Source of the DNA: Promethearchaeota archaeon
GTDB taxonomy: Archaea > Asgardarchaeota > Lokiarchaeia > Sigyniarchaeales > SOKP01
Assembly: GCA_016840165.1 (NCBI GenBank)
Contig: JAEOSU010000072.1
Location: 192,001-256,000 of the forward strand
Length of the DNA: 64,000 nucleotides
Direction of reading: 5' to 3'
The position numbers and the translations under genes were made by a program. Within the stretch, counting starts at the first letter, position 1, and the number at the start of each line of letters is the position of its first letter. Under the pieces are notes generated by a model. That model did no database searches. It was not told where the DNA came from and was given only the letters and a program-made list of their open reading frames with translations. Positions 1-64,000 of the stretch are shown piece after piece.

Positions 1-122
1 GACTCCAATCATAATAGGAGATTGCTTTAGACATAATAAAAAAGTACATATAAGAGAAAATAAATTACTACAGACTGGAAATTTTCTAATAATTCTAATA
101 TGATCTTTGTTCCTTCTTCCAT
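1..122 (-). CDS. Possible 5' fragment of a membrane protein running off the window edge (MEEGTKIILELLENFQSVVIYFLLYVLF...)
   Basis: ATG at 122 on the minus strand, divergent from the gene at 212, followed by a hydrophobic stretch; frame near the A-run at ~38-44 is uncertain. Confidence 0.3.
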
Positions 123-211
123 GTTTACAAAAGTGAAAATCTTTTTCTAAAAATTAATAAGCTTAGGACAAAAATTTTACTGCATACTATTTCTAATAAA
201 TGTGAAAATAT

Positions 212-751
212 ATGGAAGAGGAAAAACCTAAATTAAATGTAAAGGATTGGATTATTATCAGCACGACGATGATTGGCGTAAATCTAACTATTCTTGCGCT
301 TATATGGCAGTTCCCTCCAGAAGGGATTTATTCTGCAACCTTATTTTTGATGCTATCGTTTATTTTATTTATCAATAGTGTATCAGCAAATTCGAAGGCA
401 AATTTTGAAGTTCAATCAGGTAATTCTTCTAAACAAAAAATATTAAAGTTCGTTTCATTCGCGGAATATTCATTTGGGCTTGGATTTACGTTTATAATTA
501 TTGGATTCTCAATTTTAAGCTACAAGTACCTCCAAGATTTCGTTGGTCAGGATAATATCATGGTTCTAATTATTCCAGCAGCGTTTCTTGTGACAGCATG
601 GATTATGATAATCATCTATAATGCAATTAATTATTCAGGAAAAGCTCTAAAGGGGATAAGAAGTTTAAAACGTAATTTATGGATGATCATGGAATTTATT
701 TGTTTAATTATGATTATTCTCGATTTCTTAAACCTTTTCACAATCCCATAA
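212..751 (+). CDS. Hypothetical polytopic membrane protein (~5 TM)
   Basis: 179 aa with five hydrophobic segments; T-run after the stop. Confidence 0.8.
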   Translation: MEEEKPKLNVKDWIIISTTMIGVNLTILALIWQFPPEGIYSATLFLMLSFILFINSVSANSKANFEVQSGNSSKQKILKFVSFAEYSFGLGFTFIIIGFSILSYKYLQDFVGQDNIMVLIIPAAFLVTAWIMIIIYNAINYSGKALKGIRSLKRNLWMIMEFICLIMIILDFLNLFTIP

Positions 752-834
752 ATCTTTTTTTCTTTATTATAACTCGATATTTAGTAATAAGAAATAGATT
801 AGAACTAATAATAATAAATAAGGAGGATAAAGGC

Positions 835-1098
835 CGAGAAGATGCAAATGAAAACCGAAAGGTATTCATTGCATAAGTATAGTAAGTCTTTACTTGCGTA
901 AAGGGTTTTCAATGCATTTTCTTCAATCGAAAGTTTGATTCGAGAACCAATCATTCAATTGCTTATCCGAAGATAATGCCTACCTCCCGAGGGAAGTGAG
1001 ACAAGCGCTAAATTAATATACTCGGAAGTATATTTTTTAGCAACAATACATTGCGTTTACTATACAACTTCTCGTTATTCATACGGTAAAGTATGAAC
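835..1098 (-). ncRNA. Candidate structured non-coding RNA (~265 nt) of unknown family
   Basis: Nested long-range stems (1068-1074/835-841; 1057-1065/877-885); hairpins with cUUCGg, GCAA and UCCG loops; G-U pairs in four stems that work only on the minus strand; upstream TATA box; no credible ORF. Confidence 0.7.
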
Positions 1099-1118
1099 AA
1101 TATATATATTGAAAAGGA

Positions 1119-1130
1119 CATATTTAAATG
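1119..1130 (-). promoter_or_regulatory. Archaeal TATA box (CATTTAAATATG) for the candidate ncRNA
   Basis: TTTAAATA about 25 nt upstream of the 5' hairpin; the same 12-mer lies upstream of the grpE-dnaK operon. Confidence 0.55.
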
Positions 1131-1223
1131 AACCTATTAACGGGTTATTATACATTTATGTCGCTGGTTTCGGTTTTTCATTTTTTTTAGTCGGAATCAG
1201 CGAAGAATTAAAGATGATTTTTA

Positions 1224-3635
1224 TCATTCACTTAGGAAACAGGATAAATTTTTCTGAATGAACTTGTGATTATCTTTATCATTCAAGAATTCGTCTAATT
1301 CGGGAAATTTTATAGGAAACAGGTTTTCGAATGCTCTCTTAAGGATTTCAACGTACTTTTTCGTATCATAATGATGTCGTTTTTCATCATAGAGATCCAA
1401 GAGGATGACTTTTCTTTCTGGAAAGGCCGGATCTGCGCCAGCATCGAGGATGATATAGCGTACATTTTTCCCAGCCGATGTAACAACCCCAGAATTTTCC
1501 AATTGTCTTGCTGCAACAGCTTGATATGAATTTACTTTATATTTTGATGGTTTTCGAGAGATTCTTTGGCGAATGGTGAGATCCTCCTTCGAAAGATTAC
1601 CTTTTTTAATTCGATCCACATACTTATAGAATAATTCTTTAGCTTGGGGAATTCTTCTTTTGAATTCTTCGACCGATATTGCCCCTTTAAATACATCAAT
1701 AAACGAATATTGAGCATCTTTTACTATTTTTGGAATATCTCTCCGTCGAACCTCTATGCCTCGTACCTTGATCTCATTGTTGCTTTTAATCCCCCAGTAG
1801 TGACTCAATGCCGGAACATCCGGCTCTGCTCGAGAGGGTAAGAACACAATAACATTAAATCTTCCATCCCAGCTCATGGGAATTTTAGTCTCTTCAGTGA
1901 TTTGTTGAGCGAGCTTTTTCGTTACTTTTTCAAACTCTTCTGGACTTCTATTTTCCATATCCTGAAGCCACATGGAGTCAACAATCCCGTGAATTACTTT
2001 GCAGCCAAATTGTTTTGCAATCTCGGCAGAGCGCATAAGAAATTCACGAGCAAATGCACAAACTGTTTGATGGGCTTCTATTTTGCCGAAACGCGCATTT
2101 TTAAATCCTAGATATCCAAAACTAACCACTAAAACCCACTTTAACGCTATATCCGTGAACTTATATCGCATCTCTCCGGTTTTTCTTACATGTTCTTTAC
2201 ATTTTAGCCGTTTATTCAAGGGAAGGCTAATTGATTTCGATATGATTCCTTGTCGTTTGGTACAGATGTGAAAATCTAAACCTGGAACTTTTATTCCTGT
2301 TTTGTCGTCTTTGCAGCACTGACAGTTAATCGTTTCCGAAGAGATGTTATAATTGGCCATTAATGAAGGATACATTGAGGAAAAGTCCAATTCTACAACT
2401 TGATCAAAAATACCGATTTGTGGCTCAAAAATGTGACCGCCTCGATCACTTCGAATAAGATCCAAACCACTATTAAACTCTTCGGGGCTTTTTTTAAAAG
2501 GGGGAATCAAATGCTCTAGCTTATATGCATAATAATACTGGATTGACTGAAGTGCGCCTCCAATTGTGATACGACTTAGCCTTTGTAGGGAAACACGGGA
2601 AATACGAGCCACTTCAATGACACCAGGTATATTTCCTTCCGTAAAATGAAGGCTGGCATATGAGTTAGTATCCAAGTGAAATCGGCCCGAGAAATAGACT
2701 TGTGTTTTTGAGCGCCTTCGTATAATGCCATAGGACATATAGTGATCGGAACTTCCAGAGAGCTTGAAGATACAATCTGCTAATGGGGTTTTGTCTCGAG
2801 AAAAATATAATTCTTTTTTTATACGATGAACTGATGCTCTTGCCGCTAGATAAGGAAATAAAAACTCATCTCCTTTTTGAGTAAGGATAATGTCAGGATC
2901 CAGTTTCTCAACTACAAGGGAGAGCTCTTTTATATTTTCCGCCTCATCACCATTATTAATAACGATCTTTCTTTTTTTATAGCCATCTGCCCGAGGGACG
3001 TTATCTTCGTCGTTTTCAACGATACTTATTTCGGCAAAAGCCATTGGATCGTCATAATAATATCTGATTCCTCTTTGCTGCACCTTTACATCCAGCCAAA
3101 TCGCTTTTAGAGGAGGGAGATCATAAAATAGTTGCTCATTATCATCGTTAAGAGTAAGGGAAAGTAAGTTCATGATCTCAACTCCGGTTTTCTTATCTTT
3201 CTTTATTTCTACCTTGAATTCACAGAGCGAGATTGGAAACAAATCTTTGACATAATAATACATCTGAGCAATGGGTAGGTCGATATTATAGAGGATGAAA
3301 AGCCCTATTTCATCGACCATTCGAATTACTTTTTTGAAAGCAGAAGGTTTTATTACAGAAATCCCAAGTAGTTTAGTTTTCTTATGATCTTCTAGTTTTA
3401 CATACTTCTCACAGATTCGCACCGACTTTACGTCATGGTTTTGTGCCAGACTGTGCTTAAAGCGCTGTAAATCTTTTCCAGCATTTCTTCTCGGGACCGC
3501 AAAAAACTCTGGAGAAAAGGAATCATGAATCCGCACAATCTTTTGTGTACTAAGTGTCTTTATCCAAAGGATTACTCCTTCACTACAAGTTGAGACATCT
3601 AAAAGCCAACCGGCAAAATTTTGTTCTTTGGACAC
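1224..3635 (-). CDS. polB2: Family B DNA polymerase, PolB2 (Dpo2) group, with degenerate proofreading motifs
   Basis: Motif A DFSSMYPS; motif B ALKWVLVVSFGYLG; motif C HGIVDS instead of YGDTDS (typical of PolB2); KVRGIEVRRRD; degenerate ExoI/ExoII; GTG start 1 nt after the upstream stop. Confidence 0.9.
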   Translation of the reverse strand: MSKEQNFAGWLLDVSTCSEGVILWIKTLSTQKIVRIHDSFSPEFFAVPRRNAGKDLQRFKHSLAQNHDVKSVRICEKYVKLEDHKKTKLLGISVIKPSAFKKVIRMVDEIGLFILYNIDLPIAQMYYYVKDLFPISLCEFKVEIKKDKKTGVEIMNLLSLTLNDDNEQLFYDLPPLKAIWLDVKVQQRGIRYYYDDPMAFAEISIVENDEDNVPRADGYKKRKIVINNGDEAENIKELSLVVEKLDPDIILTQKGDEFLFPYLAARASVHRIKKELYFSRDKTPLADCIFKLSGSSDHYMSYGIIRRRSKTQVYFSGRFHLDTNSYASLHFTEGNIPGVIEVARISRVSLQRLSRITIGGALQSIQYYYAYKLEHLIPPFKKSPEEFNSGLDLIRSDRGGHIFEPQIGIFDQVVELDFSSMYPSLMANYNISSETINCQCCKDDKTGIKVPGLDFHICTKRQGIISKSISLPLNKRLKCKEHVRKTGEMRYKFTDIALKWVLVVSFGYLGFKNARFGKIEAHQTVCAFAREFLMRSAEIAKQFGCKVIHGIVDSMWLQDMENRSPEEFEKVTKKLAQQITEETKIPMSWDGRFNVIVFLPSRAEPDVPALSHYWGIKSNNEIKVRGIEVRRRDIPKIVKDAQYSFIDVFKGAISVEEFKRRIPQAKELFYKYVDRIKKGNLSKEDLTIRQRISRKPSKYKVNSYQAVAARQLENSGVVTSAGKNVRYIILDAGADPAFPERKVILLDLYDEKRHHYDTKKYVEILKRAFENLFPIKFPELDEFLNDKDNHKFIQKNLSCFLSE

Positions 3636-3636
3636 C

Positions 3637-3909
3637 TTAATTTTTCTCTTTGATGATTTGCTCTAATTCATCGACTCGCGCTTCCAAAAACTCGATTTTT
3701 TTCTCTTGTTCAATAGCATAAGAAATAAAAAGGATTTCAGAAAGCATTGGGCGCGCTCCCAAGCTGCCAGCATCCGCATGAATCCGAGCATAATTCATCA
3801 ATTTGTCAAAAACTTTTTGATCTTCCGGTCTGAGCGCCCGTTTATAATCCTTCCAGCTCTCTATTTCATGTTCCAAGGCTGGTCGAAAAGCAGGTACAGT
3901 TCTTCCCAT
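3637..3909 (-). CDS. Small alpha-helical PolB2-associated protein (arCOG07300-like)
   Basis: MGRTVPAFR...W..YKRALR.ED...FD.L motif directly upstream of polB2, the known context of this family; ATG at 3909 preferred over 3927. Confidence 0.75.
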   Translation of the reverse strand: MGRTVPAFRPALEHEIESWKDYKRALRPEDQKVFDKLMNYARIHADAGSLGARPMLSEILFISYAIEQEKKIEFLEARVDELEQIIKEKN

Positions 3910-4059
3910 AAAAACCCCACATAACAAAATCAGGGATCACATTAAAAAAACAATACATCGTAAATTTTTTGATTTTCATTTAAATGGATAATATAAGCAT
4001 AAATAGATCATTGACGTTGTAAGTAGTAAAAAAGAAAAATAATATCGATATAATAAAAA

Positions 4060-5031
4060 ATGACCTATAAAATAATTGATAGTTTGTGCTACGTACCGAC
4101 CGAAGAAGTGGTTGTGGATCTTATAGTATCGTTGCCTCCACAAATGTCTCGCTATTTGAAAGATGTTTTTGGTCCACGAGTTGCCCCTATATTGGGTATT
4201 AGTGCTGAAGAGCTTTATAGTATGAAATCAACACTGACAGTACCAGAATTAAAAGCAACATTAAAGCAATTCATGCCAAATATAAAGAGATTGGCCATGA
4301 ATGTTGAGGATTTCGTTGAACAACTTAATAAGATGGGGGTCGAAAAAGCAGTTATTTTTAATCTTGATGAACAAACCCCAAGTGGAATCGCAGGTCTCCC
4401 AAACGATTATTATGCTGATATTGTAAAACAATATCCTGAAAAGTTCATCGGGTTTGCGGGAATCGATCCGCTTAAAAAAATGAATGCCGTGAGAGAAATA
4501 AGTCGATGTTATGATATAGGTCTTAGAGGCATAGCAGTTCGTCCTTTTATGTTTGGTATTCCCCCTCATGATGCCAAAATGTATCCTTTGTATTCGAAAT
4601 GTGTGGAACTAGATATCCCAGTTTGGTTCCATCTTTCTATCAATTATTCAACTAATTCAATGGACGTCGAAAAACCGATAAATTTAGATATTGTAGCGCA
4701 AGACTTTCCTGAATTAAAGATGATTGCGGGCCATGGAGGCTGGCCTTGGGTGAGTGAATTAGTTGCAGTTGCATGGAAAAATCCTAACATTTACATTGAC
4801 ATTGCATCTTATCTTCCCCGTTATCTTGGAATGCAAGGAACTGGTTGGGAATCTCTTATTCATTATGGTAATACTGTACTCCAAGACAAAATTTTGTTTG
4901 GATCTACATGGCTCTTCATGGGAACCACTATTAAAAAGCTTGCTGATGGCATTATGGACCTTCCTCTTAAAGAAGAAGTGAAGAGAAAATGGTTATACCA
5001 TAATGCGGCAAGACTTTTAGGAATTGAATAA
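4060..5031 (+). CDS. Amidohydrolase_2 family metal-dependent hydrolase
   Basis: YP.Y.KC.ELDIPVWFH, DFPELKMIAGHGGWPW, NIYIDIA and KILFGS motifs. Confidence 0.85.
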   Translation: MTYKIIDSLCYVPTEEVVVDLIVSLPPQMSRYLKDVFGPRVAPILGISAEELYSMKSTLTVPELKATLKQFMPNIKRLAMNVEDFVEQLNKMGVEKAVIFNLDEQTPSGIAGLPNDYYADIVKQYPEKFIGFAGIDPLKKMNAVREISRCYDIGLRGIAVRPFMFGIPPHDAKMYPLYSKCVELDIPVWFHLSINYSTNSMDVEKPINLDIVAQDFPELKMIAGHGGWPWVSELVAVAWKNPNIYIDIASYLPRYLGMQGTGWESLIHYGNTVLQDKILFGSTWLFMGTTIKKLADGIMDLPLKEEVKRKWLYHNAARLLGIE

Positions 5032-5075
5032 TAATTAAAACCATACATTAATGATTAATATTTATATAAACCAAT

Positions 5076-5522
5076 ATGAGTGGGAGATATTGTTATATGT
5101 CAGTCTATTTAAAGGATCATGCTCCATGCGGAATATATTGTAAGCGATGTCCAGGCGTGAGAGCATATAACTGTAAGGGATGTCGAGAACAGAAAGGCAA
5201 GATAAAGGATTTTACTATTTGTGAAACTTATAAATGCGTTACAGAACGAGGAATCAACTTTTGCTATGAATGTGACGACTTCCCTTGTGAGAAATTACAA
5301 CCAATTGTTAATTTTGAAATTTTTATGCCCCATAATTCGAAAGTTTATAACTTACTCATGATAAAAAAACTAGGATTAGTGAAATGGAATGAGATCTGTG
5401 AGCAAAAGTCCGATTTGTATTATAAAGGACGTAAAGTTCGATATGGAGGCGATGAACTCACCTTAGAAGGAAAAGATCCGAATTTATATAAATCTAAAAA
5501 AGAGAAAAAAACAAAAGATTAA
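5076..5522 (+). CDS. DUF3795-like Cys-rich (Zn/Fe-S) protein
   Basis: APCGIYCKRC, CKGCR and C...C.ERGINFCYECDDFPC pattern. Confidence 0.75.
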   Translation: MSGRYCYMSVYLKDHAPCGIYCKRCPGVRAYNCKGCREQKGKIKDFTICETYKCVTERGINFCYECDDFPCEKLQPIVNFEIFMPHNSKVYNLLMIKKLGLVKWNEICEQKSDLYYKGRKVRYGGDELTLEGKDPNLYKSKKEKKTKD

Positions 5523-6271
5523 AACCAACAGTCTAAAGTCAAATTTCTTAGTGGAACTTTTCCTTTTGATTGAGTAGGTTTCCACTTTACGAGTCTCTTT
5601 TCTTGGAGAAAGGGGTGTTGGATGAGTATGTATTCCGCAAATCGGTCCTTATCGTTTATTAGAACTAATACACTCCCAAAATGCGCAAGAATTTTTCCAC
5701 CTTTTGGCCTGAAAAGTGAATATTCGTTCAAAGGGGCAGTGATAAGGATTAATGGCTTATAATTTGAGAGTATGGTTTTAATCCCGTGTATTGCACGCAG
5801 CAAATCTTCGAATGTCTGCTTTTCGTAGCTTTGAAACAAGGCGGTAATCCCCGAGATCATAACCACTTTTATATGCTCCAGTTTCGCTAAGCGATTTTCG
5901 AGAAGTTCGACTATTTGATCCCATGTGAATGCACGAGCAATAAGAATATTTTCTAACGTTTTTGACGGTGATAAATTCTGCGTAACTGCGAACTTGCTTA
6001 CATTATAAGGATTAAAACGGTTATTCCCATCAATGAAGGCAATCTTATTGCCACCCCCTCCAAGTCCACCATTCAAAAAGGATTTTTGTGCAATCACTGC
6101 GGTTGTTAGAAGGATGTTGGTGGTGATCGCCTTATCTCCATATAGGAGATAAACTAAATCCTTCTGAAACCCTCCCTGTAAGAGCTCATCGAGGATTGTA
6201 TCGCCGCTTGAGAGGTGTGGTGTTTTTTTTCCTTTCTTATAAAACCCAAAACCCGAATTAAATGACATCAA
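5519..6271 (-). CDS. RadA/RecA-like protein with degenerate Walker A (PolB2-associated, ImuA-like)
   Basis: SSGDTILDELLQGGF, FIDGNNRFNPY and LENILIARAFT RecA-fold motifs; P-loop reads LYGDKAITT. Confidence 0.85.
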   Translation of the reverse strand: MMSFNSGFGFYKKGKKTPHLSSGDTILDELLQGGFQKDLVYLLYGDKAITTNILLTTAVIAQKSFLNGGLGGGGNKIAFIDGNNRFNPYNVSKFAVTQNLSPSKTLENILIARAFTWDQIVELLENRLAKLEHIKVVMISGITALFQSYEKQTFEDLLRAIHGIKTILSNYKPLILITAPLNEYSLFRPKGGKILAHFGSVLVLINDKDRFAEYILIQHPFLQEKRLVKWKPTQSKGKVPLRNLTLDCWF

Positions 6272-6625
6272 CTCATGTAAGGATCTGTGAAACTAAAAGT
6301 GGGTTACCCCGACAATTTTCTAAAACTTGTCTTGTGATTGTGAATTATTAGGAATATTTCTCTTTTTATGAAATGGTTTTACTCTTAAATGTAAGATAGA
6401 TTCATAGAGGGAGAGAGAGGTGATTGGAAATAAAAATAAAGAATATTATCAGATATTTGGTTTAGTGATGCTGATAAAAAGCATTACAGAGGGGATTAGA
6501 AAATTTCTATGTTTTTTTTACATTTGCTTAATTTTGTGCATTAGTGATTTACAAAAAAGAATAAATTCAACTTAAAACTTTAAATCATATCCTACCAATA
6601 ATAAATATTAACAATTTTTGAAAGA

Positions 6626-6670
6626 AATTGTTATACAAAATGTGAAAAACATTATGACAGACTTTTATAA
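6626..6670 (+). repeat. 45-bp exact direct repeat, copy 1 (leader and start of fadD-1)
   Basis: AATTGTTATACAAAATGTGAAAAACATTATGACAGACTTTTATAA, identical at 8480-8524. Confidence 0.9.
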
Positions 6671-8375
6671 AAACCGTGGGTGGATGGAGAATTGGGATGA
6701 GCATATCCATGACATTCCACCTGAAGAATATACAACTACATATGTTGAAATGGTCAAAAAGGCATTTAGAGAATACCCTGATAAGGCAGCTCTCGCCTAT
6801 TTGGGGGTTGAAGTAACATTTAAGGAATTAGATAATTATGCAAATCAGTTCGCTCAAATGCTATTAGAAAATGGGTTTCAAAAGGGAGACGTGGTTGGAA
6901 TAAATTTACCCAATACACCTGAATATCCAATTGCTTTATTAGGAGCTTTACGAGCTGGTTGTATCATTTCTGGGGTGTCACCTCTATTATCAGCAATTCA
7001 GATCCAATATCAAATTAATGACCTTGGTTCTGGCGGAAAGAAAGTAGCTTTAGTGACATTAGATGCAATTTTTGCGGGTCATATTACTAAGATTGCTTCC
7101 AAAATGCCTCAACTTAAATTAGTTGTAACAACGAGTGTTGCAGGATTTCTTCCGAAGATTAAACAGGTTTTAGGGAAAGCATTAGGAAAAGTTCCTAAGG
7201 GAAAAGTCACACCATTAGAAGGAAAAACAGTAATTGATTTCCATAAAGACATTTTAGGAAGGTATCCTATTGATCCTGTGGATGTGGGAGTAACACCTGA
7301 TGATATCGGTTGGATACAATACACTGGAGGCACAACTGGACCCCCTAAAGGAGCAATGTTAAGTCATAAAAATTGTGCATCCAATTTGTTAGCAATCGCT
7401 CAATGGCTCCAATGGGACTTCGGAAAAGGAGTTCTCCTCTCAGGGTTCCCAATGTATCATATTGCGGGATTAACTGTAGTAGAAGGAGCGATATATTTTG
7501 GAATGACCCAGGTATTAATCCCTAATCCTCGTGATACTGATCATATCATAAAAGAAATGAAGAAATATCGTCCTACAAATCTCGTCAATGTTCCTTCTTT
7601 ATATCAAATGCTTATTAAAAATCCTAAGTTCAAAGAATTAGATCATTCAGAATTAGGTATTTGTATCTCTGCAGCTTCTCCGTTCCCAAAAGAATCCCAA
7701 ATTCAATTAGAAAACATTATTGGTGAAGGAAAGCTGTTAGAGTTATATGGCATGACTGAATTGAGCCCTGTGGCAACCATGAATCCTAGTATAGGTGAAA
7801 AGCAACTCGGTACAGTAGGTTTACCTATTGCTAACGTAGATTTAAAGATAGTTGATCCTGATTCTGGGCAGGAAGTGCCTCTTGGAGAACCTGGAGAAAT
7901 TATGGTGAAAGGTCCATTAGTTATGCAGGGTTATTATAATAAACCTGAAGAAACTAAGAAGGCAATTGATTCGGATGGTTATATGCATACTGGAGATGTA
8001 GGTTTGATGCAGGAAGATGGATTTGTTAAGATTGTGGATAGAACCAAAGATATGATTATAGTAGGAGGATTTAAAGTATTTTCAAGTAAAGTAGAAGATA
8101 CCTTAATTAAACATCCTGCAATTGGAATGGTTGCGTTAATCGGTACTCCAAATCCAGACAGACCAGGTTCAGAGATTGTTAAAGCCTATGTCCAAATAGA
8201 TCCTGAATTTGCTTATGATGGCAATGAAGCAGCTCTTAAAGAGGATGTTATCAAATTCGCAAAGGATAATTGCGCTCCCTATGAAGTTCCTAAGGAAGTT
8301 CTGTTAGTAGAGGAACTACCTTTAACAGCAGTGGGTAAAGTGGATAAAAAGTCACTTAGACCTAAAAAGGAATAA
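6654..8375 (+). CDS. fadD: Long-chain acyl-CoA synthetase (AMP-forming), paralog 1
   Basis: QYTGGTTGPPKG, YGMTE, HTGDVG, DRTKDMI and GKVDKK motifs; ATG at 6654 chosen by comparison with the paralog. Confidence 0.9.
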   Translation: MTDFYKNRGWMENWDEHIHDIPPEEYTTTYVEMVKKAFREYPDKAALAYLGVEVTFKELDNYANQFAQMLLENGFQKGDVVGINLPNTPEYPIALLGALRAGCIISGVSPLLSAIQIQYQINDLGSGGKKVALVTLDAIFAGHITKIASKMPQLKLVVTTSVAGFLPKIKQVLGKALGKVPKGKVTPLEGKTVIDFHKDILGRYPIDPVDVGVTPDDIGWIQYTGGTTGPPKGAMLSHKNCASNLLAIAQWLQWDFGKGVLLSGFPMYHIAGLTVVEGAIYFGMTQVLIPNPRDTDHIIKEMKKYRPTNLVNVPSLYQMLIKNPKFKELDHSELGICISAASPFPKESQIQLENIIGEGKLLELYGMTELSPVATMNPSIGEKQLGTVGLPIANVDLKIVDPDSGQEVPLGEPGEIMVKGPLVMQGYYNKPEETKKAIDSDGYMHTGDVGLMQEDGFVKIVDRTKDMIIVGGFKVFSSKVEDTLIKHPAIGMVALIGTPNPDRPGSEIVKAYVQIDPEFAYDGNEAALKEDVIKFAKDNCAPYEVPKEVLLVEELPLTAVGKVDKKSLRPKKE

Positions 8376-8479
8376 TTCTGGTATTCAATCTTTTTTTTTT
8401 CTTTTTTTCATAAACCAATTTCATATAAGATAGTTATAGATTTTTAATGAAATCTAACCTATTATCTATTACAAATCTT

Positions 8480-8524
8480 AATTGTTATACAAAATGTGAA
8501 AAACATTATGACAGACTTTTATAA
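8480..8524 (+). repeat. 45-bp exact direct repeat, copy 2 (leader and start of fadD-2)
   Basis: Identical to 6626-6670. Confidence 0.9.
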
Positions 8525-10220
8525 GAACCGTGAATGGCGTAAAAATTGGGATGAGGGGCTTTCTGACTTAGATTCTAAGGTTTGGGAAACTTCCTATACT
8601 AGTGCTATTCGCGATACTTTTGATACGTTCCCTGATAAGATCGCTTTAGCTTATCAAGGATTAGAAATAAGCTTTGCTGACGTTGATAAATACTCCAATC
8701 AATTTGCCAATATGTTAATAGAACATGGCTTTAAGAAAGGCGATGTGGTGGGAATAAATTTAGCAAACATTCCAGAATACGTTTATGCCCTTATTGGAAC
8801 TTTAAAAGCCGGATGTATCGTATCAGGTGTAAGTCCACTTATGTCTGATGTGCAAATGCATTATCAAATTAATGATTTAGGAGCAGGAGGTAAAAATGTA
8901 GCTCTAGTAACATTGGATGCAATTTTCGAACACCGATTAACCAAAATTGCCAATAAATTACCACAACTCAAATTAGTTATAGCAACCAGTGTTATAGGAT
9001 CGTTTGATAAGGAATCAAGGGAAAAAATTAAAGCAGTTAAAGAAATTCCTAGTGGAATGGTTACCCCGTTAGAAGGAAAAGTTGTTTTAGATTTCCAAGA
9101 TGATGTTCTAACTAAATATTCCACTGATCTACCTAAAGTGGAGATAAATCCCGATGATATTGCTTTTATTCAATATACTGGAGGAACAACTGGACCGCCA
9201 AAAGGAGCTATGCTAACACACCGTAATTGTGTATCAGATCTTCTTATAGTACAAACTTGGCTTAATTGGGAGAAAGGAAAAGGAATTGCATTATCAGGAT
9301 TTCCTTTTTTTCATATTGCAGGAACTTTTTTCTTAGAAAACTGTATCTATTTAGGTTGGACGCAAGTATTAATCCCTGATCCCAGAGATGCAATGCACAT
9401 TTGCAATGAAATTAAGAAATATCAACCAACTGCCTTGGTTAACGTTCCATCATTATACCAGATATTAATAAACTTCCGCAAATTTAAACGATTAGATCAT
9501 TCAAATCTGGAAGTATGCATATCTGCTGCTTCTCCCTTCCCTGTAGAATCACAAAAAGCACTTGAGAGTATTGTGGGAGAAGGTAAACTTTTGGAAGTGT
9601 ACGGAATGACTGAAACCTCCCCTTTAACTACTATGAATCCAATGTGGGGAAAACGTAAATTAGGATCTATTGGACTACCATTATTAAATACAGAATTAAT
9701 ACTAATGGATCCAGAAACAGGTGATGTCGTCCCATTAGGTCAAGCGGGAGAAATTTGTGTTCGTGGACCGATGGTGATGAAAGGATATTATAATAAACCC
9801 GAAGAGACTAGAAAGGCTATTGATTCCGATGGTTTTATGCACACGGGTGATGTGGGGGTAATGTATGAGGATGGATACCTGAAGATTGTCGATCGAACTA
9901 AAGATATGATAATTGTTGGAGGATTCAAAGTATTTTCAGCAAAAGTTGAAGATACTTTAGTCAAACATCCTGCAGTCGGCATGGTTGCCCTTATAGGCAT
10001 TCCCAATCCAGATAGACCTGGTTCTGAAATCGTTAAAGCTTATATTCAATTAAATCCGGATTATGAATTCGATGGGGATGAGGAAGTTTTACGTGAGGAT
10101 ATACTTAATTTTGCCAAGGAGAATTGTGCTCCTTACGAAGTACCGAAGATTATTGAAATTTCTAAGGAATTACCCCTAACAACAGTAGGTAAAATTGATA
10201 AAAAGGTTCTTCGAAAATAG
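8508..10220 (+). CDS. fadD: Long-chain acyl-CoA synthetase (AMP-forming), paralog 2
   Basis: Same adenylation motifs as paralog 1 and collinear with it. Confidence 0.9.
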   Translation: MTDFYKNREWRKNWDEGLSDLDSKVWETSYTSAIRDTFDTFPDKIALAYQGLEISFADVDKYSNQFANMLIEHGFKKGDVVGINLANIPEYVYALIGTLKAGCIVSGVSPLMSDVQMHYQINDLGAGGKNVALVTLDAIFEHRLTKIANKLPQLKLVIATSVIGSFDKESREKIKAVKEIPSGMVTPLEGKVVLDFQDDVLTKYSTDLPKVEINPDDIAFIQYTGGTTGPPKGAMLTHRNCVSDLLIVQTWLNWEKGKGIALSGFPFFHIAGTFFLENCIYLGWTQVLIPDPRDAMHICNEIKKYQPTALVNVPSLYQILINFRKFKRLDHSNLEVCISAASPFPVESQKALESIVGEGKLLEVYGMTETSPLTTMNPMWGKRKLGSIGLPLLNTELILMDPETGDVVPLGQAGEICVRGPMVMKGYYNKPEETRKAIDSDGFMHTGDVGVMYEDGYLKIVDRTKDMIIVGGFKVFSAKVEDTLVKHPAVGMVALIGIPNPDRPGSEIVKAYIQLNPDYEFDGDEEVLREDILNFAKENCAPYEVPKIIEISKELPLTTVGKIDKKVLRK

Positions 10221-10243
10221 AGTTCAAATTCATTTATTTTTTT

Positions 10244-10798
10244 TTAATTCTTATTATATATTTTAGAGAAACCAGGACATTTTTGCCAATCAGTCTTATA
10301 TTTACATTTTCTACATGTTTTTAGAAAGCTATAGGCATGGTATCCGTTTAAAATCACAACAATCACACCAAATATTAAAATAAATATTATTATATTGAAA
10401 ATTATATCAGCAGATAGGGTCCATATCCACCAAAATAAAAATACAGAGCCCAGTCCTATACAAAATTTTTGGAATATCTTTATTCCCTTTCTTTTAGTTA
10501 AATTTAAGGGGCTGAGAAGAAAAAAGGAAAGAAGAATTATTCCAGACACTAAAAGAGTCATAGAATCGAATAAAAGATAAATCTTAAATATATTAAATAG
10601 CAGAATACCAATTATGGCGGTCGGATATCCGATAAAACATCCAATACAAAAATGCATCGAGCCAATTTTTATTGTATGGTTCTTAAATTTTTCACAATCA
10701 GGGTGATGACTGAACAATAAAGAACCATATTTTTGAAAAAAAGTTTGCTCTAGATCTTTTGTCTTTTTGCGTAACTCATTACTACTAATTTCTGGCAT
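10244..10798 (-). CDS. Membrane protein with Cys/His motifs (DUF2085-like)
   Basis: SHHPDC, HFCIGCFIGY, four TM segments, C-terminal CRKC..CPG. Confidence 0.65.
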   Translation of the reverse strand: MPEISSNELRKKTKDLEQTFFQKYGSLLFSHHPDCEKFKNHTIKIGSMHFCIGCFIGYPTAIIGILLFNIFKIYLLFDSMTLLVSGIILLSFFLLSPLNLTKRKGIKIFQKFCIGLGSVFLFWWIWTLSADIIFNIIIFILIFGVIVVILNGYHAYSFLKTCRKCKYKTDWQKCPGFSKIYNKN

Positions 10799-10830
10799 GA
10801 TTATATCAGTGTTTTAATCACTAATAATGA

Positions 10831-11601
10831 TCATTGATTTGCATTTTTAACTTTCTCTACAATTATTGGGAAAACATCTCCAATTTTATCATGGATGACC
10901 ACATCAGCATATCTATCAATAGGTGTTTCTTGAATATTGATAATTACTAGCTTAGCTCCTAGCGATAAGGCTTTATCAGGATAACTTGCCGCAGGATAGA
11001 CTAATAAAGAACTTCCTAATACAATCATTAGATCACAGTCCTCAATCATTTTATCAGCGTTTATGAGCGTTTCAGATAACAAAGGCTCTCCAAAGAAGAT
11101 CGCGTTTGGTTTCAATAATCCATTACATACCTCACATGAAGGAGAATAATTGCCTTGTAATACTTGATTTATCATAGTAGTAATAGGAAAAACTTTATGG
11201 CATCGTATACACCTTGATTCATTTGCAGTGCCATGAAGTTCAATAATGTTTTTTGTATGGGCTTTCTGATGCAGTCCGTCAATATTTTGAGTAATAACTC
11301 CTTTTAATTTCCCCATTTTCTGTAACTTAGTTATTACCTTGTGTCCTCTGTTTGGTTTTGCACGAAAAATGTTCATACCCATTTCAAGCATAAATTTTAG
11401 GTTTTTGCTTGTATTTGCGACATAAGAATTAATACTGCCAAATTCATAGGGGTCTACTTTTTCCCATAAACCCGTGTTAGGGGATCTAAAATCAGCAATC
11501 CCCGATTCGGTACTCATGCCCGCTCCGGTTAGTATCACAATATTTTGGGCTTTTTGGATTAATTCTACAACTTTTTCGATTTTCTCTTCCAAATTACTCA
11601 T
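10831..11601 (-). CDS. cobB: NAD-dependent protein deacylase (sirtuin)
   Basis: TGAGMSTESGIADFR, TQNIDGLHQKA, ELHG, two CxxC, LGSSL.VYPAA. Confidence 0.95.
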   Translation of the reverse strand: MSNLEEKIEKVVELIQKAQNIVILTGAGMSTESGIADFRSPNTGLWEKVDPYEFGSINSYVANTSKNLKFMLEMGMNIFRAKPNRGHKVITKLQKMGKLKGVITQNIDGLHQKAHTKNIIELHGTANESRCIRCHKVFPITTMINQVLQGNYSPSCEVCNGLLKPNAIFFGEPLLSETLINADKMIEDCDLMIVLGSSLLVYPAASYPDKALSLGAKLVIINIQETPIDRYADVVIHDKIGDVFPIIVEKVKNANQ

Positions 11602-11722
11602 TTTTTATGATTCTCTAAAATAATTCTAAAATTAACTAAAAAAATAGAAAAAATATTTAATACTATTATTTTTATTTAGTGATTATAGTATAATAATATA
11701 TTTTAACTAATAAATTCTTGAA

Positions 11723-12280
11723 ATGGATACTACCATGCAAGCATTAAAGTCCTATATCTATAAGATTTGCGTTGTAGGAAATGGTGGAGTAGGAAAAACC
11801 TCAATGGTGCTACGTTATTGTGAAAATACGTTTAAAGAGAATTATATAATGACAATTGGGTCAAATTTCTCAACAAAAACTGTAAGTTTACCAGATTACC
11901 CCCAATTGCAAGTAAAACTTCAGATTTGGGATCTTGCGGGGCAGAAACATTTCAGCTTTGTACGACCTCCGTTTTATCGAGGTGCAACCGGAATAATATA
12001 TGTTTTTGATTTAACGCGAAGATCTTCTTTTGCCGATTTAAATGAATGGAAAACTGAAGTCCAGAAAGTTGTTGGACAAAAACCTGCTTTGTTAGTCGGG
12101 AATAAAATAGATATCGCAAGAGATGGAAAAAGAGAAGTCGCCTCTCAAGACGGAGAGTCCTTTAAAAATGAGATAAACGCAAAAAAATATTTTGAGACTA
12201 GTGCCAAGGAAGGAGATTCTGTCGAGCAAGTATTTAAACTGCTAACTTTAGAAATTTTAAGGAGTTCTGGAAAAATTTAG
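11723..12280 (+). CDS. Rab/Ras-superfamily small GTPase (eukaryotic signature protein)
   Basis: G1 GNGGVGKT, G2 TIG, G3 WDLAGQ, G4 NKID, G5 ETSAK; FYRGA Rab-like motif. Confidence 0.93.
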   Translation: MDTTMQALKSYIYKICVVGNGGVGKTSMVLRYCENTFKENYIMTIGSNFSTKTVSLPDYPQLQVKLQIWDLAGQKHFSFVRPPFYRGATGIIYVFDLTRRSSFADLNEWKTEVQKVVGQKPALLVGNKIDIARDGKREVASQDGESFKNEINAKKYFETSAKEGDSVEQVFKLLTLEILRSSGKI

Positions 12281-12392
12281 GAATTAATTAGTTATAAACA
12301 TTAAATTCTTATTATGTAATTAATTGTTAAATATTAATTAGTTTGACACTGAAATTTTTATTAAATAATTTTAGAAGTTTGTGAAATAAATC

Positions 12393-13115
12393 ATGATTGG
12401 TGGCGGACAAGTTAAATATGACCGAGCACTTACAGTTTTCTCGCCCGAGGGCCGTCTATTTCAAGTGGAATATGCATTAGAGGCTGTCCGACGGGGCACA
12501 TTAGCTGTTGCCGTGAAATCAAAAGATAGTGTGGCGCTGGCAGCACAAATTAAAATTCCCTCAAAGTTAATGGATGCGGATGAAATTGATAAATTGTTTC
12601 AAGTAGACGAACATATTGGTGTTGCAATTTCTGGATTACATGCGGATTCTCGAATGCTCATAAATTATGCTCGTGTTCAAGCACAATCTTTTCGTTTAAC
12701 TTATGATGAACCAGTTAGATTGAATATGTTGGTTAAATCTATAGCCGATATCAAGCAACAGTATACTCAATTTGGAGGCATACGTCCATTTGGGTGTGCA
12801 CTCTTCTTTATAGCTATTGATCCCGCAGGAACTCAAATTTATACGACTTCTCCAAGTGGAATTTATCGTTCCTTTAAATGTTATGCGTTGGGTAGTGGTG
12901 AAGCCTCAGCACGAGAATATCTTAAAGAGCATTATAAAGAAGGTTTAAATTATGATGAAGTAATGAATTTAACGTTAACTGCTTTAAAGGAATCTATAGA
13001 CGAAGAAGCTACCAAAGAGAACATCCGCTTAGCTTACATCAAATCAGAAGATAATTTGTTTCATATGTGCACTAAAGATGAAGTTGAGCAGCATTTAGCT
13101 AAATTAGCAGAATAA
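12393..13115 (+). CDS. psmA: Proteasome alpha subunit
   Basis: YDRALTVFSPEGRLFQVEYA signature; TQFGGIRPFG. Confidence 0.95.
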   Translation: MIGGGQVKYDRALTVFSPEGRLFQVEYALEAVRRGTLAVAVKSKDSVALAAQIKIPSKLMDADEIDKLFQVDEHIGVAISGLHADSRMLINYARVQAQSFRLTYDEPVRLNMLVKSIADIKQQYTQFGGIRPFGCALFFIAIDPAGTQIYTTSPSGIYRSFKCYALGSGEASAREYLKEHYKEGLNYDEVMNLTLTALKESIDEEATKENIRLAYIKSEDNLFHMCTKDEVEQHLAKLAE

Positions 13116-13257
13116 TTGTTCTAGTTCTTACTATTTCTTTTTAATTAATCATTTTCTCTTGATTAGATTAGTTTATATAAGATACAACATCCTCTAACTC
13201 TATTTTCAAGTCCTCTATAGTTTTTTAAAAAGAAAAAAGAAAAAAAAGAAAAGAAAA

Positions 13258-16200
13258 TTAGGTTAAAACTACTATAATCCCAATAGTTGATGTGTATAAG
13301 ACTAAGCCATCAACAATTAAGGTCCATTGATACCTTACTAAAATATCTCCGACAGAACAATTAAGTAATCCATTAAGCCCCAGAATCTCACCTGAATTTA
13401 AATTGATGGAATCAATAATAGTAAAATTGATACCAAAATATTGAACTGGTCCGACAAAGAAACTATAAGTGCTATTTGATGTAGAATATGCGGGTGGAAC
13501 TTGTATTGAGAAATCAACACCAGATACAGCCGTAATTAAAGTTAAATTGACTTGAATGTTTTGGATCGGAGAGGCAGAATAATTGGTATTAAAATTTTCT
13601 AATTCAATTCGGAAACTAGCGGGATCTGAGGGATAGGTCATTGATTCATCTATTTTAAAATCGAAGTTAAGCGGTAATAAGCTAACTGTTATAGTTAAAT
13701 TGTTTGAGTTCTTTGTACCATAATTATTTTTTGCAATTACATAGTATTCATAAATGCCACTTGTTAAATCATTGATTTGAAGATTTCTTTGGGTTGAAGG
13801 CAGATTTTCAGCAATAAGAGTGTTGTTTTGATATACTGAGTAACTATCAGCAAAGCTTGAAGTACTCCAATTAAGAAGAAAATTTCCATCAATATCTGGA
13901 GTACCAGCAGTTGAAATAAGGGTAAAAGCACCTGGAGGAAAGTTTTCCAAATCTGAATATGCATCAAATGCATCTTTACCATATCCTACTTCTCTAGTGA
14001 AAGCTTCAACAAATCCTGCTAATTGAAGTTCTTGCAATCCTTCTACATTGCTATAGGTAGGAATATAATAGTATATCGAACCTCCTAGGGGATATATTAA
14101 AGTATTTCCATTCCGCCGATTGATAACTGTAAAAAGTTCTTGACTAGCCTCTGAAGTATAGGTATCTCTAGCTGTTTTTGGTCCAATTAATTGTTCTGTT
14201 GATGTCCTGGTGCTATAAAATATTACTTCTCCAAAATGAGTACCATGGCGTACGAAATACATACCTGCCAAAGTTCTAGCTTCTAATCCTCGATATTCAA
14301 CTAAGTCTAATCCAACATATTCTATTCCTTCACCCAAATCGGTTTCAATATAGAATAGATCTCCTTCTTCTGGCCTTTCATGAAAATCATCACCCCTTCT
14401 CCAAGTTGTTGGATTATTTACATGGTAAATATAATTTGCTTCAAGCTGTTGCTCAAACAAGTCTTCTGGATACCTTAATTGTTCGCTAAGCCAAGCGGGG
14501 GCATCTTTCCAATCATACTTCTGGATATATACTTGCCAGAGAAGATATGTAGGATCATCAGTAGATGGATTAAGTGCGGGATTTTTATAAAATTCCATCT
14601 CACCGTTAGTTACATCGATGAGACAGATGCCAAGAAATCTAAGGATGGGAAACATGGCATACGATCCTATATTAAGCGAAGTATAAATTGAAACAGCATA
14701 ATACATTTTACCATTTAAACTGTCAAATACTAGGTAAGGGTCGTTATCAATTCTTAATCCAGGGAGTAGTATTGCCGAAACTCTTTCTTTTACATTACGA
14801 TTCAATAAATAATCATGCTCTCCTTGAAATACATAACCCCATAATCCAAATCCTGCTGTATACCAAAATGCTTCTATTCCAGTAAGCATTCCATCGGGTT
14901 CACCTGTATAATTATATTTATTATTAGGAATACCGGCACCCCATTCTGTATAAAGGAGGATATCATTATCGTAAGCACCTAGTCCTCCAAAGTCTCCTTG
15001 TTGCTCTAAAAATCTCTGACTTTCGGATTCTCCAAAGAATATTGGATAATCCTCTGCCACTCCAAAAATTTCTGAGACATTTACCAATTCTCCTGATGAG
15101 GAATTTAACGCCAAAAATCCCTCAACATGATCATATAGTTCAGTATTAGTAGCAACTGAGTCACCTTCAAATTGAGATATTCTTACTGTCTTAGGAGCAA
15201 CCCAGTATTCAGTTTCATTATAATAAACTATATCTGAATCAGCAAGCCCCTCAAAGGTTGTGCCTATTTTTGCTGCAATAAATTGAACCGCATAGTCTTG
15301 ATCATACTGGCGGATCTGGTTAAGAATATCATTATCAGATGTATTTGAAGCCAATTTTGATAAAGTAAAATTTTCAATTGGTCTATCTTCAAAAATATCC
15401 AATCCAGCACAATCTGAAGTCCATTGGACTTCTCTTTGAAATTTCTTGGCCCATTGCTGATCAAACCATATTTCTGTCCTATTTAGATTAATATAAGTAC
15501 CGATACTAATGAAGAGTGGTGTGATCACTAAGATAGTAAGAATTACTCCAATAATCCCTAACTTCTTATAGTTTTGCCGTGGAATCATAAACTTCGTCGA
15601 ATCGCGTTTGTAGATTATTTTACCAAAAATATATAAAAAGGTACCCACAACAAGTAAACCTATGAATCCAAAAATGAGAGCCCAACTCTGAGTGATATTA
15701 ATTCCATCTAAAGACATTGTTGGCAACGCAAAGAAACCAAGCCCGAGAAATAAACCAATGATGATGATGATATTAGCTAAAACGTAATAGTCATTCCTTC
15801 TTAAATAGATATTTCTTGTAATATTTAGAGCTGCTCGAAAAATAAGAATTGCAAGAATGAAATTAATTATAGGGATTATTAAGTTACCATAAATAAAGAT
15901 CGTAATATAATCATTGTTAGCAGGATTAAAGATAACATTAAACGCATCGGTTAGTATTGTTGGAGAGAGCTCTAATTCGCCATTTTCAAGTAGGTAAATA
16001 ATCCATGAGAACCCTTGATTATTAGAATCTAATAAAAATCCAAATAGGTAGAATATAACAAATCCGATAGTCCACCAAAATATTGCAGACTTCAGATATG
16101 AGGGTTTCCCAAAACGAAGTTTTGTACCAATAATGCTTAATAAATTTTTATCAGGTGGTAGACACATAACTGTGCTTCCTATTAGCGCTCCAATCAATGC

Positions 16201-16458
16201 GGTCTTGTTAAAGAAAAATCTTGTTGACCAAAAGTTCAGAAGATAAATATCTATAAAATCGGAATTCGCCTTATTTTGATACAATTGTATTTGTAGGTTA
16301 ATTGGGGCAAACCAAGAAGGGATTAACCATAAAAAAATAAGTAAAAGTGCAATAGCAATAATAGGTATGGAATATATAAGGTATTTTCGTAGATGAGATT
16401 TCTTTTTCAATGGTTTATACTTAAATCTTCCGTCATTTTCAATATTCGTATTTACCAT
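13258..16458 (-). CDS. UPF0182-family large membrane protein with a C-terminal FN3/Ig-like region
   Basis: N-terminal multi-TM region; DNDPYLVF, LRYPEDLFEQQ..YHV and GNTLIYPLGGSIYY motifs; W..S..A.SY.VY...Y.YYV.AKNNYG FN3-like segment. Confidence 0.75.
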   Translation of the reverse strand: MVNTNIENDGRFKYKPLKKKSHLRKYLIYSIPIIAIALLLIFLWLIPSWFAPINLQIQLYQNKANSDFIDIYLLNFWSTRFFFNKTALIGALIGSTVMCLPPDKNLLSIIGTKLRFGKPSYLKSAIFWWTIGFVIFYLFGFLLDSNNQGFSWIIYLLENGELELSPTILTDAFNVIFNPANNDYITIFIYGNLIIPIINFILAILIFRAALNITRNIYLRRNDYYVLANIIIIIGLFLGLGFFALPTMSLDGINITQSWALIFGFIGLLVVGTFLYIFGKIIYKRDSTKFMIPRQNYKKLGIIGVILTILVITPLFISIGTYINLNRTEIWFDQQWAKKFQREVQWTSDCAGLDIFEDRPIENFTLSKLASNTSDNDILNQIRQYDQDYAVQFIAAKIGTTFEGLADSDIVYYNETEYWVAPKTVRISQFEGDSVATNTELYDHVEGFLALNSSSGELVNVSEIFGVAEDYPIFFGESESQRFLEQQGDFGGLGAYDNDILLYTEWGAGIPNNKYNYTGEPDGMLTGIEAFWYTAGFGLWGYVFQGEHDYLLNRNVKERVSAILLPGLRIDNDPYLVFDSLNGKMYYAVSIYTSLNIGSYAMFPILRFLGICLIDVTNGEMEFYKNPALNPSTDDPTYLLWQVYIQKYDWKDAPAWLSEQLRYPEDLFEQQLEANYIYHVNNPTTWRRGDDFHERPEEGDLFYIETDLGEGIEYVGLDLVEYRGLEARTLAGMYFVRHGTHFGEVIFYSTRTSTEQLIGPKTARDTYTSEASQELFTVINRRNGNTLIYPLGGSIYYYIPTYSNVEGLQELQLAGFVEAFTREVGYGKDAFDAYSDLENFPPGAFTLISTAGTPDIDGNFLLNWSTSSFADSYSVYQNNTLIAENLPSTQRNLQINDLTSGIYEYYVIAKNNYGTKNSNNLTITVSLLPLNFDFKIDESMTYPSDPASFRIELENFNTNYSASPIQNIQVNLTLITAVSGVDFSIQVPPAYSTSNSTYSFFVGPVQYFGINFTIIDSINLNSGEILGLNGLLNCSVGDILVRYQWTLIVDGLVLYTSTIGIIVVLT

Positions 16459-16600
16459 AGAATTTCAGTTTTTTTATAATTAAAATTAAAAATCTTGACT
16501 AACATTAGATTCTATAATAGTGTTAAATTATAAAATGCTTTAATATAAGAAATAACTACCCTTATTAAGGATTTTTCTTATAATATTAACGTGAGTGATT

Positions 16601-16993
16601 ATGGCTAAAAAAAAGAAAATCAGGGAGGAATTTGATACTATTTTTAAAAGCGGAAATGAAAAGGCCATAAAGAAGATGTTAGATAAATATCCATGGTTAT
16701 TGTCTGAAGTATCGAGTGAAATGGAAAAAGATATGGGAGATCAACAGCAAGTTATCGCTGCATTAGGCGTCATGGAGGACGAGCTGGGAGGTGCAGTACC
16801 AGTTGATGAAATCGTATTTAGTTTAAAGTTAGATTTTAATATTCGGCTAAATGATGAGGAAGTGTTAGAAATTTTAAAGAATGTTGAAGAATTAGGGCTA
16901 GTAAAGCGCGATACTGATGGGTGGATACTAACTCGAGAAGGAGGAAGGATCTGTGATGAGTTTTTAAACAAGAATCTAAAAAATAATATTTAA
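16601..16993 (+). CDS. Hypothetical protein with a C-terminal winged helix
   Basis: EVLEILKNVEELGLVKR..DGWILTREGG wHTH pattern; ATG at 16601. Confidence 0.7.
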   Translation: MAKKKKIREEFDTIFKSGNEKAIKKMLDKYPWLLSEVSSEMEKDMGDQQQVIAALGVMEDELGGAVPVDEIVFSLKLDFNIRLNDEEVLEILKNVEELGLVKRDTDGWILTREGGRICDEFLNKNLKNNI

Positions 16994-17139
16994 ATATCTA
17001 CACTAAAACTGGTTTTCAGTTTTTTAACTAGCGTATAATGGATTTAATTTAACTAAAATTATTATACTAATAAATTTATCAAATTATTGGGGCTCTAGTT
17101 TTTTTGAATTTTAAAGCTTTTTGATAAATGGTGTAAAAA

Positions 17140-20100
17140 ATGGAGGAAAAAAATAACAAAAAAGAAGATAATGATGGGCCAGATATAACAAAAGATGCTT
17201 TTTTTTCCGATATGGAGGATATGGAGGAAGAGATCGCTTCTGAAGCATTGAGTATCGTAGAACACGCTTTGTCTCTCATTCAATCAAACTTTTTTGATGA
17301 TGCAATAGAAATAATGCGTCAAGCAATCGGATTATATGAACAAATCGATAGAGAAGCTGAAATTAACGCTTTGAAAAAAAAGATAGCCGATATCTATATA
17401 ATGAAAGAACAAACATTTAAAAAAGAGGAGAGTAAAGAAATTCTTGATATGTCTACAGAAAGTATGAAGGTCATATCACCTAAAGATTCAGCTGAACTTT
17501 ACGCTAATATATTAAAGTTAATAGAAAACGCCAAACGATTGATTAGTTCTAACCAATTTGATAAAGCTTTAGATAATTTTGATGAAGCGATATTAATTTC
17601 ACAGCAGTTAAATGATGAGCCCAAAGTTGAGGAGATAAATAAATATATTGAGGATTGCTACAATAAAAAAGCGCAATTTCTACGCGAAAAAAGAAAAAAA
17701 GAGGAAGTTAAGGTTGAAAGGCAACTTACACCAGAAGAACTGAAAGCTAAAAAACTTAGAGAATTTGAGGAGGCAAAAGAACGGGAAGAAGGGATTTCCA
17801 ATGAAGCATTTGATAAGATAGGAAAAGCCTCAGATTTTGCTAAAATTCATCAATATGACGAGGCTATAGCACTATATCTTGAAGGAATTTCACTTTTTGA
17901 CCAAATCGGTTGGAATAATGAAAGTAAAAAAATCCGGGATACAATTTCATATATAGAAAAGCAAAAAGAAAAGCATATTCAAGAAATTGAGAGAGTAAAA
18001 GCTCAAGAAAAACAGAGAGAAATTTTAGAACAGCAAAAAGCAAAAGAGTTTGTGGAGTTAACAGAAAATAAGGAAGAGAGAATTACAAAAACCAAAGCGG
18101 AAAAGATTGCTCGAATAGAGGCCAAAAGACAGGAAGAACTTCTTTTTCAAAATAATATATCTGGAATGATCGATGAGGCAGAGAAATTAGCAAGACAATA
18201 TGATATTGACATGAAAAAAGCGATTAAGAAAGGAGAATTAATTGAAGAGTGCATTTATCCAGAAGTAATTGAAATTTACGAGGAAGTAAGAAACAGAGTA
18301 AATGAAAAAGGGTGGAAGGATCAAGTAGCAATCTATAGCACTCAAATTGAAAAGTATAAAGAACTATTAGAGAGAGACAATAAAATTAGAGAAATTGAAC
18401 AAGAAAAAGCAAGAAAACAAAAAGAATTTGAAGATTTACTTAGAGTTCAAAAACCTGACGTATTTAATGCTTCGCAAGCAACTCAGATTCCAGAAGTCAA
18501 GAAAGAATGGAGTGAACAGGGAGCTCAAATCAAGGAACAAATTGAATTCTTGGCCAATAAAGCAGAGCGAATGGCACGTGAATATGAATCACAATTTAAG
18601 AAAGCAATTAAAGAAGGTGATCTAACTCTTGAATCAAAATATCCAAACATTATTAATATCTATTCAAAAATTATAGCTATGGCACATGAAAAGGGATTGA
18701 GCGAAGAAGTTGCGATATATAACACTCATATAACAAAATATAGAGATTTATTAGAGAGAGAAAATAAGTTAAAAGAGATCGAGAAGAGGAAATTAGAGGA
18801 AAAAAAAATATTTGAAGATTTTCAAAAGATTAAAAAGATTGATGAGACTGAAACAGAAGTTAGAGAAAAAGTTTACCAAGCTCAGGCTAAGGCTGAAAAG
18901 GAAGAAGGGGAAATACAATTAGAGCATGAAATTGATGATTTAGTTAGTAAAGCGGAAAGAATGGCCCGTGAATATGAAGTTGGAATAAAAAAAGGAAATT
19001 TCGATTTAGAATGTCCTTATCAGCAAATCATAGAGATTTATGACGAAATCAGAAGCAAGGTTTATGCAAGTGGTTGGCAAGGAGAAGCAGAGGTATATAA
19101 GAATCAAATTAAGATATATCAAGAAAAGTTACAGAATGATATTAAATTACGTGAATTAGAAGAAGAAAAACATAAGAAGCAGTTATTATATGAGGAAGCA
19201 ATGAAGGCATCCCAGAAAGACGAATCAGGAAAATATATTGCATTAAAAATGAAAGAAGAAGAGCAAGATCAAACAGATATAATTTTCAATCAGGCTATGG
19301 ATTTGATAAATAAAACTGAAAATGAGGTAAAAAGTTATGAATTAAGCTTGAAAAAGGAAATTCTAACCATTAGTAGTCCCTATGAGAAAGCAATCAAAAA
19401 TTACGAAAATGCTAGAAAATTGCTACTTCAAATCGGATGGAAGGATGAAGCTCTAAAATTAAACGATACTATCAGTTTATATAAACAAAAGAAAGCCCGA
19501 GACGACAATTTGAGAAAAATAGAGACGGAAAAATTAAAAAAGGAGACCGTAAAAGTTCAAAAACTCAGAGAAACCGTAAAGAAGGAAATTTTTATCGAGG
19601 AAGAAAAACGAATTGAACTTCAAAAATTAAAACAGGAAAAGTCAAAAGAAGCAGATTTTGTTTTTGAATTAATTAATAGGGCAGAAAAAATGGCACAGGA
19701 ATACGAAATAAAGAAAAAAGATGATATTTTGAGCATTAAATCACCTTATCAAGAAATTATCAATACATATAAAGTTGCGCAGGAAAAATTTAAAGAGATT
19801 GGATGGACAGAACAAGCATCTCAGTTAGTAAATACTATTAACTACTATATGCAAAAAATGGATGCCGATGAAAGGTTAAGATACTTAGAGCATAAAAGAA
19901 TCAGAGAAGAAGAAGCAGAAATGAAAAAGATGAAGATTGAATCAAAATTAGCAAAGGAAGCTGAGGAGGATTTAAAAAAGCAAAAAGTAAAAGCTCTTGA
20001 AATAAAAAGGATACAACAGTTGGAATATGAAGCCAAAAAAGATCAAGCATTTACCTTTATGGATCTTGCAAAAAAAGAATTAACACAAAACCATTTTGAT

Positions 20101-21228
20101 AAAGCAATAAATTTTTACAAAGAGAGTGAAAAAATCTTTGCAGAAATCAATTGGTTAGAAGGAATAAAGATGATAAATGAATCTATAGAGATTATAAAAA
20201 GAAAAAGGGAGAAATATGAGCAAGAACAAAGATATCTTATAGAACGGGAAGAAGAAAGAAAAAAATTAGAATCAGAAATCAAACAACAAATATCTAAAGC
20301 TCAAGATCTTAAAAAAATGCAAGAAGAACAACGAAGGCAAGAATTCTTAGAGCTTCAGAAAGAAAAGGAACGAGAAAAGCAAATAGCAGATCAAGCATAC
20401 AAATTGCTCGAAGAGGGCACTAAATTGAAAAATAAGAAAAAATTTGAAGAAGCTTATGAAAAGTATATCATGGGAAGAGATCTCTTTAATAAACTTGATT
20501 GGCAACATGAAGTAAGTCGTATTAATAATGATTTACTTTTCATACTTAAAAAAGAAATGAAACAAGCTGAAAAGATTAAAAAAAATCAGGAAAAAAAGGA
20601 AGAAGAACAAAAAGAATTAGAAGTACTATTGAAAGAAGCAGACTTAAAGCAGCAGGAATTAGAACGAATTAAGAAAGAAGAGAAAAGAAAACAACGTGGA
20701 AAAATAATTGAAGAGGAGATGGAAGATGCAAATTTTATAATAAAGGACCTTAAATATAATGAGGCAATCTTAAAATTCAAACGTGTGATAAGAAAATTAG
20801 AAAAAATGGGAAATGAAAAATTGATCAAACAGATAAAAAACAAAATAGATATCTTAGAAAATGCGAGTCAAATTCCTCTTATAGCGATTGAAGATATTGA
20901 AAAAAGTGAGTATCGCAACCAATATAAATTTGCATTTAGAGCATTAGATAAAGCTCAACTATCAATTTCAAAAAACTTGTTTATGAGAGCAATTTCAGAA
21001 TTAAGTGAAGCCATCTATAATTTAGAAGAAACGAAACTTGGAGATAAATATATTCCATTACTTGAAGAAAAAATCAATATATATAAAAAAGAACTGGGAA
21101 TAGAAGAGAGTATTAAGCCAGAAAAGAAAGAACCTGTAGTCAAAACAAGTGAAGATGATTTGAGGGCAAAGATCGCCGCACGAAGAGCAGAGAGACGAAA
21201 AAAAATCAGAGAGTTGATGGAAGAATAA
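17140..21228 (+). CDS. Large helical-repeat (TPR/MIT-like) protein with charged coiled-coil or single-helix linkers
   Basis: 1362 aa; about ten repeats ending in GW/NW/DW-like motifs, separated by E/K/R-rich helices. Confidence 0.85.
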   Translation: MEEKNNKKEDNDGPDITKDAFFSDMEDMEEEIASEALSIVEHALSLIQSNFFDDAIEIMRQAIGLYEQIDREAEINALKKKIADIYIMKEQTFKKEESKEILDMSTESMKVISPKDSAELYANILKLIENAKRLISSNQFDKALDNFDEAILISQQLNDEPKVEEINKYIEDCYNKKAQFLREKRKKEEVKVERQLTPEELKAKKLREFEEAKEREEGISNEAFDKIGKASDFAKIHQYDEAIALYLEGISLFDQIGWNNESKKIRDTISYIEKQKEKHIQEIERVKAQEKQREILEQQKAKEFVELTENKEERITKTKAEKIARIEAKRQEELLFQNNISGMIDEAEKLARQYDIDMKKAIKKGELIEECIYPEVIEIYEEVRNRVNEKGWKDQVAIYSTQIEKYKELLERDNKIREIEQEKARKQKEFEDLLRVQKPDVFNASQATQIPEVKKEWSEQGAQIKEQIEFLANKAERMAREYESQFKKAIKEGDLTLESKYPNIINIYSKIIAMAHEKGLSEEVAIYNTHITKYRDLLERENKLKEIEKRKLEEKKIFEDFQKIKKIDETETEVREKVYQAQAKAEKEEGEIQLEHEIDDLVSKAERMAREYEVGIKKGNFDLECPYQQIIEIYDEIRSKVYASGWQGEAEVYKNQIKIYQEKLQNDIKLRELEEEKHKKQLLYEEAMKASQKDESGKYIALKMKEEEQDQTDIIFNQAMDLINKTENEVKSYELSLKKEILTISSPYEKAIKNYENARKLLLQIGWKDEALKLNDTISLYKQKKARDDNLRKIETEKLKKETVKVQKLRETVKKEIFIEEEKRIELQKLKQEKSKEADFVFELINRAEKMAQEYEIKKKDDILSIKSPYQEIINTYKVAQEKFKEIGWTEQASQLVNTINYYMQKMDADERLRYLEHKRIREEEAEMKKMKIESKLAKEAEEDLKKQKVKALEIKRIQQLEYEAKKDQAFTFMDLAKKELTQNHFDKAINFYKESEKIFAEINWLEGIKMINESIEIIKRKREKYEQEQRYLIEREEERKKLESEIKQQISKAQDLKKMQEEQRRQEFLELQKEKEREKQIADQAYKLLEEGTKLKNKKKFEEAYEKYIMGRDLFNKLDWQHEVSRINNDLLFILKKEMKQAEKIKKNQEKKEEEQKELEVLLKEADLKQQELERIKKEEKRKQRGKIIEEEMEDANFIIKDLKYNEAILKFKRVIRKLEKMGNEKLIKQIKNKIDILENASQIPLIAIEDIEKSEYRNQYKFAFRALDKAQLSISKNLFMRAISELSEAIYNLEETKLGDKYIPLLEEKINIYKKELGIEESIKPEKKEPVVKTSEDDLRAKIAARRAERRKKIRELMEE

Positions 21229-21268
21229 ACTTTTTTTAATTATAAAATAAAAAATAGAAAAGTAAGAT

Positions 21269-21484
21269 TTATATTAATTCTTCAATTTCTTTTACAATTT
21301 CTGACTCTATAATACTTGGATTTATATTCCTTTTAACTGATTCTTCAATTAGATATTCGGTTTTAATAAGATCTCTAATCCCTACTCTAATGGCTTCGCT
21401 ACGATTTGGAAATTTCTCTTCCGCAACTAACATTTCTAAAACTTTTAAATAAGATTCTGGTAAATTAACAGAAATTAGTTTCAT
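21269..21484 (-). CDS. Ribbon-helix-helix regulator, CdrS-like
   Basis: ISVNLP...LEMLV..EKFPNRSEAIR.GIRDL matches the FPNRSEAIR signature of CdrS/CopG-type RHH proteins. Confidence 0.8.
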   Translation of the reverse strand: MKLISVNLPESYLKVLEMLVAEEKFPNRSEAIRVGIRDLIKTEYLIEESVKRNINPSIIESEIVKEIEELI

Positions 21485-21787
21485 AATTTAAAACTCCATA
21501 TATTTTTAGTCATATTATGAGGGTATATATTAACATATAACAGAGGTGATATATAAAGATTTCAATGGAAAATGACCCCAAGTCTTCCGACGGAATTATT
21601 TAGACTCTTCATTACTATTTTTTAACAGACTTTATGAAAAAATTAGACATTTAAGATAATACTATTCACTATCTTACCCCTTCTGCTATTTTATTAAGAA
21701 AATATATCGAAAAATATTTATATATGGTATTATGTGTTACATATAATATATTATATATAAAATATAAAAATTAGAGTAGAGAATATT

Positions 21788-22111
21788 ATGGCTGACATTG
21801 AAGCTCAATTAAGAGAGCATCTAAAAAATGGAAAAGATTGGGAAAAGATGGAAACTCCAGTTGATGGAGTTTCGGTTGTTAAAGTACCTGCTACGAAAAC
21901 AAGACCTGCATTGCTCTTTTTAGAAGTCAATCCTATAAAAGATGATGGAAAGCCTATGAAACGTAAAGGTTTATTTGTAGGATCAAAGGAAATGCTTATA
22001 AAGTTCGGAGAGGCATTGAATGATGACAAAGTCTTTCAGTTAATCGGAGAGCTTGAAAAAATCAATCCAAAAAACTCAATGAATAGTAGTGCGAAAAAAC
22101 TAAAAATGTAA
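21788..22111 (+). CDS. Archaeal hypothetical protein (107 aa)
   Basis: Clean ORF after a TATA-rich region; T-run after the stop. Confidence 0.75.
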   Translation: MADIEAQLREHLKNGKDWEKMETPVDGVSVVKVPATKTRPALLFLEVNPIKDDGKPMKRKGLFVGSKEMLIKFGEALNDDKVFQLIGELEKINPKNSMNSSAKKLKM

Positions 22112-22282
22112 TTTTTTCTCAATATAATTATTATCCATTATTTTTATTCCCTTAATGTAATGGTTAAGTTGCTTAGTTAAGTAAATTTAAATTCATAAAG
22201 AATTATTTTTTATTATATTAAATGATTAAATATTTAGTTAAATCAGAAAATTAAGTATACCATAAGTTTAAGGAGATATAAT

Positions 22283-22558
22283 ATGGAAGAAGATGGTAAA
22301 CATTGTATCCAATGCGGTGGAGAAACTTTTCGATTGGTACATGATGAATGGATGTCTAGAACTTTTCGCTTCGTTGAGAACGGGCAATTGAAGATGTGTG
22401 ATGGATGTGGAGCAAAATATTTAGTTTGCAAACAATGTGGCTCTTTATTCACTAGAGTTCATCCTGCTTTAGAGGCATGGGAAGTTAATCAAAAATGCCC
22501 CGCATGCGGATATGAAGACCCCGAAGTAAAAGCATGGGATGGCGTTTCAGCCCGATAA
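22283..22558 (+). CDS. Small multi-zinc-ribbon protein
   Basis: Four CxxC pairs (CIQC, CDGC, CKQC, CPAC); AGGAG ribosome-binding site. Confidence 0.8.
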   Translation: MEEDGKHCIQCGGETFRLVHDEWMSRTFRFVENGQLKMCDGCGAKYLVCKQCGSLFTRVHPALEAWEVNQKCPACGYEDPEVKAWDGVSAR

Positions 22559-22791
22559 CATAAAAATCTACACCTCCAATTTCTTTTTTAATAATTAGAC
22601 TTTTGAACATAGATATAAACTTATTCTTTAAATCTTCGCAAAAAAAGGAAGATATTCACCTCTTTCCAGTAAAAATTATATCAAATAATAAATTATTGAA
22701 TAGAATTAAACAAAGATAATTAAGAAAATTTAAATTTTGAGTTAGCAAATAATGTGTTAATAGAAAAATTAATTGATTCTCATGGTAAATC

Positions 22792-23268
22792 ATGAATAAC
22801 GTAAAAATTGAGATTGCATCCCCAGAAAATATCGATTCTTTAATGAATTTAACTAAAGAATTGGTCGAAGGTCTTGGTCAAAGTTTTGAACCAAAAAGAT
22901 TTGATTGGGGAATTCGACGAAGATTATATGATCCTCTACAACGGCACGGCATTTTAATTGCGGTGGATGAAGATAATGAAAATGAGGTAGTAGGTATGAT
23001 TATTGCAGAGCTAAGAATCGATCCTTTTGGCTCTTCTGAAGGATATATAAAACAGGTTTTTCTCAAGGAAAAATATCGAGGAAAAGGGATCGGAGCGCTC
23101 CTACTTAAGAAGGCTATAGAACATTTAAAAAAGATAAAGGTAGAAAAGATAAAAGTTAATATTAAAGAGAAAGCTCAGCAAGCCGCTAATCTTTACTCAA
23201 AAATGAATTTTAAAAAAGTATATGAAGTGTTAGAATTAGATTTATCTAAGAACGCCTCAGATGATTAA
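22792..23268 (+). CDS. GNAT-family N-acetyltransferase
   Basis: YRGKGIG acetyl-CoA motif; A.NLYSKMNF; overlaps the rfcS start. Confidence 0.9.
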   Translation: MNNVKIEIASPENIDSLMNLTKELVEGLGQSFEPKRFDWGIRRRLYDPLQRHGILIAVDEDNENEVVGMIIAELRIDPFGSSEGYIKQVFLKEKYRGKGIGALLLKKAIEHLKKIKVEKIKVNIKEKAQQAANLYSKMNFKKVYEVLELDLSKNASDD

Positions 23269-24247
23269 CGTGGATTACGATGAAGATCGTCCCTGGGTCG
23301 AAAAATACCGGCCTACTTCATTTGCAGAAATTGTAAGTCAAAATTTAGCCATATATAATCTTAAGAATTTCGTAGCTCGCAAAAGTATGCCTCATATGAT
23401 ATTCACTGGTCCTGCGGGTACAGGTAAGACGAGTACAGCATTAATAGTAGCAAAAGCAATTATTAAGGATGAGCTATATCACCGAAATGTTTTAGAATTA
23501 AATGCATCAGATACAGTAAGGATGTCCTATGTGAGAAATGTTATTAAATCATTTGTTGCTCAAAAAATGATTTTAGATGATAATGGTTTAAAGATTATAA
23601 TTTTAGACGAAGCAGATAATATCCCTAATCAGGTTCAACAAGCATTAAGGAGAATTATAGAAAAATACTCCGAGAACGTGAAATTTATCTTACTATGCAA
23701 TTATATTAATAAAATCATAGATCCAATCATATCTAGATGTGCTGTATTCAGATTCATCAATTTATCTAAAGAAAAAGTTATTGAGCGTTTAAAATATATT
23801 GTAGAGAAAGAAAGATTGCAAATCCCTAAAAATGTTGAAGAAAATTTTTATGAAACACTTTTTTTTATTTCGGGAGGAGATTTGAGAAAAGCAATTAATA
23901 CCTTGCAGATGGCTGTAGCGTTGGATCTAATTGAGAACTTAAATCTAAATGAATTATTGCGAATATCAGGTTTCTTAGATAAAACTACTATGACGAATTT
24001 AATTGAGACGGTTAATAAGAGAAATTTTGAGAGTGCTCGACTGCTTATTGAAGAACTGGAAAAAATTGACAGTCGAAATTTAATTCGACAAATAAATGTA
24101 AACCTAGATAAATTCAACATTCAAGAAGCGAGTTATTCCCAAATCCTATCAAACTTTGGGGATATTGACTATAAGATTAGTCAAGGAGCAGATGAAAAAC
24201 TACAACTAATAGCATTATTAGCTATTATTATGCAAAATTCAAATTAA
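23261..24247 (+). CDS. rfcS: Replication factor C small subunit 1
   Basis: PWVEKYRP, GPAGTGKT, LELNASD, ILDEAD, SRC, GGDLRKAIN. Confidence 0.95.
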   Translation: MINVDYDEDRPWVEKYRPTSFAEIVSQNLAIYNLKNFVARKSMPHMIFTGPAGTGKTSTALIVAKAIIKDELYHRNVLELNASDTVRMSYVRNVIKSFVAQKMILDDNGLKIIILDEADNIPNQVQQALRRIIEKYSENVKFILLCNYINKIIDPIISRCAVFRFINLSKEKVIERLKYIVEKERLQIPKNVEENFYETLFFISGGDLRKAINTLQMAVALDLIENLNLNELLRISGFLDKTTMTNLIETVNKRNFESARLLIEELEKIDSRNLIRQINVNLDKFNIQEASYSQILSNFGDIDYKISQGADEKLQLIALLAIIMQNSN

Positions 24248-24273
24248 ATAACCACTAAAATAAGGATTCATAC

Positions 24274-25320
24274 ATGAGCGAAGATATTCCTGTTTGGCGG
24301 ATTAAGTATTTGCCCCAAAAATTAAGTGAAATATGTGGTAGAACTGAACTAGTAGAAAGACTTTATAGGAGTGTAAAAGAAAAGAACTTCCCTCACTTAT
24401 TATTTGTAGGACCAGAAGGTAGTGGAAAAACTACAATCGCAACTCTCTTTTCTCAAGAATTTTTAGGCAAATATTTTAAAAGCAATTTTCAGAAAGTTTA
24501 TGCGGATATGCCATTAACTAGTGAGGAGTTGAAACAAGCTCGCTCTGATGCTTATGTTTCGACAAATAAAATTGGAAGTTTAGCAGGAAAGAAAATTACC
24601 ACTCCAGCCTTCATTCAGGTTAAAATAAAGCCGTTTATCGAATTAAAAGCATTAGGAGATGTCCCTTTCAAAATATTAATCGTGAAAAACTTTGAAGCAT
24701 TAGGTTCGAATCAACAAGCGTTTAGAAGGTTGATGGAGATTTATGGCAAAAATTGTCGGATGATATTAATAACCACAAAAGTATCTGCGATAATTGATCC
24801 AATTATTAGTAGATGTCAGATATTTCTAATCTCACCTCCAAATTATGAGGATTTTAACCATGAGATTCAAAAAATTATAGATCATGAAGATTTAGTGATT
24901 GAAGAGAAAGATATTAAACTAATATATAAAATAACAAATGGCAAGATTGCAGAAGCTATTGACTTATTGCAATTATCAAGCATTCCTGGAGAAAAGATTG
25001 ATGGAACCATGATATATGAAAATATAATCACTTCAAAAACAAATTTAGTTAGAAATCTATTATTAATTTGTTTGAAAGGGGATTTTCCAAAAGCAAGAGA
25101 GCTTTCAAGAAAAATTCAATCTGATTATAAATATTCTTCTCAAGAAGTATTTAATTTGATGTTAAGAGAAATGTTTAAACTCCCCTTAAGTCGTTATGCT
25201 CGAAATCATATTGTTAATTTAATTGCTGACGCTGATTACAGAGCAATTGATGGTTTAGATATAGATATTCAAATATCCAACTTATTAGCCAAATTATGTG
25301 ATTATAGTGAATTTTTATAG
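24274..25320 (+). CDS. rfcS: Replication factor C small subunit 2 (degenerate Walker B)
   Basis: W.IKY.P, GPEGSGKTT, Walker B reads IVKNFE, QQAFRRLME, IIDPIISRC. Confidence 0.85.
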   Translation: MSEDIPVWRIKYLPQKLSEICGRTELVERLYRSVKEKNFPHLLFVGPEGSGKTTIATLFSQEFLGKYFKSNFQKVYADMPLTSEELKQARSDAYVSTNKIGSLAGKKITTPAFIQVKIKPFIELKALGDVPFKILIVKNFEALGSNQQAFRRLMEIYGKNCRMILITTKVSAIIDPIISRCQIFLISPPNYEDFNHEIQKIIDHEDLVIEEKDIKLIYKITNGKIAEAIDLLQLSSIPGEKIDGTMIYENIITSKTNLVRNLLLICLKGDFPKARELSRKIQSDYKYSSQEVFNLMLREMFKLPLSRYARNHIVNLIADADYRAIDGLDIDIQISNLLAKLCDYSEFL

Positions 25321-25329
25321 GTGATAAGA

Positions 25330-26688
25330 ATGAGAGATACAGTAGATCGTCCATGGGTTGAAAGATATCGTCCTCAGTCTATAAAAGATATGGCAATTCC
25401 TCAAGCAAAGGTGAGTGGTCATAGAGTAGCATTAGATGAAGAGTTAAGGATTTTTATAAAAAACTTTTTCAATGAAATCCATAGAATAAATGAAGAAAAT
25501 AAAAAAATTCGAACATATAATAGAAGTGTTGATGAGAAGAAACAAAAGAAAGAATTGACTCTTCCATCTGAAAAAGCAGCGATATTACTGGAAGGACCTC
25601 CTGGAATAGGAAAAACCTCTATTGTATATGCTTTAGCAAATGATTTAAATATGGAGGTTATTGAAACAAATGCCTCTGATACAAGAACTAGGGATGCCCT
25701 AGAATCTAAATTAAAGGAAACAGTGAAATCTAAAGGTATTATGGATTTTATTGTTCAATCTAAGGATAAAATTATTTTAATAGACGAAATTGATGGAATT
25801 TATGGCGTAACTGATAGAGGAGCCGTTCCAACCATATTGGATCTAATTGAGAATACTCAATTCCCGGTCATAATGTGCTCTAATGAATATAAGAGAAATC
25901 TCCAACCTCTATATAACAAGATCACAAAATTTGAAATAAATCCATTATCCCATGATGAAATTCTTAAAATTGTAAAGAGAATCTTAAAGAGGGAAAAGAT
26001 TAATAATTTAACTCCAGATGACTTAAATTTTATAATTGATAAAAATAACGGAGATCTACGAGGTATCATAAATGATCTCCAAGGTATATATCAAGGAGGA
26101 TTAGATGATGATAAAAAAGAAATATTAACTCAACTGCATCGAGATAGCACTGAGGAAATATTCTCACTAATCAGAGAATTATTTCAGGACGCTAAAACAC
26201 TTCAGCAAGCACGAAAAATCACAGATAAATCAGATGTTGATTATAACTTTCTCTATAAATGGATTAACGAGAACTTACCAACTTTCATAAAAAAAAATAA
26301 GGAATTAAAAAACGCATATGAGAATTTATCATTAGCCGATGAAATCTTTGGTCGAATCCGAAAAAATCAATATTGGTCGCTTTTACCCTATTTCTATGAT
26401 CTTTTCTCAGGGGGAGTGGTCTTAGCAAGGAAATATCATCCTGAAAATGAAGGCTTTAGGCGTATAAATTTTCCCCGATTCACTTCAACAGGATTCTTTT
26501 CATTATCTGTTGCAGAGCGATCTTTTGTTGAAAAGGTAAAAGAAAGATATGATATCTCAGAAGTGGAGATTATACAAAATTTTCTACCATTTTTAAGAAA
26601 ACTAACTTCAGATTCAAGGAAGTATCTTAAAATTATTAGTGATTGGTTTGATTTAGATGCAAAGGAAAAGAAATTATTGAAAAAATGA
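25330..26688 (+). CDS. rfcL: Replication factor C large subunit
   Basis: PWVERYRP, GPPGIGKT, IETNASDTR, LIDEIDG, GDLRGIINDLQ, WINEN; ATG at 25330. Confidence 0.92.
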   Translation: MRDTVDRPWVERYRPQSIKDMAIPQAKVSGHRVALDEELRIFIKNFFNEIHRINEENKKIRTYNRSVDEKKQKKELTLPSEKAAILLEGPPGIGKTSIVYALANDLNMEVIETNASDTRTRDALESKLKETVKSKGIMDFIVQSKDKIILIDEIDGIYGVTDRGAVPTILDLIENTQFPVIMCSNEYKRNLQPLYNKITKFEINPLSHDEILKIVKRILKREKINNLTPDDLNFIIDKNNGDLRGIINDLQGIYQGGLDDDKKEILTQLHRDSTEEIFSLIRELFQDAKTLQQARKITDKSDVDYNFLYKWINENLPTFIKKNKELKNAYENLSLADEIFGRIRKNQYWSLLPYFYDLFSGGVVLARKYHPENEGFRRINFPRFTSTGFFSLSVAERSFVEKVKERYDISEVEIIQNFLPFLRKLTSDSRKYLKIISDWFDLDAKEKKLLKK

Positions 26689-26941
26689 TCTACCCATAAA
26701 TTAGTAGTTAAAATATCTAAAATTATATGAGCTTACTTTTATTTATTCATTATTTTATTTGATCCACTATTTATCTTTGCTATTCTCTGCAGCTTTATAA
26801 GTTTGGTTGTTCTAGTAAATATAATCTACAAATAATACTAAATATTTCAAGTTAATTACTATTCAAAATTACCAATTAAATTTATAAATCGATTGCAATT
26901 TCACTATCCTAATAGATTATCAATGAAAATTTATGATTTAG

Positions 26942-27625
26942 ATGTCCGAGCTAGAAGAAAAAGAATTTATTGAAGAACAAGAATCATTTATGAGTTTAAG
27001 ATCGAGATTAACCTTACAAATTGTAGGAGCCGCGTTATTTAGCGCGCTATCTATTGCGATTGGAGCTCTATTGACTCCCACTTTAACAAACTTATTAAGA
27101 ATTCCAGGATGGCAAATTGCAATTTTTGATTTAATTTCTATTGTTTGGGTTACTTGTTTCTTTTTATTTGGAGAAAAAGCAGGAATATTATGCTGCATAA
27201 TTGGAGCCCTTGGTTTAATGCCATTTGATCCTTCAGCTCCAATTGGACCGTTAATGAAGTTAGCAGCTACAGTATCTTTAATAATTGTTCCTATTTTGTT
27301 TTTAAAATTATATAAAAAGGAAGCAGGAATGAGAAAAAGCCAGAAATTGAAAAATAAACGAAATATTATTACTTATGGATTATTAGGTACTGCCCTTCGA
27401 ATCATCGTTATGGTTTTGTTAAACTTATTAGTAGGTTTAACTATTTATTCGCCATTTCTTAATACTATAACACTAGAGTTTTTGGGTCTACCTGGAGTTA
27501 CCGGTATAACGGCAATTATTATTGGAGCTCCGATAATTAATGCTTGGCAAAGTGCAATAGATTTGATAATTCCTTATATGCTTGTTTTTGGAACCAAACT
27601 TGACCAAAAGTATAAAATTTGGTAA
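26942..27625 (+). CDS. ECF transporter S-component-like membrane protein
   Basis: About six TM helices; N-terminal AALFSAL (AxxxA) motif; GPLMK. Confidence 0.65.
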   Translation: MSELEEKEFIEEQESFMSLRSRLTLQIVGAALFSALSIAIGALLTPTLTNLLRIPGWQIAIFDLISIVWVTCFFLFGEKAGILCCIIGALGLMPFDPSAPIGPLMKLAATVSLIIVPILFLKLYKKEAGMRKSQKLKNKRNIITYGLLGTALRIIVMVLLNLLVGLTIYSPFLNTITLEFLGLPGVTGITAIIIGAPIINAWQSAIDLIIPYMLVFGTKLDQKYKIW

Positions 27626-27738
27626 TTATTTTTATTTTTTTCTTTATTACTACCATTATTGATTTATTTTTAATCATAGCTAAAGTTATATTTAAATAGA
27701 TGACAGTTTTTCATAAATCAAAGAAAGTTTTGATTAAT

Positions 27739-29007
27739 ATGAAAATAGATAAAGAAATTCAAGATTTTTTATTAAATGATGCCTTAGAACGATTTTTAAG
27801 GTATGTTAAAATCTGGACTACTTCAGATGAAAGCTCTACTTCGATACCTTCCACTCAAAATCAATTCGAATTAGCGAATATATTAGAACAAGAATTAAGA
27901 AGTCTTGGATTAGATGATGTGATCCAAGATGATTTAGGATTTGTTTATGCTTATATCCCACCAAGTAAAGGTTATGAAGATGTTCAACCTATAGGATTTT
28001 TAGCACATTTGGATACTTCTCCTGCTGTAAGTGGTAAAGATGTACGACCCGTTATTCATAGAAATTATGATGGAAAGGACATTAAATTCCTTCAAAATAA
28101 GGATTTACGATTAACTATTAATGATTCAGCTAATTTAGAGGAATATATTGGTCTAGATATAATAACCTCACAAGGTGATACCTTACTTGGAGCTGATGAT
28201 AAAGCTGGAATTGCTGAAATTATGGCGGCCTGTGCTTGTTGGCAACAATTCTCCAATTTAAAACATGGACCAATTTTTATTTGTTTTTCACCCGATGAAG
28301 AATTAGGGAAATCTGTGATTCTTAAAGCTGATAGGAAAAGATTACCTGATATATGTTATACAATCGACGGGGGGGAAATGGGAGAATTAGAAATAGAATG
28401 TTTTGATGCTTGGCGAGCAACCATTGCTTTTAGAGGGTTGAGTTTTCATACTGGTTATGCAAAAAATAAAATGATAAATGCAGTTCATATTGCATGCAGA
28501 TTTTTTAGTGAATTACCTGAAGCAGAATCTCCAGAACATACCGAAAATAGAGAAGGCTTTTTTCATCTTTCGAAATGTCAAGGAACGGCAGAAGAAGTTT
28601 TAGCCAGTATATTAATAAGAGATTTTGATTTAAAAGAAAACCAAAGAAGGATCGATTTCCTAAAAAACCTGAAAATATTATATGAAATTCGGTATCCTGG
28701 TTTAAAAATTAATCTAAATTTCGAACACCAATACCAGAATATGCAAAAATTTATAAAAAAGAATCCTCTAATAGTTGATCTAGCAAAAAATGCTATTAAA
28801 CTTTCAGGATTAGAACCAAAAATACATATAATTAGAGGAGGCACAGATGGGGCTCAATTAAGTGCAGAAGGAATACTTACACCGAACTTATTCGCAGGAG
28901 GTATGTTAGTTCATTCAAGAAAAGAATATATCCCAACTCTTGCTTTACAGAAAGCTGCTGAAGTTATTCTTTATTTAGCAGAATTATGGACAACAGAAAA
29001 ACTTTAA
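27739..29007 (+). CDS. pepT: Peptidase T (M20B tripeptidase)
   Basis: ERFLRYV, AHLDTSP, LLGADDKAGIAEI, PDEE, IRGGTDG, H.RKEY; start 27700 or 27739. Confidence 0.93.
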   Translation: MKIDKEIQDFLLNDALERFLRYVKIWTTSDESSTSIPSTQNQFELANILEQELRSLGLDDVIQDDLGFVYAYIPPSKGYEDVQPIGFLAHLDTSPAVSGKDVRPVIHRNYDGKDIKFLQNKDLRLTINDSANLEEYIGLDIITSQGDTLLGADDKAGIAEIMAACACWQQFSNLKHGPIFICFSPDEELGKSVILKADRKRLPDICYTIDGGEMGELEIECFDAWRATIAFRGLSFHTGYAKNKMINAVHIACRFFSELPEAESPEHTENREGFFHLSKCQGTAEEVLASILIRDFDLKENQRRIDFLKNLKILYEIRYPGLKINLNFEHQYQNMQKFIKKNPLIVDLAKNAIKLSGLEPKIHIIRGGTDGAQLSAEGILTPNLFAGGMLVHSRKEYIPTLALQKAAEVILYLAELWTTEKL

Positions 29008-29015
29008 AAATATAA

Positions 29016-30251
29016 TTATTTTGTTTCTTTTTTCTCAATGATTTTAGTAAAATCTGTAAGTGCAAAAATAATCATACAGATGCACAATAGAACTGAAATA
29101 TATAAAAATGCCCAGAACTCTGAAAAGATATCATAAATGAATCCAAAAATAATGGATTCTGCCATACTAATAAAGCCAACTGAAAAATAATAATATCCAT
29201 AAGCCCTTCCCCTTTTATCTTTCCCAACTAGATCAGCAATATATGCACGTGAAATAGGATCTACTGCGGCCATATAGAATCCATAAAATATGTATATAAT
29301 AGTGATTAGGATGATTGAAAAAAGAGATTGAGTGATTGGAAACATTAAAATTACGCACGAGAGTAATAAGAGAGATAAGCCTGCTAAAATGACTGGTTTT
29401 CGACCAATTTTGTCTGAAAAAGATCCTGTTATCGGTGAAAAAATAGCATATACAATATTTAAAATGGCATATAATAAAGGAATAAGAAACACTAAATTGA
29501 TTGGAACAAAGTCTGCGGCTCGGATAATCAAGAAAGAAATATTTAAACTAGCAAACTCAATGACACCTAAAATTATAATTAATTTGATGAAATTTTTATC
29601 AATCTTATTATAACTAGCTTTATTGTCGTTATCAATTGGTTGCTTGACTAGTTCTTGAGACGAGACGTCTTTTACAAATAGAACGAGAACTATTGCTATG
29701 ATTCCCGGAAATATAGTAAAAAAGATAATATTTGAAAATGCCCAATTAAAAAACAGCAATATGACTGCAAGAAAAGAACCCGTTACAGCTCCTAATGTAT
29801 CCATAGCGCGATGGATTCCAAAAGATTTCCCTTTTTCCACAGCATAATAGGAAATTAAAGCATCTCGAGATGAAGTTCGCAATCCTTTACCAATCCTATC
29901 GGTTGCTTTTAGTCCTAAAACAAATTCCCATGATGGGCTAAATCCAATAAAAGGTTTAGATATATTAGACAGAGAATATCCCAAGACTACGAAGGGTTTT
30001 CTTTTATTAATTTTATCACTAATCCAGCCAGTTATCCCCTTTAAAATATTAGCAATGGCATCAGAAACTCCAGAAATTAGACCTAATACTAACCCTGTAC
30101 CACCAATTTCAAAAATAAACAAAGGGAGGATACTTTGAATTGTCTCACTTGAGATGTCCGTAAAAAAAGAAACTAATCCCATAAGAAAAACAGGGAACGA
30201 AACACCTAAAATGGTAGTTCTCCTTGAAATTAGTTTCTTACTTTCACTCAT
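29016..30251 (-). CDS. MFS transporter
   Basis: About 12 TM; GWISDKINKRKP and GSFSDKIGRKP motif A; FGIHRAMDTLGA. Confidence 0.92.
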   Translation of the reverse strand: MSESKKLISRRTTILGVSFPVFLMGLVSFFTDISSETIQSILPLFIFEIGGTGLVLGLISGVSDAIANILKGITGWISDKINKRKPFVVLGYSLSNISKPFIGFSPSWEFVLGLKATDRIGKGLRTSSRDALISYYAVEKGKSFGIHRAMDTLGAVTGSFLAVILLFFNWAFSNIIFFTIFPGIIAIVLVLFVKDVSSQELVKQPIDNDNKASYNKIDKNFIKLIIILGVIEFASLNISFLIIRAADFVPINLVFLIPLLYAILNIVYAIFSPITGSFSDKIGRKPVILAGLSLLLLSCVILMFPITQSLFSIILITIIYIFYGFYMAAVDPISRAYIADLVGKDKRGRAYGYYYFSVGFISMAESIIFGFIYDIFSEFWAFLYISVLLCICMIIFALTDFTKIIEKKETK

Positions 30252-30301
30252 AATATCTTATAATTGATAATCTTATATTCTTATTAAATAATATTGAATT
30301 T

Positions 30302-32074
30302 TTATATAGGGAGCAAGGAGTTTAAAACAGTACTAATCCCTAATACGCTAGAAATGACTGTCGCAAAAAAGAATTGAATTATATTAAAGGAGCTGAGTAT
30401 AGTCAAACTGAAACTTTTAGTATTTTCATATATATAGGTATTTTGAATGATTACTACAGTATAAACTGCATAAGTAAATATCACCGATGGAAAGAAAAAC
30501 CATGAAAAGGTTTGCGAAATAAGAAATGTCTGAATAAAGAGTGAAATGGCGATGGTCCATAAAGATTTCTTCCTTTCATTTTTAAGGAAACTAAGTTGTG
30601 GATATATGATTTTCCTGTAAAAAATTTCTATAGAAAAATAAACTGGGAATACTACTTCAGCAATAACTATCTGAATAAAACTTGAAGGCCATACAAAGGC
30701 AAATGGATAAGAGAATGTAAAAAGTGTGTAAATACCGATAAAATAAAAACTGGCGAAAAGAGCAAAAATTACATGTTTTAATCGAAATTGTGATTTTAGT
30801 AATTCTTTAAATTGAGTTAACCCAAATTTAGCTTGATCACGCTTCAGTTTATCATAATATTTTAGTGCTTTTATTAAAATATATACCACGGTAATGTTTA
30901 AGGAAGCATAAAAAATTCCAATTAGCCCAAAAAATCGCTCAAAAATTAACCAATTAAGTAAAAACATAGTTGTAAAGATGACTATTTTAGCAATTTGATA
31001 TGATTGACGTATTCGGGGATATTTTGACTGTTTATTATCCTTTTCAGTTTCAATTTTATCATTTTTATATGTAAAATATCGAGAAGTATAAGATGTTAGT
31101 AGAAGTACAATCAAAAACAATAAAAACATACAAAACAATAACGCAACATAATTGATTATAAATGTTATATGTATTGGTCCATTTATTGTCTCTGATCCAA
31201 AAAAGTATGTTTCGAACCATTTAATAGATTCAATTAAAACGATATCAGTGAAAAGCTGATGTCCTCCTCCAATTAATGGACCTGTGATTGGCAATACTGA
31301 GCAATTTGTCAATTCTTGGGCTTTTATTGCATTTTTAGTGAAATTAAGCATCTCATCTTCTATATGCATAATTACTAGAAGATTGTTAGTATTAGTGGCA
31401 TTGATGAGGTTTACAGGGATATAATCATTGTAATATTCAGTTTGAATAATTCCTATTTGCTCTGGTTCGAAGTTAACCAAGGGTGCCCAAGTAACAGTGA
31501 TATTGAATCGTGAATCGAGTGCTTGATTCATTAATACTACCATTCCACCCATAGAATGTCCTATTAAGCCAATCTGTGAGATATTCACATTAGAATAAAA
31601 TGGCATTTTTTCTAAAGTATCTAATAAATCAGAACAAGCCTGAGCGACAGCAGGTCTTTTAGTTATAGGATTTATGTCTATCACAGTACCTCCACTCTCA
31701 CCATGACCATGATAATCTAAAGAGACTAAATAAAAACCCCTCTTGGAAAATTCTATAGGAATTCGCAAATCAAAATCTCTTTGACTGCCTATACCATGAC
31801 AATAAATCAATAATGGTCTTTTATCTTGAAAATCTATCACTTTAGTTGGATAATAGAGATTAGCATAAAGTAATGAGCCAGATGATGAAAACTGAACACG
31901 TTCGTATCTACTGTAGCTTTGGAGTTTGTTTACATGAAGATAGGTAAGAGAGATTGTTAAAAAGATTATTAGAATTATGATTCTCCTAAAAAATTTTATA
32001 TCTTCCCTAGAAATATTATCCATAGATGAATGAACTCTTACAATATTAGTGATAATAGTATTATTCTTTCCCAT
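30302..32074 (-). CDS. Membrane-anchored alpha/beta hydrolase with a C-terminal multi-TM domain
   Basis: HGIG, DYHGHGES, GHSMGG nucleophile elbow; about eight C-terminal TM segments. Confidence 0.85.
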   Translation of the reverse strand: MGKNNTIITNIVRVHSSMDNISREDIKFFRRIIILIIFLTISLTYLHVNKLQSYSRYERVQFSSSGSLLYANLYYPTKVIDFQDKRPLLIYCHGIGSQRDFDLRIPIEFSKRGFYLVSLDYHGHGESGGTVIDINPITKRPAVAQACSDLLDTLEKMPFYSNVNISQIGLIGHSMGGMVVLMNQALDSRFNITVTWAPLVNFEPEQIGIIQTEYYNDYIPVNLINATNTNNLLVIMHIEDEMLNFTKNAIKAQELTNCSVLPITGPLIGGGHQLFTDIVLIESIKWFETYFFGSETINGPIHITFIINYVALLFCMFLLFLIVLLLTSYTSRYFTYKNDKIETEKDNKQSKYPRIRQSYQIAKIVIFTTMFLLNWLIFERFFGLIGIFYASLNITVVYILIKALKYYDKLKRDQAKFGLTQFKELLKSQFRLKHVIFALFASFYFIGIYTLFTFSYPFAFVWPSSFIQIVIAEVVFPVYFSIEIFYRKIIYPQLSFLKNERKKSLWTIAISLFIQTFLISQTFSWFFFPSVIFTYAVYTVVIIQNTYIYENTKSFSLTILSSFNIIQFFFATVISSVLGISTVLNSLLPI

Positions 32075-32152
32075 ATAAAATAATTTTGGGAAAGATATTG
32101 ATTTTCATTAAATTTATATCGATTGATTTAAAAATATATATTGTGATTTCTA

Positions 32153-32836
32153 ATGTCGGATGAAAGTACCCTTAATGTTATTGATGGAACTTTACGTTCT
32201 GTTGAAGAAAATTTTAAAAAGTTTATTGAAGTCCTTGAGACTGCCAAAAATGAGCTCATAATTTTGGAAAATGATAAAGCACAGCTCAGTCATGATAAGG
32301 ATTTACTTCAAAAAGAAAAAGAGCAATTAGAACAAGCAACCAACATGTTAGAAAAAGATAAGAACAATTTAGAAAGGGAAAAACAATTATTAGAAACAGA
32401 AAAACAAAAATTAGAAAAAGAAAAAGAAGAAAAGGAGCAAAAGATTGGAGAATTAACCAGCGAACAGTTACGTTTGTTAGATGAATACAAGAATTTAAAA
32501 GTAGAACTAAAAAAATTCATGAAAATAGCACAAGACCAAGAAGAGTCAGAATTCAATTTTGAAAGAATAAAAGCTTTATTGTCAATAACAATGCTTCTTA
32601 TTCAAGAGATCTGGCAAGGTCAACCTCATTACCGAATTTTGTTAACACTTCATGGAGAGAGGGAAGAAATGACTCGGGAACAACTTAAAAATACAACTGG
32701 AATTTCTGGAGCAATGGTTTTACGAGCGATTCATGAGTTAGTAAAGATAGATTTGGTGGAATATGATGAAGAGCGCTCACTTGTCAAATTAAAAAAGCGT
32801 TTATTTGAGAAAAAAGCCTTGGAAAAAAAAAGTTAA
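32153..32836 (+). CDS. Coiled-coil protein with a C-terminal winged helix
   Basis: Eight tandem L-E-x-[ED]-K heptads, then MTREQLKNTTGISGAMVLRAIHELVKIDLVEY. Confidence 0.8.
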   Translation: MSDESTLNVIDGTLRSVEENFKKFIEVLETAKNELIILENDKAQLSHDKDLLQKEKEQLEQATNMLEKDKNNLEREKQLLETEKQKLEKEKEEKEQKIGELTSEQLRLLDEYKNLKVELKKFMKIAQDQEESEFNFERIKALLSITMLLIQEIWQGQPHYRILLTLHGEREEMTREQLKNTTGISGAMVLRAIHELVKIDLVEYDEERSLVKLKKRLFEKKALEKKS

Positions 32837-32838
32837 TG

Positions 32839-33903
32839 TTATTTTACAATTACCATCTCGTGCAAAGCAGTTCCTTCGTCTTTATATTTTTTGCCATTAT
32901 GAGTGAAGTTAATCTCAAATTTTGAATTAAATCTAAAATATCCTGGATTTAGTTTTAGAACTTTATTTGCTAGAAAGCGTAATATTGGATTGAAGTCAGA
33001 AAGTAAAAGCTCAGCATCAATAATTTTTTCAACATTGAGAGTGATTTCATTTTGTTCAGATAATATAAATTTTAATGATTTGGGATAATTATTTTTTATT
33101 TTTTCATTATATTGGAAACTATTTTCCAAGAAATCAAATTCGCCCGTGCTAAGAATTATTTCATCATTTTTTGCAAGCATAAAGACTTTAATATTGTAGT
33201 TATCCATCTTCTCATTACAGCTAATATAAGCATAGATGATAGTCAAGTTTTCTGAATAGATTCGTCCCCAATGCCAATATTTTACAACTTTAATAGCATT
33301 AAAGCTTATCCAGTTGTGATCATGATATCCAAACCCTTTCACTGGTATTATCCTATTATATACTTTAATTGTTCCTTCTACTTTTGCTCTTGGTAGAGGT
33401 ACAACCCATCCAAATTCACCTATTTCACTAAATTGAACATATCCTCTACCCGGCATCCATCCAGGAACTTGAGCTGTGTATTTTAAATGAAGACCAAATT
33501 TACCCTCATCTAAAAATACTTCATATACAGGGAATTTTTCATTTGAATAGTCAACTTTTATATAATTATTATTAATCTGCAGATCTGCTAACTCATGAGA
33601 GACCTTTAGATCAGAACGACGATACTTATAGAAATTTTGTATTTTTGCCCCTTCAGGTGTATAGATAGTGATTTCTACACCTGTTTTCCCTGTACGTTGA
33701 TGCTTTGCACAAAAAAATCCAACTACAGTATATCCATCTTCAAGATGAGCATCAAAATACCACCATTCAGAATTTCCTCTTTTTTTCATATCTATATGTA
33801 TAGCATCATATTCGGGTTTAAATTTTGTTATATGCTCATCTTTTCTTCCTGGTCCAGACCATGCCTCAATTATTTTGAGTTTATTATTTTTCATTTTTCC
33901 CAT
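32839..33903 (-). CDS. Lipocalin-like CrtC/AttH (carotenoid hydratase / tocopherol cyclase-like) family protein
   Basis: EWWYFD, GFGYHDHNW and WHWGR motifs; ATG at 33903 avoids overlap with the upstream gene. Confidence 0.75.
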   Translation of the reverse strand: MGKMKNNKLKIIEAWSGPGRKDEHITKFKPEYDAIHIDMKKRGNSEWWYFDAHLEDGYTVVGFFCAKHQRTGKTGVEITIYTPEGAKIQNFYKYRRSDLKVSHELADLQINNNYIKVDYSNEKFPVYEVFLDEGKFGLHLKYTAQVPGWMPGRGYVQFSEIGEFGWVVPLPRAKVEGTIKVYNRIIPVKGFGYHDHNWISFNAIKVVKYWHWGRIYSENLTIIYAYISCNEKMDNYNIKVFMLAKNDEIILSTGEFDFLENSFQYNEKIKNNYPKSLKFILSEQNEITLNVEKIIDAELLLSDFNPILRFLANKVLKLNPGYFRFNSKFEINFTHNGKKYKDEGTALHEMVIVK

Positions 33904-33941
33904 CTTATTTTCACCATTCGTTTTATTTACTTTCAAAAATC

Positions 33942-34358
33942 CTATTTTTTTAGAAGTTCGAAAATCTTTAATAACGAGAGTAGTTTTAAAATACCCTTCA
34001 TTTTCACTTCCCTTACTAACCATTTGGCAATTATATTTAATATTGTAATTTTATCCATCGCTAAAGCGAGAAATAGTTGAGAATTCATCGAGATGAAACC
34101 ATCCCATCCAATTAGTTTCTTTTTTAAATTAGATGCAGGTTTATTTGGAACACTTTCGACCCTTAAAGAGCCCTCATTGATGGTTACCAGGGCAGCATGA
34201 TTTAAATTAGATGCATTGATTAGATATTTTTTCTTAAAATTTTTGAATTTTTGTTTGAATTCTTGATTCTGATTTAGAGGATCCATTATTTTTTTAATAA
34301 GTCCTGCAAATCCTCTTGCTTCTGGATTTATCAATTCTTGTTCATTCATTTTTCTCAT
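33942..34358 (-). CDS. SCP2 sterol/lipid-carrier-like protein
   Basis: SCP2-like pattern D.FISM.SQLFLALA..KI......W....VKMKG...LL.L. Confidence 0.6.
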   Translation of the reverse strand: MRKMNEQELINPEARGFAGLIKKIMDPLNQNQEFKQKFKNFKKKYLINASNLNHAALVTINEGSLRVESVPNKPASNLKKKLIGWDGFISMNSQLFLALAMDKITILNIIAKWLVREVKMKGILKLLSLLKIFELLKK

Positions 34359-34382
34359 TCACACTCATAATGATAAAAAGTT

Positions 34383-35942
34383 TTATTTTGCAGAAATATA
34401 GAATCCCGAATCGGCGATGTTGTTTGGGTCAAAAGCTTTTTTTATCTTTCTTAGCCATTTATGATAATTCATCATATGCGGACCAAACATATTATGCATT
34501 CTATCACCCTCAACGAAAAATGGTGCTCCAAGATGCTTAACTAAGTCAAAATGATAATTTTCTTCCATGTTTTCAGCAAATCCTTTAACACTTTTTTCAT
34601 CAGTTTGATCAAACATTGTAGGAGATTCAATATGAAAATAATGCCCTGATTCATATGATGTTATCCAGACCCCCTCTCCAAAATCATTTCCAATTACTCC
34701 TTTCTTTATATATTTTTTTTTTAAAGGTATACTCATTTTAGTAGTATTTAAACATAATCTAGCTGTATCACATTGACCTTTTGACGACTGAAAACCTCCA
34801 GTTACGATAAATCCATGAAGACCCAAATTCGAACGTAAGGCTTCAGCATAGAAGAGGCTATTGGGTGTGTATTTAGATCCAATTACATTTTCTAATTTAA
34901 ATTCACTCATTAACATATTCATTACTTTTTGTTTATATTCAAATTCACGTTTAGTTCTTGCTGCAATAAGGACTAATAAAGGTGCTCGTATACTAACAAT
35001 TGGTATTTTGTCCATTAACGATTCAATACTATTAGAAAAAATTGCTCCTAAACCATACCCAGATAAATGACTACAAATGAATGAGATTTCCTCCTCTTCG
35101 ACTCTGTAAAAGACTTTTTCTAAATGTTTATAGTTCTTACAATCCATAACATATAATTTCATAAAGTCAGGAATCTCAAATTCATAATTAGGAGAATTGC
35201 CTTTTAATTTAAATTTGGTACTACAGGGATATGGAAAAAGTTTAAATGCAACTTTTGTAAACACACCTATGCCTGATTTTGCTCCTGCCCACCCACGCAT
35301 TATCCCTCTTAAACTTGGACCTGGACCATCTCCATTATACCAATCTGGATCATTTTTCAAACCCGTTGAACCTAACCTTAAGATTTCTCCATCAGGTAAA
35401 ACCCATTCAACACCTAATACATTTCGGGCACTATGACCAGTATGTGGAGAGGTAAATCCTGGTCCATTCATGCTAGTGGCACTAGCTAAAGGTGAAACTT
35501 GGGGTCCCGCTCCAGGCATATGGACTGTCAAACCATATTTCATGGTTTCTACTTGTAGTTGTGCTCCACTTACGTATGGTTCAACAACTGCATAAAGATT
35601 CTTATCATCAATTTTTACAATCTTATTCATCCTACGTAAGTCTAATATAATACTATTTTCTGATGACGGCTGGTTCCATGGCCCAAGCCCGGTAGATTGA
35701 GCTTTAAACTGAAGATTAAATTTATTGCAAATCTTAATAATTTGTTGAACTTCTTCTGAACTAGAAGGTAAGATTACAGCTTTTGGAACTGGAGAAAATG
35801 GAATAGCCTCTTTCTCTTCCATATAATTTACGAATTCGGTGCACCAATTATATGAATAGGCATTTGTCATTACTTCACTATCATCAATATTCTTTGATCC
35901 AACTACATTTTGAAATTCTTCTAATATCTGCTTCTTTAGCAT
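34383..35942 (-). CDS. FAD-binding oxidoreductase, VAO/PCMH (GlcD-like) family, copy B
   Basis: P.AVILP.S.EEVQ.I, LDLRRMNKI, VVEPYV, LGVEWVLPDG, IKKAFDPNN. Confidence 0.88.
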   Translation of the reverse strand: MLKKQILEEFQNVVGSKNIDDSEVMTNAYSYNWCTEFVNYMEEKEAIPFSPVPKAVILPSSSEEVQQIIKICNKFNLQFKAQSTGLGPWNQPSSENSIILDLRRMNKIVKIDDKNLYAVVEPYVSGAQLQVETMKYGLTVHMPGAGPQVSPLASATSMNGPGFTSPHTGHSARNVLGVEWVLPDGEILRLGSTGLKNDPDWYNGDGPGPSLRGIMRGWAGAKSGIGVFTKVAFKLFPYPCSTKFKLKGNSPNYEFEIPDFMKLYVMDCKNYKHLEKVFYRVEEEEISFICSHLSGYGLGAIFSNSIESLMDKIPIVSIRAPLLVLIAARTKREFEYKQKVMNMLMSEFKLENVIGSKYTPNSLFYAEALRSNLGLHGFIVTGGFQSSKGQCDTARLCLNTTKMSIPLKKKYIKKGVIGNDFGEGVWITSYESGHYFHIESPTMFDQTDEKSVKGFAENMEENYHFDLVKHLGAPFFVEGDRMHNMFGPHMMNYHKWLRKIKKAFDPNNIADSGFYISAK

Positions 35943-35944
35943 AT

Positions 35945-37249
35945 TTAAGCAACCTCTGCTAATACTTGCTTTAATTTTTCAGAATCTAACCCTAAAGCCA
36001 TTAACAATAATTCACTAATATCAAAATATCTTAATTTTGAACCACTATCTTTTATCCCATCTTGTAAATTAGTTGAGCAAAATGGACAAGCAGAGACTAA
36101 AATATCAGCTCCAGTTTCCTCTGCTTCTTCTATTCTTATTTTTGCAGTATCAAGAGCCATCTCAGGGAATGCAGATTTGACTCCCGCTCCTGCCCCACAA
36201 CAATAAGCATATTCTTTAATTCTTTCCATTTCTACAAGTTTCAACCCAGGAATTTTATTTAAGATAGCTCGAGGAGCATCATAAATTCCTTTTTTACCAG
36301 TTCTTTTAGGTTTTGGAGGGATATTAATTGAGACTAATGGCATTAATTGTACTTCATCTCCTTCCCATTGTTCATATCTCTCTGCGTTCCTTCCAAGATG
36401 ACAAGGATCATGATAGGTTGCGGTTAGTGGTATTTCCTTAGTTAAATTCAGTTTATTTTCTTCAAGTAATCGATTAAAGAATTCCACCGTATGAAGCACT
36501 TCAAAATTGTAATCACGATATAAGGGATAATCTACCTTAAAAGTATCATAACATCCTGCACAACTGAATACAACTGTCTCTATACCTCTCGATTCAATAA
36601 TTTCGATGTTTTTATTCAAAATTTCTTGAAAAGTAGGAATATCCCCAGTTCTTAATATTGGACTACCGCAGCAATATTCGTTATCTCCTAAGATATCAAA
36701 TGGTATTCCTGCTGCATTCATAATTCTAGCTGCTGCTAATGCCATTTCCTGTCTCCTATATGAAGAAGTACATCCAATATAATAGAGTACTTTAGCATCA
36801 TGATCAACTTCAATATCATCCGGAAGCCAATCCATTCTATTCTCATGAGGTTCATTATATGGATTGTTTACCTTCTTAGTTGCGGCAATATAAGCTTTCT
36901 GCTTTGGCATTGGCCCATAACCTGTTTCAACTAACTTCTCTCTTAATCTCATCATTATTTCAAGGGGTTCTAATGTATAAAGAAATTTACATGAAATAGC
37001 ACAATTACCGCATTCAGTACATTTATAAACAATCTCTAATAATTCCTTGGATGGTTTAATTCTGCCCATTTCCAATGCTAATGCTAAAATAATTTTTCCA
37101 CCTCCACTATAGGGATGATAATTATAGAGATCAATAGCAGGGCAAGCAGTTGCATATTTTTGACTTTTAATTTGAACTTGGGGAATCCATTTGCAAATTG
37201 AACAGCGCAAGCACCGCTTTATCATTTTTTGATATTCTTCTTCATTCAT
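35945..37249 (-). CDS. Fe-S oxidoreductase with two CCG domains (GlcF/HdrD-like)
   Basis: CLRCSIC, CTECGNCAISC, YCCG, YHDPCHLGR, CCGAG, SACPFC. Confidence 0.9.
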   Translation of the reverse strand: MNEEEYQKMIKRCLRCSICKWIPQVQIKSQKYATACPAIDLYNYHPYSGGGKIILALALEMGRIKPSKELLEIVYKCTECGNCAISCKFLYTLEPLEIMMRLREKLVETGYGPMPKQKAYIAATKKVNNPYNEPHENRMDWLPDDIEVDHDAKVLYYIGCTSSYRRQEMALAAARIMNAAGIPFDILGDNEYCCGSPILRTGDIPTFQEILNKNIEIIESRGIETVVFSCAGCYDTFKVDYPLYRDYNFEVLHTVEFFNRLLEENKLNLTKEIPLTATYHDPCHLGRNAERYEQWEGDEVQLMPLVSINIPPKPKRTGKKGIYDAPRAILNKIPGLKLVEMERIKEYAYCCGAGAGVKSAFPEMALDTAKIRIEEAEETGADILVSACPFCSTNLQDGIKDSGSKLRYFDISELLLMALGLDSEKLKQVLAEVA

Positions 37250-38765
37250 CTTGGTTCCTTTTGTTTTTTTCTTTATTCAATAAAATTCTTTTTAATTTAT
37301 CATCAAAACAGAGAACCCCAGGATTTAATACGTTGTTTGGATCAAATATATCTTTAACTTTTTTCAAAGCTAGGGATGTTTGTTTATCATGTCTTGCATA
37401 CATTTCTTTTGCCCAGAAACCATATGGGCGATTAAAGAAAGCTCCAGAATCCATTAAATCTGAACTAATTTCTAAAAATAACCTTTTTATTTCTTTAATT
37501 CTAATTTTTTCAATTGGATCATAAAAAAGGTCAAACTCACAATGATATGAACTCCCTTGATTTATAGGTTGAATATATACTCCCATCTCATCATTGTATT
37601 TCGATTCTACCATTAAAATATACTTTAAAATATTCTTAAAATTGCTAATAAAGAAAATATCTTGATATTGGCCTTTATACCTAGCTCTCCAGGGCTCTAA
37701 AGTAGAAATATTTACACATTTTAAAATATCATCAAAATTATTGAGATTAGATTTCTCTAAATGTTCAAAATTAGATGTTTCAATCAGGTCGTTTATATCT
37801 CCATCAAGATAATCTAGTTTATCTTTAGCCAATTCACCTCTTCCAGATATTATAAATACTAAGTTCCATTTTGAAAGAGCATCAGAAAATTTTTTTATTT
37901 CCTCTTTTTTCTCCTTGAGTAAACATGCTAAATTTAAATTATTTAAGATAAAGGTTTCATCGCATAATCTATATTTAACTAATTTTTGTTGAAAATCTAA
38001 TAATTCTTCAATATTATTTGATTGATAATGAAATACTTTTTGAAGGGTAGGAATTAATTCTAATTTCAGTGTAGCCCACGAAACAATACCAAGACTACCT
38101 TGTGCTCCTTGTATCACTCTATAAGGACTAAATTGAGTAGGTCCCATGGGATTCACATGAGCTAATCCCTTTTTTCTTTGTTGTTTAATTGATCCTGAAC
38201 CCGCAGCCGTTCCAGTCCTAAATAAATCTCCGGTTCCAAAAACAACTTCTATACATAACAATGGATCAGAACTATCCCAATGATATCGTGGAATTATAAT
38301 AGGTTCTCGCTCAAGAGCACTTGTAATTACAGATTTCGTTCCAGTAGGGTAAAGAGGTAATAATAATTTTAAACCTTTTTTTTTAAGTATAGGAATTAGA
38401 GAAGCAAAATTTACCCCAGGTTCAATCTTAACCACTCTGTTTTTCCTATCAACGGATAGAATTCTGTTCATTTTGGACAAATTCATAATAATAGAATCTT
38501 CTTTTCTAGGAATCGTATCTCCATGATGTCTAAATTTAGAATTTGAACTTATAGGAACAACGGAAAAATTCATTTGGTTAGCAATTTTTAAGATTTTAAT
38601 TATTTGCTGTACTTTATTAGGCCAAACTATAAATTTAGGCTTACTTCCTATTAAAAAGCTCTTATCAAAAGAATAATCTTCTAAAAGCACAGGATTATTT
38701 GAGATATTTTTAGAACCACAAATTTTAGATAGACTATGATATAAAGTGTCTTCATTTATCTTCAT
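37242..38765 (-). CDS. FAD-binding oxidoreductase, VAO/PCMH family, copy A
   Basis: LSKMNRI, IEPGV, GAQGSLGIV, GAFFNRPYG, VKDIFDPNNVLNPG; ATG at 38765. Confidence 0.88.
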   Translation of the reverse strand: MKINEDTLYHSLSKICGSKNISNNPVLLEDYSFDKSFLIGSKPKFIVWPNKVQQIIKILKIANQMNFSVVPISSNSKFRHHGDTIPRKEDSIIMNLSKMNRILSVDRKNRVVKIEPGVNFASLIPILKKKGLKLLLPLYPTGTKSVITSALEREPIIIPRYHWDSSDPLLCIEVVFGTGDLFRTGTAAGSGSIKQQRKKGLAHVNPMGPTQFSPYRVIQGAQGSLGIVSWATLKLELIPTLQKVFHYQSNNIEELLDFQQKLVKYRLCDETFILNNLNLACLLKEKKEEIKKFSDALSKWNLVFIISGRGELAKDKLDYLDGDINDLIETSNFEHLEKSNLNNFDDILKCVNISTLEPWRARYKGQYQDIFFISNFKNILKYILMVESKYNDEMGVYIQPINQGSSYHCEFDLFYDPIEKIRIKEIKRLFLEISSDLMDSGAFFNRPYGFWAKEMYARHDKQTSLALKKVKDIFDPNNVLNPGVLCFDDKLKRILLNKEKNKRNQDE

Positions 38766-38889
38766 AAAATCAACTATAAAACACAATAAATAGCAACAAT
38801 TTTTTAATCTATAAAGATGTTTTGATTAAGTGACTTTTAAATATGGATGAAATCTATTTTTTTTATTAATAAAAAAAAAGGGTGAAAAA

Positions 38890-40296
38890 TTGAAAGCTTA
38901 TGATATAATAATAGTGGGTGCCGGACCTGGTGGCTCTATGGCAGCTAAAATTGCAGCTGAAGAAGGGCTTAAAACAATCTTTTTTGAGAGAGGACGAAAA
39001 CCAGGTGAAAAAAATTCTTCTGGTTGTGGATTAGGACCACGTATGTGGCAAACTTTCCCTGATTTAATGAAGTACTTGACCCCTGAGAAATGTCCTTCTA
39101 TGAGGGCTGGATCAGCTTCTCGTAATTATTTTGTTAACGAAGAAGGTAGAGTAGTAGGGTATATTATGGCGCACCCTACTGAATCAGTGTCGTATGAACC
39201 TGCTAAAAGCTGGATTACGATGAACTGTTATCGAAGCGAATTTGATCCATGGATCGCCGAATTTGCTACTAAAGAAGGAGCTGAATTAAAAACTTCAAGA
39301 TTAATTATTGATTTATTAAAGGAAGAGGGAAAAATTTGTGGAGTGGTTGATGAACGTGGAGAGAAATATAAAGCACCTATAGTAATTGGAGCAGATGGTG
39401 CGATATCATTGGTTGCTAAAAAGAGTGGTTTAAGAACAAAATGGGCTCAGGATCAAATTACAATTGTTCCTCAATATGATTTTCATGCTCCCTCAAGTAA
39501 AATCGATGATATAATGGGAGATGAAGCACTTGCGGTTTGGTGGTCTGCGATCTTCCCCGCATCGTATCAAGTTTTCTTTCATGATGGGTTTCATCAAGGT
39601 TTAGGTAATTGGTTGAATAAATGGGATAAGAATCCGTTATTTTTTCTAAATCGTGTTGTTAATCTCAAGTATTATCAACGGTTATTAAAGAATTTAGATG
39701 CTAAACCAAGAGAATTACAATCACATCTTCTTCCTTGGTTAAAATATCCATATAATACCCATACTGATGGGGTTATTTTAATTGGAGATGCTGGGGGATT
39801 TCCTTGCCCTCTTGAAGCAGAAGGAATTTATCCAGCAATGGTTACAGGAAAGGTAGCCGCAGAAGTTGCTGCTGAAGCAATCACATCTGAAGATGTTTCA
39901 AAAAATGCTCTTTCAAAATTTGATGAACAATGGAAAAAAACTAGTATTGGAGAAGAATTCGAAGCAGGAGAGGAACTATATAATATTTGGAAAGCATTGC
40001 CCTTTAGCCCTAAAGAAACAATGAGTTGGTTTATACCAATGTTTATGGACCTATTGGGAGGAATCTTTGATTGGTCACAGCCACACGCAAAACGCGTTCG
40101 GCAAATAGCTAGTCATGTCAAATCTTATATGCCACAAGCTTTACCATTTATTATGAAATATGTATTCCCTCTTGTTGCTAAAATTTTTGAAAATGATCTT
40201 GACAAAATGATGGACCCTCAAAAGTTAATGACAATGCTTCCAAAAATTATGGATCTCCTCCCAAAAAAGAAAAAACAAAGGAGGGATCAAGCATGA
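38890..40296 (+). CDS. fixC: FixC-like / geranylgeranyl-reductase-family flavoprotein
   Basis: VGAGPGG, ERGRKPGEKNSSG, IGADG, IGDAGG, EGI..AM; overlaps a FixX-like gene. Confidence 0.75.
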   Translation: MKAYDIIIVGAGPGGSMAAKIAAEEGLKTIFFERGRKPGEKNSSGCGLGPRMWQTFPDLMKYLTPEKCPSMRAGSASRNYFVNEEGRVVGYIMAHPTESVSYEPAKSWITMNCYRSEFDPWIAEFATKEGAELKTSRLIIDLLKEEGKICGVVDERGEKYKAPIVIGADGAISLVAKKSGLRTKWAQDQITIVPQYDFHAPSSKIDDIMGDEALAVWWSAIFPASYQVFFHDGFHQGLGNWLNKWDKNPLFFLNRVVNLKYYQRLLKNLDAKPRELQSHLLPWLKYPYNTHTDGVILIGDAGGFPCPLEAEGIYPAMVTGKVAAEVAAEAITSEDVSKNALSKFDEQWKKTSIGEEFEAGEELYNIWKALPFSPKETMSWFIPMFMDLLGGIFDWSQPHAKRVRQIASHVKSYMPQALPFIMKYVFPLVAKIFENDLDKMMDPQKLMTMLPKIMDLLPKKKKQRRDQA

Positions 40297-40562
40297 AGAT
40301 TGAAATTGATGGATTAACGAAACATATTCCAGGAACGGGCGATTTTATTTCAATCGATAATAATAAATGTAATAATTGTGGGAGATGCATTCTTGTATGT
40401 TTGGTAAACTTGTGGTTTAGAAAAGACGATAAGATATATATATCTGAGGATTATAAAGAAAAATGCTTAGAATGTGCCGCTTGTTATCAAGTTTGCGATG
40501 CTAATGCTATAAAATTCCAATATCCAGCTGGAGGTACAGGAATAATTTATGAAAAAGGCTAA
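40293..40562 (+). CDS. fixX: FixX-like ferredoxin
   Basis: CNNCGRC...C and CLECAAC..C; FixX-type C-terminus YPAGGTGIIYEKG. Confidence 0.8.
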   Translation: MKIEIDGLTKHIPGTGDFISIDNNKCNNCGRCILVCLVNLWFRKDDKIYISEDYKEKCLECAACYQVCDANAIKFQYPAGGTGIIYEKG

Positions 40563-40629
40563 TCCTTCTTTTATTTTTTTATTCTTTTAAGGATTTAAAT
40601 ATTAAAAAGAGGTACTTTAAATTTTATTT

Positions 40630-41520
40630 TTATAAGGAAATATTAAGTATTTTTTTTAATTCTTTATATCTTGAACGAAGGGTTACCTCAGTAACTCCAA
40701 TTAAATCTGCTATTTGTTTTTGTGTGAAATTTTCATTTTTTATTTTAGAAGCTAAATAAATCGCTCCACCAACAATTCCTTTTGGATCTTTACCGCTTGT
40801 AACAAAATTGGACGTATAAGTATCCGCTATTTTAATAGCTAATTTTTCAATTTCTGAAGATAATCCTAATTTAGTTGTGTATCGTGGAATTAAAGCAATT
40901 GGATTTGTATTAGGTGCCTTTAAATTTAATTCACGAATTACTACTCCATAACATCTTCTTACATCCTTTCCATTTTCATTAGTTTCATCTAAAACTTCTT
41001 GTAGTGTTCTAGTTATTCTATATTTTTTTATTGCATAATAAATACACGCTGCAATCATAGAATTGATTGATCTACCACGCAATAATTTCCGCTTGAATAC
41101 TTCTTTATAAAGGCTCATAGCTTCTTGCTTTACATGGTTAGGCAAATGTAAATTTGTACTAATTCTTTTTAGTTCCGTGGTAGCAATTAATATATTCCGT
41201 TTTTCCCAACTCATTCTAGTGTTCCATTTAGCTGCCCTTTTCAAGTCAGGATTGTTAATTTTATTTCGATCAATTACATTTGTTAATCCAATATCAGGTA
41301 CCAACACAGATATAGGAGCCCCAGTTCGTTCTCTATTATTTTTTTCATTCACTGTAAAAGCTCTTCTTCCATCATGAGAAAGATCTAATCTTTTCTCTTC
41401 TAATACTAATCCGCATTGGTTACAGATCAAATCTCCCGTCTCTTTTAAGGCGATAATAGCACCTCCACATTCAGGACATACATTAGAGTCGCTCTGCACG
41501 TTATTAGTCTTAGTAATCAT
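40630..41520 (-). CDS. tfb: Transcription initiation factor IIB (TFB) paralog
   Basis: Zn ribbon CPECGG..CNQCG, LLRGRS, GKDPKG, TQKQIA..GVTEVTLRSRYKEL; ATG 1 nt after the clpB stop. Confidence 0.95.
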   Translation of the reverse strand: MITKTNNVQSDSNVCPECGGAIIALKETGDLICNQCGLVLEEKRLDLSHDGRRAFTVNEKNNRERTGAPISVLVPDIGLTNVIDRNKINNPDLKRAAKWNTRMSWEKRNILIATTELKRISTNLHLPNHVKQEAMSLYKEVFKRKLLRGRSINSMIAACIYYAIKKYRITRTLQEVLDETNENGKDVRRCYGVVIRELNLKAPNTNPIALIPRYTTKLGLSSEIEKLAIKIADTYTSNFVTSGKDPKGIVGGAIYLASKIKNENFTQKQIADLIGVTEVTLRSRYKELKKILNISL

Positions 41521-41521
41521 T

Positions 41522-44134
41522 CTAATCACTTCCTATTTTTCCAATTTTTTCAAAAGACAAACTTCCATTTTTTGCTACGTCGACTTTAATGATGTCCTCG
41601 TCCATAAAATCCCCTTCTAATAACTTGAGTGATAATGGATTTTGGATGAATTGCTGAATAGCTCTTTTTAAGGGACGTGCTCCATAATCGGGATCAAATC
41701 CCTTCTTAGCAAGCATCTCTTCTGCCGCTTCTGTTAATGTTATTTTGATATTGTGTTCAGCTAATACTTTATTTAGATTTTTTATTTGAATTTCAACAAT
41801 TTGTTTAATCTGGGCTTCTTCTAAGAAGTTAAAGACAACTATTTCATCAACTCGATTTAAAAATTCAGGTTTAAAGTAGCCTCTTAGAATTTTAACAATC
41901 TCTTCTGCATTCAGATTACGATCTTTTTGACGAGCATCTAGTATGAATTGGCTTCCCACATTACTAGTCATAATAATGATTGAATTTTTAAAGTCGACGG
42001 TTCTTCCATGACCATCAGTTAAACGTCCGTCATCCATTATCTGGAGTAAGATGTTAAATACATCAGGGTGTGCTTTCTCAATTTCATCAAATAAAATGAC
42101 AGAATAAGGTCGTCGTCTTACTGCTTCAGTTAAATATCCCCCCTCATCATAGCCTACATAACCCGGAGGTGCTCCTATTAATCGTGCTACGCTATGTTTT
42201 TCCATAAATTCGGACATATCAATCCGAATCATCGCATTCTCATCATCAAATAAGAATTCAGCCAGAGCCTTTGCAGTTTCTGTTTTACCTACACCAGTAG
42301 GTCCCATAAAGATAAAAGATCCGATTGGGCGGTTAGGATCTTGAATGCCAGCCCTAGCGCGCCTGATAGCATCCGATATAATTTTTATTGCCTCATCTTG
42401 ACCAATTACACGTTCTTTAAGGCGCTGTTCCATTTTAAGCAATTTTTCTCGCTCTCCCTCTAACATTCGGGAAACTGGAATGCCAGTCCATTGAGATACA
42501 ATCTTTGCAATATCTTCGGAATCAACCTCTTGTTTTAACATTGTCTTATTCTTTTGGATCTCAGCCAATTCATTATTATACTGATCTAAATCTTTTTTTA
42601 GTTGATTTAAAACACCATAAGTTAATTCTGCGGCTTTTCCAAGGTCGCCTCTTTTTTCTGCTCTCTCTGCCTCAATTCTTGTTTCCTCCATTTGTTTTTT
42701 AATATTGTTAATTTTCTGTATTAGATTTTTTTCATTATTCCATTGAATCTTCAATTTATCGCTCTCTTCTTTGAGATTTTCTAATTCTTCATCTATTTTT
42801 TTAATTTTTTCGGCGCATGATTTATCATTTTCTTTTTTTAAAGCTTCTTTTTGTATTTCTAATTGTATTCTTTTTCTCTCTATCTCATCAATTTCTGTCG
42901 GCATGCTATCAATTTCTATTCGCAATCGTGATGCAGCTTCATCCATTAAATCTATAGCTTTATCAGGTAAAAATCTATCCGCTATATATCGATGAGATAA
43001 GGTAACCGCACTAATAATTGCAGAATCTGTAATCCTTACTCCATGATGGATTTCATATTTCTCCTTTAAACCTCTTAAGATTGCAATTGAATCTTCTACT
43101 GATGGTTCTTCAACTAAAACTGTTTGAAATCGACGAGTTAAAGCTGCATCTTTTTCTATATATTTACGATATTCATCTAGCGTGGTAGCACCTACTGCCC
43201 GTAGTTCTCCCCTCGCCAATGCAGGTTTTAACATATTAGATGCATCTATCGCTCCTTGGGCAGCCCCAGCTCCAACTAAAGTATGTAATTCATCAATGAA
43301 AAGAATATATTTACCGGCACCTTTCTCAACTTCTTTTAAGAAAGCTTTTAACCGGTCTTCAAATTCACCACGATATTTAGCCCCAGCGACTAGAGCTGCT
43401 AAATCTAAGGCGATAATCTCTTTATTCTTTAAAGATCCTGGAACATCATCATTAGCAATTCGCTGGGCAAGTCCTTCTACTATTGCAGTTTTCCCGACAC
43501 CTGCCTCTCCTATTAATACAGGATTATTTTTTGTTCTTCGAGATAGGATATGCATGACTCTTCGAATTTCGTCATCTCTCCCAATAACAGGATCTATTTT
43601 CCCTCTTCTAGCTAAATCTGTGAGATTTCGACTATATTTTTCTATAGCTCTATATTTTCCCTCGGGATCTTGATCTGTGACGTTTTGACTCCCACGAATG
43701 CTAGTAAGCGCTTGCATAATTCGGTCACTGGTAATACCATAACTTTTTAAAATACTATATTCCGATATCGAATCCATTTTCGAGAGTGCCAATAATAAAT
43801 GTTCGGTACTTAAAAATTGATCTTTTAGAATTTCTGCTTCTTTCCAAGCTCTGTCGAATAATCTCCCAGAATTTGGGGATAGTAAGACATCGGTGGCTCC
43901 TGAACCTGTGACCTTTGGTAATCGATCGAGTTCTTTATTTAAATCAAATATTATCTTATTGATATTCACTCCTAATTTCTGGAAGAGAGGTTTTGTAATT
44001 CCATCTTCTTGTTCTATTAAACTAAGTAATAAATGGACTGGTTCAATCTGTTGGTTGTCATTAGTTTGTGCTAATGATCTTGCAGACATCATAGCTTCTT
44101 GAACTTTAATTGTAAACTTATCAAATTTCATCAT
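41522..44134 (-). CDS. clpB: Chaperone ClpB disaggregase
   Basis: Two AAA+ domains ([16 protein letters not shown]), long M-domain coiled coil, [12 protein letters not shown]. Confidence 0.97.
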
Positions 44135-44149
44135 ATCTTTTAATCCCTC

Positions 44150-45160
44150 CTATAAACCTTCCGCTCTTAATTTTTCCATCAATTCCTTTTGCTTTCTACT
44201 TATTTTTTTTGGAACTTTAATTTTTATTCTGACTAATTGATTGCCTCGTTCTTCAGAATTTAGATTATAAAAACCTTTATTTTTTAATCTTAAAATAGTG
44301 GAATCTTTTGTTCCGGGAGGAACAGTAACTTTTGCTGAATTTTCTATTCCGGGGACTTGTATTTTACCACCAAGAACAGCAGTTGTAAAAGGAATTTCTT
44401 GCTCTATATAGATATCATCTCCATCTCTTTGAAATACATCATGATCAGATACATGAAGTATAATATAAAGATCACCAGAGGTTCCACCATTTTGACCGGG
44501 CATTCCCTTACCCTTTAATCTTAATTTTTGATCATCTCTGATACCTCGTGGTATCGTGACCGTGAGAGTTTTATTTTCTCCTGAAATAGGATCTCGATAT
44601 TGAACTTTTTTCTTTCCACCATAAAAAGCATCCATAAAATTAATTTCCATATCATATCGTAAATCTTCACCTTCACGGGGATAATTCTGCGTTGTTTTTG
44701 ACCTTGCTCTGGTGCTACCTCCAAAATTCGAAAATACATCAAAAATGTCTCCTAAATCGTTAAAAAAGTCATAATTTTGGGCTCTACCCTTTCCTCGCTT
44801 TGAGGAAGACCCAAAAATATCACTGAAATCAAATCCTCCTGGTCCTCCAGAAGTTGAATAATAATATGTGGTACCATCAGGTCCTTGATAGACCCTCTGT
44901 CCACCTGCTTGATTAGCATATTGTTGATAATTAAATGGCTCTCCATCTACTACACCAAATTTATCATACATTTCTCGCTTTTTATCATCATTTAAGACAC
45001 TATATGCTTCATTAATTTCCTTAAACTTCTCACCCGACTTTGCCTCATCGGGATTCACATCAGGATGATACTTGCGAGCTAATTTCCGGAAAGCTCTCTT
45101 AATTTCCTCTTTTGAGGCTCCTTTCTCTATTCCTAAAATACTATAATAATCTTTTGGCAT
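44150..45160 (-). CDS. dnaJ: DnaJ, class B (no zinc finger; CbpA-like)
   Basis: J-domain with HPD, G/F-rich region, C-terminal DnaJ domains, no CxxCxGxG repeats. Confidence 0.92.
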
Positions 45161-45223
45161 AATTTACAACCTCATAATAAATATTAAAAAATTTAAAAAA
45201 ATATTATAAAAAAATTAAAAAAT

Positions 45224-47122
45224 TTATTCGTAATCTGCATCAACTACTCCATCATCTTGACCTGTGGCTCTTCGAAACTGTTCTTCTTCGATTTCATCCT
45301 GTGTTTTTCCTTGTGTTCCATATCCAGCTCCGGGTGGCACTCCACCCATTCCTCCGGGTGGTGCTCCTTGAGTTCCTTGTTGTTGTCCGTAGATCCGGGA
45401 TGAGACCTCATGTAATGAATTCTGTAATGCTTCGCTAGCTGCTTTAATTCTATTTAAATCATCAGCTTCAACAGCACTTCGTAATTCTGAGATTTTTTCG
45501 AGAATACGTGATTTTAAATCTCCAATTACTGCTTCATTTTCCTTGAGTAATTTCTCAGTTTGATAAATCAATGCTTCCGCTTGGTTTTTCGCTTCCTGTA
45601 ATTCTTTAAATCTCCTATCTTCATCAGCGTGACTCTCCGCTTCTCGGATTTTCTGTTCAATTTCATCTTCTGACATTTTTGAAGAGGCGGTAATGGTAAT
45701 AGATTGACTTTTTCCCGTTCCTTTATCTTTTGCTGATACATTAAGAATACCATTTTGATCGATATCAAAAGTCACCTCTATCTGTGGAACACCTCGTGGT
45801 GCAGGAGGGATTCCCGTCAAATGAAATTTACCTAATGAGATGTTATCTGCAGCTTTCGGTCGTTCTCCTTGTAATACATTGATCTCTACTGCTGGTTGAT
45901 TATCTGCTGCGGTGGAGAATGTTTCCTTTTTCTTCGTTGGAATAGTGGTGTTTCTCTCGATTAACTTAGTGAACACTCCGCCTAATGTTTCAACTCCTAA
46001 GGATAATGGTGTGACATCAAGTAATAACAAATCTTCGACTTCACCAGTTAGTACACCACCTTGAACTGCGGCACCCATAGCGACACATTCCATTGGATCA
46101 ATGCTTCTTTCAGGTTTTTTACCCAAGAAATGTTCGAACTTCTCTTGAACACTAGGCATCCGAGTTGGACCACCAACTAAAATTACCTTATCCACTTCAC
46201 CTTTTTTAAGACCTGAATCTCGTAATGCCTTAATAATAGGTGCCTCTAAACGTTTCAATACCGGATCAATTAATTGTTCTAATTTAGCTCTTGTAAGATT
46301 CATATTCAGATGTTTTGGACCTGAGTCAGTAGCAGTGATATAAGGTAAGTTAAGATCTGTGGTTATTGATGTCGAAAGCTCTATTTTTGCCCTTTCGGCA
46401 GCTTCCCGTATTCTTTGCATAGCCATGGAATCCTTTCGCAGATCGACTCCTTCAGTTTTTTTGAACTCGTCAACGATATAATCTACTAAAAGTTTGTCCA
46501 TATCTGTTCCGCCTAATTGAGTATCTCCTGCCGTAGAAATAACTTCAAAAACCTGATTGTCCATTTCCATGATGGTTACATCAAACGTACCTCCACCTAA
46601 ATCTAATACCGCAATTTTTAGGCGGACATCCTTCTTATCCAATCCATAAGCTACTGCTGCGGCAGTGGGTTCGTTAATTAAACGTTTTACATCTAATCCC
46701 GCGATCCTTCCCGCGTCTTTAGTAGCTTGGCGTTGATTGTCATTGAAATATGCTGGCACAGTTATAATTGCTTCTGTTACTTCTTCTCCTAAGTAAGCGC
46801 TTGCATCTTCTTTAATCTTCCGCAATATCATCGCAGATATTTCTTGTGGTGTATATTCCTTACCATCAATTTCTACAGTGTAAGAAGTTCCCATTTTTCG
46901 TTTTATGGCAGTAATTGTTCTATCAGGGTTTGAAATCGCTTGTCTTCGCGCAGGTTCACCAACAATCCTCTGGCCATCCTTCGTGAATGCAACCACTGAA
47001 GGAAAGGCTTTACCACCTAAGGTATTTCCTTCGGCACTTGGAATAATTGTTGGTTTCCCACCAATTAATACTGCTGCTGCTGAATTGCTTGTACCAAGGT
47101 CAATTCCTATAATTTTTCCCAT
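45224..47122 (-). CDS. dnaK: Hsp70 chaperone DnaK
   Basis: [35 protein letters not shown]; lacks the Gram-negative N-terminal insert. Confidence 0.98.
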
Positions 47123-47158
47123 TTTGTTTCACTCCTTTATTTATTTTTATTTTTATTT

Positions 47159-47863
47159 TTATTCTTGATTTTTTATACTAAATTTTTTTTTTGATACTTT
47201 TACCCTTGCGGGTTTCAATACTTTGTTATTTAAATAATAACCTTTATCAATCACTTCAATAATAGTATTTTCTGGAAGATCGTCATTCTCCTCTACCATT
47301 ACTGATTCATGTTTATATGGATCGAACTTTTCTCCTTTACAATTCATCGGAATTAGTCCCTCATCTTCAAGCATTTTTTGAAAGTTCCGAACAATCATCT
47401 TGAATCCATTTCTTATCGATTCATCACTGTTATTGATTTCCATAATTTGCTGAGCGCGTAATAAATCCTCGTAGTGATCTATTAGTTTTTTCATAATTCT
47501 TTCCTTCAAAATAGTGTTATATTGCTCTTTGTCTCGTTGTACCGATTTCTTATAGTTTTCAAAGTCTGCTCGCGCTCTTACCAGTGAATTCAAATATTTC
47601 TTTGTCTTTTCCTCTAAATCTTTTAATTGTCGTCCATCTTCTTTTAGGTTTTCAATTTGTTTATGTAGCGCTGATTTCTCTGTTTGGGCATGATCCAGCT
47701 TTTTAGCTAATGCCTCATATCTTTCGGCAGTCTCTCGTAACTTATTGTATTCTCTCTTGGAAATAGTTATTCTATCCCGTGGATCTTCCAATGCTCTTCT
47801 TTTATTAAAATAATTATCATAAAATTTTTCATATACCATGTTATCTATCATCTTATTTTTCAA
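47159..47863 (-). CDS. grpE: Nucleotide exchange factor GrpE (N-terminally extended)
   Basis: RARADFENYKK, FDPYKHE, KGY.LN.KVLKPARVKV; start uncertain. Confidence 0.93.
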   Translation of the reverse strand: MKNKMIDNMVYEKFYDNYFNKRRALEDPRDRITISKREYNKLRETAERYEALAKKLDHAQTEKSALHKQIENLKEDGRQLKDLEEKTKKYLNSLVRARADFENYKKSVQRDKEQYNTILKERIMKKLIDHYEDLLRAQQIMEINNSDESIRNGFKMIVRNFQKMLEDEGLIPMNCKGEKFDPYKHESVMVEENDDLPENTIIEVIDKGYYLNNKVLKPARVKVSKKKFSIKNQE

Positions 47864-47877
47864 TGATTTTTTTTTGG

Positions 47878-47950
47878 CAATTGATTTTTGTCAATCAATT
47901 GTTTACTTGACAATCGTTAATTAACATAGATGAGTTTACATATTTAAATG
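47878..47950 (-). promoter_or_regulatory. Chaperone-operon promoter with overlapping inverted repeats (candidate operator)
   Basis: TATA box CATTTAAATA at ~47941-47950; CAATTGATT-N6-AATCAATTG (47878-47901); TTGTCAA-N12-TTGACAA (47888-47913); GTTAATTAAC (47916-47925). Confidence 0.6.
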
Positions 47951-48315
47951 TTTCTATTTTGAAAAATAATATAATGCGAAACTAAAGATGTAAAGGATTG
48001 GGATTTTAGACCCACTTTCAACTATTCTAATATTAGTTATTAACTAATCATACTCAAAGATTTAGAAAGAACTAGTAAAAACTTCTCAAATTAATAGATT
48101 ATAAAATGCTAGTGGATAACTTTTATTTTTGTCTGAAAACGCCATCATTATCAAAAGAGGGTCGTAATTTGCTCCTAAAGACAATTGAATGTTCGATTTG
48201 GCCTGTAAAATGCTCATTCATTTACATAATGATAAAACATTAACTTTTTGATTGAAATTAATTTTTATATTATAATTTAAATGATATTTGCTATAAATAA
48301 TTACACCTTAGCATA

Positions 48316-49533
48316 ATGAAGTATAGAAAGATGGGAAACCTAGATTGGGAGGTTTCTGCGCTTGGTTTTGGATGTATGCGATTACCAACTAAAACCATTC
48401 TGGATAAAAGTTCAAATCAAAGTAAGCAAGTAGTTGATAGAGAGTATGCAATAAATATGATAAGGTATGGTATTGATCAGGGCATCAATTATATTGATAC
48501 TGCTTGGACTTATCATGACGGTGAAAGCGAATTAGTAGTTGGAGATGCGCTTAAGGAAGGCTATAGGGAAAAGGTAAAGTTGGTTACTAAACTTCCAACG
48601 TGGTTAATAAAAAGCGAAGGAGATTTTGATGTATTTCTGAAGAAGCAACTTGAGAAGTTAAAGACCAATTATTTGGATGTTTATTTACTTCACTCATTAG
48701 GAAAAGATCTATTTGAAACTGTTAAAAAATTTAATTTAGTTAATAAAATGGAAGAAGCAAGAAAAAAAGGATTGATAAAGCACATTGGGTTTTCTTTCCA
48801 TGATAATTTAAAGGTATTCAAAGAAATAATTGACTTTTATGATTGGGATGTAGCCCAAATTCAATATAATTATTTTGATCCAGATTATCAAGCAGGAGTT
48901 AAGGGTTTAAAATACGCTGCAGGCAAAGGAATTGCTATGATAATAATGGAACCATTATGGGGCGGAAAGTTAACGCAATCATTTTCAGAAGCGGAAGATA
49001 TAATAAAAAAAGCACCTATTAAAAGATCATTAGCAGATTGGGCACTTCAATTTCTTTGGAATCAACCAGAAGTATCTGTTGTGTTATCTGGTATGGGTGA
49101 ATTGTGGCAAGTCAAAGAAAATGTGGAAAGCGCCAATAATTCATCAATTAGATCTCTAAAAAAGGATGATATGAAAGTCATTTCAGAACTGCGTAAGGCT
49201 TATTCTAAATATATTACAATCCCTTGTACAAATTGTGAGTATTGTATGCCCTGCCCGAATTCAGTTGATATTCCCCAAAATATTCGATTTTTAAACGATT
49301 TTATCTGGTTTGGAGAGGGAGAGAGAGAGCGATTCGAGAGTATTTATGGGAAATTCTTAAAAAATAAAGAGGAACTCGAAGAATTAGGAGGAAAAGGAGC
49401 AGGAAATGCAAGCTTGTGCATAGAATGTGGAGAGTGCCTTGAAAAATGTCCCCAAAACATCCAGATTCCTGAAGTTCTCAAGAAAGTAGATGCAATTTTG
49501 GGCAAAAAACGAAAAATCTCGGACTTTTTTTAG
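48316..49533 (+). CDS. Aldo/keto reductase with a C-terminal Fe-S domain
   Basis: VSALGFGCMRLP, GINYIDTA..YH, IMEPL.GG, CTNCEYCMPCP, CIECGECLEKCPQ. Confidence 0.92.
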   Translation: MKYRKMGNLDWEVSALGFGCMRLPTKTILDKSSNQSKQVVDREYAINMIRYGIDQGINYIDTAWTYHDGESELVVGDALKEGYREKVKLVTKLPTWLIKSEGDFDVFLKKQLEKLKTNYLDVYLLHSLGKDLFETVKKFNLVNKMEEARKKGLIKHIGFSFHDNLKVFKEIIDFYDWDVAQIQYNYFDPDYQAGVKGLKYAAGKGIAMIIMEPLWGGKLTQSFSEAEDIIKKAPIKRSLADWALQFLWNQPEVSVVLSGMGELWQVKENVESANNSSIRSLKKDDMKVISELRKAYSKYITIPCTNCEYCMPCPNSVDIPQNIRFLNDFIWFGEGERERFESIYGKFLKNKEELEELGGKGAGNASLCIECGECLEKCPQNIQIPEVLKKVDAILGKKRKISDFF

Positions 49534-49612
49534 AAAGTATTTCGAACTAATATGCCAGAAGATTTATAAATATGAATCAACATAATATTCAAAAAAATTA
49601 TAGTGTAAAATT

Positions 49613-50494
49613 ATGGGAAAATTTGATGGTCAGTATAAAGATATGAAACAAGCCTACAAGGCTTCTTCAAAGATTCTTGAAAAACGAATGCAAAAAGAAA
49701 GACCTTTAGATTTGGAAATTTTAAAGAAAATAGATGAGAGCGCCATCATCATTGTTGCGGGAGTCTATGATAAAATAGAATTGGTTTTAGATCTAATTAA
49801 TATCCCTTATGTGTTGATTCAACCAAGAGATTTTGATAAAATTAATTTAAGACCAGATCAAATTTTAATTATTAATTGTCCTGGTAGTATTACTGAAGGC
49901 CTTACTAAAATTGAGAATTTTGTGAAAAAAGGAGGGTTTCTGTTCACAACAGATTGGGCTTTATTGAACGTCTTGGAGAAAATATTTCCAAATCTTGTGA
50001 AATATAATCAGAGACCCACCGGTGATGATTGTGTAAGAGTGGAAGTGGTAGACAAATCGAATAAATTTCTTGAGGGTCTATTTCAAGGGGAGGCAGATCC
50101 AATTTGGTGGCTAGAGAGTTCTTCATATCCAATAGAGATTCTTGATAAGAAGAAGGTAAAAGTATTAGTAACTAGTAGAGAGATGAAGGAAAAGTATGGT
50201 GAGGCGCCTATTGTCATAACATTTGATTATGGAGATGGTGGAACCGTACTCCACATGACTAGTCACTATTATCTTCAAAGATCTGAATTAAGAACAAAAC
50301 GTCATAAAGCAACAGCAAAGGATTATTTAGTATCTGAAATGGGCTTTTCAAAAAAGGAAGCAGATGAAATCGAAGAACTTGAAGGACTTAGCTTAGGAGA
50401 AGCGGAAAATGCCTATTCTACAACTCAGTTTATCAGTAATGTGATCGTAGAACAGCAAAAAAAAGTTAAAAAACGAAAGGAACAGAAAAAGTAA
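49613..50494 (+). CDS. Hypothetical protein, class I glutamine-amidotransferase-like fold
   Basis: ILIINCPG and FVKKGGFLFTTDW patterns. Confidence 0.6.
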   Translation: MGKFDGQYKDMKQAYKASSKILEKRMQKERPLDLEILKKIDESAIIIVAGVYDKIELVLDLINIPYVLIQPRDFDKINLRPDQILIINCPGSITEGLTKIENFVKKGGFLFTTDWALLNVLEKIFPNLVKYNQRPTGDDCVRVEVVDKSNKFLEGLFQGEADPIWWLESSSYPIEILDKKKVKVLVTSREMKEKYGEAPIVITFDYGDGGTVLHMTSHYYLQRSELRTKRHKATAKDYLVSEMGFSKKEADEIEELEGLSLGEAENAYSTTQFISNVIVEQQKKVKKRKEQKK

Positions 50495-50528
50495 TAAAAG
50501 ATGCAATTTAAACTCTTATTTGTAACCC

Positions 50529-50729
50529 TTAGAGGTCTCTTAAACTTTTTTTTATTTTTTTATAAATATTTTTCAAACCAAGATCATCAAGAAAAGAATC
50601 AAGCTTAGTTTTTGGTTCTGTCATGGTTTCTGTATGATTTTGAGTCTCATTGATTAAATCTGAACCACAATATTCACAGATTTTTTGATCTTTATCAAAA
50701 TAATTTCCATTACAATTAGGGCATTTCAT
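50529..50729 (-). CDS. Small zinc-ribbon protein
   Basis: MKCPNC...CEYCGSDL. Confidence 0.75.
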   Translation of the reverse strand: MKCPNCNGNYFDKDQKICEYCGSDLINETQNHTETMTEPKTKLDSFLDDLGLKNIYKKIKKSLRDL

Positions 50730-50837
50730 TTGAGCGAAATTAATACAGTTTTTTTAATTACAATAATAAATTAAAGATTTAAAAGTTTAAATTTAAAAAA
50801 AGAAAAAAAATATTAATTGCTCTTTTTCGAATTTAAT

Positions 50838-51356
50838 TTAAGTTTCAACTTCAGGCTCAGGCTCAGGCTTAGGTTTTGGCTTAGCTTTAGGCTTAGATTT
50901 TGTTTCCTCGGTAGACCATTTAAATTCTTTAGGGCCTGCGAAAAGAAGTAACGCAGCGGGAATAAGAATTACTGCAGCAGCCCAGAAATACCAGTCAAAT
51001 ATTAATAACACAATACCCCATATTAGCATCCATGGTACGCGAAACGTTCCGAGAACGATTACCCAATCAAGGAGTCCGTCCCAATCTTGCTCAACGCATT
51101 TTGCAGAAAATTTGGGTTTAATGATGAAGAAGCCAATCACTATAACGATGACCCCTGATATAATATCCCAAATCCCAGTAAAACCAAATGGAACTGGATA
51201 AGGAATTAATGGAACGATAAGACTCCATTGTACAGCTGATATGGCATATCTTATCAATGGGTCTATTATTTGTATTATTCCGTTTAAAATGACAATAATC
51301 CAAGCCCATTTCCCAATTTTTGAAACTATCGATGCATGTTTCCAATTTTCACTCAT
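50838..51356 (-). CDS. Membrane protein with a C-terminal KP/EP low-complexity tail
   Basis: Four TM segments; KPKAKPKPKPEPEPE tail encoded by 6-nt repeats; GAGG RBS. Confidence 0.8.
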   Translation of the reverse strand: MSENWKHASIVSKIGKWAWIIVILNGIIQIIDPLIRYAISAVQWSLIVPLIPYPVPFGFTGIWDIISGVIVIVIGFFIIKPKFSAKCVEQDWDGLLDWVIVLGTFRVPWMLIWGIVLLIFDWYFWAAAVILIPAALLLFAGPKEFKWSTEETKSKPKAKPKPKPEPEPEVET

Positions 51357-51521
51357 TATATAATTACCTCAGTCCTTAGTTTATTTGCGAATCATAGAGA
51401 ATTTCACAATAATCTATATGAAATCTTCTTATATTTATTAATTTTTAGGTTTAATTTAAAATTAATTATAATCTCTTAGGCAATGTAGAAAATTAATGGA
51501 AAAAATGAAGACTAAAAGTCA

Positions 51522-52985
51522 TTATTCTTCAGGTGAAAGAATCTCACCGACGTAATATAATCCTACAAGATTCCCTCTTTTTTGGAACTTTCTGGAAACT
51601 AAAAGTATTACAACATGTTCATTTTCATCGAGGTATCCGGTTTCAACACCATATTTAACGGATTGTTCAATTAAACTCTCTGCATCGAGTTGAAAAAAAT
51701 CAATACTCTCAATATGAATAGGTTGTACTCCCCAAATTAATTGTAATTCTCTGGCTGTTCTTTTAAACGGTGTCATAGCAATTATCGGTAAGGGAGGACG
51801 AAATTTAGAGATCATTCTTGCACCATAACCCCTTCTAGTGATAACAAGAATTTTCCCCCGGAAGTTTAATTCTTCCATCTCTTTCGCGAGAGAATGGATA
51901 GCATGTCCTAAGGTCTGAGTGTGAGTTAATCTATCTGAATCATAATCATCAGGGTGACGTATAGGCGCATGTTCACTAGCAGTAGAAGCAATTTTATTCA
52001 TATATTCCACAGAATTGATCGGGTATTTTCCAACAGCTGTTTCAGCTGAAAGCATAACAGAATCTGTTCCATCGATAACAGCATTATAAATATCATTTGC
52101 TTCTGCCCTTGTGGGTACAGGTGTGTTTGTCATAGATTCAAGCATTTGTGTTGCAACTATAACTGGTTTTCCTTCTTTATTGCACTTGTAAATAAGTTCT
52201 TTTTGTCGTATTGGAACCTGATCTGGAGAGATTTCAACTCCTAGATCGCCTCTCGCGATCATTATACCATCAGATACTTCAAGGATTTGATCAAAATTAT
52301 CAAGAGCGATAGGTCTTTCAATTTTAGAAATTAATTTAATATCGTTGTTACCATAATTCTCAAGAAGCTTTTTCACTGTAAGGACATCATCCCCGCTAGA
52401 TACAAATGATATAGCGACATATTCAGGATCCAGATCTGCAATGAATTCCAGATCTTTGATATCTTTTTCCGTAGGTACTTTTTGTTCTAAATCTCCAGAG
52501 GGAATATTCACTCCTTTATTATTACTTATTAATCCTCCGGCGATTACTTCTCCAATAAGATGATCTCTTTCTCTACTTTTCACTTTTATCTTTATTATAC
52601 CATCATTCACATAAAAAAAGTCGCCTTTTTTCATTGATTTCACAAAACCAGGTAATGGGATTGCAAATTTTTTATCATCCCCACCACCTTCTATCTCATG
52701 TTCAAAAACATCAATAGTTTGTCCAACATTCAAAATATAGGCTTGATCATCTCTAAATTTTCCCACTCTTATTTTTGGTCCTTGAATATCAGCTAGTATG
52801 CTTATGTAATCATTAACTTCGCGGATTTTTTCAACTAATTCTCTTTTTTCTTCATGTGTCCCATGAGAGAAATTAAGTCTAAACACATCTGCTCCAGTAT
52901 CAATTAGTTTTTTAAGGACTGATTTTGAATCTGAAGCGGGGCCTAAAGTAGCAATAATCTTAATTGGATTTTCACGAATTGTCAT
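51522..52985 (-). CDS. pyk: Pyruvate kinase
   Basis: IIATLGPAS, RLNFSHG, DIQGPKIR, MIARGDLGVE, ATQMLESM, PTRAE. Confidence 0.97.
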   Translation of the reverse strand: MTIRENPIKIIATLGPASDSKSVLKKLIDTGADVFRLNFSHGTHEEKRELVEKIREVNDYISILADIQGPKIRVGKFRDDQAYILNVGQTIDVFEHEIEGGGDDKKFAIPLPGFVKSMKKGDFFYVNDGIIKIKVKSRERDHLIGEVIAGGLISNNKGVNIPSGDLEQKVPTEKDIKDLEFIADLDPEYVAISFVSSGDDVLTVKKLLENYGNNDIKLISKIERPIALDNFDQILEVSDGIMIARGDLGVEISPDQVPIRQKELIYKCNKEGKPVIVATQMLESMTNTPVPTRAEANDIYNAVIDGTDSVMLSAETAVGKYPINSVEYMNKIASTASEHAPIRHPDDYDSDRLTHTQTLGHAIHSLAKEMEELNFRGKILVITRRGYGARMISKFRPPLPIIAMTPFKRTARELQLIWGVQPIHIESIDFFQLDAESLIEQSVKYGVETGYLDENEHVVILLVSRKFQKRGNLVGLYYVGEILSPEE

Positions 52986-53098
52986 TCACATCTTTTCTTT
53001 AATTTCTTTTAATTTATGCTTAAAAGTATTATTGATAATTTTATTAAGAAGTTCATTTTTTTTCATTTCTTTCTATGGTATTAATTATACTTCTTATA

Positions 53099-53539
53099 TT
53101 AATTTATGATATTGTTTAATTTCATAAGGAAATTAGTTCTTAGTTTGTTTAGTTTATTCTTTAATTCATCTATGTCCATAAATTCTTCCAGTTCTCTTAA
53201 AAAAGCTAAACTAACGCGAAAGTGTTCTGGATGGAATGGAAACTGAATTAGCTGTATATGTTCTTTATCTGAAATTAATTTTCTGGCAATTTTTGCTAAT
53301 AAATCTGAACTCTGAACAGCTACTACAAGCGCAAGATAATATTTCTTTACTTTATGTTTATCTTTGAGCTTAGTGATAATAAGATAAAAATTTCGATAAT
53401 CTTCTTTTAGTTGGAATATTTTTTCAATTTTCTGGACTCTTAGTTTACCATCACTTCTTTCTGATATTGGAGGATATTTATTTTTTAATTTAGTTGCTTT
53501 AGCAAGTAAATCACGCTTAATTTTTTCTTTTAATTCCAT
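53099..53539 (-). CDS. Hypothetical protein
   Basis: 146-aa ORF co-oriented between aor and pyk. Confidence 0.65.
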   Translation of the reverse strand: MELKEKIKRDLLAKATKLKNKYPPISERSDGKLRVQKIEKIFQLKEDYRNFYLIITKLKDKHKVKKYYLALVVAVQSSDLLAKIARKLISDKEHIQLIQFPFHPEHFRVSLAFLRELEEFMDIDELKNKLNKLRTNFLMKLNNIIN

Positions 53540-53571
53540 ATTTTTAATCCTTATTATCGATTGTATATAAA

Positions 53572-55545
53572 TTATATTAATTCATATAAATCGTTGATCA
53601 CATAATCCAAGTCAAGATTGCTTAAAGTTTTTATCAATGGATATCCATTTTCAGGATTCCATCCAATTTCTTGACAAAAAAGCTCATAAAATTTTTTATA
53701 TTCGATGGTGACCCCTTTATTTGGACCTTTCGTATCTGGTGGATCACCAATTATCCTTCCACTCAATTCATTTGTATGTATTTTAACCCCTTCTCTAATA
53801 TTGAAGGCTTGCCTAAGGGTTTGGATCCTTATTCCAGTTGTTATAAGTTCTTCAATACTCACATTCCACCCTGTTAATGAATTGATTAAACCTAAAAGAG
53901 GATAATTACCAAATTGAGAAGAGAATAAACACAATCCTAAACAGCTAATTACCTGATGAATAGCGGTTACTTTTCTTTGGGCTTTTTGTTTCCTTTTAGC
54001 ACTCCATTTCCACCCAAAAGGAAATTTTAATTCCTTGATAAAGGTATTCATATTACCAATATCAAAAAAATCAATACTTGCCGTGGTATGGCGTCCCGGT
54101 GTAGGATCATAGGCATATGAGAAGGCTAATGATTCTATTACTCTAGGATTATGCATTGGAATTTCAGAACCTAAAGAAGTAATTGCATACTTCTCGCTTC
54201 CATTTCCTATTTTTTCAGATGCTATTTTACATCCATCAGCTAATAAATCACCAAACCCTTCCCTATTAATTATTTTTTTTGTTAAAGAAACGATAGCATC
54301 TGCATTACCCCATGTTAATTCTAATCCATCAGTATCCTTTTTCGTTAATATCCCATTTTCATAACATTCAATGGCAAATCCTATTGTTACACCGGTAGAA
54401 ATTGTATCTATGGCTGCGCGATTACAAAGATCATTAATTTTTATAATTGACAATAAATCATCATTGAGTAGAAATGGACCAAATGCTGCACAGGTTTCAT
54501 ATTCTGGTTGGTGTGTCTCTTCAATACCTAACTCAGGAACTTTCAATATCGCTCCACATTGAATAGGACAGCTAAAACATCCATAATCTCTTACTTTATA
54601 TGTTATAATATTTGTTGATGAGAGTTTGATAGACTTTTCAAATGGAAAATCGTACATCCCAATACCTTTCCAATTTTTTATCGGAGTATCTCCATTTTCT
54701 GCAGAAATTGTATTCCCAGCAATAGTTCCAAGATGTCTATAAACCGATCTAATAATATTACTGGGTCCAGACATCCCAATATTGAGTTTTCTTAACATTT
54801 TTGCCATATTAGGGAGTTGATAAAGAATATATTTCATGGTTAGACCTGGATCTTTTGGTACGGCATTTTTATTGTACTTTTTTACATGTCCCATAAATTT
54901 TGATTTATCAGATATGTTAACTTTTCTATTACCATCTAAAATTAGAGACTTAAGTTTTTTAGACCCCATTATTGCACCTAAACCTGCCCTTGCGGCGATT
55001 CGACCATGATCATTGGTAATGCCAGATATTTTAGATAAATTTTCACCGGCTTTTCCGATTGAGGCGATTCGAACACTTGTTCCGAACTTTTCTTTTAATA
55101 ACTTTTCTGTTAATACAATATCCTTACCCCAATAATCAGTACCATCCAGAATTTGCCTTTCGGATTGTTTAATTAAGATAATTTTAGGTGAGTTCGACTT
55201 TCCCTCAATTAAAATTCCGTCATAACCACATTTTTTGATTGCAGGTCCAAAAGTTCCTCCTGCATTAGCATCTCCCCATGTATTGGTTAGTGGAGATTTA
55301 CCTACTACCATAAACCTTCCCGTGAGAGGCGCTGCAGTACCAGTTAAGAGTCCAGGAAAAAATCCTAATATTGAATCCTCTTCGAATGGAGATGTATGAA
55401 CAGGCATGTTTCTATAAATTAATTCACAACCTAAACCATAACCTCCAAGATAGGATCTATAGCTTGTTTCTGGAATATTTTGCTCTCGAAAGGTTTCCGT
55501 TGATAAATCAACCCATAAAACCTTCCCAAAAAACCCTTTATTCAT
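53572..55545 (-). CDS. aor: Tungsten-containing aldehyde:ferredoxin oxidoreductase family protein
   Basis: KSPLT, ARAGLGAIMGSKKLK, CFSCPIQC, PEYET, DTIS, LGLCLF. Confidence 0.92.
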   Translation of the reverse strand: MNKGFFGKVLWVDLSTETFREQNIPETSYRSYLGGYGLGCELIYRNMPVHTSPFEEDSILGFFPGLLTGTAAPLTGRFMVVGKSPLTNTWGDANAGGTFGPAIKKCGYDGILIEGKSNSPKIILIKQSERQILDGTDYWGKDIVLTEKLLKEKFGTSVRIASIGKAGENLSKISGITNDHGRIAARAGLGAIMGSKKLKSLILDGNRKVNISDKSKFMGHVKKYNKNAVPKDPGLTMKYILYQLPNMAKMLRKLNIGMSGPSNIIRSVYRHLGTIAGNTISAENGDTPIKNWKGIGMYDFPFEKSIKLSSTNIITYKVRDYGCFSCPIQCGAILKVPELGIEETHQPEYETCAAFGPFLLNDDLLSIIKINDLCNRAAIDTISTGVTIGFAIECYENGILTKKDTDGLELTWGNADAIVSLTKKIINREGFGDLLADGCKIASEKIGNGSEKYAITSLGSEIPMHNPRVIESLAFSYAYDPTPGRHTTASIDFFDIGNMNTFIKELKFPFGWKWSAKRKQKAQRKVTAIHQVISCLGLCLFSSQFGNYPLLGLINSLTGWNVSIEELITTGIRIQTLRQAFNIREGVKIHTNELSGRIIGDPPDTKGPNKGVTIEYKKFYELFCQEIGWNPENGYPLIKTLSNLDLDYVINDLYELI

Positions 55546-55703
55546 TTAGTTAAGAGAAAAATTGCTTTTTAATTTGTTAATATCTAATTTATATGATGAA
55601 AGATAAATCTAAATCTTATTTAAATTACATCAGAAAAATACAAAAAAAATCAATAAAACGTATTATACTCATTAAGGGAGAACAGTTTCTACCTTCTTAT
55701 CGG

Positions 55704-55736
55704 GATAAAGCGAAACATATAAATATGTCGTTTATC
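55704..55736 (+). promoter_or_regulatory. TATA box embedded in an imperfect inverted repeat
   Basis: GATAAAGCGAAACATATAAATATGTCGTTTATC, with ATATAAATA at the centre. Confidence 0.45.
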
Positions 55737-55744
55737 AGTAATAT

Positions 55745-55886
55745 ATTGATCGCGAAAAGTACGGAATGAATCACGTAAATACTGTTTTCTTATAGTATCT
55801 CAATGAGTTAAGGGAGATCTACATAGCGTTAAGCAAGTGCCGATTGATAGATTATCAATCATAAGTTTTAAAATTTTTATAGGAGG
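55745..55886 (+). promoter_or_regulatory. Candidate structured 5' leader (riboswitch-like) or sRNA
   Basis: Mutually exclusive pairings 55745-55752/55841-55848 versus hairpin 55842-55860; internal hairpins; AGGAGG at 55881-55886. Confidence 0.4.
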
Positions 55887-55892
55887 AAAATT

Positions 55893-56102
55893 ATGGAAAT
55901 ACTGTCAAAGATAAAAAAGGAAGAGAAAGATATTACTATGTTTATTGATTGGGATAAATATAAAAATAGATTCTATAATAACTTATATTTGGAAGATTTT
56001 AAGTTTGTAATCAAGATGCCTTTAATTGAAAATGAAGATTTAGATATAAAAATTAAAAAATTTGATTTGACAGAATATACTTATTTAATTTCTTATGATT
56101 AA
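55893..56102 (+). CDS. Small hypothetical protein (69 aa)
   Basis: Strong AGGAGG RBS 6 nt before the ATG. Confidence 0.6.
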   Translation: MEILSKIKKEEKDITMFIDWDKYKNRFYNNLYLEDFKFVIKMPLIENEDLDIKIKKFDLTEYTYLISYD

Positions 56103-56110
56103 TTGAATAT

Positions 56111-56239
56111 TTATTGTATTAAATTTCTACTTCTTAGATCCTCATTCCAACACGCAAAACACATATATTCATGTTCGTTTAATTTTACCAGATCTTTTAT
56201 AGAGCGGATCATTCCACATTTCTTGCATTTTTTCTTCAT
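56111..56239 (-). CDS. 42-aa zinc-finger microprotein missing from the ORF track (MKKKCKKCGMIRSIKDLVKLNEHEYMCFACWNEDLRSRNLIQ)
   Basis: CKKC and CFAC pairs; AGAGG RBS upstream; directly downstream of the MBL hydrolase. Confidence 0.7.
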   Translation of the reverse strand: MKKKCKKCGMIRSIKDLVKLNEHEYMCFACWNEDLRSRNLIQ

Positions 56240-56274
56240 ATAATATTTAATCCTCTTCTATCAACTTTAATTAT

Positions 56275-57684
56275 TTAGTTTAATTGGATTTTTCTGTATT
56301 TCTCTGGAATCAAGACTTTTATTTCTGAATTTTCCAATAAGCTTTCAAAAAAATGTGGATATTCTGTGTGGATTGGAATCAGTGTAGTTGGATTTACGTT
56401 GATTATGAACTTATATAAATCATGAGGCATAATATGTCCAGAAGCATGTATTTGATAAGAAGGAATGCCTAATTGCATCAATTTTCGACTAATTGAATGA
56501 TTATCGTCAACATATTCTTCCGTATAAGGATCTAAATATGAGGAAATAAATACGCCTTTAAATTTTTTGTTTAGTTTTTCAATTAATTTTATGGGTAATC
56601 GAGTTAAATATAATAGGAATTTTTTATTCAAATTACTAATATCTTTAGTTTTAAGAAGTCTATTTCCCTTTCCTTCTTTATAGAGTTTGGTCCGAATAGT
56701 CTCTTGCCATTTAAACCTTACATCACCATTGGTAATGATTAGAATATGATCGTCATTTAATATGTTCGGATGACGCATTGATTCGTATATTTTGTCTTTA
56801 TTCATTAAATAGTAAAAGTAGGCATCTTTTTCTGAAATTATATAGTTAAAATCATTCATTTTTGCTATAACCGAATATGTTCTAAATCGATCCCAGTTTA
56901 ACCGGTCGTATTTTACCAATGCATAATCATAGGGCATTTGTTTAAAAAGCTGCTTCAGATTCCGTTTTACTTTTTTTTCGGACTCAAAATGACCTTGATT
57001 GACATGAGTGCCCTCACAAATTAAGGTATTCACTTTATATTCCTTAATTTTTTTCACAAAATCATAAGACATCCATGATAATGGTCCATGCATTCGAAAA
57101 TCACCAGTATATACACAATTTCCTGCTGATGTTTTTATTATAAAACCATAAGATGCGGGTATCGAATGATCAACATGACATGGGATTATCTCCAATCCAT
57201 TTATATGAATAATATCGCCTGTTCGAAACAATTTCCATTTAATACCTTCAAAATTGTTGATAATTGAACGTTTAGTACATTTATAGTATGCTGAAATGAT
57301 TTTTTGAGTGAATTCTCCTGCATAAACCGGAATATTTCGGTTAATGAAGGACAATGCTAAAAAATGATCTCTATGTGGATGGGAGATTATGATTGCATCT
57401 AGTTTTGAGGATGCGTTTGAAGGGTTGTATTTAATTTTCACTGACTCTCTTTGATATAAATTTAAAAATCCTATTTCTGCTTCATCTGGTAGTAATCCTA
57501 ACCGTATAAGCTCTTCCACAGATTTGGGAAACTGGAGGTATTCATAATGATTGTTATAAGATTTTATGTTAATACCAAAATCGATGAATAACTTAACGTT
57601 ATGGATGTGATCTTCTAATAAAAGCGCGTTTCCCCCAACTTCATTTATGCCCCCACAAAAAGTCAAATCAACTTTAGATTCCAA
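56275..57684 (-). CDS. MBL-fold beta-CASP hydrolase, RNase J-like
   Basis: GGINEVGGN, SHPHRDH, VDHSIP, YTGDFR, HASGH, PIHTE; TTG start. Confidence 0.88.
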   Translation of the reverse strand: MESKVDLTFCGGINEVGGNALLLEDHIHNVKLFIDFGINIKSYNNHYEYLQFPKSVEELIRLGLLPDEAEIGFLNLYQRESVKIKYNPSNASSKLDAIIISHPHRDHFLALSFINRNIPVYAGEFTQKIISAYYKCTKRSIINNFEGIKWKLFRTGDIIHINGLEIIPCHVDHSIPASYGFIIKTSAGNCVYTGDFRMHGPLSWMSYDFVKKIKEYKVNTLICEGTHVNQGHFESEKKVKRNLKQLFKQMPYDYALVKYDRLNWDRFRTYSVIAKMNDFNYIISEKDAYFYYLMNKDKIYESMRHPNILNDDHILIITNGDVRFKWQETIRTKLYKEGKGNRLLKTKDISNLNKKFLLYLTRLPIKLIEKLNKKFKGVFISSYLDPYTEEYVDDNHSISRKLMQLGIPSYQIHASGHIMPHDLYKFIINVNPTTLIPIHTEYPHFFESLLENSEIKVLIPEKYRKIQLN

Positions 57685-58309
57685 TCGAGATCTTCTTTTA
57701 AGGTGGAATTTTTACACTTTATGTCTTTACAATAAGAGAATATGCTTAACTTATAAAAATTTAAGCAAATTGATTATGGGAATGTTTTTTTCTAATTGAA
57801 ATACTTGCTTTTATCGGCCAATATAGAGAATATTATTATAAATTAATGCCAATTTTTTATAATAATTAAATAGTAAAAACTTATATGAGAATACAACAAT
57901 AAAACCTATTTAAAAGGAAAAGGTGAAAGGCTCCGTAATCTGAGCTAATTTTTTTAAGGGATAGAGAGAATTATACGCTATTCTAAGCGCATAATAGAGG
58001 GCGAAATCCAATGTTAAGCTCAAATTTTGGAATCCTTCAGTGTTACTAAATATACTATTTTTAAGCTATTTAATAATTATAGGGTCCAATTTTAATTTGT
58101 AGCACTAGTACGGAAATGTAAAAATTTACCGACAAAATTCATCTTAAAAGACAAATAGAGTTCCCGATGATAACATTTATTTCTAGTTATCAATTATAAA
58201 TAGAGTTCGAGAAATTATTATCATTTTAAGGTGTAGTAATTTATTTTCTCAATAAAATATAAAACGAACTTACATAATCGGTCTTTTAGATTATATTATA
58301 GGGATTGAA

Positions 58310-58906
58310 ATGTATGAAAAAGAAATGGTTATGAATGGATATAATGTAATTGCGAATGATTATTATACTCACAGAGATTTGAATAAATTTAATGGAGAAC
58401 TGGAGAATTTTTCGAATCTGATTCCTGAAGGAGGCAGAGTTCTAGATGTTGGATGCGGTGCGGGAATACCAACTGCTAGATATTTGGTAAAAAAAGGTTT
58501 AAAAGTAACCGGTATTGATATTTCAGAGAAAATGCTTCAAATGGCACGAAAGAACGTCCCTGAGGCCGACTTTTTCAAGAAAGATATGATGCTGCTTGAT
58601 TTCGATGATAATAAATTCGATGGTATTATTTCTGTATATGCTCTCTTTCATGTTCCTAAGCAAGAACAATTTAAAATATTTCAAAATTTTTATCGGATCT
58701 TAAAACCCGCAGGAATTCTATTGATTAATACTGGAATCTCGGAATCTGAAGGAGTGAGTAGTTTTTTTGGCGTTCCGATGTTCTGGAGTAATAATAAACC
58801 TGAGAAGACCTTAGAATCTATTAAAAAGTCTGGTTTTTCAATCATTTTCGATGGAGTACTCCAAAGAGGGGGAGAGTTTCAATACTGGATAATCGCTAAA
58901 AAATAA
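58310..58906 (+). CDS. Class I SAM-dependent methyltransferase
   Basis: VLDVGCGAG, TGIDIS, LKPAG. Confidence 0.92.
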   Translation: MYEKEMVMNGYNVIANDYYTHRDLNKFNGELENFSNLIPEGGRVLDVGCGAGIPTARYLVKKGLKVTGIDISEKMLQMARKNVPEADFFKKDMMLLDFDDNKFDGIISVYALFHVPKQEQFKIFQNFYRILKPAGILLINTGISESEGVSSFFGVPMFWSNNKPEKTLESIKKSGFSIIFDGVLQRGGEFQYWIIAKK

Positions 58907-59327
58907 AATAATATTTGTTCTTTTCAATTATCTTAAAAAAAATTTAAAATAAGTTTGATAGTTTAGTTCCTAAAGCCTTAGTAAAAGTTTGAAATTTAAA
59001 AAAAAGATTTGATTAAGATTTCTAATCTCTGAAACCATAATAGATATTTATTAGTAAAAGTAATACTCTTCTTATAGAAATACTAATGATTCCAAAAGAA
59101 AGTATTGGATCTTGACCAATTGTGAAGAGAAACAACGCAATCATTATTGCTATGAAAACTAGTATTGAGAAGAGACTTTTTTGTATTGAGAAGAGTCATT
59201 TTCATTTTTTTATGATTTTATTTGGATAAAAAATAATAAGAAAATAATAACTGATATATTTATTCTTATTCCTAAATTGTTGAAGAACTATCTTTATTAT
59301 ATATAGTATATATTTAATATGTGTTTT

Positions 59328-60776
59328 TTAGTCTAGTTGTATTCGCCTAATATTATCTGAAAGCTTATCATCATCAATTTTTTGAGATTCTTTCCCGCGT
59401 TCTAAATAGTAGAACCTAGAATGTTCTGGTTGGAATTTTTCTTTTAGGATCTTCATAACATTTAATCCTTTTGAATATTCATCACAAACAAAAATATCGA
59501 TGCTGATATAGCCATGTTCTGGCCAAGTATGGATAGCGGCATGACTAGATTTTAAGATCGCTATAGCAGTATAACCATATGGATGAAATGCATATTTAAA
59601 AACATCATGAACTATTATTCCAGTGGAAAATAAAGATTCAAGAAAGATGCGATGGATTTCTTCATTTTTCATTAAAATTTGCTGGTTTTTAAATTGTATC
59701 TCTCCCACAAAATGATGCCCTATCGGTCGAAATGGGATATCAACTCCACGTTTTAATTGACTTGTATAAATTTTTGGGTATTTCAATCGCAATTGACCCT
59801 CATCTTCATGGATCTCACTTAAAGTAAGATAATAAAGATCGCTAAACTGTCCTATGATACTTGCTCCTTCGTAGCGGTTAAAATCAGGAAGCATCTCTTT
59901 GATCACAAAGCCATGATCCAGTATCGACATTTGAATTTTCTGCATTTCTTTTGGTGGTTTGTTGCCAAAACAGAGGATACACTTTTTACCAATCGAAATG
60001 TATTGCTTTTTCTCAATTTGAATTGATGTTCTTAGAACTTGTTTTGCTCGTTTTAAAAACAGACGCAGTCCTTGATTGGTATAAGGAGGGTCCATGATGA
60101 CAACGTCATAATTATTTAAAAAATTAGATGGAAGAGGTTCTCTTAAATCGTGCTTAAGAAAGCCAATATTTTTGATCGAATTAAGCTCTGCAACATCTGA
60201 AAGATAATTTAATATCTTATCATCTACATCAATAACAGTAATTAGATCAGCAAGATTGGTTAATCCTACTAAAATAGAAGTTGCATCATCATCGCCAAGA
60301 AAAATTAGTTTTCTTCCTTCGATATCCCCTTTTTTCGCAAGATAGAGAGTTCTTTCAACGACAGTGGGAATAGTTGCATGAGCTTGATCATAGGAATAAT
60401 TTGGTTCCGGTCTACTTTCAAGATAGTTAGTACTATCTTTTAAAAATTCGAAGAGTTTGGGAAGGTTCTCAAATGGAAAATCAAAATCTTTCGGGAGAGG
60501 ATCAAAATCAAATTGGAGATGCAAATTTTCTTTTACCCATTCTTGTCCCTTCAGTCCGAGCCTATTCCTTTTTTCAATAACTCCTGCTTTTACTAATTCT
60601 GACCTGACTGCTGCTAATGCGGGAATTGCGATTCCTGTTTTTTGAGCCAATTTCTTGTTTTTAAGCGTAGGAAAACGATACATATAGAGAAGGATGGAAC
60701 GAATCCCCTCCAAACCTTCTGCTAGGTCAGCTTTTTCGGCAATAAGGGTTAGAATAACTTCTGCATTTTCATTCAT
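59328..60776 (-). CDS. Fusion: HTH + BpsA-type (DUF43) aminopropyltransferase + S-adenosylmethionine decarboxylase proenzyme
   Basis: YDQ, GDIEGR.LIFLGDDD, DLREPLP and DPPY BpsA motifs; C-terminal F.PYGYT..AIL.SSH..IHTWPEHGY.SIDIFVC AdoMetDC domain. Confidence 0.88.
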   Translation of the reverse strand: MNENAEVILTLIAEKADLAEGLEGIRSILLYMYRFPTLKNKKLAQKTGIAIPALAAVRSELVKAGVIEKRNRLGLKGQEWVKENLHLQFDFDPLPKDFDFPFENLPKLFEFLKDSTNYLESRPEPNYSYDQAHATIPTVVERTLYLAKKGDIEGRKLIFLGDDDATSILVGLTNLADLITVIDVDDKILNYLSDVAELNSIKNIGFLKHDLREPLPSNFLNNYDVVIMDPPYTNQGLRLFLKRAKQVLRTSIQIEKKQYISIGKKCILCFGNKPPKEMQKIQMSILDHGFVIKEMLPDFNRYEGASIIGQFSDLYYLTLSEIHEDEGQLRLKYPKIYTSQLKRGVDIPFRPIGHHFVGEIQFKNQQILMKNEEIHRIFLESLFSTGIIVHDVFKYAFHPYGYTAIAILKSSHAAIHTWPEHGYISIDIFVCDEYSKGLNVMKILKEKFQPEHSRFYYLERGKESQKIDDDKLSDNIRRIQLD

Positions 60777-60865
60777 TAATAATATAAAATCTTGCTTTGC
60801 TTTTGTTTTTTAACCATCTAAATCTAACATGGATTAAGAAGAATATAAAGGAAATAAATTCAATT

Positions 60866-61753
60866 CTAATTGTTTTTTCTTTTTTTCTTCTTACTGATAA
60901 TATCGTAAAATTCGAGATTTATTTGATCTTCACTTGTAAAGAATTGTTTAGTAAAGAGATAATTGGTGACAATGCTTGTAAAAAATGCTGCTGTCAATAA
61001 CATCATAAATACTATAATTTGATTTACTGCGGCCTCTATAGGAGAAGCTCCACCGATAATCATACCAGACATTAATCCTGGAATAGTAACTATTCCTAAA
61101 ACAGCTACTCGATTGATAGTAGGGACAAGACTAGCTCGAAAGGAATCACGTAATAAACCTCTAATTGATCTAATTGGAGTTGCCCCTAGTGCTAAGGCGG
61201 CTTCAATTTCTCCCTTAGATTTTAATAAATCTGACTTTAAACGCTCGAGGGCTACACCAGATTCTCTCATTGCAAAAAATATCACCATACTTCCCACTGG
61301 TATAACAAAACTTCCAAGAGATGAACCTGCAGTTTCGGTAGGGTGATAGATAATACCATCAAAATTTGGAATCGCAGTGGAAAAAATAGCAAACGTCATG
61401 ATAATCATGACACTCATTGTAATAGCTATAAAGTTAAATGCAAATATCTTAGGATAAGGATAAGAACGCCAATTAGTAAATGCCGCAAAGAAGCACATGA
61501 ACAAAAGTATAATATATAATAGCCAGATCTCATTTATTCCAAAGATCAGAAGTAGAATTGAACCGAGAAGCACAATTTGAACCAAACCACGTAAAAAACT
61601 CCAGAATATCTTTTTTTCCAAATAAGTTTTTTGCCAGAGAGAGAAAAGTATCAAAACTACTAGTAAAATACTTGCAAGGGCAAGTCGAATCCAAATGTTA
61701 GGATTTGACAGGGTTAGGACGATTTCACTAAATATATCTATGATATCTGTCAT
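60866..61753 (-). CDS. fetB: FetB/YbbM (UPF0014) ABC permease
   Basis: R.LVQ, IEAALALGATP, GIVTIPGLMSGMIIGGASP..A. Confidence 0.85.
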   Translation of the reverse strand: MTDIIDIFSEIVLTLSNPNIWIRLALASILLVVLILFSLWQKTYLEKKIFWSFLRGLVQIVLLGSILLLIFGINEIWLLYIILLFMCFFAAFTNWRSYPYPKIFAFNFIAITMSVMIIMTFAIFSTAIPNFDGIIYHPTETAGSSLGSFVIPVGSMVIFFAMRESGVALERLKSDLLKSKGEIEAALALGATPIRSIRGLLRDSFRASLVPTINRVAVLGIVTIPGLMSGMIIGGASPIEAAVNQIIVFMMLLTAAFFTSIVTNYLFTKQFFTSEDQINLEFYDIISKKKKRKNN

Positions 61754-62505
61754 TTTTTTTCCTCCGTTATTTTTTCTTTGAAAAAGGAATGAATTTCATT
61801 TATATCATATTTAGAGAAAAAATTATCCGTACTAATCTTTTCAATCAACTTCCCTTCACGTAAAAATAAGATTGATTCTGTTAATCGCTCAGTCTGTTCT
61901 AAAGAATGTGTGACAATAATAATTTTAATTCCTTCTTGATTCAATTGCTTGAGTGTCGTCTCAATAATCTCTTCTGAATTGATATCAAGAGAACTTGTTG
62001 GTTCATCAAGAAGAAGCACGTATGGCCTGTTTGCTAAACTTCGTGCTAAACTTACTCTCTGTTGTTCGCCTCCTGACAACCCTTCCACCTGTCTATTGAG
62101 AAATTCCTTCCCTAACGCGACTTTTTGGAGTAATTGAATTAAATCGTTATCTGAATATTCGATAGCCCATATTTTTGGTCCATAGAGTATATTTTCTTTT
62201 ATCGTCCCATTAAATAAGAATGGACGTTGCTGGACTAACCCAATTTCTTTTCGAATGATTTGGGGGGGTATATCTTTGGTATCTTGAGTTTTATAAAAGA
62301 TTTTGCCTTCTGAGGGAGATATTAATTTGTTTAATAATCGCAGAAAGGTGCTTTTTCCCGCACCAGAAGGTCCAATAATACCAGTAATACCACTTGAGTT
62401 AATATCAGCTGTAATGTCATTTAAAATCTTGTTCTCTCCAACTTGAAAAGCAATATTAACTAATTTAAACAATTCATTATTCTTTTCTATATTAGGAGTA
62501 GTCAT
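61750..62505 (-). CDS. fetA: ABC ATP-binding protein (FetA/YbbL-like)
   Basis: GPSGAGKS, LSGGEQQR, LLLDEPT; 4-nt overlap with the permease gene. Confidence 0.85.
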   Translation of the reverse strand: MTTPNIEKNNELFKLVNIAFQVGENKILNDITADINSSGITGIIGPSGAGKSTFLRLLNKLISPSEGKIFYKTQDTKDIPPQIIRKEIGLVQQRPFLFNGTIKENILYGPKIWAIEYSDNDLIQLLQKVALGKEFLNRQVEGLSGGEQQRVSLARSLANRPYVLLLDEPTSSLDINSEEIIETTLKQLNQEGIKIIIVTHSLEQTERLTESILFLREGKLIEKISTDNFFSKYDINEIHSFFKEKITEEKK

Positions 62506-62694
62506 AATTATAACTGTAGAAGAAGAAATAGTAAAAAAAAGTTCTCTACATAGTTTATAATTTTTTTGCGATTATGATATAAAAGGATCATAGAGCAAAG
62601 TTGTTAGTCCCATATATCCGTATTTATTTTATAAAACTAACTTTTAAATATAATTTCCCTAATATTGAGATAAATTATTCAAGATAGAGTTAAT

Positions 62695-63822
62695 ATGGGT
62701 TTACACACAAAATATGCTCCAGCGGAACGAGCGAATCCTGAAAAACTAAAGAAGCAATCAAAATATTTTGAAAATAATAATCTCCTCGATAATTTTTTAA
62801 GAAATATTCCTGCCATATTTATCATTATCAATGAACAGAGACAGATTGTATACCTAAATAATGGAGCGTTAGAATTTTCAGGTTTAAGTGAAGCAGCTCC
62901 AGCAATTGGAAAAAGACCGGGAGAATTGATAGGATGTATTCATTCAGATGAAGAGGAAGGGGGATGTGGTACCTCAGAATCTTGCACTTATTGTGGTGCT
63001 GTTAATGCTGTATTAGAAAGTCAAAGGACTAGTGAGAAAGCAGTAATGGATTGCAGATTAATTGTTGGTCCAGAAGAAAATGCTTATGATTTGCGAGTAT
63101 GGGCGACACCATTAGCCTTTAAAAATGAAAAATTTACAATGGTTACTATCCAGGATATTCGGAATGAAAAATGGCGAGGATTCTTAGAACGCATATTTTT
63201 CCATGATCTATTAAATATCATGACAGCTCTTCTCGGAAATATAGAACTTTACAAACTAGAAAATCAAAATTCTAAGAATAATGATCACATTCACCATATT
63301 GATACTATAGCAGGATATTTGTTGCAAGAAATAGAAAGTCAAAGGTTAATAATGAATGCTGAAAATGATTTATTAAAAATTAATCCAGAATTAGTTAATT
63401 CTAAAGATATTTTGAGTGAACTTATTGAATTATATCGCAATAATCAATTAATTAATGGAAAGAGGATTAAAGTCTCTCCGAATTCAGAGTTTATTGATAT
63501 GTTAACGGATAAAATTATTCTCAGGAGGATATTAGGAAACATTTTGAAGAATGCTCTTGAAGCAACTCCTGAAGGAGGTTTAGTGACAATTGGGTGTTTG
63601 AAGAAAAATTCAATGATGAACTTCTGGGTACATAACTCAGGATTTATCCCAAGAGACGTACAAATACAGATTTTTACGCGATCTTTCTCAACAAAGGGAA
63701 ATGGAAGGGGTTTAGGATGTTATTCAATGAAATTATTAAGTCGTTTTCTCGATGGAGAGGTCTCTTTTTCTACTTCTAAAGAGAAAGGAACTATATTTAA
63801 GATAGATCTTCCGTTAAAATAA
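62695..63822 (+). CDS. Cytoplasmic PAS-domain sensor histidine kinase
   Basis: PAS-like N-terminus with a Cys cluster (GCIH..GCGTSESCTYCG); H-box FFHDLLN; N-box NILKNALEA; FSTK.GRGLG. Confidence 0.9.
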   Translation: MGLHTKYAPAERANPEKLKKQSKYFENNNLLDNFLRNIPAIFIIINEQRQIVYLNNGALEFSGLSEAAPAIGKRPGELIGCIHSDEEEGGCGTSESCTYCGAVNAVLESQRTSEKAVMDCRLIVGPEENAYDLRVWATPLAFKNEKFTMVTIQDIRNEKWRGFLERIFFHDLLNIMTALLGNIELYKLENQNSKNNDHIHHIDTIAGYLLQEIESQRLIMNAENDLLKINPELVNSKDILSELIELYRNNQLINGKRIKVSPNSEFIDMLTDKIILRRILGNILKNALEATPEGGLVTIGCLKKNSMMNFWVHNSGFIPRDVQIQIFTRSFSTKGNGRGLGCYSMKLLSRFLDGEVSFSTSKEKGTIFKIDLPLK

Positions 63823-63857
63823 GAATATTTCACAAATTTTGTTTTAGAGGAAAACCA

Positions 63858-64000
63858 TTATTTTATATTTTTAACTCCCATAATTGCATTATGTAAAAAT
63901 CCAAGCCCTCGAGGAGTTGCTTTCCATCCACTTTTTGTATTGATGATGTAAAATAGTTGTTCTAGCATAGATAAATGATATTTAATTTGCTCCTCTTCTT
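63858..64000 (-). CDS. 3' end of a winged-helix (ArsR-like) protein, truncated by the window edge
   Basis: Open frame ...EEEQIKYHLSMLEQLFYIINTKSGWKATPRGLGFLHNAIMGVKNIK*. Confidence 0.65.
   Translation of the reverse strand, partial: EEEQIKYHLSMLEQLFYIINTKSGWKATPRGLGFLHNAIMGVKNIK

Follow-up and report, generated by a model that had tools for sequence, protein, structure and literature searches.

The minus strand of the 64,000-nucleotide stretch of Promethearchaeota archaeon DNA analysed here (the window) very probably carries a stand-alone gene, driven by a conserved promoter of its own, for a highly structured non-coding RNA that belongs to a new family. The RNA occupies positions 834-1103, is about 270 nt long and has its 3' end at approximately 834-837; from the geometry of the promoter, we infer a 5' end at approximately 1100-1105. 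It follows a clamp-and-cargo design, in which a clamp of conserved sequence encloses a variable interior of covarying tetraloop hairpins. A preliminary description of this DNA had proposed an independently transcribed, undescribed Asgard ncRNA, and this proposal was upheld by a dedicated promoter, covariation on the minus strand only, contigs from metatranscriptomes and the lack of a description in Rfam or in the literature, where a search for an earlier account of this RNA returned nothing relevant.

Predicted fold of the window RNA

Folding of minus-strand positions 1105-825 gave a minimum free energy (MFE) architecture matching the one drawn in the preliminary description, with every listed hairpin and nested stem present. 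The MFE was -89.7 kcal/mol, compared with -51.8 ± 4.4 kcal/mol for 200 dinucleotide shuffles (z = -8.57), none of which was as good; the plus strand of the same stretch gave z = -4.88 against dinucleotide shuffles.

All elements are described on the minus strand. The RNA begins with a 5' hairpin (1075-1100) with a 10-bp stem (1100-1091 paired with 1084-1075), whose sequence is conserved across the family and whose mid-stem covaries in the type B form described below. Helix P1 is formed by CGAGAAG (1068-1074) and CUUCUCG (835-841), of which GAGAAG/CUUCUC is invariant family-wide; its 3' strand is taken from the MFE fold, and contigs from RNA libraries end at 834 (two studies) and 837 (a third). 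P2 pairs GUAUAGUAA (1057-1065) with UUACUAUAC (877-885), as seen in both the MFE fold and the alignment, and consists of an invariant GUAU/AUAC core with covarying outer pairs. Within P2, helix P3 (CAAUGUAUU/AAUGCAUUG, 1053-1045/918-910) shows compensatory changes in all nine of its nine pairs. P3 belongs to the variable inner domain (910-1053), the type A cargo, which is replaced or enlarged in relatives and which here holds four tetraloop hairpins inside P3, with loops UCCG (1042-1006), CUCG (1003-977), UUCG (976-963) and CUCG (961-924). Hairpin H5 (888-903), between P3 and P2, carries a GCAA loop of the GNRA type; the corresponding loops of homologues are mostly GNRA and the stem covaries. 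Between P2 and P1 lies H6 (842-874), a part of the clamp with an apical UUCG-type loop and, across types A and B, the consensus GCAAUGAA..CC-UUCG-GG..UUCAUUGC. We use the name clamp for the constant set of 5' hairpin, P1, P2, GNRA hairpin, H6 and U-rich tail.

P1 is followed by a pyrimidine-rich and U-rich tail (806-833), which, as read from the sequence, is likely to be an archaeal terminator, and CCUUU(U) follows P1 in all homologues. The preliminary description had drawn attention to a CCUCCU motif within this tail; the motif does occur, at 826-821, but homologues do not conserve it and its position is downstream of the likely 3' end. Nearly every loop of the window RNA is a stable tetraloop, and long single-stranded stretches are absent. 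Neither a K-turn nor any other recognised motif for protein binding was seen on reading the sequence, the covariation scan contained no convincing pseudoknot, kissing or loop-loop pairing, and there was no conserved palindromic loop that would hint at dimerisation.

The absence of RNase P, SRP, tRNA, HEARO and riboswitch signatures noted in the preliminary description was borne out: a search of Rfam 15 with positions 835-1130 gave no match even at E ≤ 10, and ARAGORN found no tRNA at the locus. Weak snoRNA-like Rfam matches inside the neighbouring polB gene (E 0.5-6.5) are attributable to chance. A small protein gene was also considered and rejected, given that both minus-strand ORFs in the region (805-954 and 1008-1121) are broken by stops in the close homologues of genomes G007 and G041, leaving no conserved ORF.

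Covariation and distribution of homologues

BLAST identified a single copy of the window RNA in its own genome, where the clamp motif is likewise unique, so the multicopy distribution expected of a MITE-like element was not seen. Among congeners, a 90%-identical copy was found in G007 and only the first 69 nt were matched in five others; these five partly matching loci have the same fold architecture with a different sequence. A covariance model built from six homologues from other species, with the window sequence left out (R1), was then run against the 64-kb window and gave one real match, to 827-1101 (82.9 bits, E = 1e-24). A broader model (R2) scored the window RNA at 203.6 bits.

Covariation was assessed for type A with a 12-sequence alignment covering 90 pairs, using as controls 3' partners slid by 1-3 columns and 500 shuffles. 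Standard pairs filled 92.4% of cells and double changes were seen in 41 of the 90 pairs, compared with 37-46% paired cells and double changes in 9-15 pairs for the slid controls; none of the 500 shuffles reached the observed values. In an alignment of 28 type B sequences, compensatory changes were found in 29 of 84 pairs. Helices of the clamp keep their sequence, while those of the interior all covary. With covariation far above the controls, selection acts on the structure of the minus-strand RNA, and the lack of covariation that would have refuted the preliminary description was not seen.

R2 matched 56 of the 151 genomes of the order, all within one taxonomic family: 19/41 in genus g1, 35/53 in g12 and 1/6 in g17, with 0/19 in three other families. 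A search of 126 genomes from 27 further Asgard families detected no member of the RNA family. A 25-base pattern combining the TATA box, the hairpin and P1 retrieved 37 loci in species genomes and 29 in metagenomes, and all 66 of these were confirmed by covariance model. The 37 genome loci are all in Asgard MAGs of the Promethearchaeota/Promethearchaeia, some of which bear the submitters' labels Hod-, Hermod- or Thorarchaeota. Six matches to the pattern in IMG/VR viral contigs are all due to chance (best covariance-model score 13.8 bits, at 48% GC), and a viral origin was rejected on this basis. The complete congeners G008, G016, G017 and G056 have kept the polB orthologue and lack the RNA both behind polB and elsewhere; the existence of complete same-genus genomes without the RNA marks it as accessory rather than essential. 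About 90 sequences of the family are in hand.

A conserved promoter module and presence in RNA libraries

The preliminary description had reported a promoter box approximately 25 nt upstream of the RNA, and this proved to be an invariant TATA box, TTTAAATA (1121-1128 on the minus strand), at a fixed distance of 23 nt before the TTCA of the 5' hairpin. Three further minus-strand elements precede it. The proximal upstream element TAATAACCCGTTAATAG (TAATA-N6-TAATA, 1134-1150) is conserved in all loci. Distal box 2 (CGAC with an A-rich run, 1155-1163) is found near -85 in every genomic context, and distal box 1 (CCGAC with an A-run, 1181-1194) is found near -118 at each locus of the family, whichever genes flank it. 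The complete module spans approximately 120 bp in the order CCGAC/A-run, CGAC/A-run, TAATAAYCCNTTAATAG, 5 nt, TTTAAATA, 23 nt, TTCA, and accompanies the RNA in at least four genomic contexts. The combination of proximal element and TATA box is unique in the window's own genome, with other matches at the level of controls. A promoter common to several ncRNAs was rejected on account of this uniqueness and of the absence of the element upstream of SRP or RNase P RNA genes.

Logan contigs from four metatranscriptomic libraries of four studies (salt marsh and sediments) aligned to positions 834-1078 with 0-7 mismatches. Contigs end at 834 in two studies and, in a third, at 837, where the sequence runs straight into an Illumina adapter, which is a weak hint that the 3' end of the RNA lies just after P1. 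The 5' hairpin was never reached by metatranscriptome contigs, whose furthest ends fall at 1068-1078; this may reflect either 5' processing or branching of the assembly graph in a region that is conserved between co-occurring species. The contigs establish presence in RNA libraries and do not themselves fix transcription, strand or 5' end. Most weight is carried by the promoter, by the U-rich tail and by covariation specific to one strand. DNA runs cover the entire 700-1300 stretch, and the lack of RNA-run contigs on 400-833 or 1104-1700 is not evidential.

Modular forms of the RNA family

The promoter module, the 5' hairpin, P1 (GAGAAG/CUUCUC), P2 (GUAU/AUAC), the 3' hairpin H6 and the U-rich CCUUU(U) tail are constant throughout the family. 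Members range from about 240 to 670 nt in length, with at least 13 helices, and at least three types of interior are found in the same clamp, alone, in tandem (up to three modules) or fused. Type A, the form of the window RNA, measures 258-314 nt, type B is approximately 353 nt long and has a different set of hairpins, and a third interior type occurs as the middle module of tandem arrays. There are also a minimal form of 241 nt, forms with insertions (384 nt) and a fused form of approximately 665 nt, in which one clamp surrounds A-like and B-like interiors.

Tandem loci were found in G002, G012, G014, G015 and G052, each with two or three diverged head-to-tail modules behind one promoter and with no internal terminator. 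At the junctions, the P1 3' strand is separated by 2 nt from the next 5' hairpin, so that a 5' hairpin and P1/P2 are present in each module. At locus L031 (G002:C38), a gene-free stretch of approximately 740 nt behind polB (1501-2241) holds three mutually diverged modules with one promoter and a T-run end; its middle module has the third interior, and L030, L032, L034 and L035 have the same tandem-module arrangement. The fused variant of approximately 665 nt at L094 (3953-4625) has an MFE of -226 kcal/mol, and similar variants occur at L042, L041, L128, L150 and L159. A recent tandem duplication of the whole gene together with its promoter module was seen at L070 (G117:C76), where the copies at 1501-1798 and 2013-2310 score 152 and 132 bits.

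Genomic neighbourhood and the link to polB

The gene upstream of the window RNA (1224-3635, minus strand) encodes a family B DNA polymerase, and the preliminary description had speculated that the RNA might act with this polymerase or in the damage response. To count synteny, 64 distinct loci with usable flanks were compared. A co-oriented polB lies upstream of the RNA in 27 of these, in both genera and with a gap of 100-135 nt (a few at approximately 630 nt or more); the remaining 37 loci are not adjacent to polB, so that the linkage by which the proposal was to be judged did not hold across the family. At the 36 unlinked loci examined, a 125-aa ORF lies upstream in 21 and the rest are set among unrelated metabolic and cytoskeletal genes, with neighbours including nitronate monooxygenase, alpha/beta hydrolase, AsnC and gelsolin. 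No gene is consistently adjacent across the loci of the family.

PolB orthologues also exist with no RNA behind them: these are 73-79% identical in four congeners and in three of four sister genera, and 54% identical in the fourth. In a second family, a 42% identical orthologue likewise has no RNA behind it, and a synteny-guided search for a diverged copy of the RNA behind polB in genera g13-g16 and family f2 found none. The position next to polB is probably ancestral, and we conclude that the link to polB is one of inherited synteny only, with no functional tie. The unlinked loci and the RNA-less orthologues leave a functional pairing with PolB unsupported.

Several neighbours were recorded in the course of this comparison. 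Convergent with the RNA is a 179-aa ORF (window 212-751, plus strand) that belongs to no Pfam or NCBIfam family and is found beside the RNA in both genera with 56-92% identity; judging from its sequence, its product looks like a multi-pass membrane protein. The gap between polB and the gene convergent with it varies among congeners (loci L063-L066), being empty in G008 and G017 and occupied by other small genes in G016 and G056. The 125-aa ORF (L080:969-1346 and 20 other type B loci) is co-oriented with the RNA approximately 158 nt upstream of it and also has no Pfam or NCBIfam family; the C-terminal part of its predicted product looks hydrophobic. A gelsolin-repeat protein (PF00626) is encoded near a type B locus (L079:2354-2950). 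Gelsolin-repeat proteins are eukaryote-like proteins typical of Asgard archaea, which fits the taxonomic placement.

Known RNA classes considered

RNase P RNA was considered because its archaeal model (RF00373) had no match in the window's own, 99.7%-complete assembly. It was rejected: canonical copies (115-142 bits) lie at other loci in the RNA-bearing congeners G002, G005, G007, G012, G014, G015 and G024, and reading of the window RNA revealed no CR-I/CR-V-like sequence (a GAGGAAAGUCC-like block). The lack of a match to RF00373 at E ≤ 10 extends over all contigs of the window's own genome (G000), and 17 of 24 congeners have a match of 115-142 bits (for example, G007:C58:17535-17858); an assembly gap is the most likely reason for the missing gene. 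SRP RNA (RF01857) was rejected because the match in the window's own genome lies on another contig, at C30:95130-95369, with none at 835-1130. This SRP RNA (L028) aligns to model positions 67-307 with 70.2 bits, compared with a gathering threshold of 96.5, which suggests that the 5' (Alu) domain is diverged or unaligned in this lineage.

A TnpB/IscB omega RNA (HEARO) or mini-transposon was excluded by the single copy, the absence of a guide and the lack of target-site duplications beyond chance. A Y RNA in a Ro60 ribonucleoprotein was excluded in turn, as the TROVE domain (PF05731) found no match in the window's own genome, in a search whose controls were matched, and there was no Rfam Y_RNA match. 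Self-cleaving ribozymes of Rfam (hammerhead, twister, HDV-like, hatchet, pistol and glmS) gave no match at E ≤ 10 in the window region or at E ≤ 1 in five homologous loci. Group I and II introns were set aside for want of an Rfam match and because the RNA is intergenic, with its own TATA box and U-rich tail. A riboswitch or cis leader was also rejected, since the gene that follows (212-751) runs towards the RNA on the opposite strand, the RNA has a U-rich end and the downstream genes vary by locus.

Proposed function and alternatives

The reading that we tentatively prefer is that of a trans-acting, long-lived RNA-protein particle, for which the clamp may serve as the protein platform. Conservation of the clamp in sequence, while the interior covaries, is what would be expected of a site read by a partner, and this favours a ribonucleoprotein. 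The sequestered ends, the tetraloops and the absence of a long single strand fit a long-lived folded particle, and the last two of these argue against an antisense regulator. In such a particle, the invariant clamp would be read sequence-specifically by one or more proteins and would seal both ends of the RNA against exonucleases, with the 5' hairpin at the start and P1 at the end, while the fast-evolving interior would act as a scaffold or as a set of exchangeable functional modules. Points that weigh against this reading are that no candidate partner protein emerged, that no gene is consistently adjacent, that no known protein-binding motif was recognised and that TROVE had no match in the genome.

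Equally well, the invariant helices could serve tertiary contacts or catalysis in a machine made of RNA only. Such a machine is the main rival, a real possibility if an unlikely one, and it would make the RNA either a ribozyme that processes tandem precursors by means of its 5' hairpin and three-way-junction core, or a self-assembling RNA like ROOL, GOLLD or OLE. The tandem loci invite a self-processing reading, with modules that abut head-to-tail behind one promoter, lack a terminator between them and each retain a 5' hairpin and P1/P2. Tertiary docking would suit the conserved GNRA loop and the invariant helices, the order of helices equals that of the VS ribozyme (a lead only), and the size, tetraloop density and patchiness of the family resemble those of large orphan bacterial RNAs. 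However, there is no Rfam ribozyme match, the 5' hairpin is uninterrupted and so provides no internal loop for a cleavage site, and neither convincing pseudoknot or loop-loop covariation nor a conserved palindromic loop for dimerisation was found; in addition, the contig ends at 1068-1078 are explicable by assembly-graph branching. More speculative, and rather unlikely in our estimation, is an Asgard-specific system whose clamp, made up of the 5' hairpin and the three-way junction, would be a core for catalysis or assembly that processes head-to-tail precursors and presents interchangeable cargo domains.

It is improbable that the RNA is an accessory of mobile-element, viral or defence origin (a decoy, a guide or an element-borne RNA) located at a variable spot and subject to gain and loss. 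Its uneven presence in closely related species that share the genes flanking polB, its patchy occurrence in g1 (19/41) and g12 (35/53), the occurrence of the gene and promoter in at least four contexts and the duplication, fusion and turnover of modules would all suit such an origin, but it is found as one copy per genome, with target-site duplications not beyond chance, no neighbouring transposase, integrase, reverse transcriptase or nuclease, no true match in viral contigs and conserved termini at both ends rather than a guide-like variable end. Synteny within subclades is also stable, as for a vertically inherited gene. Far less probable, and largely refuted, is the idea that the RNA serves polB functionally, as a partner or as an element in cis (a 3' UTR, a regulator or an RNA cofactor of PolB), which draws on the co-oriented position 100-135 nt behind polB in 27/64 loci of both genera and is opposed by the RNA's own promoter, the 37/64 loci elsewhere, the RNA-less PolB orthologues in the same genus, four sister genera and a second family, and the lack of evident complementarity or common regulation. 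A diverged housekeeping RNA (RNase P, SRP or other), a chance structure or a small protein gene is the least credible of these alternatives and is refuted within the models used: the unmatched RF00373 in the window's own assembly is set against RNase P RNA elsewhere in seven RNA-bearing congeners, SRP RNA on another contig and the lack of CR-I/CR-V-like sequence, while covariation and the 66/66 model-confirmed loci exclude chance and the ORFs are broken in homologues.

Significance

Asgard archaea are the archaeal lineage closest to eukaryotes and, to our knowledge, their non-coding RNAs are almost unexplored. The window RNA represents a new family, as it belongs to no Rfam family, matches none of the families considered by homology or defining features, and is not described in the literature searched. 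Its helices with dozens of compensatory pairs, its dedicated multi-element promoter and its recurrence in several metatranscriptomes from sediments and salt marsh are hallmarks of an elaborate RNA machine or ribonucleoprotein. The modularity is unusual: one invariant clamp combined with at least three interiors, in tandem and fused forms, amounts to a natural experiment on a conserved core. From the sequences in hand an Rfam-grade model could be built, and they are also enough for chemical probing, cryo-EM and a search for partners. Absence from some complete same-genus genomes provides built-in controls for phylogenetic profiling, and the finding corrects the tempting idea of a PolB-associated RNA. 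Its scope is that of a non-essential RNA of two uncultured genera with a putative mechanism. If the Asgard-specific system outlined above were true, it would be a new ribozyme class, an RNA-only assembly or the RNA subunit of a ribonucleoprotein new to science.

Comparison with known systems

The window RNA resembles RNase P and SRP RNAs in its size, its own promoter, its multi-branched fold closed by terminal helices and its occurrence once per genome, but it lacks their conserved blocks and is absent from complete same-genus genomes. Like the omega RNAs of TnpB/IscB (HEARO), it is a structured RNA within the range of 150-400 nt; unlike them, it has no nuclease gene, transposon ends or variable guide, and both of its termini are conserved across contexts. 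Y RNAs with Ro60, and vault RNAs, share with it a conserved terminal stem formed by the 5'-proximal and 3' ends, a U-rich tail, a variable interior, a non-essential role and, probably, abundance and stability. The terminal stem and U-rich 3' tail of this comparison are indeed seen, with P1 and P2 closing the RNA ahead of CCUUU(U), as a resemblance only. The family of the window RNA is, however, two to six times larger than Y RNA and has an extra 5' hairpin.

The VS ribozyme has a 5' substrate hairpin with a scissile internal loop and a kissing pair between loops I and V. The likeness lies in the order of helices (5' hairpin; P1; P2; inner domain; H5; P2'; H6; P1'), in a closed domain that contains two three-way junctions in succession and in the occurrence of head-to-tail multimers in some genomes. 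The window RNA differs in having a continuous 5' hairpin of 9-10 bp with no internal loop, an H5 loop that is GNRA rather than kissing and a large extra multi-hairpin domain, and in the lack of any loop-loop covariation found.

Large orphan structured RNAs are a familiar situation in bacteria, and the window RNA shares many features with OLE, GOLLD, ROOL and the raiA motif: a length above 200 nt, numerous helices that covary, stable tetraloops in close succession, the absence of an ORF, its own transcription unit, a patchy and lineage-restricted spread and a function that is not deducible from its neighbours. It shows no covariance-model similarity to these RNAs and is Asgard archaeal rather than bacterial or phage-borne, and its family is further set apart by a terminal clamp built around interchangeable interiors and by tandem multi-module transcripts.
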